DNA of 63,921 nucleotides, counting the filler, from Globobulimina sp. (taxonomy: Eukaryota): NCBI GenBank assembly GCA_003354225.1. It is 37 parts of 37 records of this genome, joined end to end, with 100 filler letters (N's around TTAATTAATTAA, not from the genome) between each part and the next. Parts side by side here need not be neighbours in the genome. Positions count along the whole stretch, not along the records: positions 44,999 to 46,628 come from PIVH01013880.1; 36 more parts are not named here. One strand, written 5' to 3'. Shown piece after piece: positions 1-63,921 of the stretch (positions are counted from its first letter, which is position 1; each line of letters opens with the position of its first letter). A program made the position numbers and the translations under genes. The notes under the pieces are model-generated. The model saw nothing but the letters and a program-made list of their open reading frames with translations, was not told the DNA's origin and made no database searches.

Positions 1-17
1 ATGCAAATAATAATAAC

Positions 18-683
18 ATGAACAACGTTTTTGAACGTAGAGGTTTGCATCATTTTGAGGAGAATAAGTTGACAAATCAAGTACAAATTTGTAGATCCGA
101 AAGATTCGTTGATTTTCATGATGGATTTAAACAATTGTTATGTTCAGGAAAACTAAAATATTTTATTTCTGAATTTTTTGGGGAAGAATGCGTATTATAT
201 AAAGAAAAAATTAATTATAAATATCCAAATTGTGGAACATTTAAAGCACATCAAGATGCGCCGGCATATCCAGATATAAATGAATCAATTTCATGTGCAA
301 TATCCATTGATGACACATGTGAGATATCTGGTTGTTTGCAAATTGCTAAAGGGAGACATAAAGAAGGAGTTATTGGGAAGAATAATGAAGGAATAATATG
401 TGATAATATTAGTGAAAATATTGAAAATCGTCAACCAATAATGTACGAGTCTCTATCAACAAAACCAGGCGACATTATTCTATTTGATGGATATGCGCCA
501 CATAAATCCGGTGAAAATAAAGGTAACAAAGCACGACGAGTTCTGTATGCAACATATAATCCGTTGTCTGAAGGTGATAAAAGAGATTGCTATTATAAAC
601 GTAAAAAAAAGGATATGTTGGATGGAAAAATAAGTTTAATTTTTGATTTTGATGGAAAAATTGTGTCTACAGTTGGAAAGTGA
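18..683 (+). CDS. PhyH-family Fe(II)/2-oxoglutarate dioxygenase (PhnY/TmpA-like), possibly 5' partial
   Basis: Motifs KEKINYK, AHQDAPAY (HxD), GDIILFDGYAPHKSGEN (distal His) and RRVLYATYN. Confidence 0.85.
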   Translation: MNNVFERRGLHHFEENKLTNQVQICRSERFVDFHDGFKQLLCSGKLKYFISEFFGEECVLYKEKINYKYPNCGTFKAHQDAPAYPDINESISCAISIDDTCEISGCLQIAKGRHKEGVIGKNNEGIICDNISENIENRQPIMYESLSTKPGDIILFDGYAPHKSGENKGNKARRVLYATYNPLSEGDKRDCYYKRKKKDMLDGKISLIFDFDGKIVSTVGK

Positions 684-894
684 TATGGATCGATACATAA
701 AACAAGTTGTATATGACATAAAACTATCCTATATCTGTTTTTGTACCATTAATTTGCAAATATAATATGGACAAATAGAAACAATATACCGTCGTATGAC
801 AACGATATACTGTCAGATAGAAACAATAATAAGATATTTGCTTGACATTTGTGACAAGTTTATACCAACCAAAAATCCGGTAATGGAGTTGCAT

Positions 895-982
895 CAAAGT
901 TTAGATTTTTTGGATCTGGAACCAAAAATTTTGTACTCATCAATGAGTACATCCCCACCAGATCCAAAAAATCTAAACTTTG
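895..982. mobile_element. 88-bp MITE with perfect 25-bp TIRs and 8-bp TSD
   Basis: TIR caaagtttagattttttggatctgg (895-919) and its exact reverse complement (958-982). Direct repeat agttgcat at 887-894 and 983-990. Confidence 0.8.
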
Positions 983-1339
983 AGTTGCATATGCATACAT
1001 TGGGAATTTTGCTAATCGATCCGGTGCAAACAAGGGGTGATTCAGGGATCTCATGATGTATGTATTCGACATACAAAATACTACATAAACACAATACATA
1101 TACAAGTTATTATCCGGTTACAATTTAATTATGCATACAACGTTCTGGAAAAGTCAATATTTATTTCCCAGATTTATCAATATTTACTAGTTATTTGAAC
1201 AGTATCAGAAAACATCGAGTTGCGTGCAAGGATACCAGGGCATACGTAGAGACAGTCACATTTTTAATAGTTTAATTGTTTAGGATTTACATTACTTATT
1301 ATATCATCTGCAAGTATAATATACAGTTATTATTTACAT

Positions 1340-1632
1340 CTATTCAGTGGCAGATTGCATTGTCAATTTAGCTTTTTCCATTTCTCTTAGAAATTCATAG
1401 AATTGGTTTAATGATAACTCTGTGTTACATCAATTATTTCAACAGTCAATACATATGCATATATTATATATTTAGAACATACCCATAACAACATCCTCCG
1501 TTTTCCCATTCCCTTTATCAATGACTAACTTTAACTGCAAAAAAGTGGTTCCTAATTTTTTACAATGATCAGATGACGCAGAAACACCAAATTTCCATTC
1601 CATATCAATCACTTCATTTATTTTCAATGATG
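1340..1632 (-). CDS. COMMD7: COMM-domain protein 7, 3' part; two exons (1483-1632, 1340-1419), 63-bp intron
   Basis: Spliced translation SLKINEVIDMEWKFGVSASSDHCKKLGTTFLQLKLVIDKGNGKTEDVVM/ELSLNQFYEFLREMEKAK matches the COMM domain. GT-AG intron at 1420-1482. Not in the ORF track. Confidence 0.85.
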
Positions 1633-1732
1633 NNNNNNNNNNNNNNNNNNNNNNNNNNNNNNNNNNNNNNNNNNNNTTAATTAATTAANNNNNNNNNNNN
1701 NNNNNNNNNNNNNNNNNNNNNNNNNNNNNNNN
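1633..1732. other. Artificial contig linker (N44-TTAATTAATTAA-N44), first of 36 copies spaced ~1730 bp apart
   Basis: An identical N-flanked 12-mer with stop codons in all six frames recurs (e.g. 3365-3464, 5097-5196 ... 62193-62292). Intervening pieces shrink monotonically from 1632 to 1629 bp. Confidence 0.99.
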
Positions 1733-1734
1733 GG

Positions 1735-2832
1735 AAGTTAAAGGATCATAATAAACGAAATAAATGTTCTTTACGGATCATTGCATTGACGGATGGCGAA
1801 GATAACCAATCCTCCATTAATGATATTAATTTGACACAGCTATTATTGAAAGCAGACATCACTTGCGACTCCATCATGATCGGTAATCATAATATGAGCT
1901 TACATGCGATATGCAGTGCAACCGGCGGCTATGTGTTTTATCCAAAAACATTTCGTGACGGACTGAGGATATTTGAATTGGAAACGTTTTTATCCATCAC
2001 TGAACGCGGCGATTTAAGTGATAGGAAATCAAATAATTATATTTATTCACAATCGCAATTGAATAAATATGGACAGACCGAGGTGGATGTCTGTGATGAG
2101 AATAATGTACCAAAGGGAAAAATTATTGAAACATTACAAAAGGAGCACAATAATATGTTTGTGTCTTTGCCCAAAAAGGTAGAAAAAATCGAGAAATCTG
2201 CGGCAAACGTAAAGAAGAAATATAATAAGAAATTGAGAACGAGGAAAGTGATTCGTGAGATGAGTGACATTATGAAGGATCCGCATCCCTTTTGGGATAT
2301 TTATATTGAAGATGATAATATTTTTTTTTGGAAGTTAATCCTTTGTGGACCATCGGATACGCCGTATGATGGTGGTATATTTTTGTTGTATATGGAGTTT
2401 GCAGAGAGTTATCCGGATAAAGCACCAACGATGAGATTTATTACACCGATCAAACACGTGAATGTGAATAGTTATGGCAGGATATGCCATAGTATTTTTG
2501 ATAGGAATTATAATCCGGATGTTAAGTTACGAGATATTTTAAACAATGTATATGGTTTATTGTTGGATCCGGATTGGGATGACCCATTGGACAGTGTCTT
2601 AAGACAAGAATATGCCGACGACAAAGATTTGTTTAGATTATCGGTGGCCAATCATGTTCAGAAACATGCAATGATGAAAGGAAGGGATGAATGGAGAAAA
2701 GAATTGGGTGGCAACGAGGATGGTGATGGCAATGATGAAGATGGTTCGACGGACGATGAAAATGAGAATAATAATGGTGGTGCGTGGATACCACATAATA
2801 AAGATAATCAAATGGATGATAAAATCGTTTAA
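1735..2832 (+). CDS. vWA domain-ubiquitin-conjugating (E2) fusion protein, 5' partial
   Basis: Open from the contig edge. IIALTDGEDN vWA motif, then UBC core GPSDTPYDGGIFLL..YPDKAP.MRFITPIKHVN..GRICHSIF with the catalytic Cys, then an acidic tail. Confidence 0.85.
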   Translation, partial: KLKDHNKRNKCSLRIIALTDGEDNQSSINDINLTQLLLKADITCDSIMIGNHNMSLHAICSATGGYVFYPKTFRDGLRIFELETFLSITERGDLSDRKSNNYIYSQSQLNKYGQTEVDVCDENNVPKGKIIETLQKEHNNMFVSLPKKVEKIEKSAANVKKKYNKKLRTRKVIREMSDIMKDPHPFWDIYIEDDNIFFWKLILCGPSDTPYDGGIFLLYMEFAESYPDKAPTMRFITPIKHVNVNSYGRICHSIFDRNYNPDVKLRDILNNVYGLLLDPDWDDPLDSVLRQEYADDKDLFRLSVANHVQKHAMMKGRDEWRKELGGNEDGDGNDEDGSTDDENENNNGGAWIPHNKDNQMDDKIV

Positions 2833-3071
2833 AAAAAGTTTTTGTTTTGTTGTTTGTATTATTTTCTAATTATACATTACTTTTTTTCTTTTCAAAATTT
2901 GATTTTTGAAAAAGAAAAGTTTAAATACAAAAGATTCCACGAAAGACCAAATGAAAGAACAGTTTACAGTCATAAAGGCAAAAGAACCAAGATAGTAAAA
3001 TAATTTTGAAAGTCCATATCGATATCCTTGCACAATTCAAAGTTCATCCTTGCACAATTATTATTTTTGAT

Positions 3072-3364
3072 TCATTCATCATCTGTATCAGTTTCAAATG
3101 GTTCAAATGTACTCAATTTATGACCGTACTTTGAATACTGTGTCCTTAATGTGATGCAATTATACAGACATAATGCAAAATTTATGATAAATATCATAGT
3201 GAATATTCCCAAACCAAAACTGACGAACGATATTGTTTCTGCTGAGACATAGATCCCATCATAGACCTGCATCCTGAACTTGAAATTCGCTCTTCCAAGG
3301 CACCATACCAGGACTGTGTATGGATACAAGACTTGTTATGTGAGCGATTGGTGCAACCACTTTG
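3072..3364 (-). CDS. C-terminal fragment of a membrane protein
   Basis: Hydrophobic helix and acidic C-terminus at the contig edge. Confidence 0.4.
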
Positions 3365-3736
3365 NNNNNNNNNNNNNNNNNNNNNNNNNNNNNNNNNNNN
3401 NNNNNNNNTTAATTAATTAANNNNNNNNNNNNNNNNNNNNNNNNNNNNNNNNNNNNNNNNNNNNGATTTCGTATCAAAAAGATTAAATATCATGGACACA
3501 ATAATGGAAAAACACGACATTTATGGCGGATCAATATCCTTAAATTGCATCGAATCTGTTGTCCATTGAATTTGTTCCTCGATTTGCTAATTCTCACATT
3601 GTGAATATAATTGCAGATTGTTAAAGTAACAAATGAAATTAAAATGTTCAGCTGCAGTGACAATTATGATTATAAGATAATTAGCGATTAACTGTCTATA
3701 TATATCAATTATATCCATTATTAATAATCATTTAAA

Positions 3737-4411
3737 ATGGGTTGCTGTTGCTCAAAAGACCAAATAACTGAAGTTGCTGTAAAAGAGTTTCAAGGCCTGC
3801 AGTCTGTAGAAAATGAAGTGTTGACAACAGAGAAAATAAGGCAACGAATGGAAGGTAAATTTATCAAAGAATTTATTGATGATTTCATAAAGTTGGTGGA
3901 TCTAAACCAGGATAATGTAATCTCATTGACAGAATTCAATGACTGTTTTGGATACTGGCAGTTATTGGGGGTTTATAGTGATTTGGTAAAACAAAACGAT
4001 AATTGCGAGATCACTGTGGAAATGTTTAAGAAAGCACTCAAAGGACATGATAATAAATTGAATGATGAATTGGTTGAAATATGTGTACGAAAGTTGGATG
4101 AAAATGAGAACTCAATAATATCGTTGGATGAAATAAGAAATTCTTATCAATTTGCAAAAGAATGGCAAATGTTTAATGCGATTGATACTGATAAAAATGG
4201 CAAAGTTGAGCTCAACGAAGCAATTAACTATTTTGGAAAACACGGTTATTCTTCGATGGTCGTAGCTTTTGAATTTCATACTGCAGACATTGATAATTCC
4301 AAAGCATTAGATTTTGATGAATTTCATGAGCGATTTATGGTAAAATTATTTAAAAAGATGGAAAAGTATAATCGTATCGCCCAAATCTGTAGGTTTTCAG
4401 TTGACAAATGA
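3737..4411 (+). CDS. Multi-EF-hand Ca2+-binding protein with N-terminal MGCCCS acylation motif
   Basis: EF loops DLNQDNVISLTE, DENENSIISLDE, DTDKNGKVELNE and DIDNSKALDFDE; Gly2 followed by a Cys cluster. Confidence 0.9.
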   Translation: MGCCCSKDQITEVAVKEFQGLQSVENEVLTTEKIRQRMEGKFIKEFIDDFIKLVDLNQDNVISLTEFNDCFGYWQLLGVYSDLVKQNDNCEITVEMFKKALKGHDNKLNDELVEICVRKLDENENSIISLDEIRNSYQFAKEWQMFNAIDTDKNGKVELNEAINYFGKHGYSSMVVAFEFHTADIDNSKALDFDEFHERFMVKLFKKMEKYNRIAQICRFSVDK

Positions 4412-4695
4412 TATATATTCGATGATTACTTTTAGCTTGATTGACAACAATGTTTAGGTTTATTGTCCAGTTTCGTCCCTTTGTGATATTATGCAATGTT
4501 TCTAAACATTTGTGACCGCATAACCAAATGTGACCGTTTCAAAAATAGTATACTCTGCTACAGTATCACTTTTTAAATCTATTGTCAAACATAGCAAAAA
4601 CTAGAACAAAATTGATGATTCTATGACGTACCAAAGCAGATCACATGGGGGGATATCTTTGGCTTTCACTCAAACATTGTTGTACCAAAGGTTTT

Positions 4696-5096
4696 TTATT
4701 TCAAATCATTACAAAACATTTTTTCTCCATCACCACAGTTTCTAGCATGCATTTTTATCCTAGCTCCAAATATTATTATTGAAAATCTTGGCTTAACCAA
4801 ATGTTTTCTAACCCTTACTCTCAACACGCCATGTTTGGATTTATTATTTACTTTCGAAGTGAAAGCAAATACATCTCCACTTTTTTGTGGTATATCAAAT
4901 TGTTGCGATGATTTGTTATGTTGAAATGTTAAATTCCTTTCATATCCAAATGAAATTCCAATTGTAATGTTAGAATGGCCATGATTTAATCCATCGCTAT
5001 GAAACGCAATCTGTGTATTTCCATCTTTATAATAATTTAATAACAAAACATAATGTTTTACATCAAAATAACTGCGCAAATCGTCCACAATCAATT
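4696..5096 (-). CDS. AlkB-like 2OG-Fe(II) oxygenase domain, 5' partial
   Basis: LLNYYKDG..IAFHSD, ISFGYERNLTF, KHGV and RFSIIIF motifs. Confidence 0.75.
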
Positions 5097-5196
5097 NNNN
5101 NNNNNNNNNNNNNNNNNNNNNNNNNNNNNNNNNNNNNNNNTTAATTAATTAANNNNNNNNNNNNNNNNNNNNNNNNNNNNNNNNNNNNNNNNNNNN

Positions 5197-6110
5197 TGGC
5201 AAATTTTCGGCGATTTTTAACTCAACTTTGCTTATTCCGATTTGGCTAAAACTTTGTACGTCAGTTCTGAAACCCTATAATGCACACCTTGGTTTCCGGT
5301 CCACATATGGTGATAATGTTATAGCTAACAGTGACTGAACCTCGCGCGAACACTGACAGTATAAGCTCCAAGTGCACACAGCCTTAAATCTATCATTACA
5401 TCCGGATCATTCCAATTCACTCTAATTTTCGAAGATTTACTAGTCATATTTGAAAGATTAACATATAAACGTATTTTTCAACAATGAAAAACGACTAACT
5501 GTCTGCTCGTACAAACGTGCATTATGCAAATAAGCGTTTCCGGTCCCGATTTCGTTATGAATAGTTCTCTCACTCTATGTTTTCTACACTGATTTAGAAA
5601 TTTTCGGGCTGACCAAAAATTTCGGCGATTTTTCACTCGGACTTCCATGGACCGATTTCGCTGAATTTTGGTACTGTCATACCTGTGGTACGAATGTATA
5701 ACAGTGCCAAATTTCAGCCAAATCGGCCGACACAACACCGAGTGAAAAATCGCTGAACTTTTTTGTCTGCATTCACGCACCGACAAAAAAGTTCAGCGAT
5801 TTTTCACTCGGGCTTGCGTCAGCCAATTTCGCTGAAATTTCGCACTGTTATACCTGTGGCAGAAGCGACATGCGGAATTTCAGCCGAATCGACCGACGCA
5901 CACCATAGTTAAAATGCGTTAAATATTTGCTGACCAGAAATTTCGCTGATCTGAAAATTTTTGGCGATTGCTTACTCCAGCTAGCGTTGGTCGATTCGGC
6001 TGAAATTTCGTTTGTTTGTACCTTTCTACTACAGGTGCAACAGCACGAAATCTCAGTCAAATCGGTTCACGTAACTTTGAGTAAAAATAGTTAAATATTT
6101 GTGAACAAAG
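5197..6110. repeat. Array of degenerate ~160-bp palindromic units (foldback/MITE-like, metazoan-like DNA)
   Basis: ggcgatttttcactc..ccgatttcgctgaaattt recurs on both strands. Perfect 30-bp inverted repeat at 5738-5767/5782-5811. Confidence 0.75.
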
Positions 6111-6187
6111 TGACGAAAATTTAAACCTTAAAAAAGACGTCTTTAACGAATTTCTTCTGAAAAATAAACTATCGCATGTTGTTCTCC

Positions 6188-6827
6188 GTGTCAAAATTAT
6201 GCATAAATCATGTTTTTTACGAAATGTTAAGGGTAAAAGTTATAGACTTTTGTATGACAGATGCCAAACGGTATACATCCTAATGTAAGTTCATGTGGTT
6301 TGAGTGAGAAATCTGATCGGCAACACCGAAACGTCTCTTCTTGCCCATAATTGTATATAAAAAGATGAAATAGTATGTTATCGGACACGAGGATTCCATT
6401 TATGCCATTCATATATTCACCAAATGCATAGCTAATTAGTAATTAGCTATTTTTGATCAAATAAGCCTACGCTTAAGCGTCGTTTTCGGAGAGCGTGATG
6501 CGTCAGATTGTTAATATACTGTTTAAAGCAAAAACAATGCACATAAAATCATTTTTATTCATTGTATTGTCGAAAGTATATAAAATAAACATTTTAGACC
6601 AATTTCAAACAAAATCGCAACTTTATTCATCCATTTAAGGGCAAAAAGCGTTAACTGTCTGTGCGTCTATTTCATATTAAGTTGTTGACCTCTGAAAAAC
6701 GTACTTGCCGATTTTTTTAGAACAAATGAACCATCCCACGGTGTTCAACGTGTCCAAATTATGCATAAATCATGATTTTTACGAATTCGTAAGGGTAAAA
6801 AGTATACACTTTTGTATCACAGAGACC
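6188..6827 (+). repeat. Diverged ~78-bp direct repeat pair (6188-6266, 6750-6827)
   Basis: gtgtc.aaattatgcataaatcatg..ttttacgaa...taagggtaaaa..tata.acttttgtat occurs twice; the second copy is cut by the contig end. Confidence 0.75.
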
Positions 6828-6927
6828 NNNNNNNNNNNNNNNNNNNNNNNNNNNNNNNNNNNNNNNNNNNNTTAATTAATTAANNNNNNNNNNNNNNNNN
6901 NNNNNNNNNNNNNNNNNNNNNNNNNNN

Positions 6928-8558
6928 AGATATGAAACACCAAACGGCGTAAAATTAGTTGATATATTTGAAGCAGAGCCAGGTGAAAATGTAATCACTT
7001 TCGCAGACCCTTTGCCATTCTTAGAATGGCCCCCATCGTCAATGAGAATTATGAACAAATTAGAAAATGGAAGAATGAGATGCCAAAATGAGGAAAATTT
7101 TACAAAAGGTATTTATTATGCAACGGGCTACTTTGTCCCGACCATATTTGACTCGATTGAATGGAAAAAAGTCGGTATGGACTACGTCCATTCAAAGCAT
7201 TATAATAAAACAGTTACTTTGAATGAAATATCAAATCAAGATCCATGGAGAGAAGCAACGATTTTGTGTTTCAGAAACGAAACATTTGAAGAGCCATCAA
7301 ACCAATTAGCTGCGGAATTATTTTTTAGTAAAATGTTCTATGAAATATTACCAGCATTAATCCCGCATAAACTGACAACGGTGAAACTCAATGAATTAGA
7401 AATCAAAATGGAAGAAACTGAATATTGCCTCGCTGACAATGATATATTGAATGAAAGACGAAGGCGAAGGCGAGGTAATAGAAACAGTAACAATCCGGGA
7501 ATACGAAGTAGTTTTAGCACAAATTTTGTCGATGCTTCGAAATTGGCGAATAATAATGATGCATTTAAATATAATATCTATGTTAAATTCAAAATACTCA
7601 GCAAACAGTTTGAATATGATATGGCAAATTGGAATTTTGACGCAAATCACATTTTATTCAAAGACAAGCCATTATATATCGACGTGATACATGCAACAGA
7701 ACAAAGACCATCATTCTCATTTGTATTAAAGGGAAAGAAGAAAAATCACATCCCACGACAACTGAAAAAAGAGGTAATTGAACAGCTCAAAGAAAGACAT
7801 AAATCACTTATTAAGGCATTTTACGCCAAGGAACTACACGAAAATGACAATGAAATTTGCAAGGCGAACATCAGCAAATATGTAAACATTAAATTATATG
7901 AAGCCGCCGTGTATGATTATAAAAAGAGAAAACAAGAAGAAAAAATGCAAAATAAATTAGGAGAAGGTACAAATATTAGAGAAGCACTCGGAAAAGCATT
8001 TAGATGCAATAACAAACGACAAAGAAAGGAAAATGACACTGACGAACCGGGCTCAAATAATCATAACGTTCCATTGGACACTGAAATGGATCTGGAAGAG
8101 GAAAAAACTGTGTTTGATATGAATAATAGAAATAAAATATCAATATTTAACTTATATAATGACATTAAATGGGAAGCGGTTGAGGATATTTATGAAAATA
8201 AACAATGCATATTAGCAATTAAGGCAATTCAGGAGTTCAACCAAAAGAATCGCTTGCCTGAAAAGGTGAGAATTAAGAAATGGTCAGATATGATTCTATA
8301 TTTCATGGAGAATAACCCTGAAATTATCATGCCTGACTTTGAATGGTTCAATGCAGATATATTAAAAACAGAAGAAGTACGATTATTTGGCACTGATTTT
8401 AAAATTACGATTGCATCGTTATATGAGAAAATGGATAATATCGAGACAAATGACAACGATGTATTATGGAAATGTACAGTGGTTGGGTTTCACCGTACAT
8501 TCATTCATTGTTTTGATAACATTACAATTGGAACAGAGAAATTATCAATCTTTGAATA
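6928..8558 (+). CDS. Hypothetical protein; ORF spans the whole contig (partial at both ends)
   Basis: More than 540 stop-free codons in AT-rich DNA with an RRRRRRG basic patch; no family recognised. Confidence 0.7.
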
Positions 8559-8919
8559 NNNNNNNNNNNNNNNNNNNNNNNNNNNNNNNNNNNNNNNNNN
8601 NNTTAATTAATTAANNNNNNNNNNNNNNNNNNNNNNNNNNNNNNNNNNNNNNNNNNNNAATAATACAATAACATTTAGTTTGAATGATTTTGTGAGTTTT
8701 ATTTTTAAAAATATTATATATTTATCTTGTAATCAGTTATTTATTATATTATCAAATGACAACTGTCATGACAATAGCAATTGTCATAGCAATTGTCATA
8801 GCAATAGTCATTTGATGTTACTGGCGTTATGTACTCTGAGTTTATCGGAGTTTAATTTGTCAGAATGATAAAACAAAACGGGATTTGATAAATAGCATTG
8901 AACAAACATATTTATCGTT

Positions 8920-9720
8920 TTATTTTTTATTCAATGCAGAACTCAGTTCATCAATTTCTTTTTTCCATTTTTCGATATCATGACCAGTATTTTTGATGTT
9001 TTCCTCGATTTTTGCCAACCTCGATCTGCTCCACAATGACTAAATCTTGTCTTAATTTCCCATGTTTCTCCTTCAATAACTCGTAAGGTCCCTTTAACGC
9101 ATTACAAGTAAACCTCTGCTTTGGTAATGCATCCACAATCAATGAAATCTGTTTCTTAAATATTTTTTTCCCAATCGGAATCACGGGTATGTCACGATTT
9201 AATGACTGCAAATATTTAAATTTATCCTTCAATAATTGCTGTATATCAAAGACATGATTCTCTTCTGCGAACTCCTCCAAATCGTCGTCATCATCCACAC
9301 GCGTCACTATAATGGTCAAATGTTTCCAAAACTCAGTATCAAATAATGTTTCATATTCTGTAAGCATCTGTTGTATCGATCCGTCAATTCTGTCACTGTT
9401 TGAAAGAACCACAACTAATGAATTAATACCGCCACACCCCTTCAAATATCTCACCACCAAATTCTTATGGTCACTATAAAAATACATAACTATAAATCCA
9501 TAGCATATGAAAATACATCGCCACATAATCTATTGCCCAGTGTGCTCTTACCGTGTCCAGTTTTCCCAATCATCACTGCTATAATTTGCGATTTATTCCG
9601 CGTATATCCATGTTCTGAAACTTCTTTCCTGAATAACTCTTTCTGTTTCTTCATATTCTGTAGAGTTTTGCCAATAGTACTCACTAATTTCTCTCGTTTT
9701 TGTTGCTGTGCTGTTTTACA
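8920..9720 (-). pseudogene. Disrupted AIG1/septin-like GTPase
   Basis: G1 motif IGKTGHGKSTLGN. GGINSLVVVL..RID..FWKHLTIIVTRVD lies in another frame. No DTPG (G3) segment. The coiled-coil tail continues in a shifted frame near 9020. Confidence 0.6.
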
Positions 9721-10098
9721 AATATACCGGTATTTCTATACTTTTAATGAATATAACTAGAGAGAGAAAATATCTAATGTATGGACAACGTTGGGATTGC
9801 CAGTGTTATGGAATACATTGGAGTCTCTTGAACATAATTTTTACCACTACGGTATTTACACACGTACCTTATTATTGAGATTCTCTTCCTGTTAAACAAA
9901 TCTTTAGTACAGCTGTTTAACCATAATTTCATAATCGTATCTTTAGCATTGAATCGCATATTTAGAAGTATTGTCTATATTTAGTAGTCTAAAATTAGAA
10001 TTCATCCAGACTTATCATCGTCGTACCATCCTAAAGCCATTACACACTCTCTTCTCTTTCATCATTTCAAGACTACACCAATACAGTAATCCAACAAC

Positions 10099-10289
10099 AT
10101 GAAACTAGCAACATCACATCCAACAATTTCACCAACATCACAACCACTATTTTATCACAGTGAGAAGAACTGTTTGTATGCAACAGGATCCGGTGATCCT
10201 CATATTATTACATTTGATAACACAGCATATGATCAACAGACTGATGGATGTTTTCAATACATTACAAACTGTACAGGTACACAGTTTTT
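10099..10289 (+). CDS. Fragment with PT-rich linker and start of a von Willebrand D (VWD) domain
   Basis: PTISPTSQP followed by C.ATGSGDPHIITFD..YD.Q..GCFQY. Confidence 0.6.
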
Positions 10290-10389
10290 NNNNNNNNNNN
10301 NNNNNNNNNNNNNNNNNNNNNNNNNNNNNNNNNTTAATTAATTAANNNNNNNNNNNNNNNNNNNNNNNNNNNNNNNNNNNNNNNNNNNN

Positions 10390-11997
10390 TGATTGTAATA
10401 TAGCATTATTCTCTAAATAGTCATCATCATATTGGCAAAGCTGTACTCGTATCCCATATTTTTTCTGTTTCACAGTGTTTAATTTATCGTACATTTGCAA
10501 TGCATTCGTATGATTATTAAATTGTAATATTAATGATATTGGAGGTGGTGAATATCTCCACGATAAATCATGAATCTCTTGGTTGTCATTAAAATTAATA
10601 ATCTGAAAAGACACATTATTCACATCATTCGAACCAAAATCAATCAATAAATGATTCCATCCCCGGTGCAAAATAATTGCTTCTTCATCACATTCATCCA
10701 TATGCATACATTTATGTTTATGTTTTATACCATTAATATAAACAAACATATTTTGCAATTCTATTTTGTCAATTTGTGTTTTCTTTTCCTTTTTCTTTTC
10801 TAACGAGTTTAATTCGGAATTATTTTTCGCAGAAACACATTTCGCAATTGTTTGTGAGTGATTTTCATCAATTTCGTCACTTAATTCATTTAAAATAGCA
10901 TCAATTTTTGATTCAAAACCATTGTTATTAGTATGTAGTACTTGTTGTGGTGGTTCGACATTCCATTTATTAATACCATGTGATATAAGCTTCACTTTTC
11001 TGTATCTTTTACTATGAACGCAAATGTATCCCATTCTTGCACGCAACGCAAGTTTATCTTTAATTTTTTTAGCTTTTGTAGTACTATGAGTTATATTATC
11101 ATCCAGATACCAAAATAATTCGTTATTCTCATAGGTGCACGATGCATGTTTCCAGATATGACCAATATTATTCATATTTATCTTCACTTTATCAGCAACA
11201 ATGGGCATATATTTAATATCATTATTCCTATCCATATCATATGATGTCATAAAACTATCACATATGATGTCAACATTATTTGTCGGTGTCAACATTAACA
11301 TATATTGTATGACCCCACCAATCAAAGGCAATCCAACATTAATAGTTTTACTATATTTCATTAATAAATGTGTTTTATCCGCAACCGTTCCTCTCTCTCT
11401 TCCAACTGAGTGTATTCCCGGTGCTTCATAGTCCAATCTTGCATTTAATGCGTCTTTACCAAACTGTTTGTGTTGGAATGGTTCTGTTTGTGTATGGATA
11501 TACTTTAAACCATTGCAATTATTATTATTTGCATTATAATACGGCACACAAAATTGAATATGTTCACTACCAATCGGAATATGTGACTTTTCAGAAGCCA
11601 CTACACGTTTTAATATCGGTGGTATCACAACGCCATTCTCATCATACTCCAAACCTGCCATACGTTGTGTGGCCAATATATTATTCATTGTCGCCGTGCA
11701 TGGTTTGTAAAATGAATGATATCGAACCGGTGCTGCATGATCATATGGCACGTTTTTTAATTTTATCTGTGTCGGCGCTGTAGAAATACGACATCTTTCT
11801 CCATTAATAACCATCCCCCACAATTTAGTATGTTGGCAAATGAGTGTATTAACGGCCTCCGTATCTGCAAAATATACAAATGCATTGCAGGTCGCTAAGG
11901 TTGTGTTATCCATTAATGTTTTATGCAACTCTTCGTCGCCATCACTCGACAGCTTGCTCATTCTTTGTGCAATTGAAAATCTATCGGTATCTTCCAT
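10390..11997 (-). CDS. Hypothetical protein with possible RRM-like segment, partial
   Basis: ~535-codon ORF; NAFVYFAD..LWGMVINGERCRI resembles RNP1 (weak). Confidence 0.5.
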
Positions 11998-12189
11998 AGT
12001 ACAGCTAAAAAACTCACATTNNNNNNNNNNNNNNNNNNNNNNNNNNNNNNNNNNNNNNNNNNNNTTAATTAATTAANNNNNNNNNNNNNNNNNNNNNNNN
12101 NNNNNNNNNNNNNNNNNNNNTAAGCCCAAGAAAGCTCAAAGTGCCTCTAAGCCTCGAGTAGCCTCAGCTGGGTCGCGAAGTGCTTACAA

Positions 12190-13751
12190 TTACCATGCAA
12201 TTGTTAGTGTAGGTATGCCTGAAGGATTGATGTTAAATTGTATGGTTGTAAATGTATTTTGTGCGTCGGCTTCGTCTTCTTCCTCTTCCTCTTCCTCCTC
12301 ATCTTCATCTTCTTCGTGGTCATAGTCTTGCGGAGTTGGGGTGATATCCAGATCGATATTAAGGTGGTATTTGTGGTCATTTTCAGCAGTTTGTCTCGCG
12401 CGTAATGCCTCGTCGTAGGATTGGGCCCGTGATGATTGATTGGTTTCTGTTGCGATCTGGTTGGGGATGAGGAGAGGCATTGGGACGGTTTCTGATGCTA
12501 TGTTTTGTTGGATAATGTCAGGTTGGATTGGTGATGGTGATGGTGATGGTGATGGTAGTCCTATGGGTTGGCTATTTGTTTGAGCTATGAATGATTGCCT
12601 GGCTTCGGGTGAGGCGTCGGGAATAATTTGTGTATTAACTGTTATGTATATATTGTGGTGTACGTGTATTTGAGGGGGAGATATATATTTTAATTTAACT
12701 CGGTGTGGTGATAGGAACTGGGGATGGCATCGATGGCGGAGGGGATCCAATTGGCGATGACTGTGTATACAGTATAGATTATACCGCATTGGATTGGCAA
12801 TGTAGAACAAATACATACCATTTTTTGATCAATACTAGCAGCGAAATTATTTTTTATTTGTTGCAAGTTTTCCAACGTTTTAGATTTTTCCACTGAAAAT
12901 GTGTAGAAATGCATGATATATTTATAAATTGGATGATATTGTAGCTTAACTTGTGGGTGATAGTGCAGGTAATTCGTATGCTTTTATGGGTAGTTCAGGT
13001 AAGTGAGTTGGTATTGGTTCAATTTGTTGGCGTGGCCTGTCTTGTGTTGGTGGCATTGATTCTGTTTTTTGTGCTTGTTTTGCTAGTATTTCTTGTTCCA
13101 ATTTCTCGTTTTCTATTCGTAGCTGTTGCAATCTTTCCTTTTCTTTTTCGGCTCTCTCTCTTTCAATTCTCTCCTTTTCCACTCTCTCCTCCTCGCTTCT
13201 GTCACGTTCAATTTGTTGTTGTTGTAATCGTTCAATTCTGTCCTGTTCAGCGCGCTCTTTCTCAATTCTGTCTTGTTGGATTCTTTCCAGTTTCTCCAGT
13301 TGCAATCGTTGCAATTCTTGTTGTCGAATCCTCTCTGTTGTTGTCGAAACCCGCTCATTCTCTAATCGTTGCTGTTCCATTTGCTGTTGTTGTTGTTGGC
13401 GTAGTAATAGTGATTGTTGCTGTTGTTTGAGATATTTCTGTTGTTCCAATTTTTCATTTTCCAATCTCTCAGCTTCCGCTCTTTCTTGTTGTATTTTTTC
13501 TTGTTGCATTCGTTGTAGTTTTTCCTTTTCCAATCGCTCATTTTCTCGCTTCCTCTCCTCCTCCTTCTGCCTCTCCGCTCTCTCTCGCTCTCTCTCCTCT
13601 GTCTCTCTTCGTATTCTATCTGCTTCGGCGTCTGCGTCTGCTTTTGCTTTCGTCCTTGCTTTTTCCTGCTCGATCCTCTGCTGTTCGAGCCGCTGTTGTT
13701 GCTGTTTTATCCTTTCTTTCTCCAAATTCTCCTGTTCCATTCTCTCCTTTT
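12190..13751 (-). CDS. Multi-exon Glu/Gln/Arg coiled-coil and Pro/acidic low-complexity protein, partial
   Basis: ORFs 12946-13740 and 12190-12816 can be joined through short GT-AG introns. Confidence 0.65.
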
Positions 13752-14702
13752 NNNNNNNNNNNNNNNNNNNNNNNNNNNNNNNNNNNNNNNNNNNNTTAAT
13801 TAATTAANNNNNNNNNNNNNNNNNNNNNNNNNNNNNNNNNNNNNNNNNNNNTATTGGATTTTGAACATCAAATTTTTCACATGAATTGCTTTAGATCATC
13901 ATGTATGTTTTCTATCACAAAATATATTTTATGTATTCTAGGATGTACTGCTATAACATATCGTCCTGTACCATGAAATTGCATAAAGTCAATTTATGAT
14001 AATTATTTTTCTTACTGATGTACAAATAAAAAAAAAACGTAAAAATTCCCCAAGAAATTTCTATCTAATTCTAACATCACACTGTTTATTATACAGATTA
14101 CGTCCATATCTCAGCATTGTTATGTTGAAGGCAGATTTCATATCCATTGGCAGTGCAAGAAAGATGCCCTGGTGAAGAAAGAAGGCAGATTATTATGTTG
14201 AAGAAAGATGCCCTGTTTCACAGTTTAATTAGTAATAATCATTATTGTTTTTGATGAGTAATAAATAATATTTATATGAAAATTCTTGTAATGATGAACT
14301 TTATTTTAAATTCTGTTACATTTCCACATAAATCCGTAATTAAAATAAACGAAACGTATACAATAAGGTGGAGATGCTCCATTATGGCTTATTCAAAATG
14401 GTATGTTTATAGAATATATTTGTATTATGTGCAATGATGAACATCTAAATAACCGGTAAGATTTTCAGAATACATTTTTAGCCATTAATATTCAATTTAT
14501 TTTAGTGTTGAGACATCATTCGATGTAAATCCATCTGATTCGATTCACACATCCTAGCAATTAAACCATTTTTGCAATTTTTCTGTTTTAAATACAAATC
14601 CAATTTATAAATGATTTTATTTTTATGCAGGACAGCTAACGGACATTGGAAAGGGATCCGCAACAGAACGAGCTGAGAGTACAGAAAGTGTAATTAATAA
14701 TT

Positions 14703-15482
14703 TTATTGTGAATTTTGATTATTTAACACTTTGACAACATCATGTTTCTCAACGAACGTAGCAAATTTCCTCCACATTCTGTTGGCTTTTAATTGATGCA
14801 ATTGTCCGACCACAACCAATCCATATTTGGCTCTGGTTAATGCCACATTGCATCGCTGCTCATTCGCTAAAAACGAAGTTGATGTATTATCTGTCCGTAC
14901 AAATGATAAAATAATTAATTTCTTCTCTTTTCCTTGGAAGCCGTCCACTGTGCTCACCTCAACGCCTTTGGTCAACACCTTGTCATTGTGAGCCAATACC
15001 TTTTTCATTCTGCCAACCTGAGCTTTATGCATTGCAATAATGCCAATGTCTGTTCCTTTAATCGCAGTATTTCTGCACAACACATCTGAGATAATATTAT
15101 CGATATACTCACATTCCGACAGATTATAATAACTCATTCCGTTTGTTTTGCATTGCTGCGAATAGTCCAATGACACAAACAGCACTGACTTGTCCTCGTA
15201 CTGCCAATCAATGCCATTTATCAGATGCTTGCCCTCATTCTCCCGCTCCATGTCTGTCTCAATACATTTGCCATAAAAGCACTCGTTGCAGAATTGCATC
15301 ATAAACTCCTTCATTCTGTACTGTACATTCAATAACGTATAGTTTATCTGTTTCTGACTCTCATTTTTCTTTTCTAATTGCAATTGTTTATACAATTCGT
15401 CATTATCCTTTTTCTCATCTATCATTTTCTGGATTTTATCTTCATTTTCTTTAAATTGCGGCGCGTTTCTCAGCGCTTCTGC
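14703..15482 (-). CDS. SF1 Upf1/Sen1-like helicase, C-terminal RecA2 (AAA_12) domain, 5' partial
   Basis: LNVQYRM, GIIAMHKAQV, VSTVDGFQGKEK and RCNVALTRAKYGLVVVG motifs. Confidence 0.9.
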   Translation of the reverse strand, partial: AEALRNAPQFKENEDKIQKMIDEKKDNDELYKQLQLEKKNESQKQINYTLLNVQYRMKEFMMQFCNECFYGKCIETDMERENEGKHLINGIDWQYEDKSVLFVSLDYSQQCKTNGMSYYNLSECEYIDNIISDVLCRNTAIKGTDIGIIAMHKAQVGRMKKVLAHNDKVLTKGVEVSTVDGFQGKEKKLIILSFVRTDNTSTSFLANEQRCNVALTRAKYGLVVVGQLHQLKANRMWRKFATFVEKHDVVKVLNNQNSQ

Positions 15483-15661
15483 NNNNNNNNNNNNNNNNNN
15501 NNNNNNNNNNNNNNNNNNNNNNNNNNTTAATTAATTAANNNNNNNNNNNNNNNNNNNNNNNNNNNNNNNNNNNNNNNNNNNNTGTAGGGCGCGACCCGCG
15601 AAATACGGCCAAAGGCGATAATGCTCGAAAATGGTTTTTATCTCAGACTTTTGGGCAGAAA

Positions 15662-17213
15662 TTGATGCGGTTGTTTCTTATGCTTTGCGTGGATGTCTTA
15701 TTTTTCTTTGTCATTTATAATGCAATAACGGTCGGATTTGCACGGTTTGACAAAGGGTCACAACGACATAGCTTATCTATGTTGGAAACGTTGGGACCGG
15801 GACAGTTATGGTTGGGCGCCTGGATTATTACTGCTATTTATATGTCGATGGATATTAATGTGCGGCCCGAACCACCCTCGATGCTGTCATTGCGGCCTTA
15901 TGTAATGTATTTGAATCCGGATGAAAGTATCCGAACCACGGCGTATGTATTTTTACGAGGTTTTAGTAAGTCGACATTTGCGATATTTCGATTAGAAGCG
16001 ACCACTGAACGTATATTAACTTCCTTGGCGGTGTCGATTGTCTGGATATTAATCCCCGGCGTAGTGCGCGTAGTGTTCAATGCTGAGGATACCGACGGTA
16101 ACTATTTCCCGAATGGGTTGAAATTCCAGGCGGTAACGGCAATGTTTGTGAATTTCTTTTTGTTATTTGTTTTGACTTTGGGCGCACAAATGCAATTAAT
16201 GAGTGGTTTAGAAAAATATATTGAATGGATGTATGATGTGACGTCTATGTTGGATAAAATATTCAGTGCTGAGAAGTCATTGAATTATATAAATTTGGTG
16301 CGACACAATAACACTTTGGCTTGGATTGAGATGAGGACTTATTTGTATACGAAAGGATTGATTATCTTTTCGCGACAGGAGATATTTGTATTTTATGTGA
16401 TAGCGGTTCAAATCGGCACAGCGGTGTATATCATATACAGATTATTGACGGATTCCAATATTGATGACACTTACGGCTCGCCCGCCTTTGTAGGTATATT
16501 GGTATTATTTTTAGCTTTGACGTATTCTATGATGCGCATATTGGGCACCACGCGGCGTATTGAACGATTGCAAGGGAAGCAAATTGCGTTGTTGGCTGCG
16601 CAGAAATTTCAAATTTATTATAAGCGAATCACGTGGCATCCGTCCAAGGACGAAGAGGAGGATCTGTCCAATAACGAGTTGAGCGAAGGAGGAATGGGCC
16701 ATTATGACCAGGATTGGGCTGATATTGACCCGAGCAATCTACCCCCGATGGACGAGAATGTCATTGAGGACAACAGCGACAGTACGAGCCATCAATCTGA
16801 TACGGAAGACGCCAAAGAAGATAATGTGTTATTATCCAAGAGGGCATTGAATATTGCTACCAGAGTGAGTACGAGCGATCATACTCATTTTCGAAATATG
16901 AAGCTTGGTCGGCCTCCATCTGCATTGACGTCTTTGACGATGCAAACCAGTGCCAGTCAGTATGGCAAGACTGGCAATAAGCGTATTGCAAATAATGTGG
17001 AACAAAATGAATCGATGTTTAGTGCCGAGTATTTGGATCAGTCTGAGAAATTTGTACAAGCTGTCAAAACCGGAATAATCTCAGTTGAACGAGTACCGAC
17101 TGATGAAATTAATTTTAGAAAATTATTGGAAAGGAGAATCAAGATTTTTCCGAATGAGAGAGGGGTCGGTTATGCATTATTACACAAACATTTCAAATCA
17201 GAGGAAATTAAAT
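15662..17213 (+). CDS. Polytopic membrane protein with acidic cytoplasmic tail, partial
   Basis: About 6 hydrophobic helices in a 500+ codon ORF. Confidence 0.7.
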
Positions 17214-17417
17214 NNNNNNNNNNNNNNNNNNNNNNNNNNNNNNNNNNNNNNNNNNNNTTAATTAATTAANNNNNNNNNNNNNNNNNNNNNNNNNNNNNNN
17301 NNNNNNNNNNNNNACTTATTAAAAACCAGATCTGCAATTATTAATACATCCAATAAACGTAACAACGATACAAATGACATTTACCATAGTGCCCGAGAGC
17401 AGGTATATATAATTATT

Positions 17418-18944
17418 TCACCATCCATTTCTTTTAACAAGAATGAGCCAGGTAATAAATCTGAACGCCAAAACTAATAAGAATAATAATATCCAGTCCA
17501 CATAAACACATTCTTGATAAGTATGAATAAACGTTTCTAACCAATATGTATTTAAATATCCAGCTTCAATTTGTCCTAAATATGCATTTCCATCATATAA
17601 GAAATCGCATACTTGTTGCTGTGTACTTGGATGCATAACACATTGGAAATCATCCAATTGATTTTGAAATTCTGTAATTGACAAAGCATCCACCAAATAT
17701 TTGAATGGGTCTAACCACTGAATCCACCGCATCCAAACCGGTATCTGCTGCAAGGAAACTAAGAAGTTTGTAAACAATAAGAATGGAATAAAAGCCATTG
17801 GCATTAATTGCATTGCCTCCGCTGCGTTGTTCGCAAAACAACCAATAATCATTCCAAATGAACCAGTGCATATAACACATAACAACAATGAGATATAGAC
17901 CTCAATAAAGGTCGAATCCAAACCAACCATCCAATACACGATCAAGAGATATAATATCGTAAACAACGCTTGTTCCGGAATACCAATTAAAAACTTACAA
18001 AGTAACCAGGTGGTGGTTTTATACATATTTGCATCGCGTTCACGTTCAAATAATAAGCGTTGCTCTGGAAATATGATGATGGTGGATATTAAACCAGTCA
18101 TTGAGGAGTTTATAGTTAAAAAAAATATAGCACCAAATCTATCACGTAAACCTTCCAATGTATATGGCAATGAGTTGTATAATATGCCTACAAATAATGC
18201 AAACACAATGGTTTGAATAAAGCGAATTTTGCTTGGTCGCGGATCTCGGATTAATACCTGAAAGCAGTGCAGTTACAAGAATTAAATAAACAAAATATTA
18301 AAACTGTATTCTGCTGGAAAAATATAGCATTTTTAGAGAGCCAATTTGTTGGAATACTAAGTGTACAAAACAGAACACCAAATTACTGTTACTTTGATGG
18401 TCAGACATTTGACTCATTTGCAACTAGTTCTTTTTTTAATATATAATACCTGAAATTCCCTTTGTAATAATATCACAAACTGCGCAAAAAATTGTTTGTT
18501 TTCTTGTAATTTTGGTGATAATACATCATACGAACTGAAATCTAACTTAATATAATTTGCTTCGTATTCCTTCCATTTTTGAATAAAAAACTCACTATTT
18601 TCCTGCACGTTATTCACCACAAAATCAGCGATATTATTATATTGTGGACACTTATAACCACAGTTTGTTTCGAAATAATCTAAAACTCGGCCGGCAGCAC
18701 CATGATAAACCACGTGTCCTTTGGCCAATAATATCAAAACATCAATCATTGAGAATATTTCGCTGCTCGGCTGGTGCAACGTGGCAATGATACTGGTCGA
18801 TTGGTGTTGATTTGTAGCCAATTTCTTCAGTATTTGTAACGTTTTCAATGCAGTGAAGCTGTCCAAACCAGAACTTGGTTCATCTAAAAATATTAATTCC
18901 GGCGCTGTGACTAATTCAATGCCAACTGAGGTTCTTTTTTTTTC
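17418..18944 (-). CDS. ABCG (White-family) transporter, 3' part; intron 18258-18449
   Basis: EKKRTSVGIEL..IFLDEPSSGLDSF, TLHQPSSEIF, CPQYNNIADF, and ABC2 membrane domain IPVWMRWIQWLDPFKY. Confidence 0.93.
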
Positions 18945-19044
18945 NNNNNNNNNNNNNNNNNNNNNNNNNNNNNNNNNNNNNNNNNNNNTTAATTAATTAA
19001 NNNNNNNNNNNNNNNNNNNNNNNNNNNNNNNNNNNNNNNNNNNN

Positions 19045-20675
19045 TCCAAAGAATGGTACAATTTGTCATTAAAGATATCGACCCCCGTCGAGTCTACAAT
19101 TATTTGGACGATATTGTTATCATCGCGGAAACTTGGGACAAAATGAGCCAATTACTAGACCAAGTCCTCAAACGATTAGCTGAAGTCAATCTGAAACTCA
19201 AACCATCAAAATGCGAATGGTGCAAAACCGAAGTAATCTATTTGGGATTTCTAGTCAATGAAAACGGAATTCAAACGGACCCAGACAAAATTGCTGCAGT
19301 AGCAAAATGGCCAAGACCGACAACAGTCAAACAAGTCCGATCATTTGTTGGTTTTTGCTCATATTATCGACGTTTTGTCTACAATTTTGCTAAAATCGCA
19401 GCCCCACTTCACAAATTACTCAAAAAGGACTTGCCTTTCAAATGGGAAGATGATCAAGAAATGGCCTTCTTAGAACTCAGAAAACGATTGACCTCAACCC
19501 CCGTTTTGGCCTTTCCAGATTTCGATCGCCCATTCATACTTGACATCGACGCATCAGCAATCGCACTTGGAGCTGTTCTTTCCCAAGAAAATGAAAAGAA
19601 TGAAAGACGTCCCATTGCTTTTGTCAGTCGCTCAACTTTGGATTATGAAGGAAAATACTCAGCAACAGACGTCGAATGTTGTGGATTGGTGTTTGCACTC
19701 AACAAACTATGTGTCTATCTGTACCGTCACCAAGTAACCGTCATAACCGACCATCAAGCTTTACAGTGCCTTCAAAAGACCACTGAATTAAAGGGAAGGT
19801 TATATCGATGGGCTATGCAAATACAAGAGATCAATCCATTAATTGTTTACCGACCCGGAAGACTAAACGAACCTGCTGATGCTCTCTCACGAGTGGACCA
19901 AGAATATGAAGAACTGAAAGAAGGGGAAGTTTTAGGTGTATCAATGACTCCAATCGAACACGCCAAACCTTATTCGGAGCTTATCAAATCAGTCCCAACT
20001 GGTGGAGAAAAAGCAATTTTGGCAAGTCGACAAGTCAACACCAAAGATGATCGACCTCTCAACAGTCAACGACAACTCATACAATACCGAGTTCGATCAG
20101 TACTTAAATGGAGTGATGGAAATTACGAAGAAATTCGAAACCCCAAACCTCAACCTGAAATTGTAACGACAGCGCTCTTACGAGCCCAACAAGAAGCCCA
20201 ACGAAATTACCGTCAATTGCGAAAAACTCGCCAAGTATCTTTCAACGAAATCAAATCCACTCGCGATGAAGAAACTGAAATGGACGAAGAAACACAACCT
20301 ATTCGTGTTTATCAAATGGCCAAAAATGAACAACGACAAGATGAAGAATTATGCCAAATAATGGACTTTCTAAAAGACAACAAGTTACCATCGAATCAAG
20401 AAGAAGCAGCCAAAGTTGTCAAATTAAGTGATCAATACTTATTGTACAATGAAGTCCTATACTACGACCGGAATGAACAATCGGAATATTCCCATCAAAA
20501 CTTCAACATTCAACCAATGAGAGTCGTAGTACCTAAACATCTACAAGCTCAAATACTTCATCAAGCTCATGGTTCCGAAGTTTCTGGACATTTTGGTCTA
20601 AGCAAAGTTTACAAAAAGCTCAAACGGAAATATTGGTGGCGAAACATGAGAGGAGAATTAAAATTCCACATCCAC
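19045..20675 (+). mobile_element. pol: Ty3/Gypsy LTR retrotransposon pol fragment (RT, RNase H, integrase Zn-binding start)
   Basis: YLDDIVI, LKPSKC, VRSFVGFCSYYRRF, FILDIDAS..LGAVLSQ, ITDHQAL, ADALSR and AH..SGHFG in RT-RH-IN order. Confidence 0.95.
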
Positions 20676-20775
20676 NNNNNNNNNNNNNNNNNNNNNNNNN
20701 NNNNNNNNNNNNNNNNNNNTTAATTAATTAANNNNNNNNNNNNNNNNNNNNNNNNNNNNNNNNNNNNNNNNNNNN

Positions 20776-21192
20776 GTCATCGGTTATGTGTTGCAAGTGG
20801 CGCATCAATCGGAATTATTTCGGGAAAGGTCCTAATGTGACTCGGATATTGAAACTACGGATGAATCGATGAAGCTTTTTGTGGATGATAAAGAGTATAA
20901 AGAGCAACAAAAGAAAATAAAAATGCAGCAAGCCATCACAAAGGAATTGAAGATATGGCCGGATTGGTTTACATACAATGAACCAAGTTCATCCTCAGAG
21001 AATCGGGGCTTACAAAGTCCAAAAAAGAGGACAAAAGCAAACGTAAAGAAGAAGAAAAAGAAAAATAAAAGGGGCAAAAAAAAAATGCACACACAAATTG
21101 AATTAAATACAAGATATGCATTGGGGGGCGCGGATGGTGAAGGGGATGATTCTGATTTTGAAACTAATTTTAATGCGTGGGCCATGGAGTAA
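20776..21192 (+). CDS. 3' end of a Lys-rich hypothetical protein
   Basis: ORF ends at 21192 and is followed by AT-rich UTR-like sequence. Confidence 0.45.
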
Positions 21193-21453
21193 TTTGTGTG
21201 TTTAATGGTATATTATGTACAGTATAATCTCTATTAATAAGTATTAATTTAAAACAAAATGTTTTGTGTTTTTTGTGTTTTTTTTTACTGTTTTCGTGTG
21301 TTTTCTTTGTGTTTATTTCTAGTACATAATTTTGATAAGATTTATGTATTTTTTTTTGCATTTTGCAAATTAGTTTGATTGTTGATTCTAAATTTTAGCA
21401 CCAAGTCCCATAAAAGGAGTTGAATTCGAACAAACGATTTTTTTAATCTAAAC

Positions 21454-22406
21454 ATGAACGCTAGAAGTGTGTGGTCTGCTGTATCGCGAATAAGCAGATA
21501 TCACATTGACAAACCAATTGTACGTTGTATCACAACAGCATCTCAAACAGGAGGTAATCTGTCTTCGTCACCACACAATTCAACAAATCTAAACAAAGAC
21601 ATTTAAAAACAAAAGGTAAATTCAGCACAGATTCCTCAGCTTATTCGTCTGTATCACATGGAGTGGCGCCATTAAATTCTTATGGTTTGCTCAAAGTGAC
21701 AGGAAAAGATTCATCCACCTTTTTACAAGGTCTTGTGACAAATGACATTACAGATCCAAATCATCCAAACACATACAATGCGATTTTAGCACCAAGTGGC
21801 AGATATTTATATGATTGTTTTATATCCAAATTTGATGATTACTATTTGATTGAAACAGACACGAATATGATACCAAATGTAATTAAACATCTCAAGAAAT
21901 ATAAACTGAGAGCAAAAGTTCAATTTGAGAATGTCAGTGATCAATATCGTATTTGGTCCGTATTGACTGCACCAAAATCATTGAATGCAACATATGAACA
22001 AATGATAGACAGTTATAAGGATAAAGGAGTATGTTATATCGACCCAAGATATGAGGGCTTAGGTATTCGTATAATTTTAGACAAGAATGAAATACCACAT
22101 TATTTATCCGATGATTTTGCCCCAATTGGTGAGGATTTTTATCATGCATTAAAATGTGTTTATGGCATTCCGACGCATGGAACTGACTTAATGTCTGACA
22201 AAACAATCATTTTAGAATCAAATTTTAATTATTTGAATGGTGTTAGTTTCAATAAAGGATGTTATGTCGGACAGGAACTGATTACAAGAACGCATCATAG
22301 AGGACAGATTAGAAAAAGATTATTTGGTGCTACTATTGAGAAAAAAGGGAATTTCGATGATAATGACAGAGTTAGAAGTATTACAAATGATAATAGCGAC
22401 AGGGAT
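21454..22406 (+). CDS. IBA57: IBA57/CAF17 (YgfZ-family) mitochondrial Fe-S assembly factor; intron 21554-21615; 3' partial
   Basis: LKVTGKDSSTFLQGLVTND and GVSFNKGCYVGQELITRT signatures. An Arg/Ser-rich transit-like first exon splices in frame. Confidence 0.92.
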
Positions 22407-22506
22407 NNNNNNNNNNNNNNNNNNNNNNNNNNNNNNNNNNNNNNNNNNNNTTAATTAATTAANNNNNNNNNNNNNNNNNNNNNNNNNNNNNNNNNNNNNN
22501 NNNNNN

Positions 22507-23196
22507 TTTTATCTCGTTTTGTATCCCTTTCTTTCTCTGTTTCTCGATGTTTATCATCATCATCATGTCCATTATATCTATTTCTATCTCTATCTCTATC
22601 GCCATATCTATCCCTGTCTCTATCTCTATCTCTATCTCTCCCTCTCCCTCTCCCTCTGTCCCTTTGTTTTGCTTTTCTATCATTTCTACCATTTCTATAG
22701 TTTCTATAATTTCTACTCAGTCCATGGCGATCATATCTATTCCTATTCCTTCTGTTTCTGTGTCTGTTTCTGTTTCTGTGTCTGTTTCTGTCTCTATCTC
22801 TATTGTCTGCAGCCGCAGCATCAGAACCAGCAGCAGTCGACGTAGCAGCCCCTGAAGTACCAACAATTTGATAGCCTCGTTCATTTGCAGTGTTTCTATA
22901 ATTTGTCGGATGTTTTATTTCAACCACATTATTTGGATACAAATCGCGTCTTCTTCCGCTTTTATTTCTATATTTATGAAATCTGTTCCTGTCTGAGCTA
23001 TAACCACTATTTATACTCGATGCCACACTCTCATTCTCATTCCCATTCCCATTATCATTATTTCTATCCTCTCGGCCTCGATGTCGAGCTCTTCTGCTGC
23101 GTTTTCGGTGTCTTTTATACCTTTTATTGGATCGTCTATGACTATGATGATCATAACTTGACGAAGATGCATAATCATCACCATGGCCATTTTGCT
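22507..23196 (-). CDS. Arg/Asp-rich low-complexity exon (RD repeats)
   Basis: RDRDRD/RNRH repeats encoded by GA-rich microsatellite-like DNA; the frame stays open upstream of 23026 to a putative acceptor. Confidence 0.55.
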
Positions 23197-24330
23197 ATGT
23201 ATTAATACAATTATAAGCTCAAGGAAGATATCTAATCATTTTGAATTGAATCAATATTTATATATCTATCAATTGCCTGCAAACCAGCAAATATCATTGA
23301 TTATAATTAATATGTTCTAATGAAATATAAAACAAATAATCACTAAAAGGCAAATGATTTATTTTTGGGTGCGCAAGAAATTAATTTTATCAATATCTAA
23401 ACTTGTTGGTCTCTCCTCATTTCATGTTGCATTGCTTGCGAATTTGCGAATTCATTTTGTTGGTGGGTTGAATGTATGGATGTCATTGACGATTGAATGT
23501 ATGATTGGTGCTCTTGAGATACTGTTTGCTGCGTTTCAATCACTCCTTGTTGCTATGTTTAATTATAATGATTAAAAGCAAAAACAATCATTTTACAATA
23601 ACATCATACGTTGTTTGTGTGTGAAGTCATGATTTGATTTCATTTCATTTCATTTTATTGAGTCAGTTTAGTCAAAAACTTTTTACATTTTTTTTTTACA
23701 TTTTTGTTGTTCATCCTTGCGATTTTACGGTCAAATTAAATTCTTATTTCATCAGAGAATACAATAAATACAGGAACGAGCACACAAAAATGTCAACAGC
23801 AGATTGTATGCATTATCTCGTCCCCCCATGCAAATTGCATGCATCTCTTAAATGAAATACAATTAAATTTGTGTGTGTTGTTGTTGTTTAGCAATAATCG
23901 AGATTTGGAATCGATCATTCCGGGCATGGTCAGAGAATTATATTAAGCCATTCAAATCAGCAATTCTTCGAAACTGCGAGTTTCCAAACGACGAATTACA
24001 TAAAGGACATAGTTCGGCGCTACGAGATATTGAAAAAAACAAAGGAAATATTTCACAGTTTGTATATGAAAATACCGAACAAAAATATTCAAATATGTTA
24101 CCTTCGAAAATATTATCGGATACATATTCATTTATGTNNNNNNNNNNNNNNNNNNNNNNNNNNNNNNNNNNNNNNNNNNNNTTAATTAATTAANNNNNNN
24201 NNNNNNNNNNNNNNNNNNNNNNNNNNNNNNNNNNNNNATTCCTTAGAAGGAACAAATATTCTCCATGGGCAAATGAACTATCTGTAAATTTAGCAAAGCC
24301 TTCTACAGTAGAATCATTCATTCCAATATT

Positions 24331-25868
24331 ATGGATCGATGGATTTTGAGTGAGTTACAATCGCTAATTAAATTTGTTCGAAATGGCATGAATGACTATA
24401 AATTATTTACGTTTGCTCCGAAATTAATTATCTTTATTGATTTATTATGTAATACCTATGTTAAATTAAATAATTCACGTCTTCGTGGGTTGACTGCCAA
24501 GGAAGATACAAAAGTCTCATTACAAGTTTTATATAATGTATTATTATCATTATGCCGTTTGATGTCGCCATTGTCGCCTTTTATTGTTGAAACAATGTAC
24601 TTAAATTTAAGGAATGCTTTGGATGAAAATGAACGCGAAGAATCTGTGCATTTCTTGTCCATTCCAACCGTTTATGAGCAGGCCATTGACAAAGTTATTG
24701 AGCGGCAAATTGGAAATTTAATGGAAGTGGTTAAAATTGGCAGAAATATTCGCGATAAAAACCATTTACGAAACAGTCAACCTTTGGCTGAAATGGTGGT
24801 TTACCACCAAAATAAACAATTTTTAAAAGATATTGAAACATTGAAAGAGTATGTTATGAAAGAATTGAATGTTAAGCAAGTTTCGTTTACAAATGAAGTT
24901 TCTGATTATATTCGTTTAGGCGCTCAGCCTGAGTATAAATCATTGGGTCCAAAGTTTCAACAGAAAACCGGTAAATTATGCGCAGCCATTCGGACATTGA
25001 CACATGGCGAATTAGTATTATTTTTAGAAAATGGCGAATTGGAGTTATTGGGCGAAACATTGACTAAAAATGATATTGATATCACATGGAATTTTAGTGG
25101 CGATAGAAATAAATGGGTCTGCAATACGGATGAAACAATGAATGATAATGGCAACAAAAAGAAAAAGGGAAAGAAACAAAATAAAAATAAAAAGCATGCT
25201 CAAAAACGTGAAAAAAAAACAAATAAATCAGAGGTTTTGGTGTTAATCGATAAACGTATTACAAAGGAGCTATTAAATGAAGCTGTTGCCAGAGCCATTT
25301 GTAATAATATTCAGCAATTAAAAAAAAACAATGGATTGGTGCCCGGGGATGAAGTTGTTGCATTTTATCGAGTATTGGTTGAAAGTGAAGAGAAAAAGGG
25401 AGGAGAATTAAGTCAAGTATTTGAAGAATGTAATGGATTGATTGAAAAATATACGACCACTAAATGTATTCCATTGAGATTTAAATCGAAATATGTTGGT
25501 ATTGTTGGAGAGGACATTGCAATAATTAAGAATAGCAAAGTACAAATAGTGTTGTCTGCGTGTGATGTTTATTTGAATCCAAAATCCGAGACATTAAATA
25601 AATTAAATGAGAATCAACGGGAAAATATTGAAATATATTTACAATGTCAAAATGTTTCATTACTAAAGCAAAAGTATCCAAAGAATTCAATGTTTCAATT
25701 TTGTGTCGAGCAGTGTTGGTGGAATAAGCAACATTGTATCATGTGTATACACGTTGCTATCCCACAGACGTGTGTTTTCAACAAGAAAGCCGATGACACG
25801 GTGCTGAGAGTTGTTTGGAATGGTGACTTGAGGCTCATCAGTCCCGGAGGATCGGCCTGTCGCCGCTG
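24331..25868 (+). CDS. IARS1: Cytoplasmic-type isoleucyl-tRNA synthetase, anticodon-binding and C-terminal domains, partial
   Basis: DRWILSELQSLIKFV, YVKLN..RLRG, SPLSPFIVETMYLNL, ESVHFL, ELNVKQV and LGPKF. The last ~50 codons look unrelated. Confidence 0.9.
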
Positions 25869-25973
25869 NNNNNNNNNNNNNNNNNNNNNNNNNNNNNNNN
25901 NNNNNNNNNNNNTTAATTAATTAANNNNNNNNNNNNNNNNNNNNNNNNNNNNNNNNNNNNNNNNNNNNAACAG

Positions 25974-26690
25974 GTGAAACTGTGCGGGGATAGATATGCT
26001 GAACGATACAATGCAGGTCTATGCGAAAGAAAAAATAGTACAAAAGAAAAAGTTGAGACAAACTGGCAAGTGCAGCAAACAATTTTCCAACAAACAATCC
26101 CAACAGTTTTAACCATGGAACCTCAATATGGCTGTGAAACAGAGCAAGAATATTTAGATAAATTGGATGGGTTGATTCAAGTCAACATGCCGTATGATAT
26201 TGTGATAGTATTTGGTACAGAAATTGTTTTGCGAAATCAGACAATAAAGTTATCGCCGCTGATATCTATCCCGCATCAAAAAGCTGCAGTTTCATCGCAG
26301 GCCATACAAAAAATAGATCGACGATATTATGTATTAATAAACGGCATGATTTCTCTCGATGATTGGTTACACCCTACACAGTATAGGTATGAGTCCCTGG
26401 ATGTAACCAGCAACGCATCTGCAAGCACAATATCATCAGCTGGTAGTGTTTTTTTCCCATGTAATTGTAATACACGCACTCCAGCTATTTGGGACGCCGT
26501 ATCAGCGGGATCCTCTTCCCGCACTCCTCTGCCAAGATCCAGATCTAGAAGTGATATCCATGATGGATCACCGATACATAACATAGATTTTATGTCATCT
26601 CCGTATGTAAGTCGGCATAGTCCTACTGGACCAAACTTCCCAGAAGGCGTGCTATTTTATGCAATTAGTAGACCATTAACAGACCATTAA
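25974..26690 (+). CDS. Hypothetical protein, partial
   Basis: 238-codon ORF with a Ser/Arg/Pro-rich tail. Confidence 0.4.
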   Translation: MKLCGDRYAERYNAGLCERKNSTKEKVETNWQVQQTIFQQTIPTVLTMEPQYGCETEQEYLDKLDGLIQVNMPYDIVIVFGTEIVLRNQTIKLSPLISIPHQKAAVSSQAIQKIDRRYYVLINGMISLDDWLHPTQYRYESLDVTSNASASTISSAGSVFFPCNCNTRTPAIWDAVSAGSSSRTPLPRSRSRSDIHDGSPIHNIDFMSSPYVSRHSPTGPNFPEGVLFYAISRPLTDH

Positions 26691-27369
26691 CATATTCATT
26701 AGATGAGATCAATAAAAGTTACACCTCGGGAGGCAGCACACAGTGCATTTCGCACAACTCGTCCATAGAATTGATCTAAACCTAAATATTGATGGTGGTG
26801 TAATTCCTTCAATATTCGAGATATTGGAAAAAGAAAAGTGGGGTCATACCTTTATTTTTTGTTTTGTTTAATTATTTGAAATTTTCAAATCGATAGCGTA
26901 AATATTTTTGCAATTTCCACGTACTAACATGTACTACCTTGACCATCATAAATTACCATTATCCCGACTGAATACCACAATAACTGATCACCATTGATGC
27001 ATATTATAGATGGACCAGTTATGTATCACAATAACTGTATGCTCTCTCAATAACTTATTCCATTGTTTTGAAAATAAATCCATTTACTGGTACATTACTG
27101 GAGTGCCATGTTGTTCCTAAAGGGAAAAATACTGGGAAAACAACAAATCCTTACCAAGTTAGTACAAGTCAGTACACTCAATAATGATCATGACTTCCCT
27201 GGCGTTTAAAGCTGTTTCACAAAACATAAATCACACACAAAAAGTCTATATGCCAATATGTCATCACACTGCAATTATCAAGTCAATATGTCAAATATTC
27301 ATGGTACCTAATTCAGAGGTATTTTAGATCAATTCTATGAACCAAATTGAAAAACGAGGTCCTTGTGTC

Positions 27370-27465
27370 GGTACGCATTGAAGGCGCCGTACCGTAATAA
27401 ATGCCATTGGTACGTATTGGAGGCGCCATACCATCATAAATGCCATCGGTACGCATTGGCGGCGG
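27370..27465. repeat. 39-bp tandem repeat, ~2.5 copies
   Basis: ggtacgcattgaaggcgccgtaccgtaataaatgccatt-like units start at 27370, 27409 and 27448. Confidence 0.85.
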
Positions 27466-27698
27466 CTTTGTTGACATCTTTTTTTTTTGGTATAATAAAA
27501 TGACATCTGCACCGTTGTTTGGTAGTATGTGGTGAATGTATTAACATTAAATCGATGTATTTTACATCTAAATCGGATAATGACTGCGAGATCGAGTCNN
27601 NNNNNNNNNNNNNNNNNNNNNNNNNNNNNNNNNNNNNNNNNNTTAATTAATTAANNNNNNNNNNNNNNNNNNNNNNNNNNNNNNNNNNNNNNNNNNNN

Positions 27699-27812
27699 GA
27701 CATTGATTACATCATTGATAACCCACGCCAATTTGAAGCTGAATATATCATGAGTAATAACTTCGCCTTCGGCGGCATCAACACTTCACTGATCTTTAAA
27801 AACGTCGGATAG
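27699..27812 (+). CDS. Beta-ketoacyl-ACP synthase (FabF/FabB-like) C-terminus, bacterial
   Basis: DIDYIIDNPRQFEAEYIMSNNFAFGGINTSLIFKNVG* carries the SNNFAFGG ketosynthase signature. Not in the ORF track. Confidence 0.85.
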   Translation, partial: DIDYIIDNPRQFEAEYIMSNNFAFGGINTSLIFKNVG

Positions 27813-27838
27813 GTCATCTGTACAACATTGGTTCAGCA

Positions 27839-29320
27839 CTATAGCTCGTGCTGAACCTGCAACCTTTCATCGTCGCCAGCCCATTTACCCTTAACTTTTA
27901 CAGCTACCATTATCATTAAGAACTTTAATAACCGCAGGAAGTGCTGCGGATACTTCAAGGTAAACTTCGTGTAATACCAACCAAGCCTGGGCCGTCGATA
28001 AAATGCCAGCAGCACATCGATATAATTAGCGTTTAACTCATCAATGCTCATCGAATCTGGCTCCCAGACAAAATTCATACCATTCATTTTTTCCCAATGA
28101 TCATCGCGAATATTCGTACCGTAAATATCGCGGTAAATCGATGAGCCTGGATAAGGCGTAAACTTTGTCAAATTCATAATGGTGAGTGGATGCTCCCGAA
28201 CAAAAGCCTTAGTCTGCTCAATGGTTTGTTTGTTTTCTCCAGGATAGCCGAGCATGAACAAGCCCTTGGAGCGAATACCGGCCTCATGCGCCCACTGTAA
28301 GGCTTGTATAGAGTGCTCTAGGTCAGCGGATTTCCCCATCTTCTGCAGTAATTCGTTAGAACCCGATTCCAAGCCAAAACTGATCTCCCAACAGCCGGCT
28401 TTTTTCATCATCGCAAGAACATCTTGTTTTAACACATCGACGCGCGAAGCACAGCTCCATGTGACATCCATTTTGTTATCGATAATCAACTGACACAACT
28501 CCATTGTTCGCTTACGACTTGCCGTAAACAGATCATCAACAAATAGTATGTGTTTTACACCATAGGCTTCCTGAAGATGCTGAATGAATTCAAACACCCT
28601 TTGAGGCGTATAGGCTCTTACCACATCACCAAAGGTCGATGTATCACAGAATTTACAATGAAATGGACAACCCCGCGATGCAGCAATAGAAGCAACAGGG
28701 CTTCTAGGAAAATCATAAACTGCTGGACGATAGCCCTCAGGAAAGTCTAGCAATAAATCCCAAGCAGGCATCGGCAATCTATCCAGATGCTTATCAATCG
28801 ACATCTTCGGCGTCGCGTTAATACAGATTGTGACAGCATTTTTGTCTCGGTATAACAAGCTGGGAACGGCTTTTATATCATTTCCGTCTTCCAATGCATT
28901 TAGCAATGCTACTAACACGTCCTCCCCTTCTCCAACGACAGCCAGATCAAACTCAGAAAACCGTTCCATGGTTTCTTTTCCCATTGATGAAATATGCGGA
29001 CCTCCAACAATGATAGTGATTTCAGGCTCGCGCTGCTTAACCTTACGAGCGATTTCGGACGCACTCCAAACGCCTACCGTAAACAGTGTAATGCCCAAAT
29101 ATCGTGGTTTTTCCTGCAAGACCTGATCGACAACATCGTCGACAGACAAATTGGCGATATCAGACTCAATGATACTGGGCTTGTATCCATGCTCACGCAC
29201 CATCGCAGCCAGGTGCAACAAACCTAATGAGGGTGATGCGTTAGTGATATGACGAACATACTCAAAGCTCTTTGACACTCTTTCATAGGGTGGCGTGACA
29301 AAAACAATTTTTTTATTCAT
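27839..29320 (-). CDS. Cobalamin-binding radical SAM enzyme, bacterial
   Basis: N-terminal B12-binding fold (PSLGLLHLAA, IIVGGPH, VVGEGE), SRGCPFHCKFC (CxxxCxxC), FVDDLF, GLESGS and FTPYPGS. Confidence 0.93.
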   Translation of the reverse strand: MNKKIVFVTPPYERVSKSFEYVRHITNASPSLGLLHLAAMVREHGYKPSIIESDIANLSVDDVVDQVLQEKPRYLGITLFTVGVWSASEIARKVKQREPEITIIVGGPHISSMGKETMERFSEFDLAVVGEGEDVLVALLNALEDGNDIKAVPSLLYRDKNAVTICINATPKMSIDKHLDRLPMPAWDLLLDFPEGYRPAVYDFPRSPVASIAASRGCPFHCKFCDTSTFGDVVRAYTPQRVFEFIQHLQEAYGVKHILFVDDLFTASRKRTMELCQLIIDNKMDVTWSCASRVDVLKQDVLAMMKKAGCWEISFGLESGSNELLQKMGKSADLEHSIQALQWAHEAGIRSKGLFMLGYPGENKQTIEQTKAFVREHPLTIMNLTKFTPYPGSSIYRDIYGTNIRDDHWEKMNGMNFVWEPDSMSIDELNANYIDVLLAFYRRPRLGWYYTKFTLKYPQHFLRLLKFLMIMVAVKVKGKWAGDDERLQVQHEL

Positions 29321-29840
29321 TCAATATCNNNNNNNNNNNNNNNNNNNNNNNNNNNNNNNNNNNNNNNNNNNNTTAATTAATTAANNNNNNNNNNNNNNNN
29401 NNNNNNNNNNNNNNNNNNNNNNNNNNNNCACTTTTTAATCTAAATATTCTTTTTATTTTCTTGGAGTAGCATTTTTCTTTTTTGTTTGAATTTTCTTTTT
29501 TTGTGTCTGATTCTTTTTTGTCTAATTTTGTTTGTGTTTTTTCTTACCAAAGACTAAGTTATAACATACTTAATACAACGCAAACAACGCAAACAGTTTC
29601 CAAACCGTTTCTGTATATAAAAGTAAGGGAAAATATCGTTCAGCTCTCGATCGAATAAAGAATATTAAAATTTGATTCATGGTTTTTTCTTATTGAAGCA
29701 AGTTAAATCAATATCGAGATACTGAATCTAAGTGGCATTTTGAATATAGATTTGTTACGATTGTACCAGTACGACATCACACTTACAGTGAAATCACCCT
29801 CTGAGTGAGTGGTACATGAAACAGCAAATCATCACAAATA

Positions 29841-30533
29841 TTAATGATTACTAATAATATCATCATTCGATGTCACACTCACCACATTGCCAACATCTTT
29901 CACACTCATTGCCAATCTATATTTGACATCTTTACCACTGACAAGATCACCACATAATATTTTCTTCACTGTCATATTTTTGACACATTCCAATTGCAAC
30001 TTATCCAAATTTAGAATGAATTCGATTGTATCTCCCTCAACACACGAAAATCCGGGATAACCTTTTCCTCGCTTATCAATTCCGAGCCAGCCATTGCCCA
30101 AATTATAAAAATATGAATGTTGGGCATCAAAATCTATGCCTGTATTCTGGTGATGTGAGTTAGATATTAGACCAATACCAATATCGTTGGTTTTTGTACC
30201 AATCTTTATATTCCATGAATATATATTTTTACTGTTTGAGTCTATCCATCGTTGACCATATGCGGAATGGTTCCATCCACAGCTATCAATTTTAGTGATT
30301 GTGTTGCTATCCCAGCCAGAACTTACCAATTTATCTGACATATGCATTTGAAGAAATGTTGTATCAATGTTATAAAACAATAAACATGTAATTGTGATCA
30401 AATCAGGAATCACATAAAATATATTATTGCCATGCGCACATAATAACTCATTCTCCACTTCACGAATATATCCGAATGCCAGTTGTTTATGCTTGTCATG
30501 AATCTGTTTGAGGCGGTTGAAATCAAACGACAT
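29841..30533 (-). CDS. SPRY/B30.2-like beta-sandwich protein
   Basis: N-terminal FGYIRE..IPDLITITCLLFY motif, then YSWNIKI, IGIGLI, GDTIEFILNLD and YRLAMS. Confidence 0.65.
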   Translation of the reverse strand: MSFDFNRLKQIHDKHKQLAFGYIREVENELLCAHGNNIFYVIPDLITITCLLFYNIDTTFLQMHMSDKLVSSGWDSNTITKIDSCGWNHSAYGQRWIDSNSKNIYSWNIKIGTKTNDIGIGLISNSHHQNTGIDFDAQHSYFYNLGNGWLGIDKRGKGYPGFSCVEGDTIEFILNLDKLQLECVKNMTVKKILCGDLVSGKDVKYRLAMSVKDVGNVVSVTSNDDIISNH

Positions 30534-30670
30534 GATCCGTGTAAAGAGGAGTTTTTACTTGGAATTGTCTATGTTTATAAGCGTTAGAATAAAATTAATT
30601 TGGAAAAGTTATTTATTATAAATTTTACAAGACTAACGAGAAAAAATGAATGTTAGCTATAAATAAATAT

Positions 30671-31058
30671 TTATCGACCAACTTTACCAAGATTTGGATT
30701 CGTTTTTGGATTTGCCGTAAACCGTTGTAAAAAGGTCACAATTTCGTTTAACTGATTTTGCGATTGCCTCACATCTAAAACATATAACACGCGCAACATA
30801 ATCGCGGCCGCATCCACATATTTATTGCCAGTGCTAAATCCTAAATAATTGGCCATATGGCCATTGACGCCATAAAATTTTATAATATCATCAATCTGCG
30901 AGATACTATTCCATGGATCGTGTAACTGACCATATCGTTTCCTCAACATATCCTTATCGCGTTTAAATATACTTCGCTGATCGGCTGCCGCCTGCTTATA
31001 ATCATCGCTATCATGGCTATTTATGGCCGACTCGTAATTTGAAATGGACGACAAACTA
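30671..31058 (-). CDS. RTRAF: RTRAF/CGI-99 (tRNA-splicing ligase complex subunit) C-terminus, partial
   Basis: LGFSTGNKYVDAAAIMLRVLYV.DVRQSQNQLNEIV..LQ.FTANPKTNPNLGKVGR* matches the conserved C-terminus. Confidence 0.85.
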
Positions 31059-31380
31059 NNNNNNNNNNNNNNNNNNNNNNNNNNNNNNNNNNNNNNNNNN
31101 NNTTAATTAATTAANNNNNNNNNNNNNNNNNNNNNNNNNNNNNNNNNNNNNNNNNNNNCATTCAATCAACCATTTTGGTAATACGTCTGTTAGGCCAACG
31201 GAACAGCGCCCCAATCAATGAGTAACTACGCATTCAGGGCAATCGTGCGGCTCCATTTCAGCCTGTGGTTTGTCACATTCACGGTAATCCCGGCGTTCAC
31301 CATCCTCACAATAGCCCGGGCCATCAAACGCTGCATCTCAAGATGGAGGTGAGAACAGAAATGGTCTGGGAGTCCCTGTA

Positions 31381-32788
31381 TTATCCCTTTGAGACCAGCT
31401 TGCTGCACATTGAGCTTAGCAGGCTCTCAACATGTAACATATTCGCAAAATGCTGTGTGACATCATGCGTTTTACTTTGTTTCCAGTATAACATCTTTGT
31501 GATTTGAATAATCTGAAACAAATTCGAATGATCAAAATAATGTTTTTTATCTTTAAAGCTATTTAAATCCGATTCATTTATATTGAATATAATAATATTA
31601 AATAGCCGTTTTACATGAAGTATCCAAATATTCCATAAATTGTTATTTTTCTTCTTTTTCTTCTTTTTGGAACATTCAAATTGTTGAATATGATTATATG
31701 ACTTTTGCAGTGAACATAACAACTTATGAACATGTGATAAAAATATGTTATCATTACTGGTCTCATTGATATTATTTAATATTATATTTAATGATTGTTT
31801 GTTTTTATTTGATTTGAATAAAACAGATAAAGGAGACAAAACATAGAGATCCCCATATTTATTATCAATAAAACAGATTTGAATGATTTCATTCCAATCT
31901 AATGCCATAATATAGGAAGATATAAATATGGTCACCGACGAAACAATAAAATGATGAATAAACGAGTGAATATCGGCAATATTTTGTAAAAATGAAGTCA
32001 ATGAACGTACAGAATTAATATGAATTAAATTTCCTTTCAGACACCAAATACAAACATTATTTGTAATGCACTGACAGTTTAAGAATAATATTTTATTATT
32101 TATCGACAGTTTACCGTTTGCTAAAATATATTTATAATTTGACCAAATCGAATTGAATAAGTCGTAAATATATTGCATCATCTCTGCATTTTTGCAGTTG
32201 ACGCCAATTCGTAATAAAAATGGCGATTTTAATTTAATATCTTTATGCGAATGACATCCATAACCAAATATGTCATATACATTACAATTCTTATAATCGT
32301 AAATATTTTTATAAATAAAAGCATCGATCACAAATTCAGACAAAAGTTTATTATATCTCATATTACATCTGTTCACCGCTGGAAATAATAAATATGATGG
32401 AATATTATTACATATTAATTTATTATAATAATTCAAAACAAGTTCATGTTCATGTTCCCTAAAACCAACATTTGAGACAACATCTTTCCAACATTTTGCA
32501 GCTTCAGCAATAAAATTTGACCCTTGATCCTCTGCGTCGTTCTTCTGTCTTTTATGATAAATAATAGTGGATAAACCATACAAAACCACAGAGCCATAAT
32601 CTTTATACAAATAAAAATCGCTGTCATCATAATTTGTACCCATATAATTGCACGAGGACCAATATGAAAACAATAATTTCTGCTGCAAATAATCCGTATT
32701 TGGTATATTTGCTATCTTCTTTAGCATCGTAGCCAGAATGCGTTCTCTTTGATGTTGCATACCAAACGACAGAGCACTTAGCATTCTT
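31381..32788 (-). CDS. Hypothetical AT-rich eukaryotic protein, partial
   Basis: 467-codon ORF; the 3' end runs into GC-richer, apparently unrelated sequence. Confidence 0.55.
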
Positions 32789-33425
32789 NNNNNNNNNNNN
32801 NNNNNNNNNNNNNNNNNNNNNNNNNNNNNNNNTTAATTAATTAANNNNNNNNNNNNNNNNNNNNNNNNNNNNNNNNNNNNNNNNNNNNTCAGTTAACGTT
32901 AATATTGAGGATACGTTGGAATCTCCGGGAAGACAATTATCAAAACATTATGTTTCTGGTTATGGGATACCACGTGAACGGAAACTAAAATTCGAATCAA
33001 GTAAAAACAATAAAACAGAAATTCAAGAATACGACAATTTGAAGTTGGAATCGGTTGGAAGCGATGAAGCATTGGATCAAGGCACTGATTTCCCACAGAA
33101 CAGAAAGAATAACACACAATTAATATTTGAACATGTTTCCTCCGATCTGTCTCTTTTAGAAATAGAGGTTGTTCCTAGGCCTTCTCCACTGTTACAACCA
33201 CATTCAGCAAATACAAATACAAATACCATACCACTTCTTAATTCCAAATCTAACACAAATGTGCTCTCACGATTGTGCCGTTTATGTCAATGTTTGCGAT
33301 TTTGATATATGTGATGCGTTTTTGCGCATTATTTAAAATACCCATGCAATAATTATAAAAAATTTGCAAAATCATAAATTTGCAGTTGTTCAATACCATA
33401 CATTTTCAGGGTTGCAGTAGTAACT

Positions 33426-34436
33426 ATGTGTAAAACACACAAAGCATGGTCCTGGAGATTATTCTCAACAAACAAACATTCTCAACAAAATGAGATTAAC
33501 ATTGCAATTCAACAAATATCAGAATTGTGCAGAACAGCCAGCAATCAACACAGATGGAATAAAATGGAGATAAAATCACTGATCAATAAATCATTTGAAA
33601 TTTATTGTAATATAAACGAATTAAACGATGCATTGCTGAATTCAATGTTAAATATTGGTAGTAAATATTTTCTGAATTTGAAACAAAGTCAATATCTGTG
33701 GAAGGATATTTTATTAATATCTCAAAAACAAGAAAATAATATTAACTATCTACTGATTATTGAATGTTATCTTAAAATAAATGAGATCAATAAATGTATT
33801 CAAACATTGCAATGGTTCAAACATTATAATTACAAATTGGACAAAGGAAAGGAGCGCAGAGAATACTCGAAGAATATCTCTTTATTGATAAGAAAATGTA
33901 AAAATATCGAGAAAATAAAAGAGATTCACCATTTAATTAGTTATCATGAATGCGGATATGACGATATATTCATTTCAACTGCATTGATTAATGCATATTT
34001 TGAGTATAGATCTATGCACAGTGCGTTAAATATATTTTATTCATTAAATGAAAACAAAAAAGACAGCCATATCATCAGTGCAATGATGAAAGGTTTGATT
34101 CAAACTAATAACAATAAAGAGGCAGTCTCATTGTATTTTGAATATGAATCATTGAATGACAATATTTGTCATACAATGGCTCTCACAGCATCTAAAAATT
34201 TAAATGATTTCGAAAATGGGAACATTATCGCTAAAAAAATAAGAAATATAAATGATAATCATATTAAAAGCGTATTAATTGATTTCTATGCTCATTTTAA
34301 TGATATTATGAATGCAGAAAAGGTATTTACATCAATTTATGTCTCTGAATGTTTAAACATTATTTGCATAAATACAATGATTACAGCATATATTAATAAT
34401 AGACCTTTGGAATTTATCCGGTCGAATTCGCCTTGA
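33426..34436 (+). CDS. Pentatricopeptide-repeat (PPR) protein
   Basis: DIFISTALINAY, IISAMMKGL..N.EAVSLY, IKSVLIDFYAHF.DI.NAEKVF and CINTMITAY repeats; organelle-targeting-like N-terminus. Confidence 0.8.
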   Translation: MCKTHKAWSWRLFSTNKHSQQNEINIAIQQISELCRTASNQHRWNKMEIKSLINKSFEIYCNINELNDALLNSMLNIGSKYFLNLKQSQYLWKDILLISQKQENNINYLLIIECYLKINEINKCIQTLQWFKHYNYKLDKGKERREYSKNISLLIRKCKNIEKIKEIHHLISYHECGYDDIFISTALINAYFEYRSMHSALNIFYSLNENKKDSHIISAMMKGLIQTNNNKEAVSLYFEYESLNDNICHTMALTASKNLNDFENGNIIAKKIRNINDNHIKSVLIDFYAHFNDIMNAEKVFTSIYVSECLNIICINTMITAYINNRPLEFIRSNSP

Positions 34437-34650
34437 GTTCGAGTGCTTGGAACCTATGGTGGAGTATATATGATCTCTAAAGGGGTTTGTATGCAAATAT
34501 ATTTCTCTACATCGAGTCNNNNNNNNNNNNNNNNNNNNNNNNNNNNNNNNNNNNNNNNNNNNTTAATTAATTAANNNNNNNNNNNNNNNNNNNNNNNNNN
34601 NNNNNNNNNNNNNNNNNNTTTCTAACGTTATACTCTCAGATATATTCACC

Positions 34651-36248
34651 ATGGGCAACAATCAAAGCACAGGGCATGGTGTGAAAAAAAAGAAATCATT
34701 ATCCATTCATGATCAGTCACATAATATCATCATAAAAGAAAACAAATTCAAAATTCACATTGCTCTCGATTTTGGAACTGATGGCTGTGGTATGTTTCAT
34801 TTTTAGAGCCATATTATAAACGTGAGTCATATTAATTTCATTAATACAATAACGCAGCACTGGCATTTGCCTATAATGACACTGTTACCGTGTACGATAA
34901 ATGGATGACAAAGAAACGAAAACGTGCCGTTAAAGCAAAGACACAAATATTATTGAATGAGAAAAACGATATTGTGGCATTTGGTGATAATGCTAAAATA
35001 GTGTATGCTTTGTTATTTCAACTGAGAGACATGTACATAAAATATATAATGCACCATATTCATAAATAGATATTCGAGTCTAACTGGACAAGCAAAAAGA
35101 GAATGGAAATTTTTCGAAAGATTTAAAATGGAGCTTTACGGTTTGTGTATGCATATTTGTTTACACTTCACACAACAAACACATATCATGTTGACATTAG
35201 ATAATAGCGCAGGTTGTGACGTGTACAGTAAAGTTTTTATTCAGACATTTCGTCATATTCAGGAAATTGCAATGGAGTATGTTGATAATATCACAAAAGC
35301 CGATGGTGAAGAACATATCACTGATGAATATGTCCAATGGATTGTAACTGTGCCAGCTATTTGGAAGGAATCGGCAAAGAAACAAATGAAACAATGGATG
35401 ATTGAAGCAAACATAATTAATCCCTCGATTAAAGACCAATGTCTCATTGTATTTGAGCCTGATTGTGCTGCTCTTTGTATTGCAGAGGAATATAGAAAGA
35501 AACAATTATCAGTTATTAATTTTATATCGTATGTATACATGTATTGTATATATATATATAAATAAATATATTTTTTATATAGGCTGCAGAATCGGATAAA
35601 ATCACAAAACATTATATTCGTAAACATAACTTAAAAAGTGTATATGGTTTAGATGAAATTTGCAATTTAATTTTACGATATGTTGGGATTGGGAATGAAT
35701 TCGCGGAAAGTTATATGCTTATTGATGCAGGCGGCGGTACAGTGGATATTGTTTGCCATAAAGTGGTGGATGATGGCTTGGAGGAAATTCATTATCCAAT
35801 GGGTTCAGATTGGGGTGGATGTGAAATAGATGATAATTATATGAAGTGGTTGAAGGACGTATTTGGTGAGAAAGTAGTCACTGATTTCCAGCAAAAATCA
35901 CCAAATCATTATGCCGAAATAATTGATTATTTTCAAAGTGCGAAAAAGAAATTTTATAAAAAGAAGAAAGCTGCAAAGAAATATGCTATACAATTGCCAC
36001 AAGAATTTATGCAACATTTGCAGGATAATTTTGATGTTAAATCATTAAACATAGAATATGATTATGTCGAATTATCAGATGACGGATTAATAGTAGGCAC
36101 TGCTAAATGGATACAATGGTTTGATGCTTTAATTAATAAAATAATATCTTACGTTAAGGATGAGCAATCTTCGTTGAATGACATATTGTTAGGCAATGAT
36201 TGTGGATATATGTATTTAGTTGGTGGCTTAGCATGTTCTAAATATTTT
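34651..36248 (+). CDS. HSPA12-like atypical Hsp70, multi-exon, 3' partial
   Basis: IALDFGTDGC, FERFKMELY, WIVTVPAIW, FEPDCAAL, LIDAGGGTVDI, WGGCEID and YLVGGLA; short introns (e.g. 34790-34857). Confidence 0.88.
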
Positions 36249-36742
36249 NNNNNNNNNNNNNNNNNNNNNNNNNNNNNNNNNNNNNNNNNNNNTTAATTAA
36301 TTAANNNNNNNNNNNNNNNNNNNNNNNNNNNNNNNNNNNNNNNNNNNNGCTAGGACTGAGGAGTAGCTGTTAAGTTATTTGTATATTGTATATTGTATAT
36401 TATTATTTGTATATATTTATTGTATACGATGTACACTGTATATTGTATATAATTCTAATGTATACTGTATATAATGATATTTAGTATGTAGTCTTTGCAG
36501 CATTCGTTTAAGATCTAAATTGTTTGTACAGTATATTTAGAAGGATAAAATAACAAAAAACATAAACTACACTGACATGTATAAAAATATGGGAACAATT
36601 AATGTACGTATCGAAAGGAAACACATTGGATAAACCAGCAAACCTAACACACAAAACAAACACAAAACAAAACATAAAATAAAAAACAAATCTAAAACAC
36701 ACAACCACATTAAAATCATATCTATATTGTTGTATTAATTAT

Positions 36743-37738
36743 TTATTTTTTGCACATTAATTTATTCCAAATATACTGTGAATGCCCGAACATGAAATGG
36801 ACACTCAATGTATTGACTAATATATCCCATCCCATTGCATCAGGCGTCAACGTAGCAATACCATAAATATAACCTAACATTGACGAAAAAAGTGCGACTG
36901 TTCCTAAAACACTCTGTTTTATTGTCAATGCTCTTAAGCGAGTAATCTGTTCTTTGTCTAAACTCGATTTTAATTTCTTCTCTTCTGCCGAATCAATTAC
37001 AACCTGCTCTGATTTGATATCTTCTGTTTTTGTTGAAGCCGTAACTATTGATCCTTGCAACTGCATATTTGTCTGAATACGACTTTGTATCAAACAGCTT
37101 CGTAATGCATTTAAACGCGATACAAATAAATAAAGCAAATAAATGGTAACAAATATTTCAAAAATCATATTTGTGACCGGGAATATAAAACGAATTAATT
37201 TTATTCTAATATCTGTATTTTCAAATTTTAATCGACAAACAGAAAACGCGCCGTGTTTGGAAAGATATGCAGTGTTTCGAGGATCTAACACGTTGATTGC
37301 AGTGACGACGACCATTGGGATTATAGACATTGATAATAATCCAATTAGTAAATATGGGATTTTTTTAGATATTGACAAAGGGGAATTTTTGAATAAATTA
37401 TATATGCGATGTATAAATATGGCATATAATAATGTTTTACCAGCAGAATATGGGGGAACTATCAATAACATTGTAATTTTACATTCAGTTTGGTTATCTT
37501 TATGATGCGCATCATGCCATGGCCGAAAATAATTATTCCTAAAAAAATATGAAACAGTTGGTAATAAAAATATTATTATCATTAATATTTCCAATTTCAT
37601 TGATTGCTTTTGCACTCTATGCGCATTTTTGTGATTTTGAAAATAAAAATATACAGAATGAACACCACAAATAATTAATACAATTGAGGCAAAAAGACAA
37701 CCAAAGTTGCCAAAGATTAAACTTGTTTCGATTGTCAT
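36743..37738 (-). CDS. Seven-transmembrane GPCR-like protein
   Basis: About 7 hydrophobic helices, Cys before TM3, long third loop. Confidence 0.6.
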   Translation of the reverse strand: MTIETSLIFGNFGCLFASIVLIICGVHSVYFYFQNHKNAHRVQKQSMKLEILMIIIFLLPTVSYFFRNNYFRPWHDAHHKDNQTECKITMLLIVPPYSAGKTLLYAIFIHRIYNLFKNSPLSISKKIPYLLIGLLSMSIIPMVVVTAINVLDPRNTAYLSKHGAFSVCRLKFENTDIRIKLIRFIFPVTNMIFEIFVTIYLLYLFVSRLNALRSCLIQSRIQTNMQLQGSIVTASTKTEDIKSEQVVIDSAEEKKLKSSLDKEQITRLRALTIKQSVLGTVALFSSMLGYIYGIATLTPDAMGWDILVNTLSVHFMFGHSQYIWNKLMCKK

Positions 37739-38126
37739 TGATGCGACTAGATCACTTCAAAAAAAAAGCCTTAACCAAATTTGTACATGTTTATTAAATA
37801 TTTTATTAAAGTGCATAAAAAAAATAGAACATTTCAACTTATTGCATCCTTGTAACAAACATCTATATTATTCTTATGGTAATATTTGTGTTGAGAACAT
37901 TTATTCAAATCAAGCATATGTTGCGTTAAATTGTTATCTTTTAATAACTTCCATACTTTATTCCATATCTTATTCCATNNNNNNNNNNNNNNNNNNNNNN
38001 NNNNNNNNNNNNNNNNNNNNNNTTAATTAATTAANNNNNNNNNNNNNNNNNNNNNNNNNNNNNNNNNNNNNNNNNNNNATCTATAAAAATTATTTTTTCC
38101 TATCAATAACTTTAACATTAATTTAG

Positions 38127-39708
38127 TGAATTGGTACACTGGAAATAGTATCACAAATTTAAATAATTTTGACAAAGTACGATTATACCATGGAATAACC
38201 ATGATACTTTTGTTTGGATTTGCATATCCGTCATCATCATTTGTTGCGCGATATTTAAGACATACTTTATGGTGGAAACAAGCCCATCAAAAAATTGGAT
38301 CCTTAGGTGTGTATACAATGTTTTTTTTGTTTTTATTTTTGAAAGATTTTCTCAAGTATAATAACTAGGTTTAATGACGAGTCTTACCTCAGCCTATTTT
38401 GCAATTAGTACCACAGCATCTGGTCAATATTCAATGCATGGATTATTGGGCATTGGTTGTGTGTTATCATTGTGCTTTCAGTTTACAGGTGGTTTTTGTG
38501 TTGGATATTGGTTTGAGCATTGGAAAAGAAACAAATGGTACAATAGGCTGCATTACAGCCATTTGCTGTTTGCAATCTTACTCAACTGCCTTGCGCCTGT
38601 AACTATGTGGTATGGCTGGCTCAGATTAGAACCTTATCATGTACCTGTTTTGCGACATTTACCTGTTTGGTTCAGTTATTTTGTATTGCTTATTATCATC
38701 GGCGAGATATACAAACGATATTATCCAACATGGTCTAAAAATAGCGAGTATTCGGCATTTGACTCGAATTACCATGTTCTTACATGGGATGAAATCGGTG
38801 AGAAAGTATCCGCCGGTGCGGCATGGATAATTATTGATAAATATGTGCTGGATATCACAGAATGGCAATTATCACACCCGGGCGGAAGGAAAATTTTATT
38901 GGATCATACTGGTACGGATTGCACCAAATTGTTCCATGGGACGCAGGCAGTTGGTGGTCTGCACAAATATGCACATTCGGAATGGGCTAAAAAACAAATG
39001 GCGCGGATGATTGTTGGAGAGGTTCCATCGCAAAAACAGAATTCGAACACACTTGAAAAAGGCTTCACAGATAGAAACTTCTCGAGATATGCGTCTGTTG
39101 TTGCAGCTGATATGAATGAGGACAGTTATGGGAAAACAGAAAGTGCTGAATTTGATCGTTTTAAATTGAATGCGTTTTTGGAGAATCATGAAACTGAGGA
39201 ATTAGTGGACTTGTTTGATAATATGGTGGATGCGGATAAGGAAACATTACTAAAACAGAAAGAAAGTGGATTATCCATTGCTGATTTAACAAAAAAACAA
39301 CACAAAATATCAGAAGCTAAACGCTTTCGAATTGTTAAATTGTTGAACAAAACAAAGATGTCCGCTGCCGATTGTAGCCGCCCAATTGTTTTATTAGAGT
39401 TTGATATTGAGGCAAAAACGAGGTTTTCTGCTGGTGACTATGTATTGTTACATAATACTGGCAAAGGAACCGTGTCAAGGTCGTATACACCAATACATCC
39501 AAACTTTATTTTATGTGATGATGGGAAACCATTACAAAATGAAAGAAATGAGAGGAAAAATAAAAAAAGAGGATGTTCAAAGTGTTTTGAGCGAAAACCG
39601 AAACCAACAGAGAGTGGAAGATTATTTTTATTGGTCCGGTTGTATAAGAAAGGAAGAATGAGCTCAATTATATCGTCATTGAATATAAATAATTCGTTGC
39701 GACTGACG
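38127..39708 (+). CDS. Cytochrome b561-cytochrome b5-FAD-binding reductase fusion; intron 38307-38368; partial at both ends
   Basis: Four transmembrane His (YHG, AHQ, MHG, SHL); b5 motif VLDITEW..HPGG..GTDCT..AHS; reductase motifs GDYVLL, RSYTPI and LVRLYKKGRMS. Confidence 0.85.
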
Positions 39709-39810
39709 NNNNNNNNNNNNNNNNNNNNNNNNNNNNNNNNNNNNNNNNNNNNTTAATTAATTAANNNNNNNNNNNNNNNNNNNNNNNNNNNNNNNNNNNN
39801 NNNNNNNNCG

Positions 39811-40971
39811 GCTCCTTTTATTGTCGAAAAAAACGATTATTGTTTCACCAGCTATTTAAGCAAATATTTACAAGATTGTCGTTCAAATCAACCGATTACA
39901 AATTATTTCAATTTTAGAAATCTAAACTCACTCTGTGTTGATTTGGATCATTTAAATTATTGGAGTCTTCTCAATCGAAATCACAATACTAAAATAAATA
40001 ATATTTTTGAGTCTATTGAAAATGTAGTAATTGATTGTTCTGGAACAAAAAGAGCATATCAGTCAAAATGGAACATTTTCACTCAATCTGCATTCAAAGA
40101 TAATATCATCAAAAATCTTTCTTTAACCAACCGTGTCGACAATGAAGTTGCTCCAAACATTTTATGTGAATTAATCCCTCATTTCCCGCATTTAGAAAGT
40201 CTTCAAATTGGTGGATGGGATCAAGACAATGATATTAATATTGATAGTTGGAGTGATGAAGTCATATTAGCATTATTTTCAAATTTAAAAGCATTAAACT
40301 TGACTGAGGAAGCATCATTAATCACAGATCGTATCGTTAAAGTTATTGGACATAAATTGGAACATATTGCAATTGACCGTTATGCCAATACTGCATTTTC
40401 TGAAAATGGATGGGGAAATTTAATCGAATTGGATTTATACGATGCATCACAAATTGCTGTGGATAATATTACAAAGACAGCTAAAAATATACAGAAAATG
40501 AGGTTTCGTTTAAACAATGGATTACGTGCATTCCAAACACATAAGAATGTGGAATTTGGCAAATTAATTAAACAACAAAAACAATTGAAATATTTATGCA
40601 TTGGTTGCAGTGTATTTTCTTTGAATCTAACTGTTATATCGTTGTTATCCTCATTGACCGTGAATCCATTGAAAATTCGATTGGATTTACGTGTGGGGAG
40701 ATCTAGAGTTGAATGGGATGATGCAGTGATATGTCAATATATAAAAGATGTGATAAATGCATTGAGAGCAGCAACAAAAAACAATTTTTGTTTGATTATA
40801 TGTTCCAAACTTAAATTACCCAAAATTGATCTATTATCACTGGATGCGTCTTTTGGAAGATTGGATTATTTGGATAAAGAATATTATTTAATGGTTAAAA
40901 GCAATCAATATCAAATGTATGGCGGTTATACTGAAACATGGATGAATTTTCCAAATTATTTCTTGAAATAA
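39811..40971 (+). CDS. RNI-like leucine-rich-repeat protein, 5' partial
   Basis: FPHLESLQI, FSNLKALNL, NLIELDL and QLKYLCI repeats. Confidence 0.6.
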   Translation, partial: APFIVEKNDYCFTSYLSKYLQDCRSNQPITNYFNFRNLNSLCVDLDHLNYWSLLNRNHNTKINNIFESIENVVIDCSGTKRAYQSKWNIFTQSAFKDNIIKNLSLTNRVDNEVAPNILCELIPHFPHLESLQIGGWDQDNDINIDSWSDEVILALFSNLKALNLTEEASLITDRIVKVIGHKLEHIAIDRYANTAFSENGWGNLIELDLYDASQIAVDNITKTAKNIQKMRFRLNNGLRAFQTHKNVEFGKLIKQQKQLKYLCIGCSVFSLNLTVISLLSSLTVNPLKIRLDLRVGRSRVEWDDAVICQYIKDVINALRAATKNNFCLIICSKLKLPKIDLLSLDASFGRLDYLDKEYYLMVKSNQYQMYGGYTETWMNFPNYFLK

Positions 40972-41178
40972 TGTATTAAATTACTTATACAGTTATACTC
41001 TTAATAATAGCAGCAATTTTAATTTAAATAAAAAAAACGAGCTGTGATATTGTTAATCATCTGATTCACTTTCAGATGATTCATCATCATCAGAATCGTC
41101 TTCATATTCATGTCTCAAACCAAAATGCATAAGCTTCAAAATTAAACGTACGTTTTTAAGCTGAAAATCTGTCAAACA

Positions 41179-41421
41179 ATGTTAGTAATCGGAGGTTGCA
41201 AATTAAGTCTTGAACGAGAGCCAATCGCTTCAATCGAAATCATACAACAAAAGCAAGACTCTATTTTCTCAACAACGAAATTACATACTCCAGTGAGGGG
41301 AGCCACTGCTCATATCATAGATGGCTATTTATTGGTGGTAGGAGGATGTAAAGGACCTAAACAACATATAAATACTGTGCAGTTGGTGGAAATTGATTAT
41401 AGGGAAATTAAAATTGATTAA
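41179..41421 (+). CDS. Kelch-repeat fragment
   Basis: LVIGG..IEI..LHTPVRGATAHIIDGYLLVVGG. Confidence 0.6.
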   Translation: MLVIGGCKLSLEREPIASIEIIQQKQDSIFSTTKLHTPVRGATAHIIDGYLLVVGGCKGPKQHINTVQLVEIDYREIKID

Positions 41422-41538
41422 TGTATTGCTTGTGACGGNNNNNNNNNNNNNNNNNNNNNNNNNNNNNNNNNNNNNNNNNNNNTTAATTAATTAANNNNNN
41501 NNNNNNNNNNNNNNNNNNNNNNNNNNNNNNNNNNNNNN

Positions 41539-42064
41539 ATTTGACCAATTTCAACGAAATTTCCAGGGAACTGGAGAACTGGTAGCATTTGCTGCAAATT
41601 TCAACTTTTTCTAATGAGTAGTTTATAGTAGGAAAAGTTGAGTTGAAAAACGTTTGTCGAAAATGTCAAATCTCGAAATCTCACATTTTCATTAGTGTGT
41701 AAGACAAGATGGCTAGTTGGTTAATCGTTCCTGACCAGACCTGTGGTCAAATTGGACTTTTATTATCTTTTGACTTGATTTTCAGTACTGTCCATTATTT
41801 CGGAACACATTTTTCTACATACTTCTTGGCCATACGGTCATACTCAGTAAGAAATTTTTGAGATTTTCGAGATTTAACATTTTGAGCAAACATTTTTCAA
41901 CTAATGTTTTACTCATAACTACTCAATATCAAAGACTGAAATTTCCAGCGAATGTTACCAGTTATCGTCCTAATATTGCCAGAAAATTTCGTTGAAATCG
42001 GATGATATGTTGCAGAGATATTCAAAATTTAAAAACATGGCCATTTTTTTGGCCCACACCCTGT
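41539..42064. mobile_element. Foldback MITE of Tc1/mariner type, left end truncated
   Basis: Long imperfect inverted repeat (atttcaacgaaattt ... aaatttcgttgaaat; aaatctcgaaa ... tttcgagattt) ending in CACCCTG followed by TA. Confidence 0.7.
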
Positions 42065-42102
42065 AATGTATGTGTACACACTACATTTGAATGTTTACTG
42101 TA

Positions 42103-42697
42103 GATGTAAGCACACCTCGTATACCGATTGGCCATTGTTCAATGAAAAGGAAGCAAACAAGTGTACCAAAACGAAGTCTTTTTTGTAAGAAATGTCATTG
42201 TATGACGGACACATCCAAGACTCGTCATGTGCTTCAAAGACATTTAAAGAAAGACATTTATTACTGTTATTATTGTCGTGATCACAAGGAGCAATATAAT
42301 ACAGGAAATTTAACTGGCCATATTCGTCATTCGCATCCAGGAAGGCCGATGAAATATGGTAATAATCTGCGTCAATATCGAACAGAAATCGACCACATGA
42401 TTCATGAATGTTTTCTTCCATTGGTGAGTTTTTTTTGTTTTATGTACTGTTTTTTTGACAGGGTGTATACAATACAAGATTTTGGAACTAGGCTACAAAT
42501 TGCATTTCTATTTATTTCAGACTTTCCATCCTTGTGAAGTTGTCATACCTGCACTCGACTCACATGGCAGAGAAGTAGTAGAGCGGTATGTGGCGGAAAA
42601 ACAATATCGAGACCATATGTTGATGAGTGAATATGACATTCTTTGTGATACATTGTTGACAGGTATGCAATACAAATGTGTATTTAGGTCTAAATAA
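42103..42697 (+). CDS. C2H2-type zinc-finger protein exons (metazoan-like)
   Basis: CKKC..RHVLQRH and CYYC..GHIRHSH; gtgagt donor and tttcag acceptor. Confidence 0.55.
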
Positions 42698-43268
42698 TGA
42701 TTAATTGAAACAAATTTTCGTTTGAACATAGCACTACTACTTGTCTTATTCAATATGCAGTCCAGTACCCTATGTAGTTGTAGCACAACACTATCGTATA
42801 CACTACTACAATTCCAAGAAACGCCGTCTGAGCCACAATAAAAAACATATCTGATTAATATGTGTCCTGCATATACATATGTCATAGGTGTAGTTGGTCG
42901 ACTTGCTTGGGGGGGGGGCCTAAGCCTTGCCCGGTTGCCCTCAATGTCTGCCCGATTGGCCAAAAAATCGATGGGGGGGCTAAAATGACTATTTTTTCGT
43001 TTTTTGGCCTCTAAAGTGATTTTTATAGTTAAATTTCGATATAATAAGAAGCGTAGACTACTTGTTAGTGGTTTAAAACAGTGTTTTCAGAGGTTTTCAG
43101 ACCAAAAATCGAAATTTCAGAGGTTTTCAGACCAAAAAACTCGTTGGCCCGACCAGCCTTGCCCTGGGNNNNNNNNNNNNNNNNNNNNNNNNNNNNNNNN
43201 NNNNNNNNNNNNTTAATTAATTAANNNNNNNNNNNNNNNNNNNNNNNNNNNNNNNNNNNNNNNNNNNN

Positions 43269-44155
43269 ATTCCAAAAACACAATTCACAAAAAATGGAAC
43301 GTTCTTCTTTGTTTCATTATAATTCATCCAAATTGGTTTTGAAATTTCATCCAGAAATCGATTGAAAAAATGTGTTACAAAATAAACAATATTCCTCCTG
43401 TTCCAATGTTTAATACTCAAATAAAATGATATTATAAACATATGCGTGCATTCGAATTCATTTCCACATTCCTCATTATTTGCAATATGCTCAATATGTT
43501 GAGAGCAAGTTACGAGAGCAAATTGATACAATTTTTCGCAGAGAAATTTGAAAAAAATAAAATCATAAATTACTCTTTTTCTGAAAAACGGAAATGTAAA
43601 AAATCTCATAAACATATGTATTGCAACATACTCCGCAGTCGAACCCTCGGCGCCGTCTGTTACAAAGTAGACATTTTCCAATGCTTTGAGCATTTCAATA
43701 AATATATGAATATAACATTGTTTGGAGCGATCATTGTAAAATAAATAATTAATGCAATTTACGCAAATCTCATGCTTTGAGTGCAAAACGGATAAAAAAT
43801 ACATTGCGTTTTTGCGGAACTCTTTTGAATTGTTTTTAATTATTCTGACTCCGCTATCGGTCACGGTTTTAAATGATTCGCCATGATTTGCGCAATTTAG
43901 AGTTAGTAATAAATGATGAATAAAATCCTTTTGTTGTTTGTAATGAGTATGAATGCATTTCTTACACTCACACTTTGATGCATCAGATATCATTAATGTT
44001 TCAAAGGTTTTATATTGAAAAAATTTGTTTGATGGATATAAATTATGTTGTTTTACTGAGCATTCACAATTGCAATTTATAATCCGTTGTTTCAATGTAT
44101 TGCAATATTTGATAAATGTTTGATATTCCACTGGCATGGCATAATATTTCGGCAT
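43269..44155 (-). CDS. Hypothetical Cys/His-containing eukaryotic protein, 3' partial
   Basis: ~295-codon ORF from an ATG to the contig edge. Confidence 0.55.
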
Positions 44156-44999
44156 AGTTTGAAAAAATGTACTGTAGTTTTTGATTTATTGTAATTTAAT
44201 TATAATACCATTATTACGGAACCTGCGGATTATGATTACGAAAGGTAGCTGTAGTTGGTAATAAATGACTAATTTATGCATCACCAGTAAGAATATGATG
44301 CATTAATTGCATATACAAAAAGAAATAAGAACAAACCAACACTATATACAATGGTGAAATTAACAGACACAAAACAACAAAAAAACAAAACAAAAAAACC
44401 CACAAAAATAAAAAACATAAACATAAATAGTCGACTATTATTCACAGATATGGCAAGAAATTTCAGAGTCATGCAATAAATCTAAAAAAAGGTTGTATGT
44501 ACAACTGAAGCAATATGCTGCACATATTTGCAAGTCAACAAATACTGTTTCCATTTGACATTATATTGTTTCTATCTGACAGTATAACATCGTCATATGA
44601 CCGTACATTGTCCACATTGTTTTGCAAATATCTGACAGTATAAATTGTTTTTGCAAACATCGTCCACATTGTTTTTGCAAATTAATGGTATTTGCAGCAC
44701 AATTGGTACAAAGACAGGCGCTCTACTTTAAGGTTTACCGTACGTATTTCTGGTTTCTTGCCAATATATATATTATACCTAAAACAGCTTTATCGTTGGT
44801 TTGATTATTTTCCACTTGCATTTTATGCAGTTTCTTAATTGATTCTTTAGTAACTTCTTCATTTGACCAAATCGAGTCGGAAGTTATTGGTTCCATAGNN
44901 NNNNNNNNNNNNNNNNNNNNNNNNNNNNNNNNNNNNNNNNNNTTAATTAATTAANNNNNNNNNNNNNNNNNNNNNNNNNNNNNNNNNNNNNNNNNNNNG

Positions 45000-46628
45000 T
45001 TAGAAGGCTGTAATTATTATACTGTTAAATCCGAAATGGATTTTAAGAAAAGAATGGTGAATGAATTTGATTTTATGTGTACTCCGCTTGTGTTTGATTT
45101 AACATTGAAACTAAAATCGGAAGGAAATAGCTGTTCGATACAAAATGTATTTGGCAGTGGAAAGGATGATGATGATGATAATAAACAGGGTGAAACATTA
45201 GATTTTGAACTGATGAATGTCAAAACATTGTTTCCATCCAAAACAGAAGGCGGTAGAACTAAAGGTGGTATTATTGTGATTAAATTAAAAAAAAATGTTC
45301 ACAGTCAATCAAACGTATTAAATTTTGAAATTGAAGTTAAATATAAAGATAAATACAAGAAACAGCATAAAAATGAACAGTTTGTAAGTTTTGGCAGTGA
45401 TACAGATAATGATCAGAAGGAAGCAGAGTGTGATTATTTTGATAATAATGGCATACGAAAAGCTATATTATTGTCGCGATTTGTATTTTTAATGAAACAA
45501 TGGATTAAAAATGATGGCAATGAAGGTGGAGAATTGAAAATTTCATCTGACTATAAATTAAAATTTAAAAGTTTTATGGATTATTTTAAGAATGAAATGT
45601 CAGAATTAAAAGATGATAGTTTAGAAAAAGAATTAAATGTTTTGCAAATATTATCGGATTCCGCTGCTGAACAAACATTAAATGAAAAGACAAAAACGAT
45701 TCAAACATTTGAATATAATATTAACGGCGGTGTCGGTTATTATTATTCCCCAAAAGCAGGTATATTAACAATGAAATATCCAGTTCAAAATGGTATTGTT
45801 ACAAATTGGGACGACACTGAAAAAATACTCCATAATACTTTTTATAATGAATTAAGAGTCGCACCCGAAGAACATGCTGTTTTTATTGCAGAATCCGCAT
45901 TAAATCCGAAGGCAAACAGAGAGAAAATAACACAAATTATGTTTGAAACGTTCAATGTGCCAAAATTGTTTTTAGGTAATCGGAATATGTTGGCTTTATT
46001 TGCAAGCGGTCTTACAAGTGGTCTTGTTATTGATTTTGGATTTGATTCATGTGAAATTGTACCAATTTATGATGGCTTTGTATTAAAAGATGCTGTGTTG
46101 TATGGAAGTATTGGCGGTGGTGATATAACGAGATATTTGCAAAAATTATTAAATGAGAATGGTCATTCACTCACTACATCGATGGAAAGGGAGATTGTAA
46201 GGGATATTAAAGAACAAATTGGTTTTATTGCATTGGATTTTGATAATCAAGAATCAAAATGTAATTATAATTCAGTTTCATATAAAATGCCTGATGGAAA
46301 CACAATAAATATAGGAATTGAACGATATAAATGTGGTGAGATATTATTTAAACCAGCATTGATTGGAAAAGAAGAGGATGGGATTCATAAATTAATATAT
46401 AAATCAATCATGAAATGTGATGTTAATATTCGAAAGATGTTATGGGATAACATTGTATTAACTGGTGGAACATCTCTATGTAATGGAATTAATAAACGGT
46501 TAATTAAAGAATTAAAAAAATTAATATCAGATTCAATGGATGTAAGAATTGTAAATATGACATCGGCAAAGGAAGAAAAACATTTTGGTTCTTGGATTGG
46601 TGGCTCAATGTTAGGTTCATTGTCAACA
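45000..46628 (+). CDS. vWA-associated (YfbK-like) region fused in frame to a divergent actin-like domain, partial at both ends
   Basis: GCNYYTVKSEMDFKKRM..EFDFMCTPLVFDL..VKTLFPS..GRTKGGIIVIKL, then from ~45750 GILTMKYP..GIVTNWDD..FYNELRVAPEEH..LNPKANREKITQIMFETFNVP..EREIVRDIKE..WIGGSMLGSLST. Confidence 0.85.
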
Positions 46629-47160
46629 NNNNNNNNNNNNNNNNNNNNNNNNNNNNNNNNNNNNNNNNNNNNTTAATTAATTAANNNNNNNNNNNNNNNN
46701 NNNNNNNNNNNNNNNNNNNNNNNNNNNNGACCATTATTATTTAATTCAAATTATTTTGATACAGTTGAAGAAATACTTGAAATGTCTCCTGTATGTCAAG
46801 AAACACGAATAATAATTGGCAAAATTTAAATGAAGATTAAAATAAATTGACATCCATTTTTATATTTTCGTTGTTGTTGTTTCAATTAATAAACAGGCAG
46901 TGTTTCAAAAACGAAATGTTTTCAAATCAAACTGTAATTTTAAAAACAATGTAGCAGCGCCAATCAATATTTCAGGTGGATGAGTTAAAATTTTTTTATC
47001 CATATTGTGACGTCTTGTTTTATCACTTGGATTTATAAATGCTTCCTGATAACAATCATCATCTGTATCTGTATCATATAATATTGCTGTTTGCCATGGG
47101 TGGAACTAAACGGTCATGTTTTTGATGAGAGAAAAGATTTTCAAATCACTTTAGTGCACA

Positions 47161-48358
47161 ATGGCATCACCCAAAAATGATGAAAATAAAGACGAGAACA
47201 AGCAACCAATAGGAATCCAGTCCCAATTCGAACCAAGAAAACTTGAACAAATGAGAATCACATTACAAGAATACGATAAAAATAAGGACGGTCATATCTC
47301 CTGGCAAGAATTTTGTGACATGGCTAAAAAGAAACAATTTTCGGATCCGGATCGAAATAAATATTGGATTCAATTTGGAGGCAAAATAAATGACAACACT
47401 TCCAAAATATCATTGCAACATATCATACAATCATCGCCCATCGCCACTGTTAAGATCAATACATAACAATAAACGCCTCATGACTTAATTATTTCTGCTA
47501 CCAAAGAAACAAAAACGCGAAAAATTTATTCGTAAACGATTCGACAAAAAGGAGGAGCACACCGATGATAATGAGGAGGAATTTTGCTATGCCGGCACCA
47601 AATTGTCATCCACTCCCAGAGCCACCCGGCTCTCTGAAGAGTCACTGTCCAACGAACGCAGCAAACAAACTAAAACGCGGCAAGAAATTGAAGAGGAAAC
47701 CACTAAAAGCACCAAAAAAGCAAATAAACGCTCGAGTTCCGTACCAGCCACACCCAAAAAATATAAATCCTGTCATTTTATATCAGAGTTTAATACCAAT
47801 GCATCTGCGGTATGTTACATACTATATTTTGTGTGAGTTTGTATCTTTTTTTTGTTTCTTTGCTTCGGATCTTATATTAATTATAATTTGAGTTTGCATT
47901 CATTTTCGATCTGAATACACAGCAAAAAGCGTATCACAGTGACGAAGAGCCAGAAACTGCACCGCAACGAATTAAAAGATATCCAACGCAAATATCTGAT
48001 GTCAACATCCAGCCAAAAACGTTATTAATGGATGAGCCGTTGCGGTTATTTGACCGCTATGATATCGAAAGCAACGGCAAATTGAATATCAGTCAGTTTG
48101 TAGCGATGGTGACTGAGTTATATGGCACTGATCACAAAACCAACGACAATGAGTCATTCCACACCAAAATAAGAGACACATTCATCAAAATCGACAAAAT
48201 GAATGGCAGCAATGGTAGTTTTTTATACGGTGAAAATGTGCATAACTTAGAAGCAGAAATACAGAAATTTGGTGCCATACCGACCAGCGACGAATTTCTA
48301 TCGTTATGCATCGACATATTTGCGAATTTCAATGAAAATAAAAATAAAAACAACGACA
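47161..48358 (+). CDS. EF-hand protein, probably one multi-exon gene, partial
   Basis: DKNKDGHISWQE (47161-47466) and DIESNGKLNISQF (48028-48358) with intervening exon-like pieces. Confidence 0.65.
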
Positions 48359-48458
48359 NNNNNNNNNNNNNNNNNNNNNNNNNNNNNNNNNNNNNNNNNN
48401 NNTTAATTAATTAANNNNNNNNNNNNNNNNNNNNNNNNNNNNNNNNNNNNNNNNNNNN

Positions 48459-49770
48459 GAATTAATGTTGCATGTATTTTTTTGTTTTGGTATCGATTTC
48501 TGCTCTGCTGGTTTATTGTGGTTTGGTTGTTTATGTAAATTGGATCAGTGGTTGAGTCACTTTCAGATAAAATAATCTATGAGAATTATTTCCATAATTT
48601 AGAAAACTTGCATTTAAAATCGCAGATATCAAAAACAATGGCTTACCTTTGGTTGTCTCGGTTGTTTCAGTATTCCAAACAACGGCCTTTGTTAACCACA
48701 TGCTTTGGTTTAAGTATGTTTGCTTGATTGGATCCACTGAATACATTCTAATCAAATATATCAATATATGAATAGGTGCAGCTTTGTATGGTATTAATCG
48801 GTTTTATTGCGCTTGGAAGTATCACCAAAAACAATCTGTTGTGAATGAATATAAAAAAAAAGCAATATTAATTATTGGTGGAAGAGGGTTTGGTTTTGAC
48901 TTAGCATTAAAATTGGATAAATTAGGATTTTCTGTGATGGTAACATGTCAAAAACAAGAATATATTCAAAAATTTGAGGAAAATGAAGAATCTCTGTCTG
49001 ATAATTGCATATTATATGTAATGGATATAACCAATACAAAAAATATCAAAACTACTTTTGTAAAAATATCAACGTATTTAAAAGAAAATAATATTGCATC
49101 GTTATGGGGCATTGTTAATAATTCAGGGGTAATAATTCCAGGTTGTTTTGAAACTGTTTCTCAAAATTTAAGTCAATATCAAATGAATATGCTGTTAGTT
49201 GGACCGATAACTACTTTTCAAACATTTTTGCCTTTAATGTATGGAAGGAAAGAATATGAAATAAATAAAAGAAAGTTATGTGAAGCGGATGGTGGCAGAA
49301 TAATAAATATTTGCAGTGTTACTAAAAATAATCCAGGCCATCCTTACCAATGTCGTTTTGGTGTCAGTATGAGTGCATTATCATATTTTACACACTCATT
49401 ACGAATGGAACTATCTCCACGATTTGGAATTTGGTGTTCTGTCATAGAACCTGGTGTTTTTAAAACGGATATGTTTACGGATAATAATTGGAAAAGAGTT
49501 CAAAATGAATGTGATGGAAATATTTGGAATTTATATGGAGGCGATGCAATGATTGAAATGTATCAAAATGGGGTCAAAAAAGTATTTGATAAGTATGGCA
49601 CTTCGGATTTAAGCCAAGTTACAGATGCTATCATTCATGGTTTAACCTCAAAATCTCCCAAAAGAACTTATAAAGTTCGATGGGGCATATTTAACATTTT
49701 ACAATATTTTCCTGTTGCAATGTTTGAATCAATGGTTAGGAAAAATGACGCTTTATTGACATTAATGTAA
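48459..49770 (+). CDS. Short-chain dehydrogenase/reductase (RDH/BDH1-like) with substituted catalytic motif
   Basis: GFGFDLA, MDIT, LWGIVNNSG, GRIINICS and SLRMEL..FGI.CSVIEPG.FKT; upstream hydrophobic exon. Confidence 0.85.
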
Positions 49771-50188
49771 ATTCGAAATTAATTTGATATTAATCAATTC
49801 GAAATTAGTATGAATTAATTCTATTTAGTTTAAAATTAATAAAATAATCCTCACAATGAAAAAAAAATGAAATAAAATTCCTATGAAAGGGATTTGAGCC
49901 CTTTAAATTTCAACTAAATCATACGAATGTATAGCAATCTGGAACGGAAGATTCCTGGTCCCCCAGACTGAACACATGCAAACAATCCAATCCATTTTTA
50001 ACTTTCTTCAAAGTACATAGGACTTCTTGGTACTTGTATATGACACCAAGAGAGAACGAATCATATAAACCTAAAATATTCAATAACANNNNNNNNNNNN
50101 NNNNNNNNNNNNNNNNNNNNNNNNNNNNNNNNTTAATTAATTAANNNNNNNNNNNNNNNNNNNNNNNNNNNNNNNNNNNNNNNNNNNN

Positions 50189-50484
50189 GGCGTCACATCT
50201 TCAACAGCTTTGAAGAGGGGAGGATGATGTAATGCTTCCAAGGGTTCAACTTGGAGTTTTGTGTAGACGCCAAATCCATTCACGGATCCTGAGCCTGCTT
50301 TGAACGAAACTAATTGAGCCATACCGGTGATATGCATTGTGCCCGGATTCGCCCCACTCTGAGCGGCATCTACTAAAATTGCCGTGTCCGCATCTTCAAG
50401 CAGATCCAATAACTCCAGCCCTGGAAGTGGACAGATCTCAACTCGAACATGTTTTACACTATCGGTATATTGACTTTGATTCAA
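50189..50484 (-). pseudogene. Fragment resembling a bacterial hydrogenase maturation protease (HyaD/HybD family)
   Basis: PGLELLDLLEDADTAILVDAAQSGANPGTMH..GS.NGFGV; higher GC than the rest of the contig; the N-terminal GN...DDG motif is absent. Confidence 0.6.
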
Positions 50485-50620
50485 GCTTTATTGTATGAGT
50501 ACTATCTATTTTATTTTCCATAAAGTATGTTGTTGTTGGGGTTGTAGTGTATGATCGAATGTGTTTTTGGTTTAGTATGTTGAAAAACATTTATTGTGTC
50601 ACGTATAAACACATCATTCC

Positions 50621-51646
50621 ATGCTGCGAAAGAGTCTCTGCTTTTTTTCTATACTTTTATTGATACCATTTTATGGAGTAATATTTATTCTAACTCAATA
50701 CAATACGAATGAACAAAGCCGCTCCACACATCATATCGAGCCATATATTGACATGGAAATTTACAATCGTAACAATAAAACGAATCCAAAATCCAAAACA
50801 ACGATTACAAAGAAACTATCAAAATGTTATTTCTTGCATAAAACTCACACACTGTCAGAGCATATTTTGCAACGAATGAAATTGGCAAAGCAACAAATTG
50901 AACAGTATGGATGTGAATATTTTGTCATTTATTGGATTGATCAAATTGAAATGGACCACCAGCAATCAATTGATATTAAACAGCTATCGAATACATTTCC
51001 AAATTCACTTTACATCGTTGATTATGGCAAAACGGATCTTGTATTTCCAAACATGTTTGAAACAATGAAAAATTCAAAATTATCGTTTCTGTCACAAAAC
51101 ACATGGGCCTGGAATATGGCAGATATTCCGGAATTAGTTTGGTTTGAGCTGAATTTGGACACTTTGGAGTTGAACAGAAATGTATGGATTTGGTCCATGG
51201 AATATGATGTGGGTTGGACGGGTAATTTGGGATACATTTTAATGGAACTTTTTACGCACAAATCAGGAAATAATGTATCATATTTAGGCTACGATTACAA
51301 TGGCCCAAAGCTAAGGAAATGGACTCATATCGATAAGAAATTAAATATTTATTTTGGTGAAGATTACCCGATTCATAATTGTTTAATTCAATTAATCCGA
51401 TACACTCCGATGATATTAAGGAAGATGATTGAACAAATCAGAGATAATCAAATTGTGTATTGTGAATGCCGCGGAGTTATGATATGCAGAGATTGTGATT
51501 GGTGCAGTATAGGAGATATGAGAAGATTATTTAAAAACAATTTTGGATGGTTCTATTCCGGAACATCTTACTCAATTCAACAATGGTCGCAAATTGAAAG
51601 CAACAAAAGTGAATTGCATAAATTGTACCATCGTTTGAAGTGGTAA
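50621..51646 (+). CDS. Type II membrane protein, putative glycosyltransferase (DUF3405-like)
   Basis: N-terminal anchor and stem, W.NMADIP and WIWSMEYDVGWTGN motifs. Confidence 0.5.
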   Translation: MLRKSLCFFSILLLIPFYGVIFILTQYNTNEQSRSTHHIEPYIDMEIYNRNNKTNPKSKTTITKKLSKCYFLHKTHTLSEHILQRMKLAKQQIEQYGCEYFVIYWIDQIEMDHQQSIDIKQLSNTFPNSLYIVDYGKTDLVFPNMFETMKNSKLSFLSQNTWAWNMADIPELVWFELNLDTLELNRNVWIWSMEYDVGWTGNLGYILMELFTHKSGNNVSYLGYDYNGPKLRKWTHIDKKLNIYFGEDYPIHNCLIQLIRYTPMILRKMIEQIRDNQIVYCECRGVMICRDCDWCSIGDMRRLFKNNFGWFYSGTSYSIQQWSQIESNKSELHKLYHRLKW

Positions 51647-52371
51647 ACGGTCATTCAGCAAAAAAATATTCAGCACTAAAAATAGCAATATTTATAACAA
51701 TAAAAATAATCTTATTCACTGTGCAGGCACACAATATACAAAACGGAAAACTATTCAATTCACTAACAAATACAATACGCATTCTTTATGATTTATATGT
51801 CTTTTATGGTTTACATATNNNNNNNNNNNNNNNNNNNNNNNNNNNNNNNNNNNNNNNNNNNNTTAATTAATTAANNNNNNNNNNNNNNNNNNNNNNNNNN
51901 NNNNNNNNNNNNNNNNNNAAACCAAAAAAAAAAAAAAGAAAAAAAAAAAAAAAAAAAAAAACAGAAAAAAAAAATCGAAAAAAAAGAAAAAAAAAGCCTA
52001 AGCCTAAGACATAACCATTTCATTGTGACTCTGACGGTAATGAATTCTAAGTCTGTAACAAACCTCTCCCGTAGAAAATCCGATATGAAAAGTGCGAATG
52101 TTAACGAATCGAAAATATCAAAATTTTACAAATTTTGATCGATTTTTAACGATAATCGAACAATCATTTAATCAAAAGTTTGATCGCGGTTGTCTCAGAA
52201 CACTATTAACAATAGATCAGAAAAGGTTTGAACATTTACCGTTAACGTTTCGAAGATGACTACGGATGGACAAGCAAACCAGAAATGTATAAGTAGATGA
52301 CTACCTTATGCTATCATTTTTAGTTGCCCACACAAAATGTTCTGACTGTTGAACCATTAGATGTGGACATA

Positions 52372-53478
52372 CAGTACAAACCACGAAGTGATGGCAATTT
52401 TCCGTAGGTGTCCATTTTGTAGCTTTTCTACAAAATCCTACGTAATTTCTACAAAGTGCCTCTTCTTAACAAAAAGCTACAAAGTCTACAAAATGGTTCC
52501 TCCATGTGTGACAGTTAGTTGATTGATGAGCGTCAGTTATTTAGGCAAAACATATGGCCGACATTGTTCTCTTTTTTCCACAACAAGGCAACTTTAATAT
52601 TATATTATACATAGGTATACATATATGTATAATAGATTCTAAATATGTAGTTAAACAAAATTGAACTTGAGCAGGGCCGTAGCTTCCGTTTTAGTCTATT
52701 CAAAATTTACTCATTTAAACTTAAATAAGCCAGCTCAACCACAAACTAAGACAAAAAACAATGCCGTTTTTATATTCTCAAGAACGTGACCAGTGTTGTC
52801 GTTTTTATGTAGATTAGATGATAATTCGAAATTATTCATTATGTCAAGTCAGAAATAAGCTAAACCAGTTGCGCTAATATAACTTTGTTAAAAAAATTTA
52901 ATTAAAAATATTATTTGTTTGAAAATGAACTATCTGAGAACGTATTTCAGCGCATTTTTGGTTAAAAATATTACAATGTGTAGAAGGGAAACATTAATGT
53001 GAGGTAAACATTGGCCGAAGGCCGAAATTTTTGCGAAAATGTGTTACGAGATAGGAAATGTAGCAACAAATAAAGAAATTGAAGATGAAAATACATTACA
53101 AGACTTCTTGGTCATGAGAAGGTTTCCCTGTTAATTAATGGACGGAAAGTTATAATTTCCGTGACAATGAACAATTGGTTAAAGAATTACGTCCTTTGTT
53201 TGGTTGCCAAAATATCTTATGCCACTGGAAGGCCTGCTCTGATGACGTAACATTATAGGATTAGTAGAGAGATGCCCACGCTAGCTACAAAAACCTACAA
53301 AGTGCTCGAAAGTAGGGCGCCAGAAGGGTCCGGTTACATAACCTCCTGGCAAGCTACGAAATCCTACAAAATTCTACGGAATTTTGGGCTACAAAATGCC
53401 TGTGTTATAGAATATACAAAAAGCTACGAATTTGTAGCCATCCTACGGAATATTGCCATCACTTCGTGGTTTGTACTG
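52372..53478. mobile_element. Complete 1107-bp non-autonomous Tc1/mariner-pogo-type DNA transposon
   Basis: 37-bp TIRs cagtacaaaccacgaagtgatggcaat(t/a)ttccgtagg (52372-52408 and 53442-53478, 1 mismatch); TA on both sides; subterminal ctacaaa repeats. Confidence 0.85.
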
Positions 53479-53913
53479 TACATGGGTCGTTGTTTAGTCT
53501 TTGGAGAAATTTACATATTCTCCAGTGAATTTGTGGGAGGATTTCATNNNNNNNNNNNNNNNNNNNNNNNNNNNNNNNNNNNNNNNNNNNNTTAATTAAT
53601 TAANNNNNNNNNNNNNNNNNNNNNNNNNNNNNNNNNNNNNNNNNNNNTTCATCATTATGACGCCCGTTAATCTGAATTTAATGATGGAAAATCATTTGCA
53701 GAAAAAGGCACAATCCAGAGATTAACCCGTTTTATCTATTTACCAGTAACCAGCCACCTGCATCACTTGTCCAGTGTTATAGGACAAATATCCAGCGAAT
53801 TAAGACAAATGCATTGGTTTTTACAGAAGAACGTAATATGCCGATTTGTTTTAATACCAACTAACCATCTGAATTATTACAGCTAATTAGCAATTTGGGT
53901 GATATTGGCAATT

Positions 53914-53929
53914 TGGCACATTAATTGAA
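53914..53929 (+). promoter_or_regulatory. Candidate sigma54 (-24/-12) promoter, imperfect -12
   Basis: TGGCAC-ATTAA-TTGAA upstream of the small ORF at 54031. Confidence 0.45.
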
Positions 53930-54030
53930 ATGAAAATTAAGATAGATTAGAATGGTTATCCTGAATAAACGTTCACGGCAATAAAACACAACATTTTTTA
54001 TCCCACCCCCAAACAAGGAGAGGCTTTTAT

Positions 54031-54201
54031 ATGAAAGAAAAAATTGAAGAGATAAATATTAATGAAATTGACTTGCTGTCTTTAAAAAGAAAAGGGCTTT
54101 CATACCTCAAAATAAGTGAAATGATAGGCGTATCAAATCAGGAAATTATTGAACGGATTGAGCATCAGGAGCAGTTTAAACAATTTTCAGGTGTTTTTTA
54201 A
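54031..54201 (+). CDS. Small (56 aa) HTH-like protein, bacterial
   Basis: RBS aaggagagg; MKEKIEE..LLSLKRKGLSYLKISEMIGVSNQEIIERIE. Below the ORF-track cutoff. Confidence 0.6.
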   Translation: MKEKIEEININEIDLLSLKRKGLSYLKISEMIGVSNQEIIERIEHQEQFKQFSGVF

Positions 54202-54265
54202 TCATTCATGATTTCATTTATGCTAAAAAAAAACAAAACAGATTGAGCGGAGAAAAAAAAGAGCT

Positions 54266-54625
54266 ATGAGACAACAAGCACTGACAAATAAATTTGAAGT
54301 AATAGATAACGGTCAGCACCCTCAGGTTGAACAGTTTTACAGTGTTGAATTCTTCTTAAACCACTCCAAACTTCTTTATCAGTTTAAAGTCTGGAATAAC
54401 GAATCCCATTACATGTTTGCCATAGCTAAGGAGGGTTCGGTTATTCTGGATGAATTGAATGTCGGTGACACTTTCAACATGAAATATTACAGCAGTAATC
54501 CATTATGTCCGACAACCAACATGAATACTCAGATATCCTGTATCACAAAGGAAGATAATGGACGTTTTAAAGGCCATTATATTATAGGGTTATCAATTGC
54601 AGGGGAAACACAATTACAGCAGTAA
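54266..54625 (+). CDS. Small beta-rich hypothetical protein (PilZ-like, Desulfobacterales-type)
   Basis: YSVEF..YQFKVWN..KEGSVIL..L.VGD..MKYY..GRFKGHYIIGLSI; ggag RBS upstream. Confidence 0.6.
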   Translation: MRQQALTNKFEVIDNGQHPQVEQFYSVEFFLNHSKLLYQFKVWNNESHYMFAIAKEGSVILDELNVGDTFNMKYYSSNPLCPTTNMNTQISCITKEDNGRFKGHYIIGLSIAGETQLQQ

Positions 54626-54772
54626 ATTGAATTGTTCGTTAAATCGTTCATTCTCTCTCTCCTATATTTCAGATATTTGATTTCACAAAGTAACAATTTA
54701 TTTGAGTAGATTACACCGGTCAAAAGAATAAATTAACTTTGTGAAATTATTTATCTGGAAACAGCATTTCAT

Positions 54773-55102
54773 TCAGACAGCCGACGCTTTGTCAATATCA
54801 ACTATCTTTCCTTCCATATAATCCTTTGTTTCATACCGGGTTATTCCCATGAGTTTTTCCGTTATTTTTCCCATCAAGCTTACCTGTTCACTGATTTTCA
54901 TTATCTTATCGTGAAGCGGGTTGTCTTCGGAGACATCCATAAGCAAAAGTTCGGAATATCCTGAGACCACCTGCAACGGCTGGTTCAGTTCATGGCAGAC
55001 GCCACCGGCCATTGCAAGAGCGCCTTCAAGCCTGTGGTGATCTACACGCCGCTTGGTATTTTTATGCTTTTCCTTTACATTCAGTGTGGCCGTATCTCCC
55101 AT
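54773..55102 (-). CDS. Stand-alone histidine-kinase phosphoacceptor (HisKA/DHp) protein
   Basis: MAGGVCHELNQPLQVVSGYSELL H-box and ITRYETKDY tail; strong RBS ggaggaggt; no ATPase domain. Confidence 0.8.
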   Translation of the reverse strand: MGDTATLNVKEKHKNTKRRVDHHRLEGALAMAGGVCHELNQPLQVVSGYSELLLMDVSEDNPLHDKIMKISEQVSLMGKITEKLMGITRYETKDYMEGKIVDIDKASAV

Positions 55103-55175
55103 TATACCTCCTCCATTCGAACACCTTTAAACTTTTTGGGTCACCTAACATGGTCCTAAACCCGCAATTTAATTG

Positions 55176-55191
55176 AGCAAATACCGTACCA
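55176..55191 (-). promoter_or_regulatory. Sigma54 (-24/-12) promoter
   Basis: Minus-strand TGGTACG-GTAT-TTGCT, ~75 bp upstream of the HisKA ATG. Confidence 0.7.
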
Positions 55192-55628
55192 GAAATTGTA
55201 TTCCGTTGTATCGTATTGATTTTATATGATATATAAATTTTTTAGAAATTCAAACTGCCAAAAAACCATCGGTATTNNNNNNNNNNNNNNNNNNNNNNNN
55301 NNNNNNNNNNNNNNNNNNNNTTAATTAATTAANNNNNNNNNNNNNNNNNNNNNNNNNNNNNNNNNNNNNNNNNNNNAAATTTTTGTAAATTTTTTATTTA
55401 TTACACCATGGTACATAGAAATTTTGATCATATTTAAATATGATCATATGACTACATATTGCGCACCTATGATTGGTCATATTGAAAAACGTTCAAAATT
55501 TTTTGAAATTGAGATATATTGTATCTCATATGATTTATTATCACCTGGTAACAACAGTTTTAAAAGTTATGATATTTATGAGTTGATATAGCATTTGTAA
55601 ATAAATACTCTGAAATTAAAAAAAAAAC

Positions 55629-56531
55629 TTGAACTCTGCTTTTATAACAACATTTTTAAAAAATATGCCAAAAGGGTTTGACAGCAAAAGTGCAAAAAAG
55701 GCATATTCCATAGCAAAAGGGAACAAAGATAGAAATTTTGTAGCAAAAAAAATGGCTGTCGGCTACAGAGAGTTTGCAAAATTTGTCAAAAAGAATATGG
55801 GATTCAAAGAATATAAAGAAATATTCACGAATATTAAGAATATGAAGAATATTAATATAAAAACAATAAATAAACAAATAAACAAACAAATTAAATCACG
55901 AAAAGAAAAAAATATTTATGGCTATGAAGAGATATTGGAACAAAATTATTTGTCACAAAAATTCAAAAAAACCTGTTATGATATGGATTCATCGGAAAAA
56001 TCTTTCTGTGGTTATAATGCTGGAATATCGGTTGAATGTAATAATCAAAATTGTAATCAAGGTAAAAAGTGTTGGAACAAGTTTCCAACATATAAAGAAT
56101 CAAAAATAAATACAAAAATTATCACAAAAAGTTTTGGATTCGGACTGGCTGTGAGACGAAAAACAATCAAAAAAGATGGACATGTTATTGAATATATTGG
56201 AGAGAATTTTGATGAGAATGAATATAAAAAAAGAATGAAATTGTTAATGAAAAATAAAAAATTAAACTCATACATTTTGGAAGTTAGATCTGGACATTAT
56301 ATGGATACGCAAAAAAAAGGAAATGTCGCAAGGTTCATTAATCATTCTCATAAACCTAATGTAAGGTGCGACAAATATGTGAACAAATATGGTTTTTGGT
56401 CAGTTCACTTTGTTGCTGTTCAAGATATTTATGTTGGTGAAGAGTTAACCTTTGACTATGGCGATGTGTTCGCTGTTGGTAGGTTTGCATTTGACTGTAA
56501 ATGTGTGTTATGTGCAACAAAAACAATTTAA
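55629..56531 (+). CDS. SET-domain lysine methyltransferase (AWS-SET-postSET, NSD/ASH1/SET2-like)
   Basis: VECNNQNC..CWN, GFGL, VIEYIGE, GNVARFINHSHKPN, GEELTFDYG and CKCVLC. Confidence 0.9.
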   Translation: MNSAFITTFLKNMPKGFDSKSAKKAYSIAKGNKDRNFVAKKMAVGYREFAKFVKKNMGFKEYKEIFTNIKNMKNINIKTINKQINKQIKSRKEKNIYGYEEILEQNYLSQKFKKTCYDMDSSEKSFCGYNAGISVECNNQNCNQGKKCWNKFPTYKESKINTKIITKSFGFGLAVRRKTIKKDGHVIEYIGENFDENEYKKRMKLLMKNKKLNSYILEVRSGHYMDTQKKGNVARFINHSHKPNVRCDKYVNKYGFWSVHFVAVQDIYVGEELTFDYGDVFAVGRFAFDCKCVLCATKTI

Positions 56532-56616
56532 ATGTGCAACGACAAGAACTGCATTGAATGATATTATTTATGTTATTTTTTATTAAATAAACCGACTCAA
56601 TTGACCACAAACAACA

Positions 56617-56910
56617 TTATGTTCGATTCTTATTTTTTTTATTTGCTTTGCTTTCTGCTTGAACTTGAAACTTATTTCTATTCCGATATAAATATTCTGG
56701 TAAAGTCATTGTTGAACATTCCTTATTGTACGATATTGCAATTTGATTCTCTGTAAACAGCATTTGTGTATCTCCACCATCACCGTATGTAATTATTATA
56801 CCATCTTTAACATATTTTTTTGTTATTTCTTCTGATGGCAACATAAAATCCATTCTTTTTGTGTTGTTATTGATAATATTAAATCTCTTCTTATGTACAT
56901 ATGGAAGCAT
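56617..56910 (-). CDS. Hypothetical protein
   Basis: 97-codon ORF convergent with the SET gene. Confidence 0.35.
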   Translation of the reverse strand: MLPYVHKKRFNIINNNTKRMDFMLPSEEITKKYVKDGIIITYGDGGDTQMLFTENQIAISYNKECSTMTLPEYLYRNRNKFQVQAESKANKKNKNRT

Positions 56911-57390
56911 TGTTTTATTCCATATTTGTAGTGGAATAAAAACACCATACAGAAAACGTCTATTTTAGCTAATCCCATTCATCTCATTGCTTCTTTTTGT
57001 TTTTGNNNNNNNNNNNNNNNNNNNNNNNNNNNNNNNNNNNNNNNNNNNNTTAATTAATTAANNNNNNNNNNNNNNNNNNNNNNNNNNNNNNNNNNNNNNN
57101 NNNNNGTTTAGAAGTTTAAGCCTAAAAAGTCAATTAATTATAACAACAAAAAATCATCCTTGTTTAATGCGCTCGACACAATTAATGTCATTAAAAACAC
57201 AAACGAAGGCCATATACACTTGTGGCATACTGAAATAGTCCATGTAATGAATAATTGATTTTGATGATGAAATTAATAGAAGATTATGAAATTGATTTTG
57301 AAAATTTCTGTATTTATATTATTTATAATTTATATTCAATTATGAGCTATAATTAGACTCAATCTTTTCAAAAACAGTTTTTCGTGGATA

Positions 57391-58530
57391 ATGACGTCAC
57401 GTAAAAGAAAACAATTGGACAACGCAGAAGAATCGCAAACAAACGAACAAAACCATGAAACGAGTGAAGTTCCATTGAAGAAGCGAAAAATTGATGTCCA
57501 TCAACCTATGTCTTTTATAATTAATAATGAGAAAACTCTTATTATTTCTGATCAATGTGTACTTGGATTGGTTATATTAGAATTATGTAATGATAAACAC
57601 GAGGAATGGAGGCACGGTAAACAAATATTGAAACAATTGCAACAAATCAATGTAATAGATTCTTTTCAACAAATAGTAGGAGGAATATTGTCAACAAAAG
57701 AATTTAAAACAGAAAAAGAAAAATCTCTCAATATTTTATGGCAAACTATCTTTGAAAAAGCTAAAAGTAAAACAATTTCGGACCATATTAATGACGAATG
57801 GGAGCGTCGTATCATTGCCTTAGAATCATCATTTACCCATAACCCATACTGTCATGAAACAAAACAATTAAATGCCCCTCGTTTAAGAAACACAAAATAT
57901 TTATCTGAATTATTGAAAATAACTGAAATTTGTGGATTGAAAAAACAGATGGATAAAATTGGACTACTTGTGATGGGATGGATGCGTGATTATGGCGTCA
58001 CAGAGGAAGCATTACAAAGTGGTACCGAACAATTAATTGATGCAATGGATAAAACTATGAATATTTTATTCAATAATGATACGTTAAAAAATAAATCATT
58101 ACCTCCTGCAGCACAAAAATTATTTGATACAAAAAAATATTCAAAAGCAGTTGCATGTGTTATGATGATGGATCGAAATAACATTTTTGAAGTTGCAGAG
58201 CTTATTCAATGTTCAAAATGGTTATGCCATCGACGAGGAGCGAAATATGGATTTAAAATAGTTTTTTTTAATGATGGCAAATGCAGAATACGTAATAGTT
58301 TGTATGACTATGAATGTAAACAACAAACATGGACCCATCCAATTTATAAGAATAACCCTTGTATACAAATAAATCATCCATCATTACAATCAAATGTTTT
58401 TTGGTGTTATCGGAGAGATAAGAATTGGGCGCCCAAATTTGTTCAATGTTGGAAACACGAGACAGATTATCTTATCTATGCAGTGCAAGAAAATCAAACG
58501 TCTGAGCATGAGGAGAGAAAACAAAATTGA
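57391..58530 (+). CDS. Hypothetical nuclear protein (bipartite NLS-like N-terminus)
   Basis: Complete intronless 379-aa ORF with SRKRK..PLKKRK. Confidence 0.7.
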   Translation: MTSRKRKQLDNAEESQTNEQNHETSEVPLKKRKIDVHQPMSFIINNEKTLIISDQCVLGLVILELCNDKHEEWRHGKQILKQLQQINVIDSFQQIVGGILSTKEFKTEKEKSLNILWQTIFEKAKSKTISDHINDEWERRIIALESSFTHNPYCHETKQLNAPRLRNTKYLSELLKITEICGLKKQMDKIGLLVMGWMRDYGVTEEALQSGTEQLIDAMDKTMNILFNNDTLKNKSLPPAAQKLFDTKKYSKAVACVMMMDRNNIFEVAELIQCSKWLCHRRGAKYGFKIVFFNDGKCRIRNSLYDYECKQQTWTHPIYKNNPCIQINHPSLQSNVFWCYRRDKNWAPKFVQCWKHETDYLIYAVQENQTSEHEERKQN

Positions 58531-58834
58531 TAATCCCATATTGGTAAAATATTTTTTGGTAAAATATTTTTTCACCCATTGATTTTAAAAAAACTTCTTG
58601 AAGTAAGATGAAAATCAGCTTAAATAAATCTTTCCTTCCGACAGAGGATTAAAGACTCCGAGCAACAAATAATTAATTCAGCAACGTTGTTTCGTCCAAT
58701 CATACACAAACAACTTTCATGGGATAACACTGCANNNNNNNNNNNNNNNNNNNNNNNNNNNNNNNNNNNNNNNNNNNNTTAATTAATTAANNNNNNNNNN
58801 NNNNNNNNNNNNNNNNNNNNNNNNNNNNNNNNNN

Positions 58835-60463
58835 ATGTGGTTGTAATTCTGGCGAAGTTGGTGGCAGCGCCGACATTTGATGTGACGTCGACTGATTCTG
58901 TGCTGGTTGTTGTGGACTCTGCGTCGATGATGGCACATATAAATTATTTTTTGCGTGAATTTGTTGAATGTGTTGGTTGCTTAAGTTTGCTATTTGCTCC
59001 TTCCACAATGACAAGCGAGGAGCCCTCACAGCGCGCGAGTTTTTGCGTCGCGGTCGCTGCCCCCATTGCATTCTGCCACTCCCAGTCGGTGTATATCCGC
59101 CAAACTGCGAGACGGAGATTGGTGAGGCTACGCCAGCGGGCAACTGCCTATTTTCAGGGATTGTATCTCTCGATACAGATAATACATCGTTTAAGGTGAA
59201 CATTTTAGATAATCTCTGTTGATCTGATACTTTATCAATACCACTTATACCAATGCCAGCAGGTGGTGTCGGGTGTGAATTTGCGCGCGATCTGCTAGAT
59301 TTAGGTGGTATTAATACATCGGGTGTGGATGCTGCGCCTTGATTCACTTTATTTTTGCCAGGGATCATAGTGATGTCAGGATAACTAAACATTTGTGGCT
59401 GCATTTGCATGGCATTGGCACGTCCGTATGGTGTATAAGGCTGTTGCTGCTGCATCATATTCATCATAGTGTATGGGTTCATTAACGGATTCTGATTCGT
59501 CGGAATAAAACCTAATGCAAAAGGGTTATTCGAGTTGAATTGTTGTAATGGTCCAGGCCAATCACCCAATGAATCATCAATGTCAATCTGTAGCGTATAT
59601 GTGTTGGATATGGGTGATGTGCCAAATGTCGCTGCTATCTCAAAATGTTCGTTATCTACAAGACATTGCTCAATATCTATCATCATGTACAAAACAACAA
59701 AATTGAATATGTATCAGTTTAAAACTATAAAAATATACAACATACCAGCAATTAACGCCGCTTGTTCTAACTCATTGAAATAGGAATTATCCAAATTAAA
59801 CTCATCCGGGCCATCCGGATCCGTGTCATCCTGCAACAATAACACATTGAACCTATTCATTTGATTTAATAAATCCGAACTGGCCACGCTCATCATAGCC
59901 ATACTATTTAATGCCACATTATCCCGCCGATCACCCCGCACTCCGCCACCCGGTTTGCCGTCCCCTTTATGCGGCGTTATGCTCCACAATATAATCAATC
60001 GATACTTTGGCGCCTCATCAATCTCCAACTCATCCTCGGCATCCTCCTCCTCCTCACTTATTACACTGTATTCACTCAAACTATCCGTCTCATCAAAGCT
60101 ACCAACACTGTCGGTATCCTCCTCGCTACTTTTCTCAATCACACTGTCATTGCCATCTGTCTCTTTCTCCTTTTCTCCATTCTCCTTTTCTTCAGTCTCA
60201 GTTACATTTGCATCCATACTCTCTTTATTCGTATCATTTTCCTGTTTCTTGGCCTCTTCCTCCTTTTTTTGCAGTTGCTGCTCCAGTTTCAGCCGTCTTT
60301 CCTCTCGCTTTATTTTCCTTTTTTCCTTTTTAATTTGTAACCGTTGCTGTTTGGCCTGTTCTTTCATTCGTTTCTTGACCTCTTTACGTCTTTTTTTACG
60401 TTCACTTTGTTGCTTTTTGTCAGCTTTTTCTTGCTGTAATTGCGTTAATTTGGTGATATATTG
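58835..60463 (-). CDS. Multi-exon protein with coiled-coil/acidic and Pro/Gln-rich regions, partial
   Basis: ORFs 59714-60367 and 58835-59692 can be joined by a short GT-AG intron. Confidence 0.6.
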
Positions 60464-61092
60464 NNNNNNNNNNNNNNNNNNNNNNNNNNNNNNNNNNNNN
60501 NNNNNNNTTAATTAATTAANNNNNNNNNNNNNNNNNNNNNNNNNNNNNNNNNNNNNNNNNNNNCAAATAGATTGGGAAATGATTAATGCATTGCCAACTC
60601 CACAAATGCTTAAACATACAGATGAATAAACATAATCTGTCACTATTCAAGATTCAATAGTAATGATACAACCATCGCGTTAATGATCAAGAATCACAAG
60701 AATCAATCAAAAGATATAAATCTGTATTTTTCTGTTTTTGTATGCGTACAGCAATACTGTTACATGTACAGAGAGGGCTTTTGTTACATGTACAGCAATA
60801 CTGTTACAAAGTTGTACATATTGTAGAAGAGGGCTGATGCTTTTCAAAGTTTTACAACGTTTACGGCCCTTTTAAAGTAAATGAAAACATACGACCAAGG
60901 CGCTCCGTTAAACTTTAAGCAAATTTAATCTACGCATAGATTTTATTCATCTAAAACAAACTAGCAATTATTATTTATTATTTAATATACACACAAGCAC
61001 AAACACTAATATTTATGGTACAGTATATATGTTTATTTATATTATGTCTAAAGAGTGCAAAAAATAATTACGTTTTTTAATATTACTCGAAA

Positions 61093-62016
61093 TCAATGAT
61101 CTAAAAGTGGTAAATGCACATCATTGCTATTATTTACATCTTCAGCTAACTCTGATTGTGCATTATTATCTCGCTCATCGCACATTGCCGTTAAAATACT
61201 ATAATGACTACACAAAGCCAACCATATAATATTAATTTCATCCTTTTCATCATCACTTTTATGCACATTCATATCTGGATGATGCAGCAACGCATAGCGA
61301 TGATATCTTCGGGTTATTTCCTTTTTATTATATATTTTCTCATTTTGAATAATAGAGACATCACTTCCAAACTGAAAGAAATGCAAAGCAGTTTCCTTCA
61401 TTTCAAGATAGTGATCAATGCGGTCGTTATTTTCCTGTATACATGAAATTAATTAATGTTTCTGTTACTGTCTACTTACTGTATATATATACAAAAAACA
61501 TGCACAAATAACAAATAACCAGCACATAACTTTAGATTCCCAGACTTTATCAAAAATCCAGTTAGCACCGCGTCGCAATACCAACCCAAATAAAATACAT
61601 ACCACAATACCGACCCCTGCGCCGATTGGACCACCCATGACACCGCCAATTGCGCCGCACGCTGCCGTTGTTCCCACAAAACCTCCCATAAAACCCCCAA
61701 ATGCGACAACATGGCCAGCAGTCGATTTGCAAAGTAATCTGCAGAGTTCTAATGGTGTCTCTATTTTGCCATTATAATATCTCCAAAATATTACAGCAAA
61801 TTCAATTCCCAAAGAAAGTGCAGCACCAACACCGCCTCCAAGTAATGCTGTGCGTAAAGTGCTGAGCACAATTTCACCGGACATTTCTGTGATAGATGCC
61901 ATCATTTCAGCAGAATACTGCCAATACGCAGTTGCTTCACCGGCGCTTGCTGTCAACACTGAAGTTAATGTGCCAAACCAATTTTGTATTCTATTAAATT
62001 TTTGAAATCTTTTCAT
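61093..62016 (-). CDS. Gly-zipper membrane protein with C-terminal J-domain, two exons
   Basis: GAIGGVMGGPIGAGVG helices; after splicing (WESK/ENNDR), EITRRYHRYALLHHPD (HPD motif). Confidence 0.75.
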
Positions 62017-62292
62017 TTGAAGTGGTGCGTTTTCCCCATTTTCATATTCATAATTTCGAAAAGAATTTAATATATCATTAATACAAATAATATTCTCATT
62101 ATTAACTTAATATCAAATTGATGGTTCCGTTGAAAAATAGAGTTGTGATAAATATCAAAAAATTTTTTACAAAATATCTGATCGGATTTTGTNNNNNNNN
62201 NNNNNNNNNNNNNNNNNNNNNNNNNNNNNNNNNNNNTTAATTAATTAANNNNNNNNNNNNNNNNNNNNNNNNNNNNNNNNNNNNNNNNNNNN

Positions 62293-63854
62293 TGCTCCCT
62301 CTGTTACACTACTTATCAACCGTTCACTGGCAGAAGGTGTTGTCCCAGAAGAATGGAAATTGGCCATTGTGTCACCTATTCCAAAAGTGAAAAATTCCAC
62401 CAATCCTTCATATTATCGACCAGTTTCACTACTTTGCATTATTTCCAAAATTGCTGAACGTTGTTTTGCAAGAAACCTTGGCCCATTAATTAATGACAAA
62501 TTACCTCAAATGCAGTATGGCTTTAGACAATGTCGGTCGACAGAAGATGCCCTGGGTCTACTTGAACATAAAATACTCAGCTGTTTCAATCAATGTTCTG
62601 GCACTACAAAAGTATGTGGCGTTTTCTTTGATCTATCTAAGGCATTTGGTAAGGTGCCTGTTGGACATCTGCTGACTGTCTTAGAAACAACCTACATGAT
62701 ACCACCAGGAGCCATGCACTGGTTGCGATCTTACCTTACTGAACGTAAACAAGCTGTGCGTGTAAACGGGAATATGTCCAGTGTGCGCAATGTCATCTCA
62801 GGAGTCCCTCAAGTTTCAGTGCTTGGGCCTATGCTGTTTAATGCATATTCAGCTCCTGCCTTATTACTGCAGTTGTCACCTGGTGCTTCATGTATTGCTT
62901 ATGCAGATGATGTAGTGTATGTGAAGAAAGCGGAATTTGGATTTGAACAAGCCGATATTGTCAAAGATGCTAATGCAATTGCCAACTGCTTCACATCCCT
63001 TGGACTACCTATCAATGTTAATAAAACTGTGGCAATGCTATTTTCTTTGTCTAACACAAACGTTCAGTTTGACATTCAGCCATCTTTGTGTGACAAACCA
63101 CTAACTGTTGTTACAACCATCAAATATCTTGGAATCTGGCTTGATCCAAAACTCTCATGGTCCATTCACTCTCATAAAGCTGCAGCAAAGAGTCGCCGAG
63201 CTATTGGGGCCTTTTCCCGACACTGCCGAAATTATGTTCCTAAACCTGTTTTTTGTCATCTTTACAAACAAGTCATTCTACCATCCCTCTTATATGGCCT
63301 CTGTGTTGCCTATCCAGTCAATGTGAATGACTGTAATCGTTATGAACGTGTCCAGCTCTATGCGGCAAGAACGGCCAGCAACTGTTTTAATTTACCACCT
63401 GATGAATTATTATCACAACTCAAATGGAAGTCGATCTCCAAAATTGTCCAAGAAAGAAGATTGATTTTAATACATGACTATCATCATGGCATCCGTTATC
63501 TGCCAGAAGGAATTCTTTTATCTCAAAATGACTTTGTTGGCCGAAATACACGTGCCCGTCAGCAGATTGGAAATGACTTCACTTATGATCGTATGTTCCC
63601 TACTCGAGGTCGTTGTGGGCGTGGTTATTTCATGGATGCTATTGGTCTCTGGAACAATCTGACTAATGATCAAATTGGATTAAATAAACGTGATTTCAAA
63701 CAATTTGTGAAGAGGAAGAGATAGAATGATTTTAGTATTTGTCTTATTGTTTTATAATAGCTAACAATCCTATTTTATATTAGCAGTGCTATATAACAGT
63801 CTGTATAGATTCTTTTAGCACTTTAATAAAGTTTGTCTGTCTGTCTGTCTGTCT
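62293..63854 (+). mobile_element. Non-LTR retrotransposon 3' end (RT ORF2 to 63724, 3' UTR, (TCTG)n tail); CR1/L2-like
   Basis: YRPVSLL, QYGFR, FFDLSKAF, SGVPQ.SVLGP, YADD and KYLGIWLD motifs; AATAAA followed by gtctgtctgtctgtctgtctg. Confidence 0.93.
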
Positions 63855-63921
63855 GACCCCTTTTTTGGATCCCACAATTTCCGGTCAGTTTTTCTGCAGT
63901 TTTTCGACCATAACTGCCTTA

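Follow-up and report, generated by a model that had tools for sequence, protein, structure and literature searches.

Few eukaryotic proteins are as conserved as actin, in which the D-loop plays a central part in filament contacts. What kind of gene joins a vWA-type module in frame to actin just after that loop, and what might its product do? The question is raised by a single contig of 1630 bp (PIVH01013880.1) from a Globobulimina sp. assembly. The window, that is the whole stretch of DNA analysed (63,921 nucleotides), is made of 37 short pieces and 36 spacers of the form N44-TTAATTAATTAA-N44. The source assembly is very fragmented, and the contigs adjoining the vWA-actin piece in the window are unrelated. 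A tblastn search of the whole window with five relatives of the encoded protein matched only the vWA-actin contig, the features of which are as follows (positions along the window; residues are those of the contig protein).

44899..44998, no strand: artificial spacer N44-TTAATTAATTAA-N44, 5' of the contig
44999..46628, + strand: single contig, 1630 bp, probable internal fragment of a vWA-in-actin gene
45000..45080, + strand: final strand and helices of the vWA domain, residues 1-27, aligning with 479-505 of the full-length relative P0122
45081..45392, + strand: beta-sandwich of the module tail, residues 28-131 (model strands 31-131)
45408..45659, + strand: helical end of the module, residues 137-220 (three long helices at 150-220)
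45660..45734, + strand: variable linker leading from the module back to actin, residues 221-245 (pLDDT below 50 at 224-233)
45729..45767, + strand: junction motif GVGYYYSPKAGIL, which repeats actin ~52-65 in degenerate form
45735..46628, + strand: actin 55-351, residues 246-543, ended by the contig edge
45789..45791, + strand: Asn in place of His73 of conventional actin
45981..45983, + strand: Arg in place of the catalytic Gln137 of conventional actin
46032..46046, + strand: DFGFD replacing the phosphate-2 loop DSGDG (D154 and G156 kept; 155, 157 and 158 changed)
46053..46055, + strand: Glu in place of His161 of conventional actin
46629..46728, no strand: artificial spacer, 3' of the contig

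The frame that begins at 45000 runs through 543 codons (protein P0001) with no stop and is open at both ends. The remaining five frames carry 19-79 stops each, and the chance of a stop-free frame given the base composition of the piece is about 10^-23.8. GC3 is alike in the two halves of the contig (0.21 and 0.19). The sequence-only reading had described one uninterrupted frame in which a vWA-family tail is followed by an actin without residues 1 to ~52. This description was borne out: the first 245 residues form the tail of a vWA-family protein, and 246-543 correspond to actin 55-351, covering subdomain 2 from the post-D-loop strand onwards, subdomains 3 and 4, and most of subdomain 1. Pfam Actin (PF00022) matched residues 249-543 at profile positions 53-386 of 410 with 299.4 bits (cut-off 27; E 4.1e-89), and solved actins aligned with residues 246-543 at their positions 55-351 with E about 1e-99. 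Residues 1-245 were matched by no Pfam or NCBIfam model. Used as a query, they retrieved 274 proteins at E <= 0.001 among 877 candidates, the similarity lying in the C-terminal part of vWA proteins that carry PF00092/PF13519; non-fused vWA proteins match from about 1e-39. Several of the vWA matches bear the JGI name 'Ca-activated chloride channel family protein/homolog'. Of the vWA domain itself the contig includes no more than the final ~27 residues, and the upstream actin piece of its own gene would lie beyond the contig edge.

Full-length relatives of 999-1090 aa show how such a protein is put together. Five of the seven matches classed as longer carry vWA plus Actin in this size range, and a sixth and a seventh full-length relative (P0129 and P0130) came from cluster look-ups; in all of them (P0122-P0126, P0129 and P0130) the vWA match is accompanied by two Actin stretches. 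The classification thresholds flagged 21 of 271 proteins, from which seven were removed as they lacked the actin C-part (Pfam Actin match in 0 of 7), leaving 14. Two N-terminal fragments, P0006 and P0134, run from actin 1-~55 into the vWA module, and in P0134 Pfam Actin matched positions 5-45 upstream of the vWA domain (31.1 bits, cut-off 27). The named full-length relatives come from transcriptomes of Ammonia sp., Nonionella stella and Bolivina argentea, the kind of source in which the earlier reading had proposed to look, and others come from contigs; all named members of the family are foraminiferan. The family order is a beta-grasp-like domain of ~90 residues (in most members), an acidic linker, actin 1-~55, a complete YfbK-like vWA module of about 550-620 residues, and actin ~52-375. 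PF13519 and/or PF00092 matched all three full-length relatives scanned (P0122, P0125 and P0126), and the MIDAS motifs DISGSM (DNSGSM in P0125), GGT and LTD fall in conserved alignment columns. Scanning metagenome contigs with a module-bearing query gave 108 confirmed stretches, of which the 80 retained were all module-only, with matched query residues between 10 and 722; DNA of a fused relative was not among them. Taken overall, the best explanation, and one we consider probable, is that the contig is an internal fragment of a real vWA-in-actin gene from this family of ~1000-1090-residue proteins.

The insertion point lies after residue ~48 in P0126 and after ~55 in the remaining relatives, and a short xYVG stretch is duplicated. 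The proposal that a vWA protein is inserted into actin with the actin N-terminus upstream thus holds for the order of parts, which is found in every full-length relative, but not for an insertion in mid-D-loop: the module sits at the C-terminal base of the loop or just after it, and the loop itself is almost unchanged.

Judged from its sequence, the inserted module is a whole protein of the widespread bacterial and archaeal YfbK/K07114-type family. In order, it consists of a pre-vWA region; a vWA domain whose MIDAS residues are intact; a beta-sandwich, in which the motifs TPLVFDL and TLFPSK are conserved and a poly-Asp loop occurs; and a helical end with the motifs FDNNGIRK and ELNVLQIL. At least 570 prokaryotic genome loci matched it with 32-41% identity over query residues ~44-598, and the eukaryote-context modules form a clade of their own (SH-aLRT 97). 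The earlier label 'YfbK-like' is apt for the wider family: hhalign of the module against an ORF bearing YfbK_C gave 98.5% probability and E 2e-15 over 271 columns reaching the start of the tail, and 25 of 30 matches by Atlas features were YfbK_C clusters (score 0.92). The Pfam model YfbK_C (PF12034) itself had no match on the tail at E <= 10 and none to the module genes in four of four prokaryotic genomes that carry one, although it matched its controls.

The model of the tail found its best matches covering most of the tail in Sec24, the ArnB paralogue 5a8j and the ArnAB complex 8s05, at Foldseek E values of 0.014-0.03, a range shared with unrelated folds. VIA-align of the tail with 8s05_B gave Z 7.4 and an rmsd of 4.6 Å over 156 residues, where a Z under 8 can reflect a common arrangement, and a wide VIA-align search with the tail placed generic helical bundles in the top rows (Z <= 7.9). 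The vWA profile from the actin-free alignment (A4) matched 8s05_A in the PDB with E 2.3e-5. Because the tail scores lie in the range of unrelated folds, we read the modelled relation of the tail to ArnB and the Sec23-Sec24 core, in which a vWA trunk is followed by a beta-sandwich, as a resemblance, not as membership. A predicted complex of two module copies (P0122 250-705) scored 0.07 against a mark of 0.32.

In foraminifera the same module is fused to many other proteins. Its partners include, besides actin, tubulin, formin FH2, Snf7/ESCRT-III, Tsg101-type UEV, AP-mu, clathrin heavy chain, 14-3-3, ribosomal P0, DnaJ, SAM, PDZ and WD40, among others. One tentative reading is a lineage-wide foraminiferal system in which one prokaryotic-type module wires many machines to a common MIDAS-dependent partner or scaffold, or else makes copies of them into baits for surveillance. 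The vWA-in-actin protein would then be one spoke of it; the module forms a single eukaryote-context clade and the partners are abundant and self-assembling, with roles in the cytoskeleton, in membrane traffic and in housekeeping.

Turning to the actin part, an AlphaFold2 model of P0122 (mean pLDDT 76.9, actin C-part above 90) was superposed on actin 6nbw_A by VIA-align with Z 52.2 and an rmsd of 1.6 Å, 357 of 367 residues being aligned over a span in which 99..1041 of the model equals actin 2..375; the local alignment by Foldseek covered 323 columns only. The structure prediction called for by the sequence-only reading thus suggests that in relatives the two actin pieces jointly form one actin fold. 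In the model the module hangs from subdomain 2 via two flexible linkers (138-157 and 706-729, pLDDT below 50), and the inter-domain arrangement is uncertain (pTM 0.44).

The four changes named in that reading (His73 to Asn, Gln137 to Arg, His161 to Glu and DSGDG to DFGFD) are all correct by alignment and typical of the family; P0001 thus departs from conventional actin at the catalytic and phosphate-binding sites Q137, H161 and DSGDG. Among ten family sequences Q137 and H161 are retained in one each and D157 and G158 in none, while D154 and G156 are retained in all ten; G15 is replaced by Y in all eight sequences having the N-part. Of the 25 residues chosen to represent the nucleotide site, 11-16 are conserved, and of the 46 chosen as 'longitudinal' filament contacts 22-40 are kept, unevenly among the paralogues (27 of 46 in P0001, for which three of the positions lie past the contig end). 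Within the D-loop (40-50), 9-10 of 11 positions match conventional actin, compared with 50-59% identity at other positions.

The replacement of Q137, H161, G15, D157 and G158 suggests that the actin fold no longer hydrolyses ATP, which agrees with the earlier expectation of a non-hydrolysing protein. The companion expectation, that it is non-polymerising, found no support, because the D-loop and many filament-contact positions are kept. Since so much of this surface is retained, docking on ordinary actin filaments, or incorporation into them as a non-enzymatic subunit, appears the most likely behaviour of the fold. The docked subunit would carry a metal-dependent vWA adaptor on the filament, and filaments might thereby be anchored or cross-linked to the vWA ligand. 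As a functional proposal in its own right, a non-hydrolysing actin-fold subunit that sits on filaments and bears a metal-dependent adaptor is possible, though we hold it with some reserve. As a counterpoint, a module of 60-70 kDa beside the D-loop could sterically block the loop's own contact.

Lost catalytic residues and retained contact residues would also suit a seed or nucleator, in which the module or the N-terminal domain oligomerises and unites two or more dead actin folds, which template new filaments much as Arp2/3 does and remain at their ends. The module also occurs fused to the self-assembling Snf7, clathrin, formin, tubulin, SAM and 14-3-3, and an Atlas search with the N-terminal domain returned leads, all below 0.9, that include the beta-grasp oligomerisation domains PB1, TDP-43_N and CIDE-N. 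Against this reading, the conservation of the D-loop suggests that a subunit also lies on the pointed side, as expected of a fold built into a filament rather than of one that templates its end; we regard a nucleator as unlikely. A somewhat less probable alternative is that the vWA module is the working part of a bait or sensor, with actin as an integrated decoy of a common pathogen target that would report attack, and 14-3-3, ESCRT parts, AP-mu, clathrin, ribosomal P0, tubulin and DnaJ as its counterparts in the other fusions. Decoys work without enzymatic activity, which would suit a dead ATPase site, and the fusion partners are largely proteins that toxins and viruses frequently target. Against this, no immune-type effector or signalling domain was found in the family, the prokaryotic relatives of the module are absent from the defence families tested, and ordinary actin contacts explain the strict D-loop conservation equally well.

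The N-part of the contig's own gene is not visible because the contig begins inside the vWA module, and five relatives likewise consist of C-terminal parts only (P0002-P0004 start in the module tail, P0005 in the vWA domain). This would allow a gene in which no actin piece lies upstream and a truncated actin (~53-375) serves as the C-terminal domain of a vWA protein, a reading we rate as improbable and marginally below the bait. The actin fold requires its N-terminal strands, and the actin N-part is present in every sufficiently long relative (the seven full-length proteins and the two N-terminal fragments). In a tree built by a quick method from 10 fused rows and 40 picked from 84 unlabelled actin-like sequences (the cluster mates P0129 and P0005 being left out), nine of the 10 fused rows form a clade (SH-aLRT 87), and P0001 lies inside it, adjoining P0002. 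P0002 in turn shares a 5449-bp ENA contig with the N-half P0134, for which one gene split by an intron or a frameshift would be the simplest account. Contigs of other runs continue about 1.28-1.30 kb upstream of 44999 (X2 record 9 by about 1284 nt, X7 record 25 by about 1304 nt). The insertion model predicts for the upstream sequence an actin N-part VIDxGSY...RPRHQGVMVGMGQKD, a GFSVGGAKD-type module start and the vWA motif DxSxS.

The vWA-actin junction is no chimera, because contigs from three studies bridge it and its motif is conserved in 12 relatives. Contigs of four runs from these studies span the region near 45735, where the earlier reading had proposed a mapping of reads: X1 record 3 (45602-45944, 1 difference), X2 record 13 (45528-45944, 5 differences), X6 record 20 (45640-46063, 24 differences) and X7 record 31 (45648-46628, 44 differences). 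The source sample may be X1. All 12 family sequences that span the junction keep its motif. An assembly chimera or a decaying pseudogene yielding no functional product might be suspected from the heavy fragmentation of the assembly and from the want of an RNA match to the contig on record, but this is very improbable and already largely refuted by the bridging contigs, by 543 stop-free codons against an expected spacing of about 10 codons between stops, by the conserved junction, and by the comparison with the diverged X6/X7 copy, in which 21 of 34 listed differences fall at third codon positions and 19 of 34 are synonymous. The contig matched no run recorded as RNA (X6 and X7 are only guessed to be RNA), and transcript support for the architecture comes only from relatives, not from this gene copy. 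Three other candidates were set aside: an intein-like element, as the module ends carry no such motifs; an intron read through by chance, as transcripts of other species conserve the junction at the protein level; and an artefact of transcript assembly, as genomic contigs carry the fusion at the ORF level.

The sequence-only reading had not recognised the architecture, and no description of it was found in the literature searched, which included PMC3079666, PMC2651865 and PMC5455982; within that scope, the vWA-in-actin design is apparently undescribed. The family, present in several species with the D-loop kept, a MIDAS protein of 60-70 kDa behind it and the catalytic residues lost, amounts to a natural experiment on the tolerance of the actin fold and on how filaments might be anchored with no adaptor as a separate protein. 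The pseudopodial networks of foraminifera are very large and fast, and actin serves in shaping their shells; to our knowledge, the list of molecular parts for the pseudopods and for shell shaping is almost blank. More widely, the joining of one prokaryote-type module to a dozen core cell-biology proteins would stand as an unusual instance of domain shuffling on a large scale, probably following a gene transfer.

How does the protein compare with known systems? Like conventional actin (PF00022), it has a complete predicted fold with a recognisable D-loop, plug region and C-terminus, and both of its actin pieces are 60-62% identical to solved actins. It differs in the module of about 550-620 residues after residue ~48-55, in the change of G15 to Y and the replacement of Q137, H161, D157 and G158, and in the extra N-terminal domain of most members. 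In actin-related proteins such as Arp5 and Arp8, too, nucleotide-site residues of the actin fold are altered and lineage-specific insertions occur; these proteins act as non-polymerising or specialised subunits. Compared with the ARPs, the family's actin is far closer to conventional actin and its D-loop is intact, and ARP insertions are loops or small elements and are not known to include a complete independent multi-domain protein. Among rhizarian actins, Bigelowiella natans reportedly has a ubiquitin-actin fusion in which a cleavable ubiquitin sits on a normal actin; the N-terminal addition is shared, whereas here the actin is split by the vWA module, and no ubiquitin model matched the N-terminal domain of the family. 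The module itself keeps the order of parts of the YfbK/K07114 vWA proteins (pre-vWA motif, MIDAS vWA, beta-rich tail), but here it is intracellular and embedded in host proteins. An analogue in design is the integrin alpha-I domain, a vWA domain inserted into a beta-propeller loop. In both cases a vWA/MIDAS unit is carried in a loop of a host domain, where in integrins it is the ligand-binding head; here an entire three-part protein has been inserted, with actin as the host, and all of it is cytoplasmic.

The window of 63,921 bases is a composite rather than continuous chromosomal sequence: it consists of 37 short pieces of ~1.63 kb each, linked by 36 artificial spacers of the form N44-TTAATTAATTAA-N44; the pieces are unrelated, and gene neighbourhood across the spacers is meaningless. 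The neighbours of the piece at 44999-46628 therefore bear no relation to it, and its apparent contig edge is a spacer. This piece was the sole match in the window when five relatives were searched by tblastn. As the sequence-only reading had stated, the frame from 45000 runs uninterrupted across the whole piece (543 codons, 0 stops; protein P0001); the remaining five frames contain 19-79 stops. The base composition of the piece predicts a stop about every 10 codons, giving a chance of none of ~10^-23.8. Other pieces carry the following features.

19053-20675: retroelement fragment with reverse transcriptase, RNase H and an integrase zinc-binding domain
62360-63724: retroelement fragment with reverse transcriptase
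27839-29320 (minus strand): B12-binding radical-SAM ORF, which may be of bacterial origin; G+C of its piece 0.36-0.38, above most of the window
38374-39708: ORF truncated at the contig end, matching cytochrome b561, cytochrome b5 and FAD-binding oxidoreductase

The two halves of P0001 have distinct homologies. Pfam Actin covers residues 249-543 with its positions 53-386 of 410 (E 4.1e-89), and residues 246-543 align with solved actins at 55-351. The actin substitutions named from the sequence, Asn at 73, Arg at 137, Glu at 161 and DFGFD for DSGDG, proved correct. Pfam and NCBIfam models gave no match to residues 1-245. This tail matches the C-terminal third of vWA proteins, many of them bacterial and archaeal (274 at E <= 0.001 among 877 candidates), and several of these carry the JGI name 'Ca-activated chloride channel family protein/homolog'.

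The piece or a part of it is present in seven run rows from three studies, none of which is recorded as RNA. Contigs from four runs span the junction near 45735, and the suspicion of a chimera is thereby answered.

45602-45944: run X1, record 3, 1 difference
45528-45944: run X2, record 13, 5 differences
45640-46063: run X6, record 20, 24 differences
45648-46628: run X7, record 31, 44 differences

X1 may be the source sample of the window; X2 and X6/X7 come from other studies, and the X6/X7 copy is ~5% diverged from the piece. Among its 34 listed differences (31 more being unlisted), 21 are at third codon positions and 19 leave the amino acid unchanged, the pattern expected of constrained coding sequence. 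GC3 differs little between the tail part (0.21) and the actin part (0.19), and the junction motif is conserved in all 12 family rows that cover it. The piece is not a chimera. Contig depth in all four runs rises by orders of magnitude at 45824-45988 and 46319-46483, because abundant other actin genes share words with the piece at these short, highly conserved actin stretches.

The five proteins that match the 245-residue tail best (P0002 to P0006) carry Actin as well. A search among longer proteins gave seven matches, five of which combine vWA with Actin in 999-1090 aa, and P0129 and P0130 were added to the family through cluster look-ups. Ammonia sp. (MMETSP) is the source of P0129, Nonionella stella of P0124 and P0125, and Bolivina argentea of P0006 and P0007; the remaining members are ENA, JGI or Logan records. 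The transcriptome search for vWA plus actin that the sequence-only reading had proposed thus found the combination in Ammonia, Nonionella and Bolivina. Alignment of 13 family members (A1) resolves six consecutive parts.

Part 1: N-terminal domain of ~90 residues, lacking in P0126
Part 2: acidic linker
Part 3: actin 1-~55, VIDxGSYxxKxGFxGDD...VGRPRHxGVMVGMGQKDAYVGG
Part 4: vWA module, from GFSVGGAKDxNNFR through the vWA domain (DISGSM, GGT, LTD) to ...ELxILxxL
Part 5: variable linker
Part 6: actin from xGxGYYxSxKxGILSMKYP to the usual C-terminus ...IVHRKC

Full-length members show two Actin stretches in Pfam, and in the N-terminal fragment P0134 Actin positions 5-45 were found upstream of vWA. 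When family members were aligned with 13 ordinary actins (A2), the actin N-piece stopped at actin ~55 (~48 in P0126) and the C-piece resumed with a degenerate copy of ~52-55, so that the insertion falls at the D-loop's C-terminal base and a short stretch is duplicated. The architecture is very probably actin-vWA-actin. P0134 (N-half) and P0002 (C-half) share one ENA contig of 5449 bp, and we infer that an intron or a frameshift divides what is a single gene. The JGI proteins P0122 and P0123 are near-identical over the first ~650 residues and diverge from the module end through the whole actin C-part; the two may have alternative 3' halves, paralogues may have recombined recently, or the assembler may have made the join. 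In Ammonia P0129 a ~43-residue stretch is repeated at the end of the vWA domain (A1 columns ~590-633); either a tandem duplication or an artefact of transcript assembly could account for this. A profile search covering 1.84 billion representatives returned only P0124, P0003 and the N-half P0134 as fused-type among the 150 best rows, the others being actins or vWA proteins; 14 of the 271 proteins gathered at that stage were fused-type. Seven further rows flagged as fused-type by thresholds had no Actin match and were dropped.

An AlphaFold2 model of P0122, built from a 68-row alignment, had a mean pLDDT of 76.9 and a pTM of 0.44; pLDDT was above 90 in the actin C-part, 86-92 in the N-part and below 50 in the junction linkers (138-157 and 706-729). 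Foldseek aligned 323 columns with actin, in the C-part only. VIA-align superimposed the model on actin 6nbw_A over 357 of 367 residues (model 99..1041 on actin 2..375; rmsd 1.6 Å, Z 52.2), so that in the model the N-piece occupies the place of the actin N-terminal strands and completes the predicted fold. The placement of the module relative to actin is a low-reliability prediction. In a separate model of the P0001 tail (pLDDT 79.3), two short helices precede a beta-sandwich (strands 31-131), and three long helices follow at 150-220. The model's best matches covering most of the tail were Sec24, the ArnB paralogue 5a8j and the ArnAB complex 8s05, with scores in the uncertain range (Foldseek E 0.014-0.03; VIA-align Z 7.4 over 156 residues) that suggest a resemblance to Sec24/ArnB-type folds.

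Compared with solved structures, the actin-free module profile (A4) matched vWA domains only: ITIH4 (E 1.5e-12), ITIH1, BatB, calcium-channel alpha2-delta, 8s05_A and CLCA1. At least 570 loci in prokaryotic species genomes encode a relative that is 32-41% identical across query residues ~44-598; they are spread over DPANN and methanogenic archaea, Clostridia, Campylobacterota, Patescibacteria and further groups. Judged by sequence, the whole module is common in prokaryotes. By hhalign, the module matched an ORF bearing Pfam YfbK_C with 98.5% probability (E 2e-15); the 271 aligned columns begin at the pre-vWA motif, take in the vWA domain and stop where the tail starts. By language-model features, 25 of 30 hits of the tail were YfbK_C clusters (score 0.92). 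The YfbK_C model itself matched neither the P0001 tail nor the module genes in the four prokaryotic genomes tested (4/4). The earlier label 'YfbK-like' therefore holds for the wider family and is unproven for the tail domain. In a quick-method tree of 56 modules, a well-supported branch (SH-aLRT 97) separates all 16 eukaryote-context modules, along with six rows first taken as prokaryotic, from the other 34 rows. Three of the six are a EukProt protein (P0166), a DnaJ fusion (P0235) and a Logan record (P0019). The tree is compatible with the eukaryotic module having arisen once and then been shuffled.

The same eukaryote-type module is joined to many other proteins in contigs and in foraminiferal transcriptomes.

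Proteins joined to the module
Snf7: P0160, P0274, P0285
14-3-3: P0178 (Elphidium), P0278, P0279, P0280, P0283
Formin FH2: P0176
Clathrin heavy-chain N-terminus: P0184
AP small-chain or longin domain: P0189
AP-mu subunit: P0021
UEV domain: P0008
Tubulin_C: P0282
Ribosomal protein P0/uL10: P0275
DnaJ: P0286, P0235
SAM: P0011
PDZ: P0292
WD40: P0289

In P0021 the module again appears to be inserted, after the apparent first strand of the mu-homology domain, and in P0160 it seems to lie between the Snf7 core and a C-terminal tail resembling a MIM motif. The vWA-in-actin protein thus belongs to a wider set of core proteins that carry the module. Of named foraminiferal genera, at least three (Ammonia, Nonionella and Bolivina) possess it, and it is also encoded in the genomic contig of the window and in further contigs. 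The domain architecture of this actin-family protein is one for which a full-text search in the main text of the articles available found no description; the portions available of the main survey of rhizarian cytoskeletal genes (PMC5455982) describe actin paralogues and do not contain the word vWA.

In a quick-method actin tree of 50 rows, nine of the ten fused actin parts form one clade (SH-aLRT 87), with P0001 adjoining P0002; P0126 groups one level further out, alongside two other divergent actins, and the fused actins may have a single origin. Two unfused divergent actins near the clade (P0240 and P0268) carry other insertions; one of them has its insertion in the plug region, and the other has much of subdomain 2 replaced. 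Residues were compared with four conventional actins from the search matches. Position 15 is Tyr for Gly in 8/8 sequences with the N-part, and S14 and K18 are retained in 6/6. Q137 and H161 are each retained in one of ten members, P0126 both times, and H73 in two of ten. D154 and G156 are kept in 10/10 and D157 and G158 in 0/10; E214 and G301 in 10/10, K213 and G302 in 8/10, and K336 in 6/10. For residue sets that we take to be those of the filament literature, retention was 11-16 of 25 positions at the nucleotide site, 9-10 of 11 in the D-loop, 22-40 of 46 at other longitudinal contacts, and at lateral contacts 14-23 of 28 in six full-length members and 12-20 of 27 in four C-part-only members. 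All remaining actin positions were retained at 130-155 of 261 in the six full-length members.

Q137 and H161 position the attacking water; their loss, together with the changes in both phosphate loops, argues against actin-like ATP hydrolysis, which the vWA-actin protein would probably not perform. The letter-for-letter D-loop and the contact regions well kept in several paralogues suggest that the actin fold may still contact other actin subunits. The module is attached through two flexible linkers to subdomain 2, which lies at high radius in the actin filament, and a filament subunit displaying a vWA adaptor is therefore our preferred, if tentative, reading. Such a non-enzymatic actin-fold subunit would dock on, or build into, ordinary filaments, and its MIDAS-bearing vWA adaptor could tie them to a putative ligand; it may sit along the filament or at an end, or it may seed filaments. 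Among ordinary actins and ARPs, conservation is highest at the nucleotide site, whereas the vWA-actin family conserves the D-loop most and keeps the nucleotide site at or below background.
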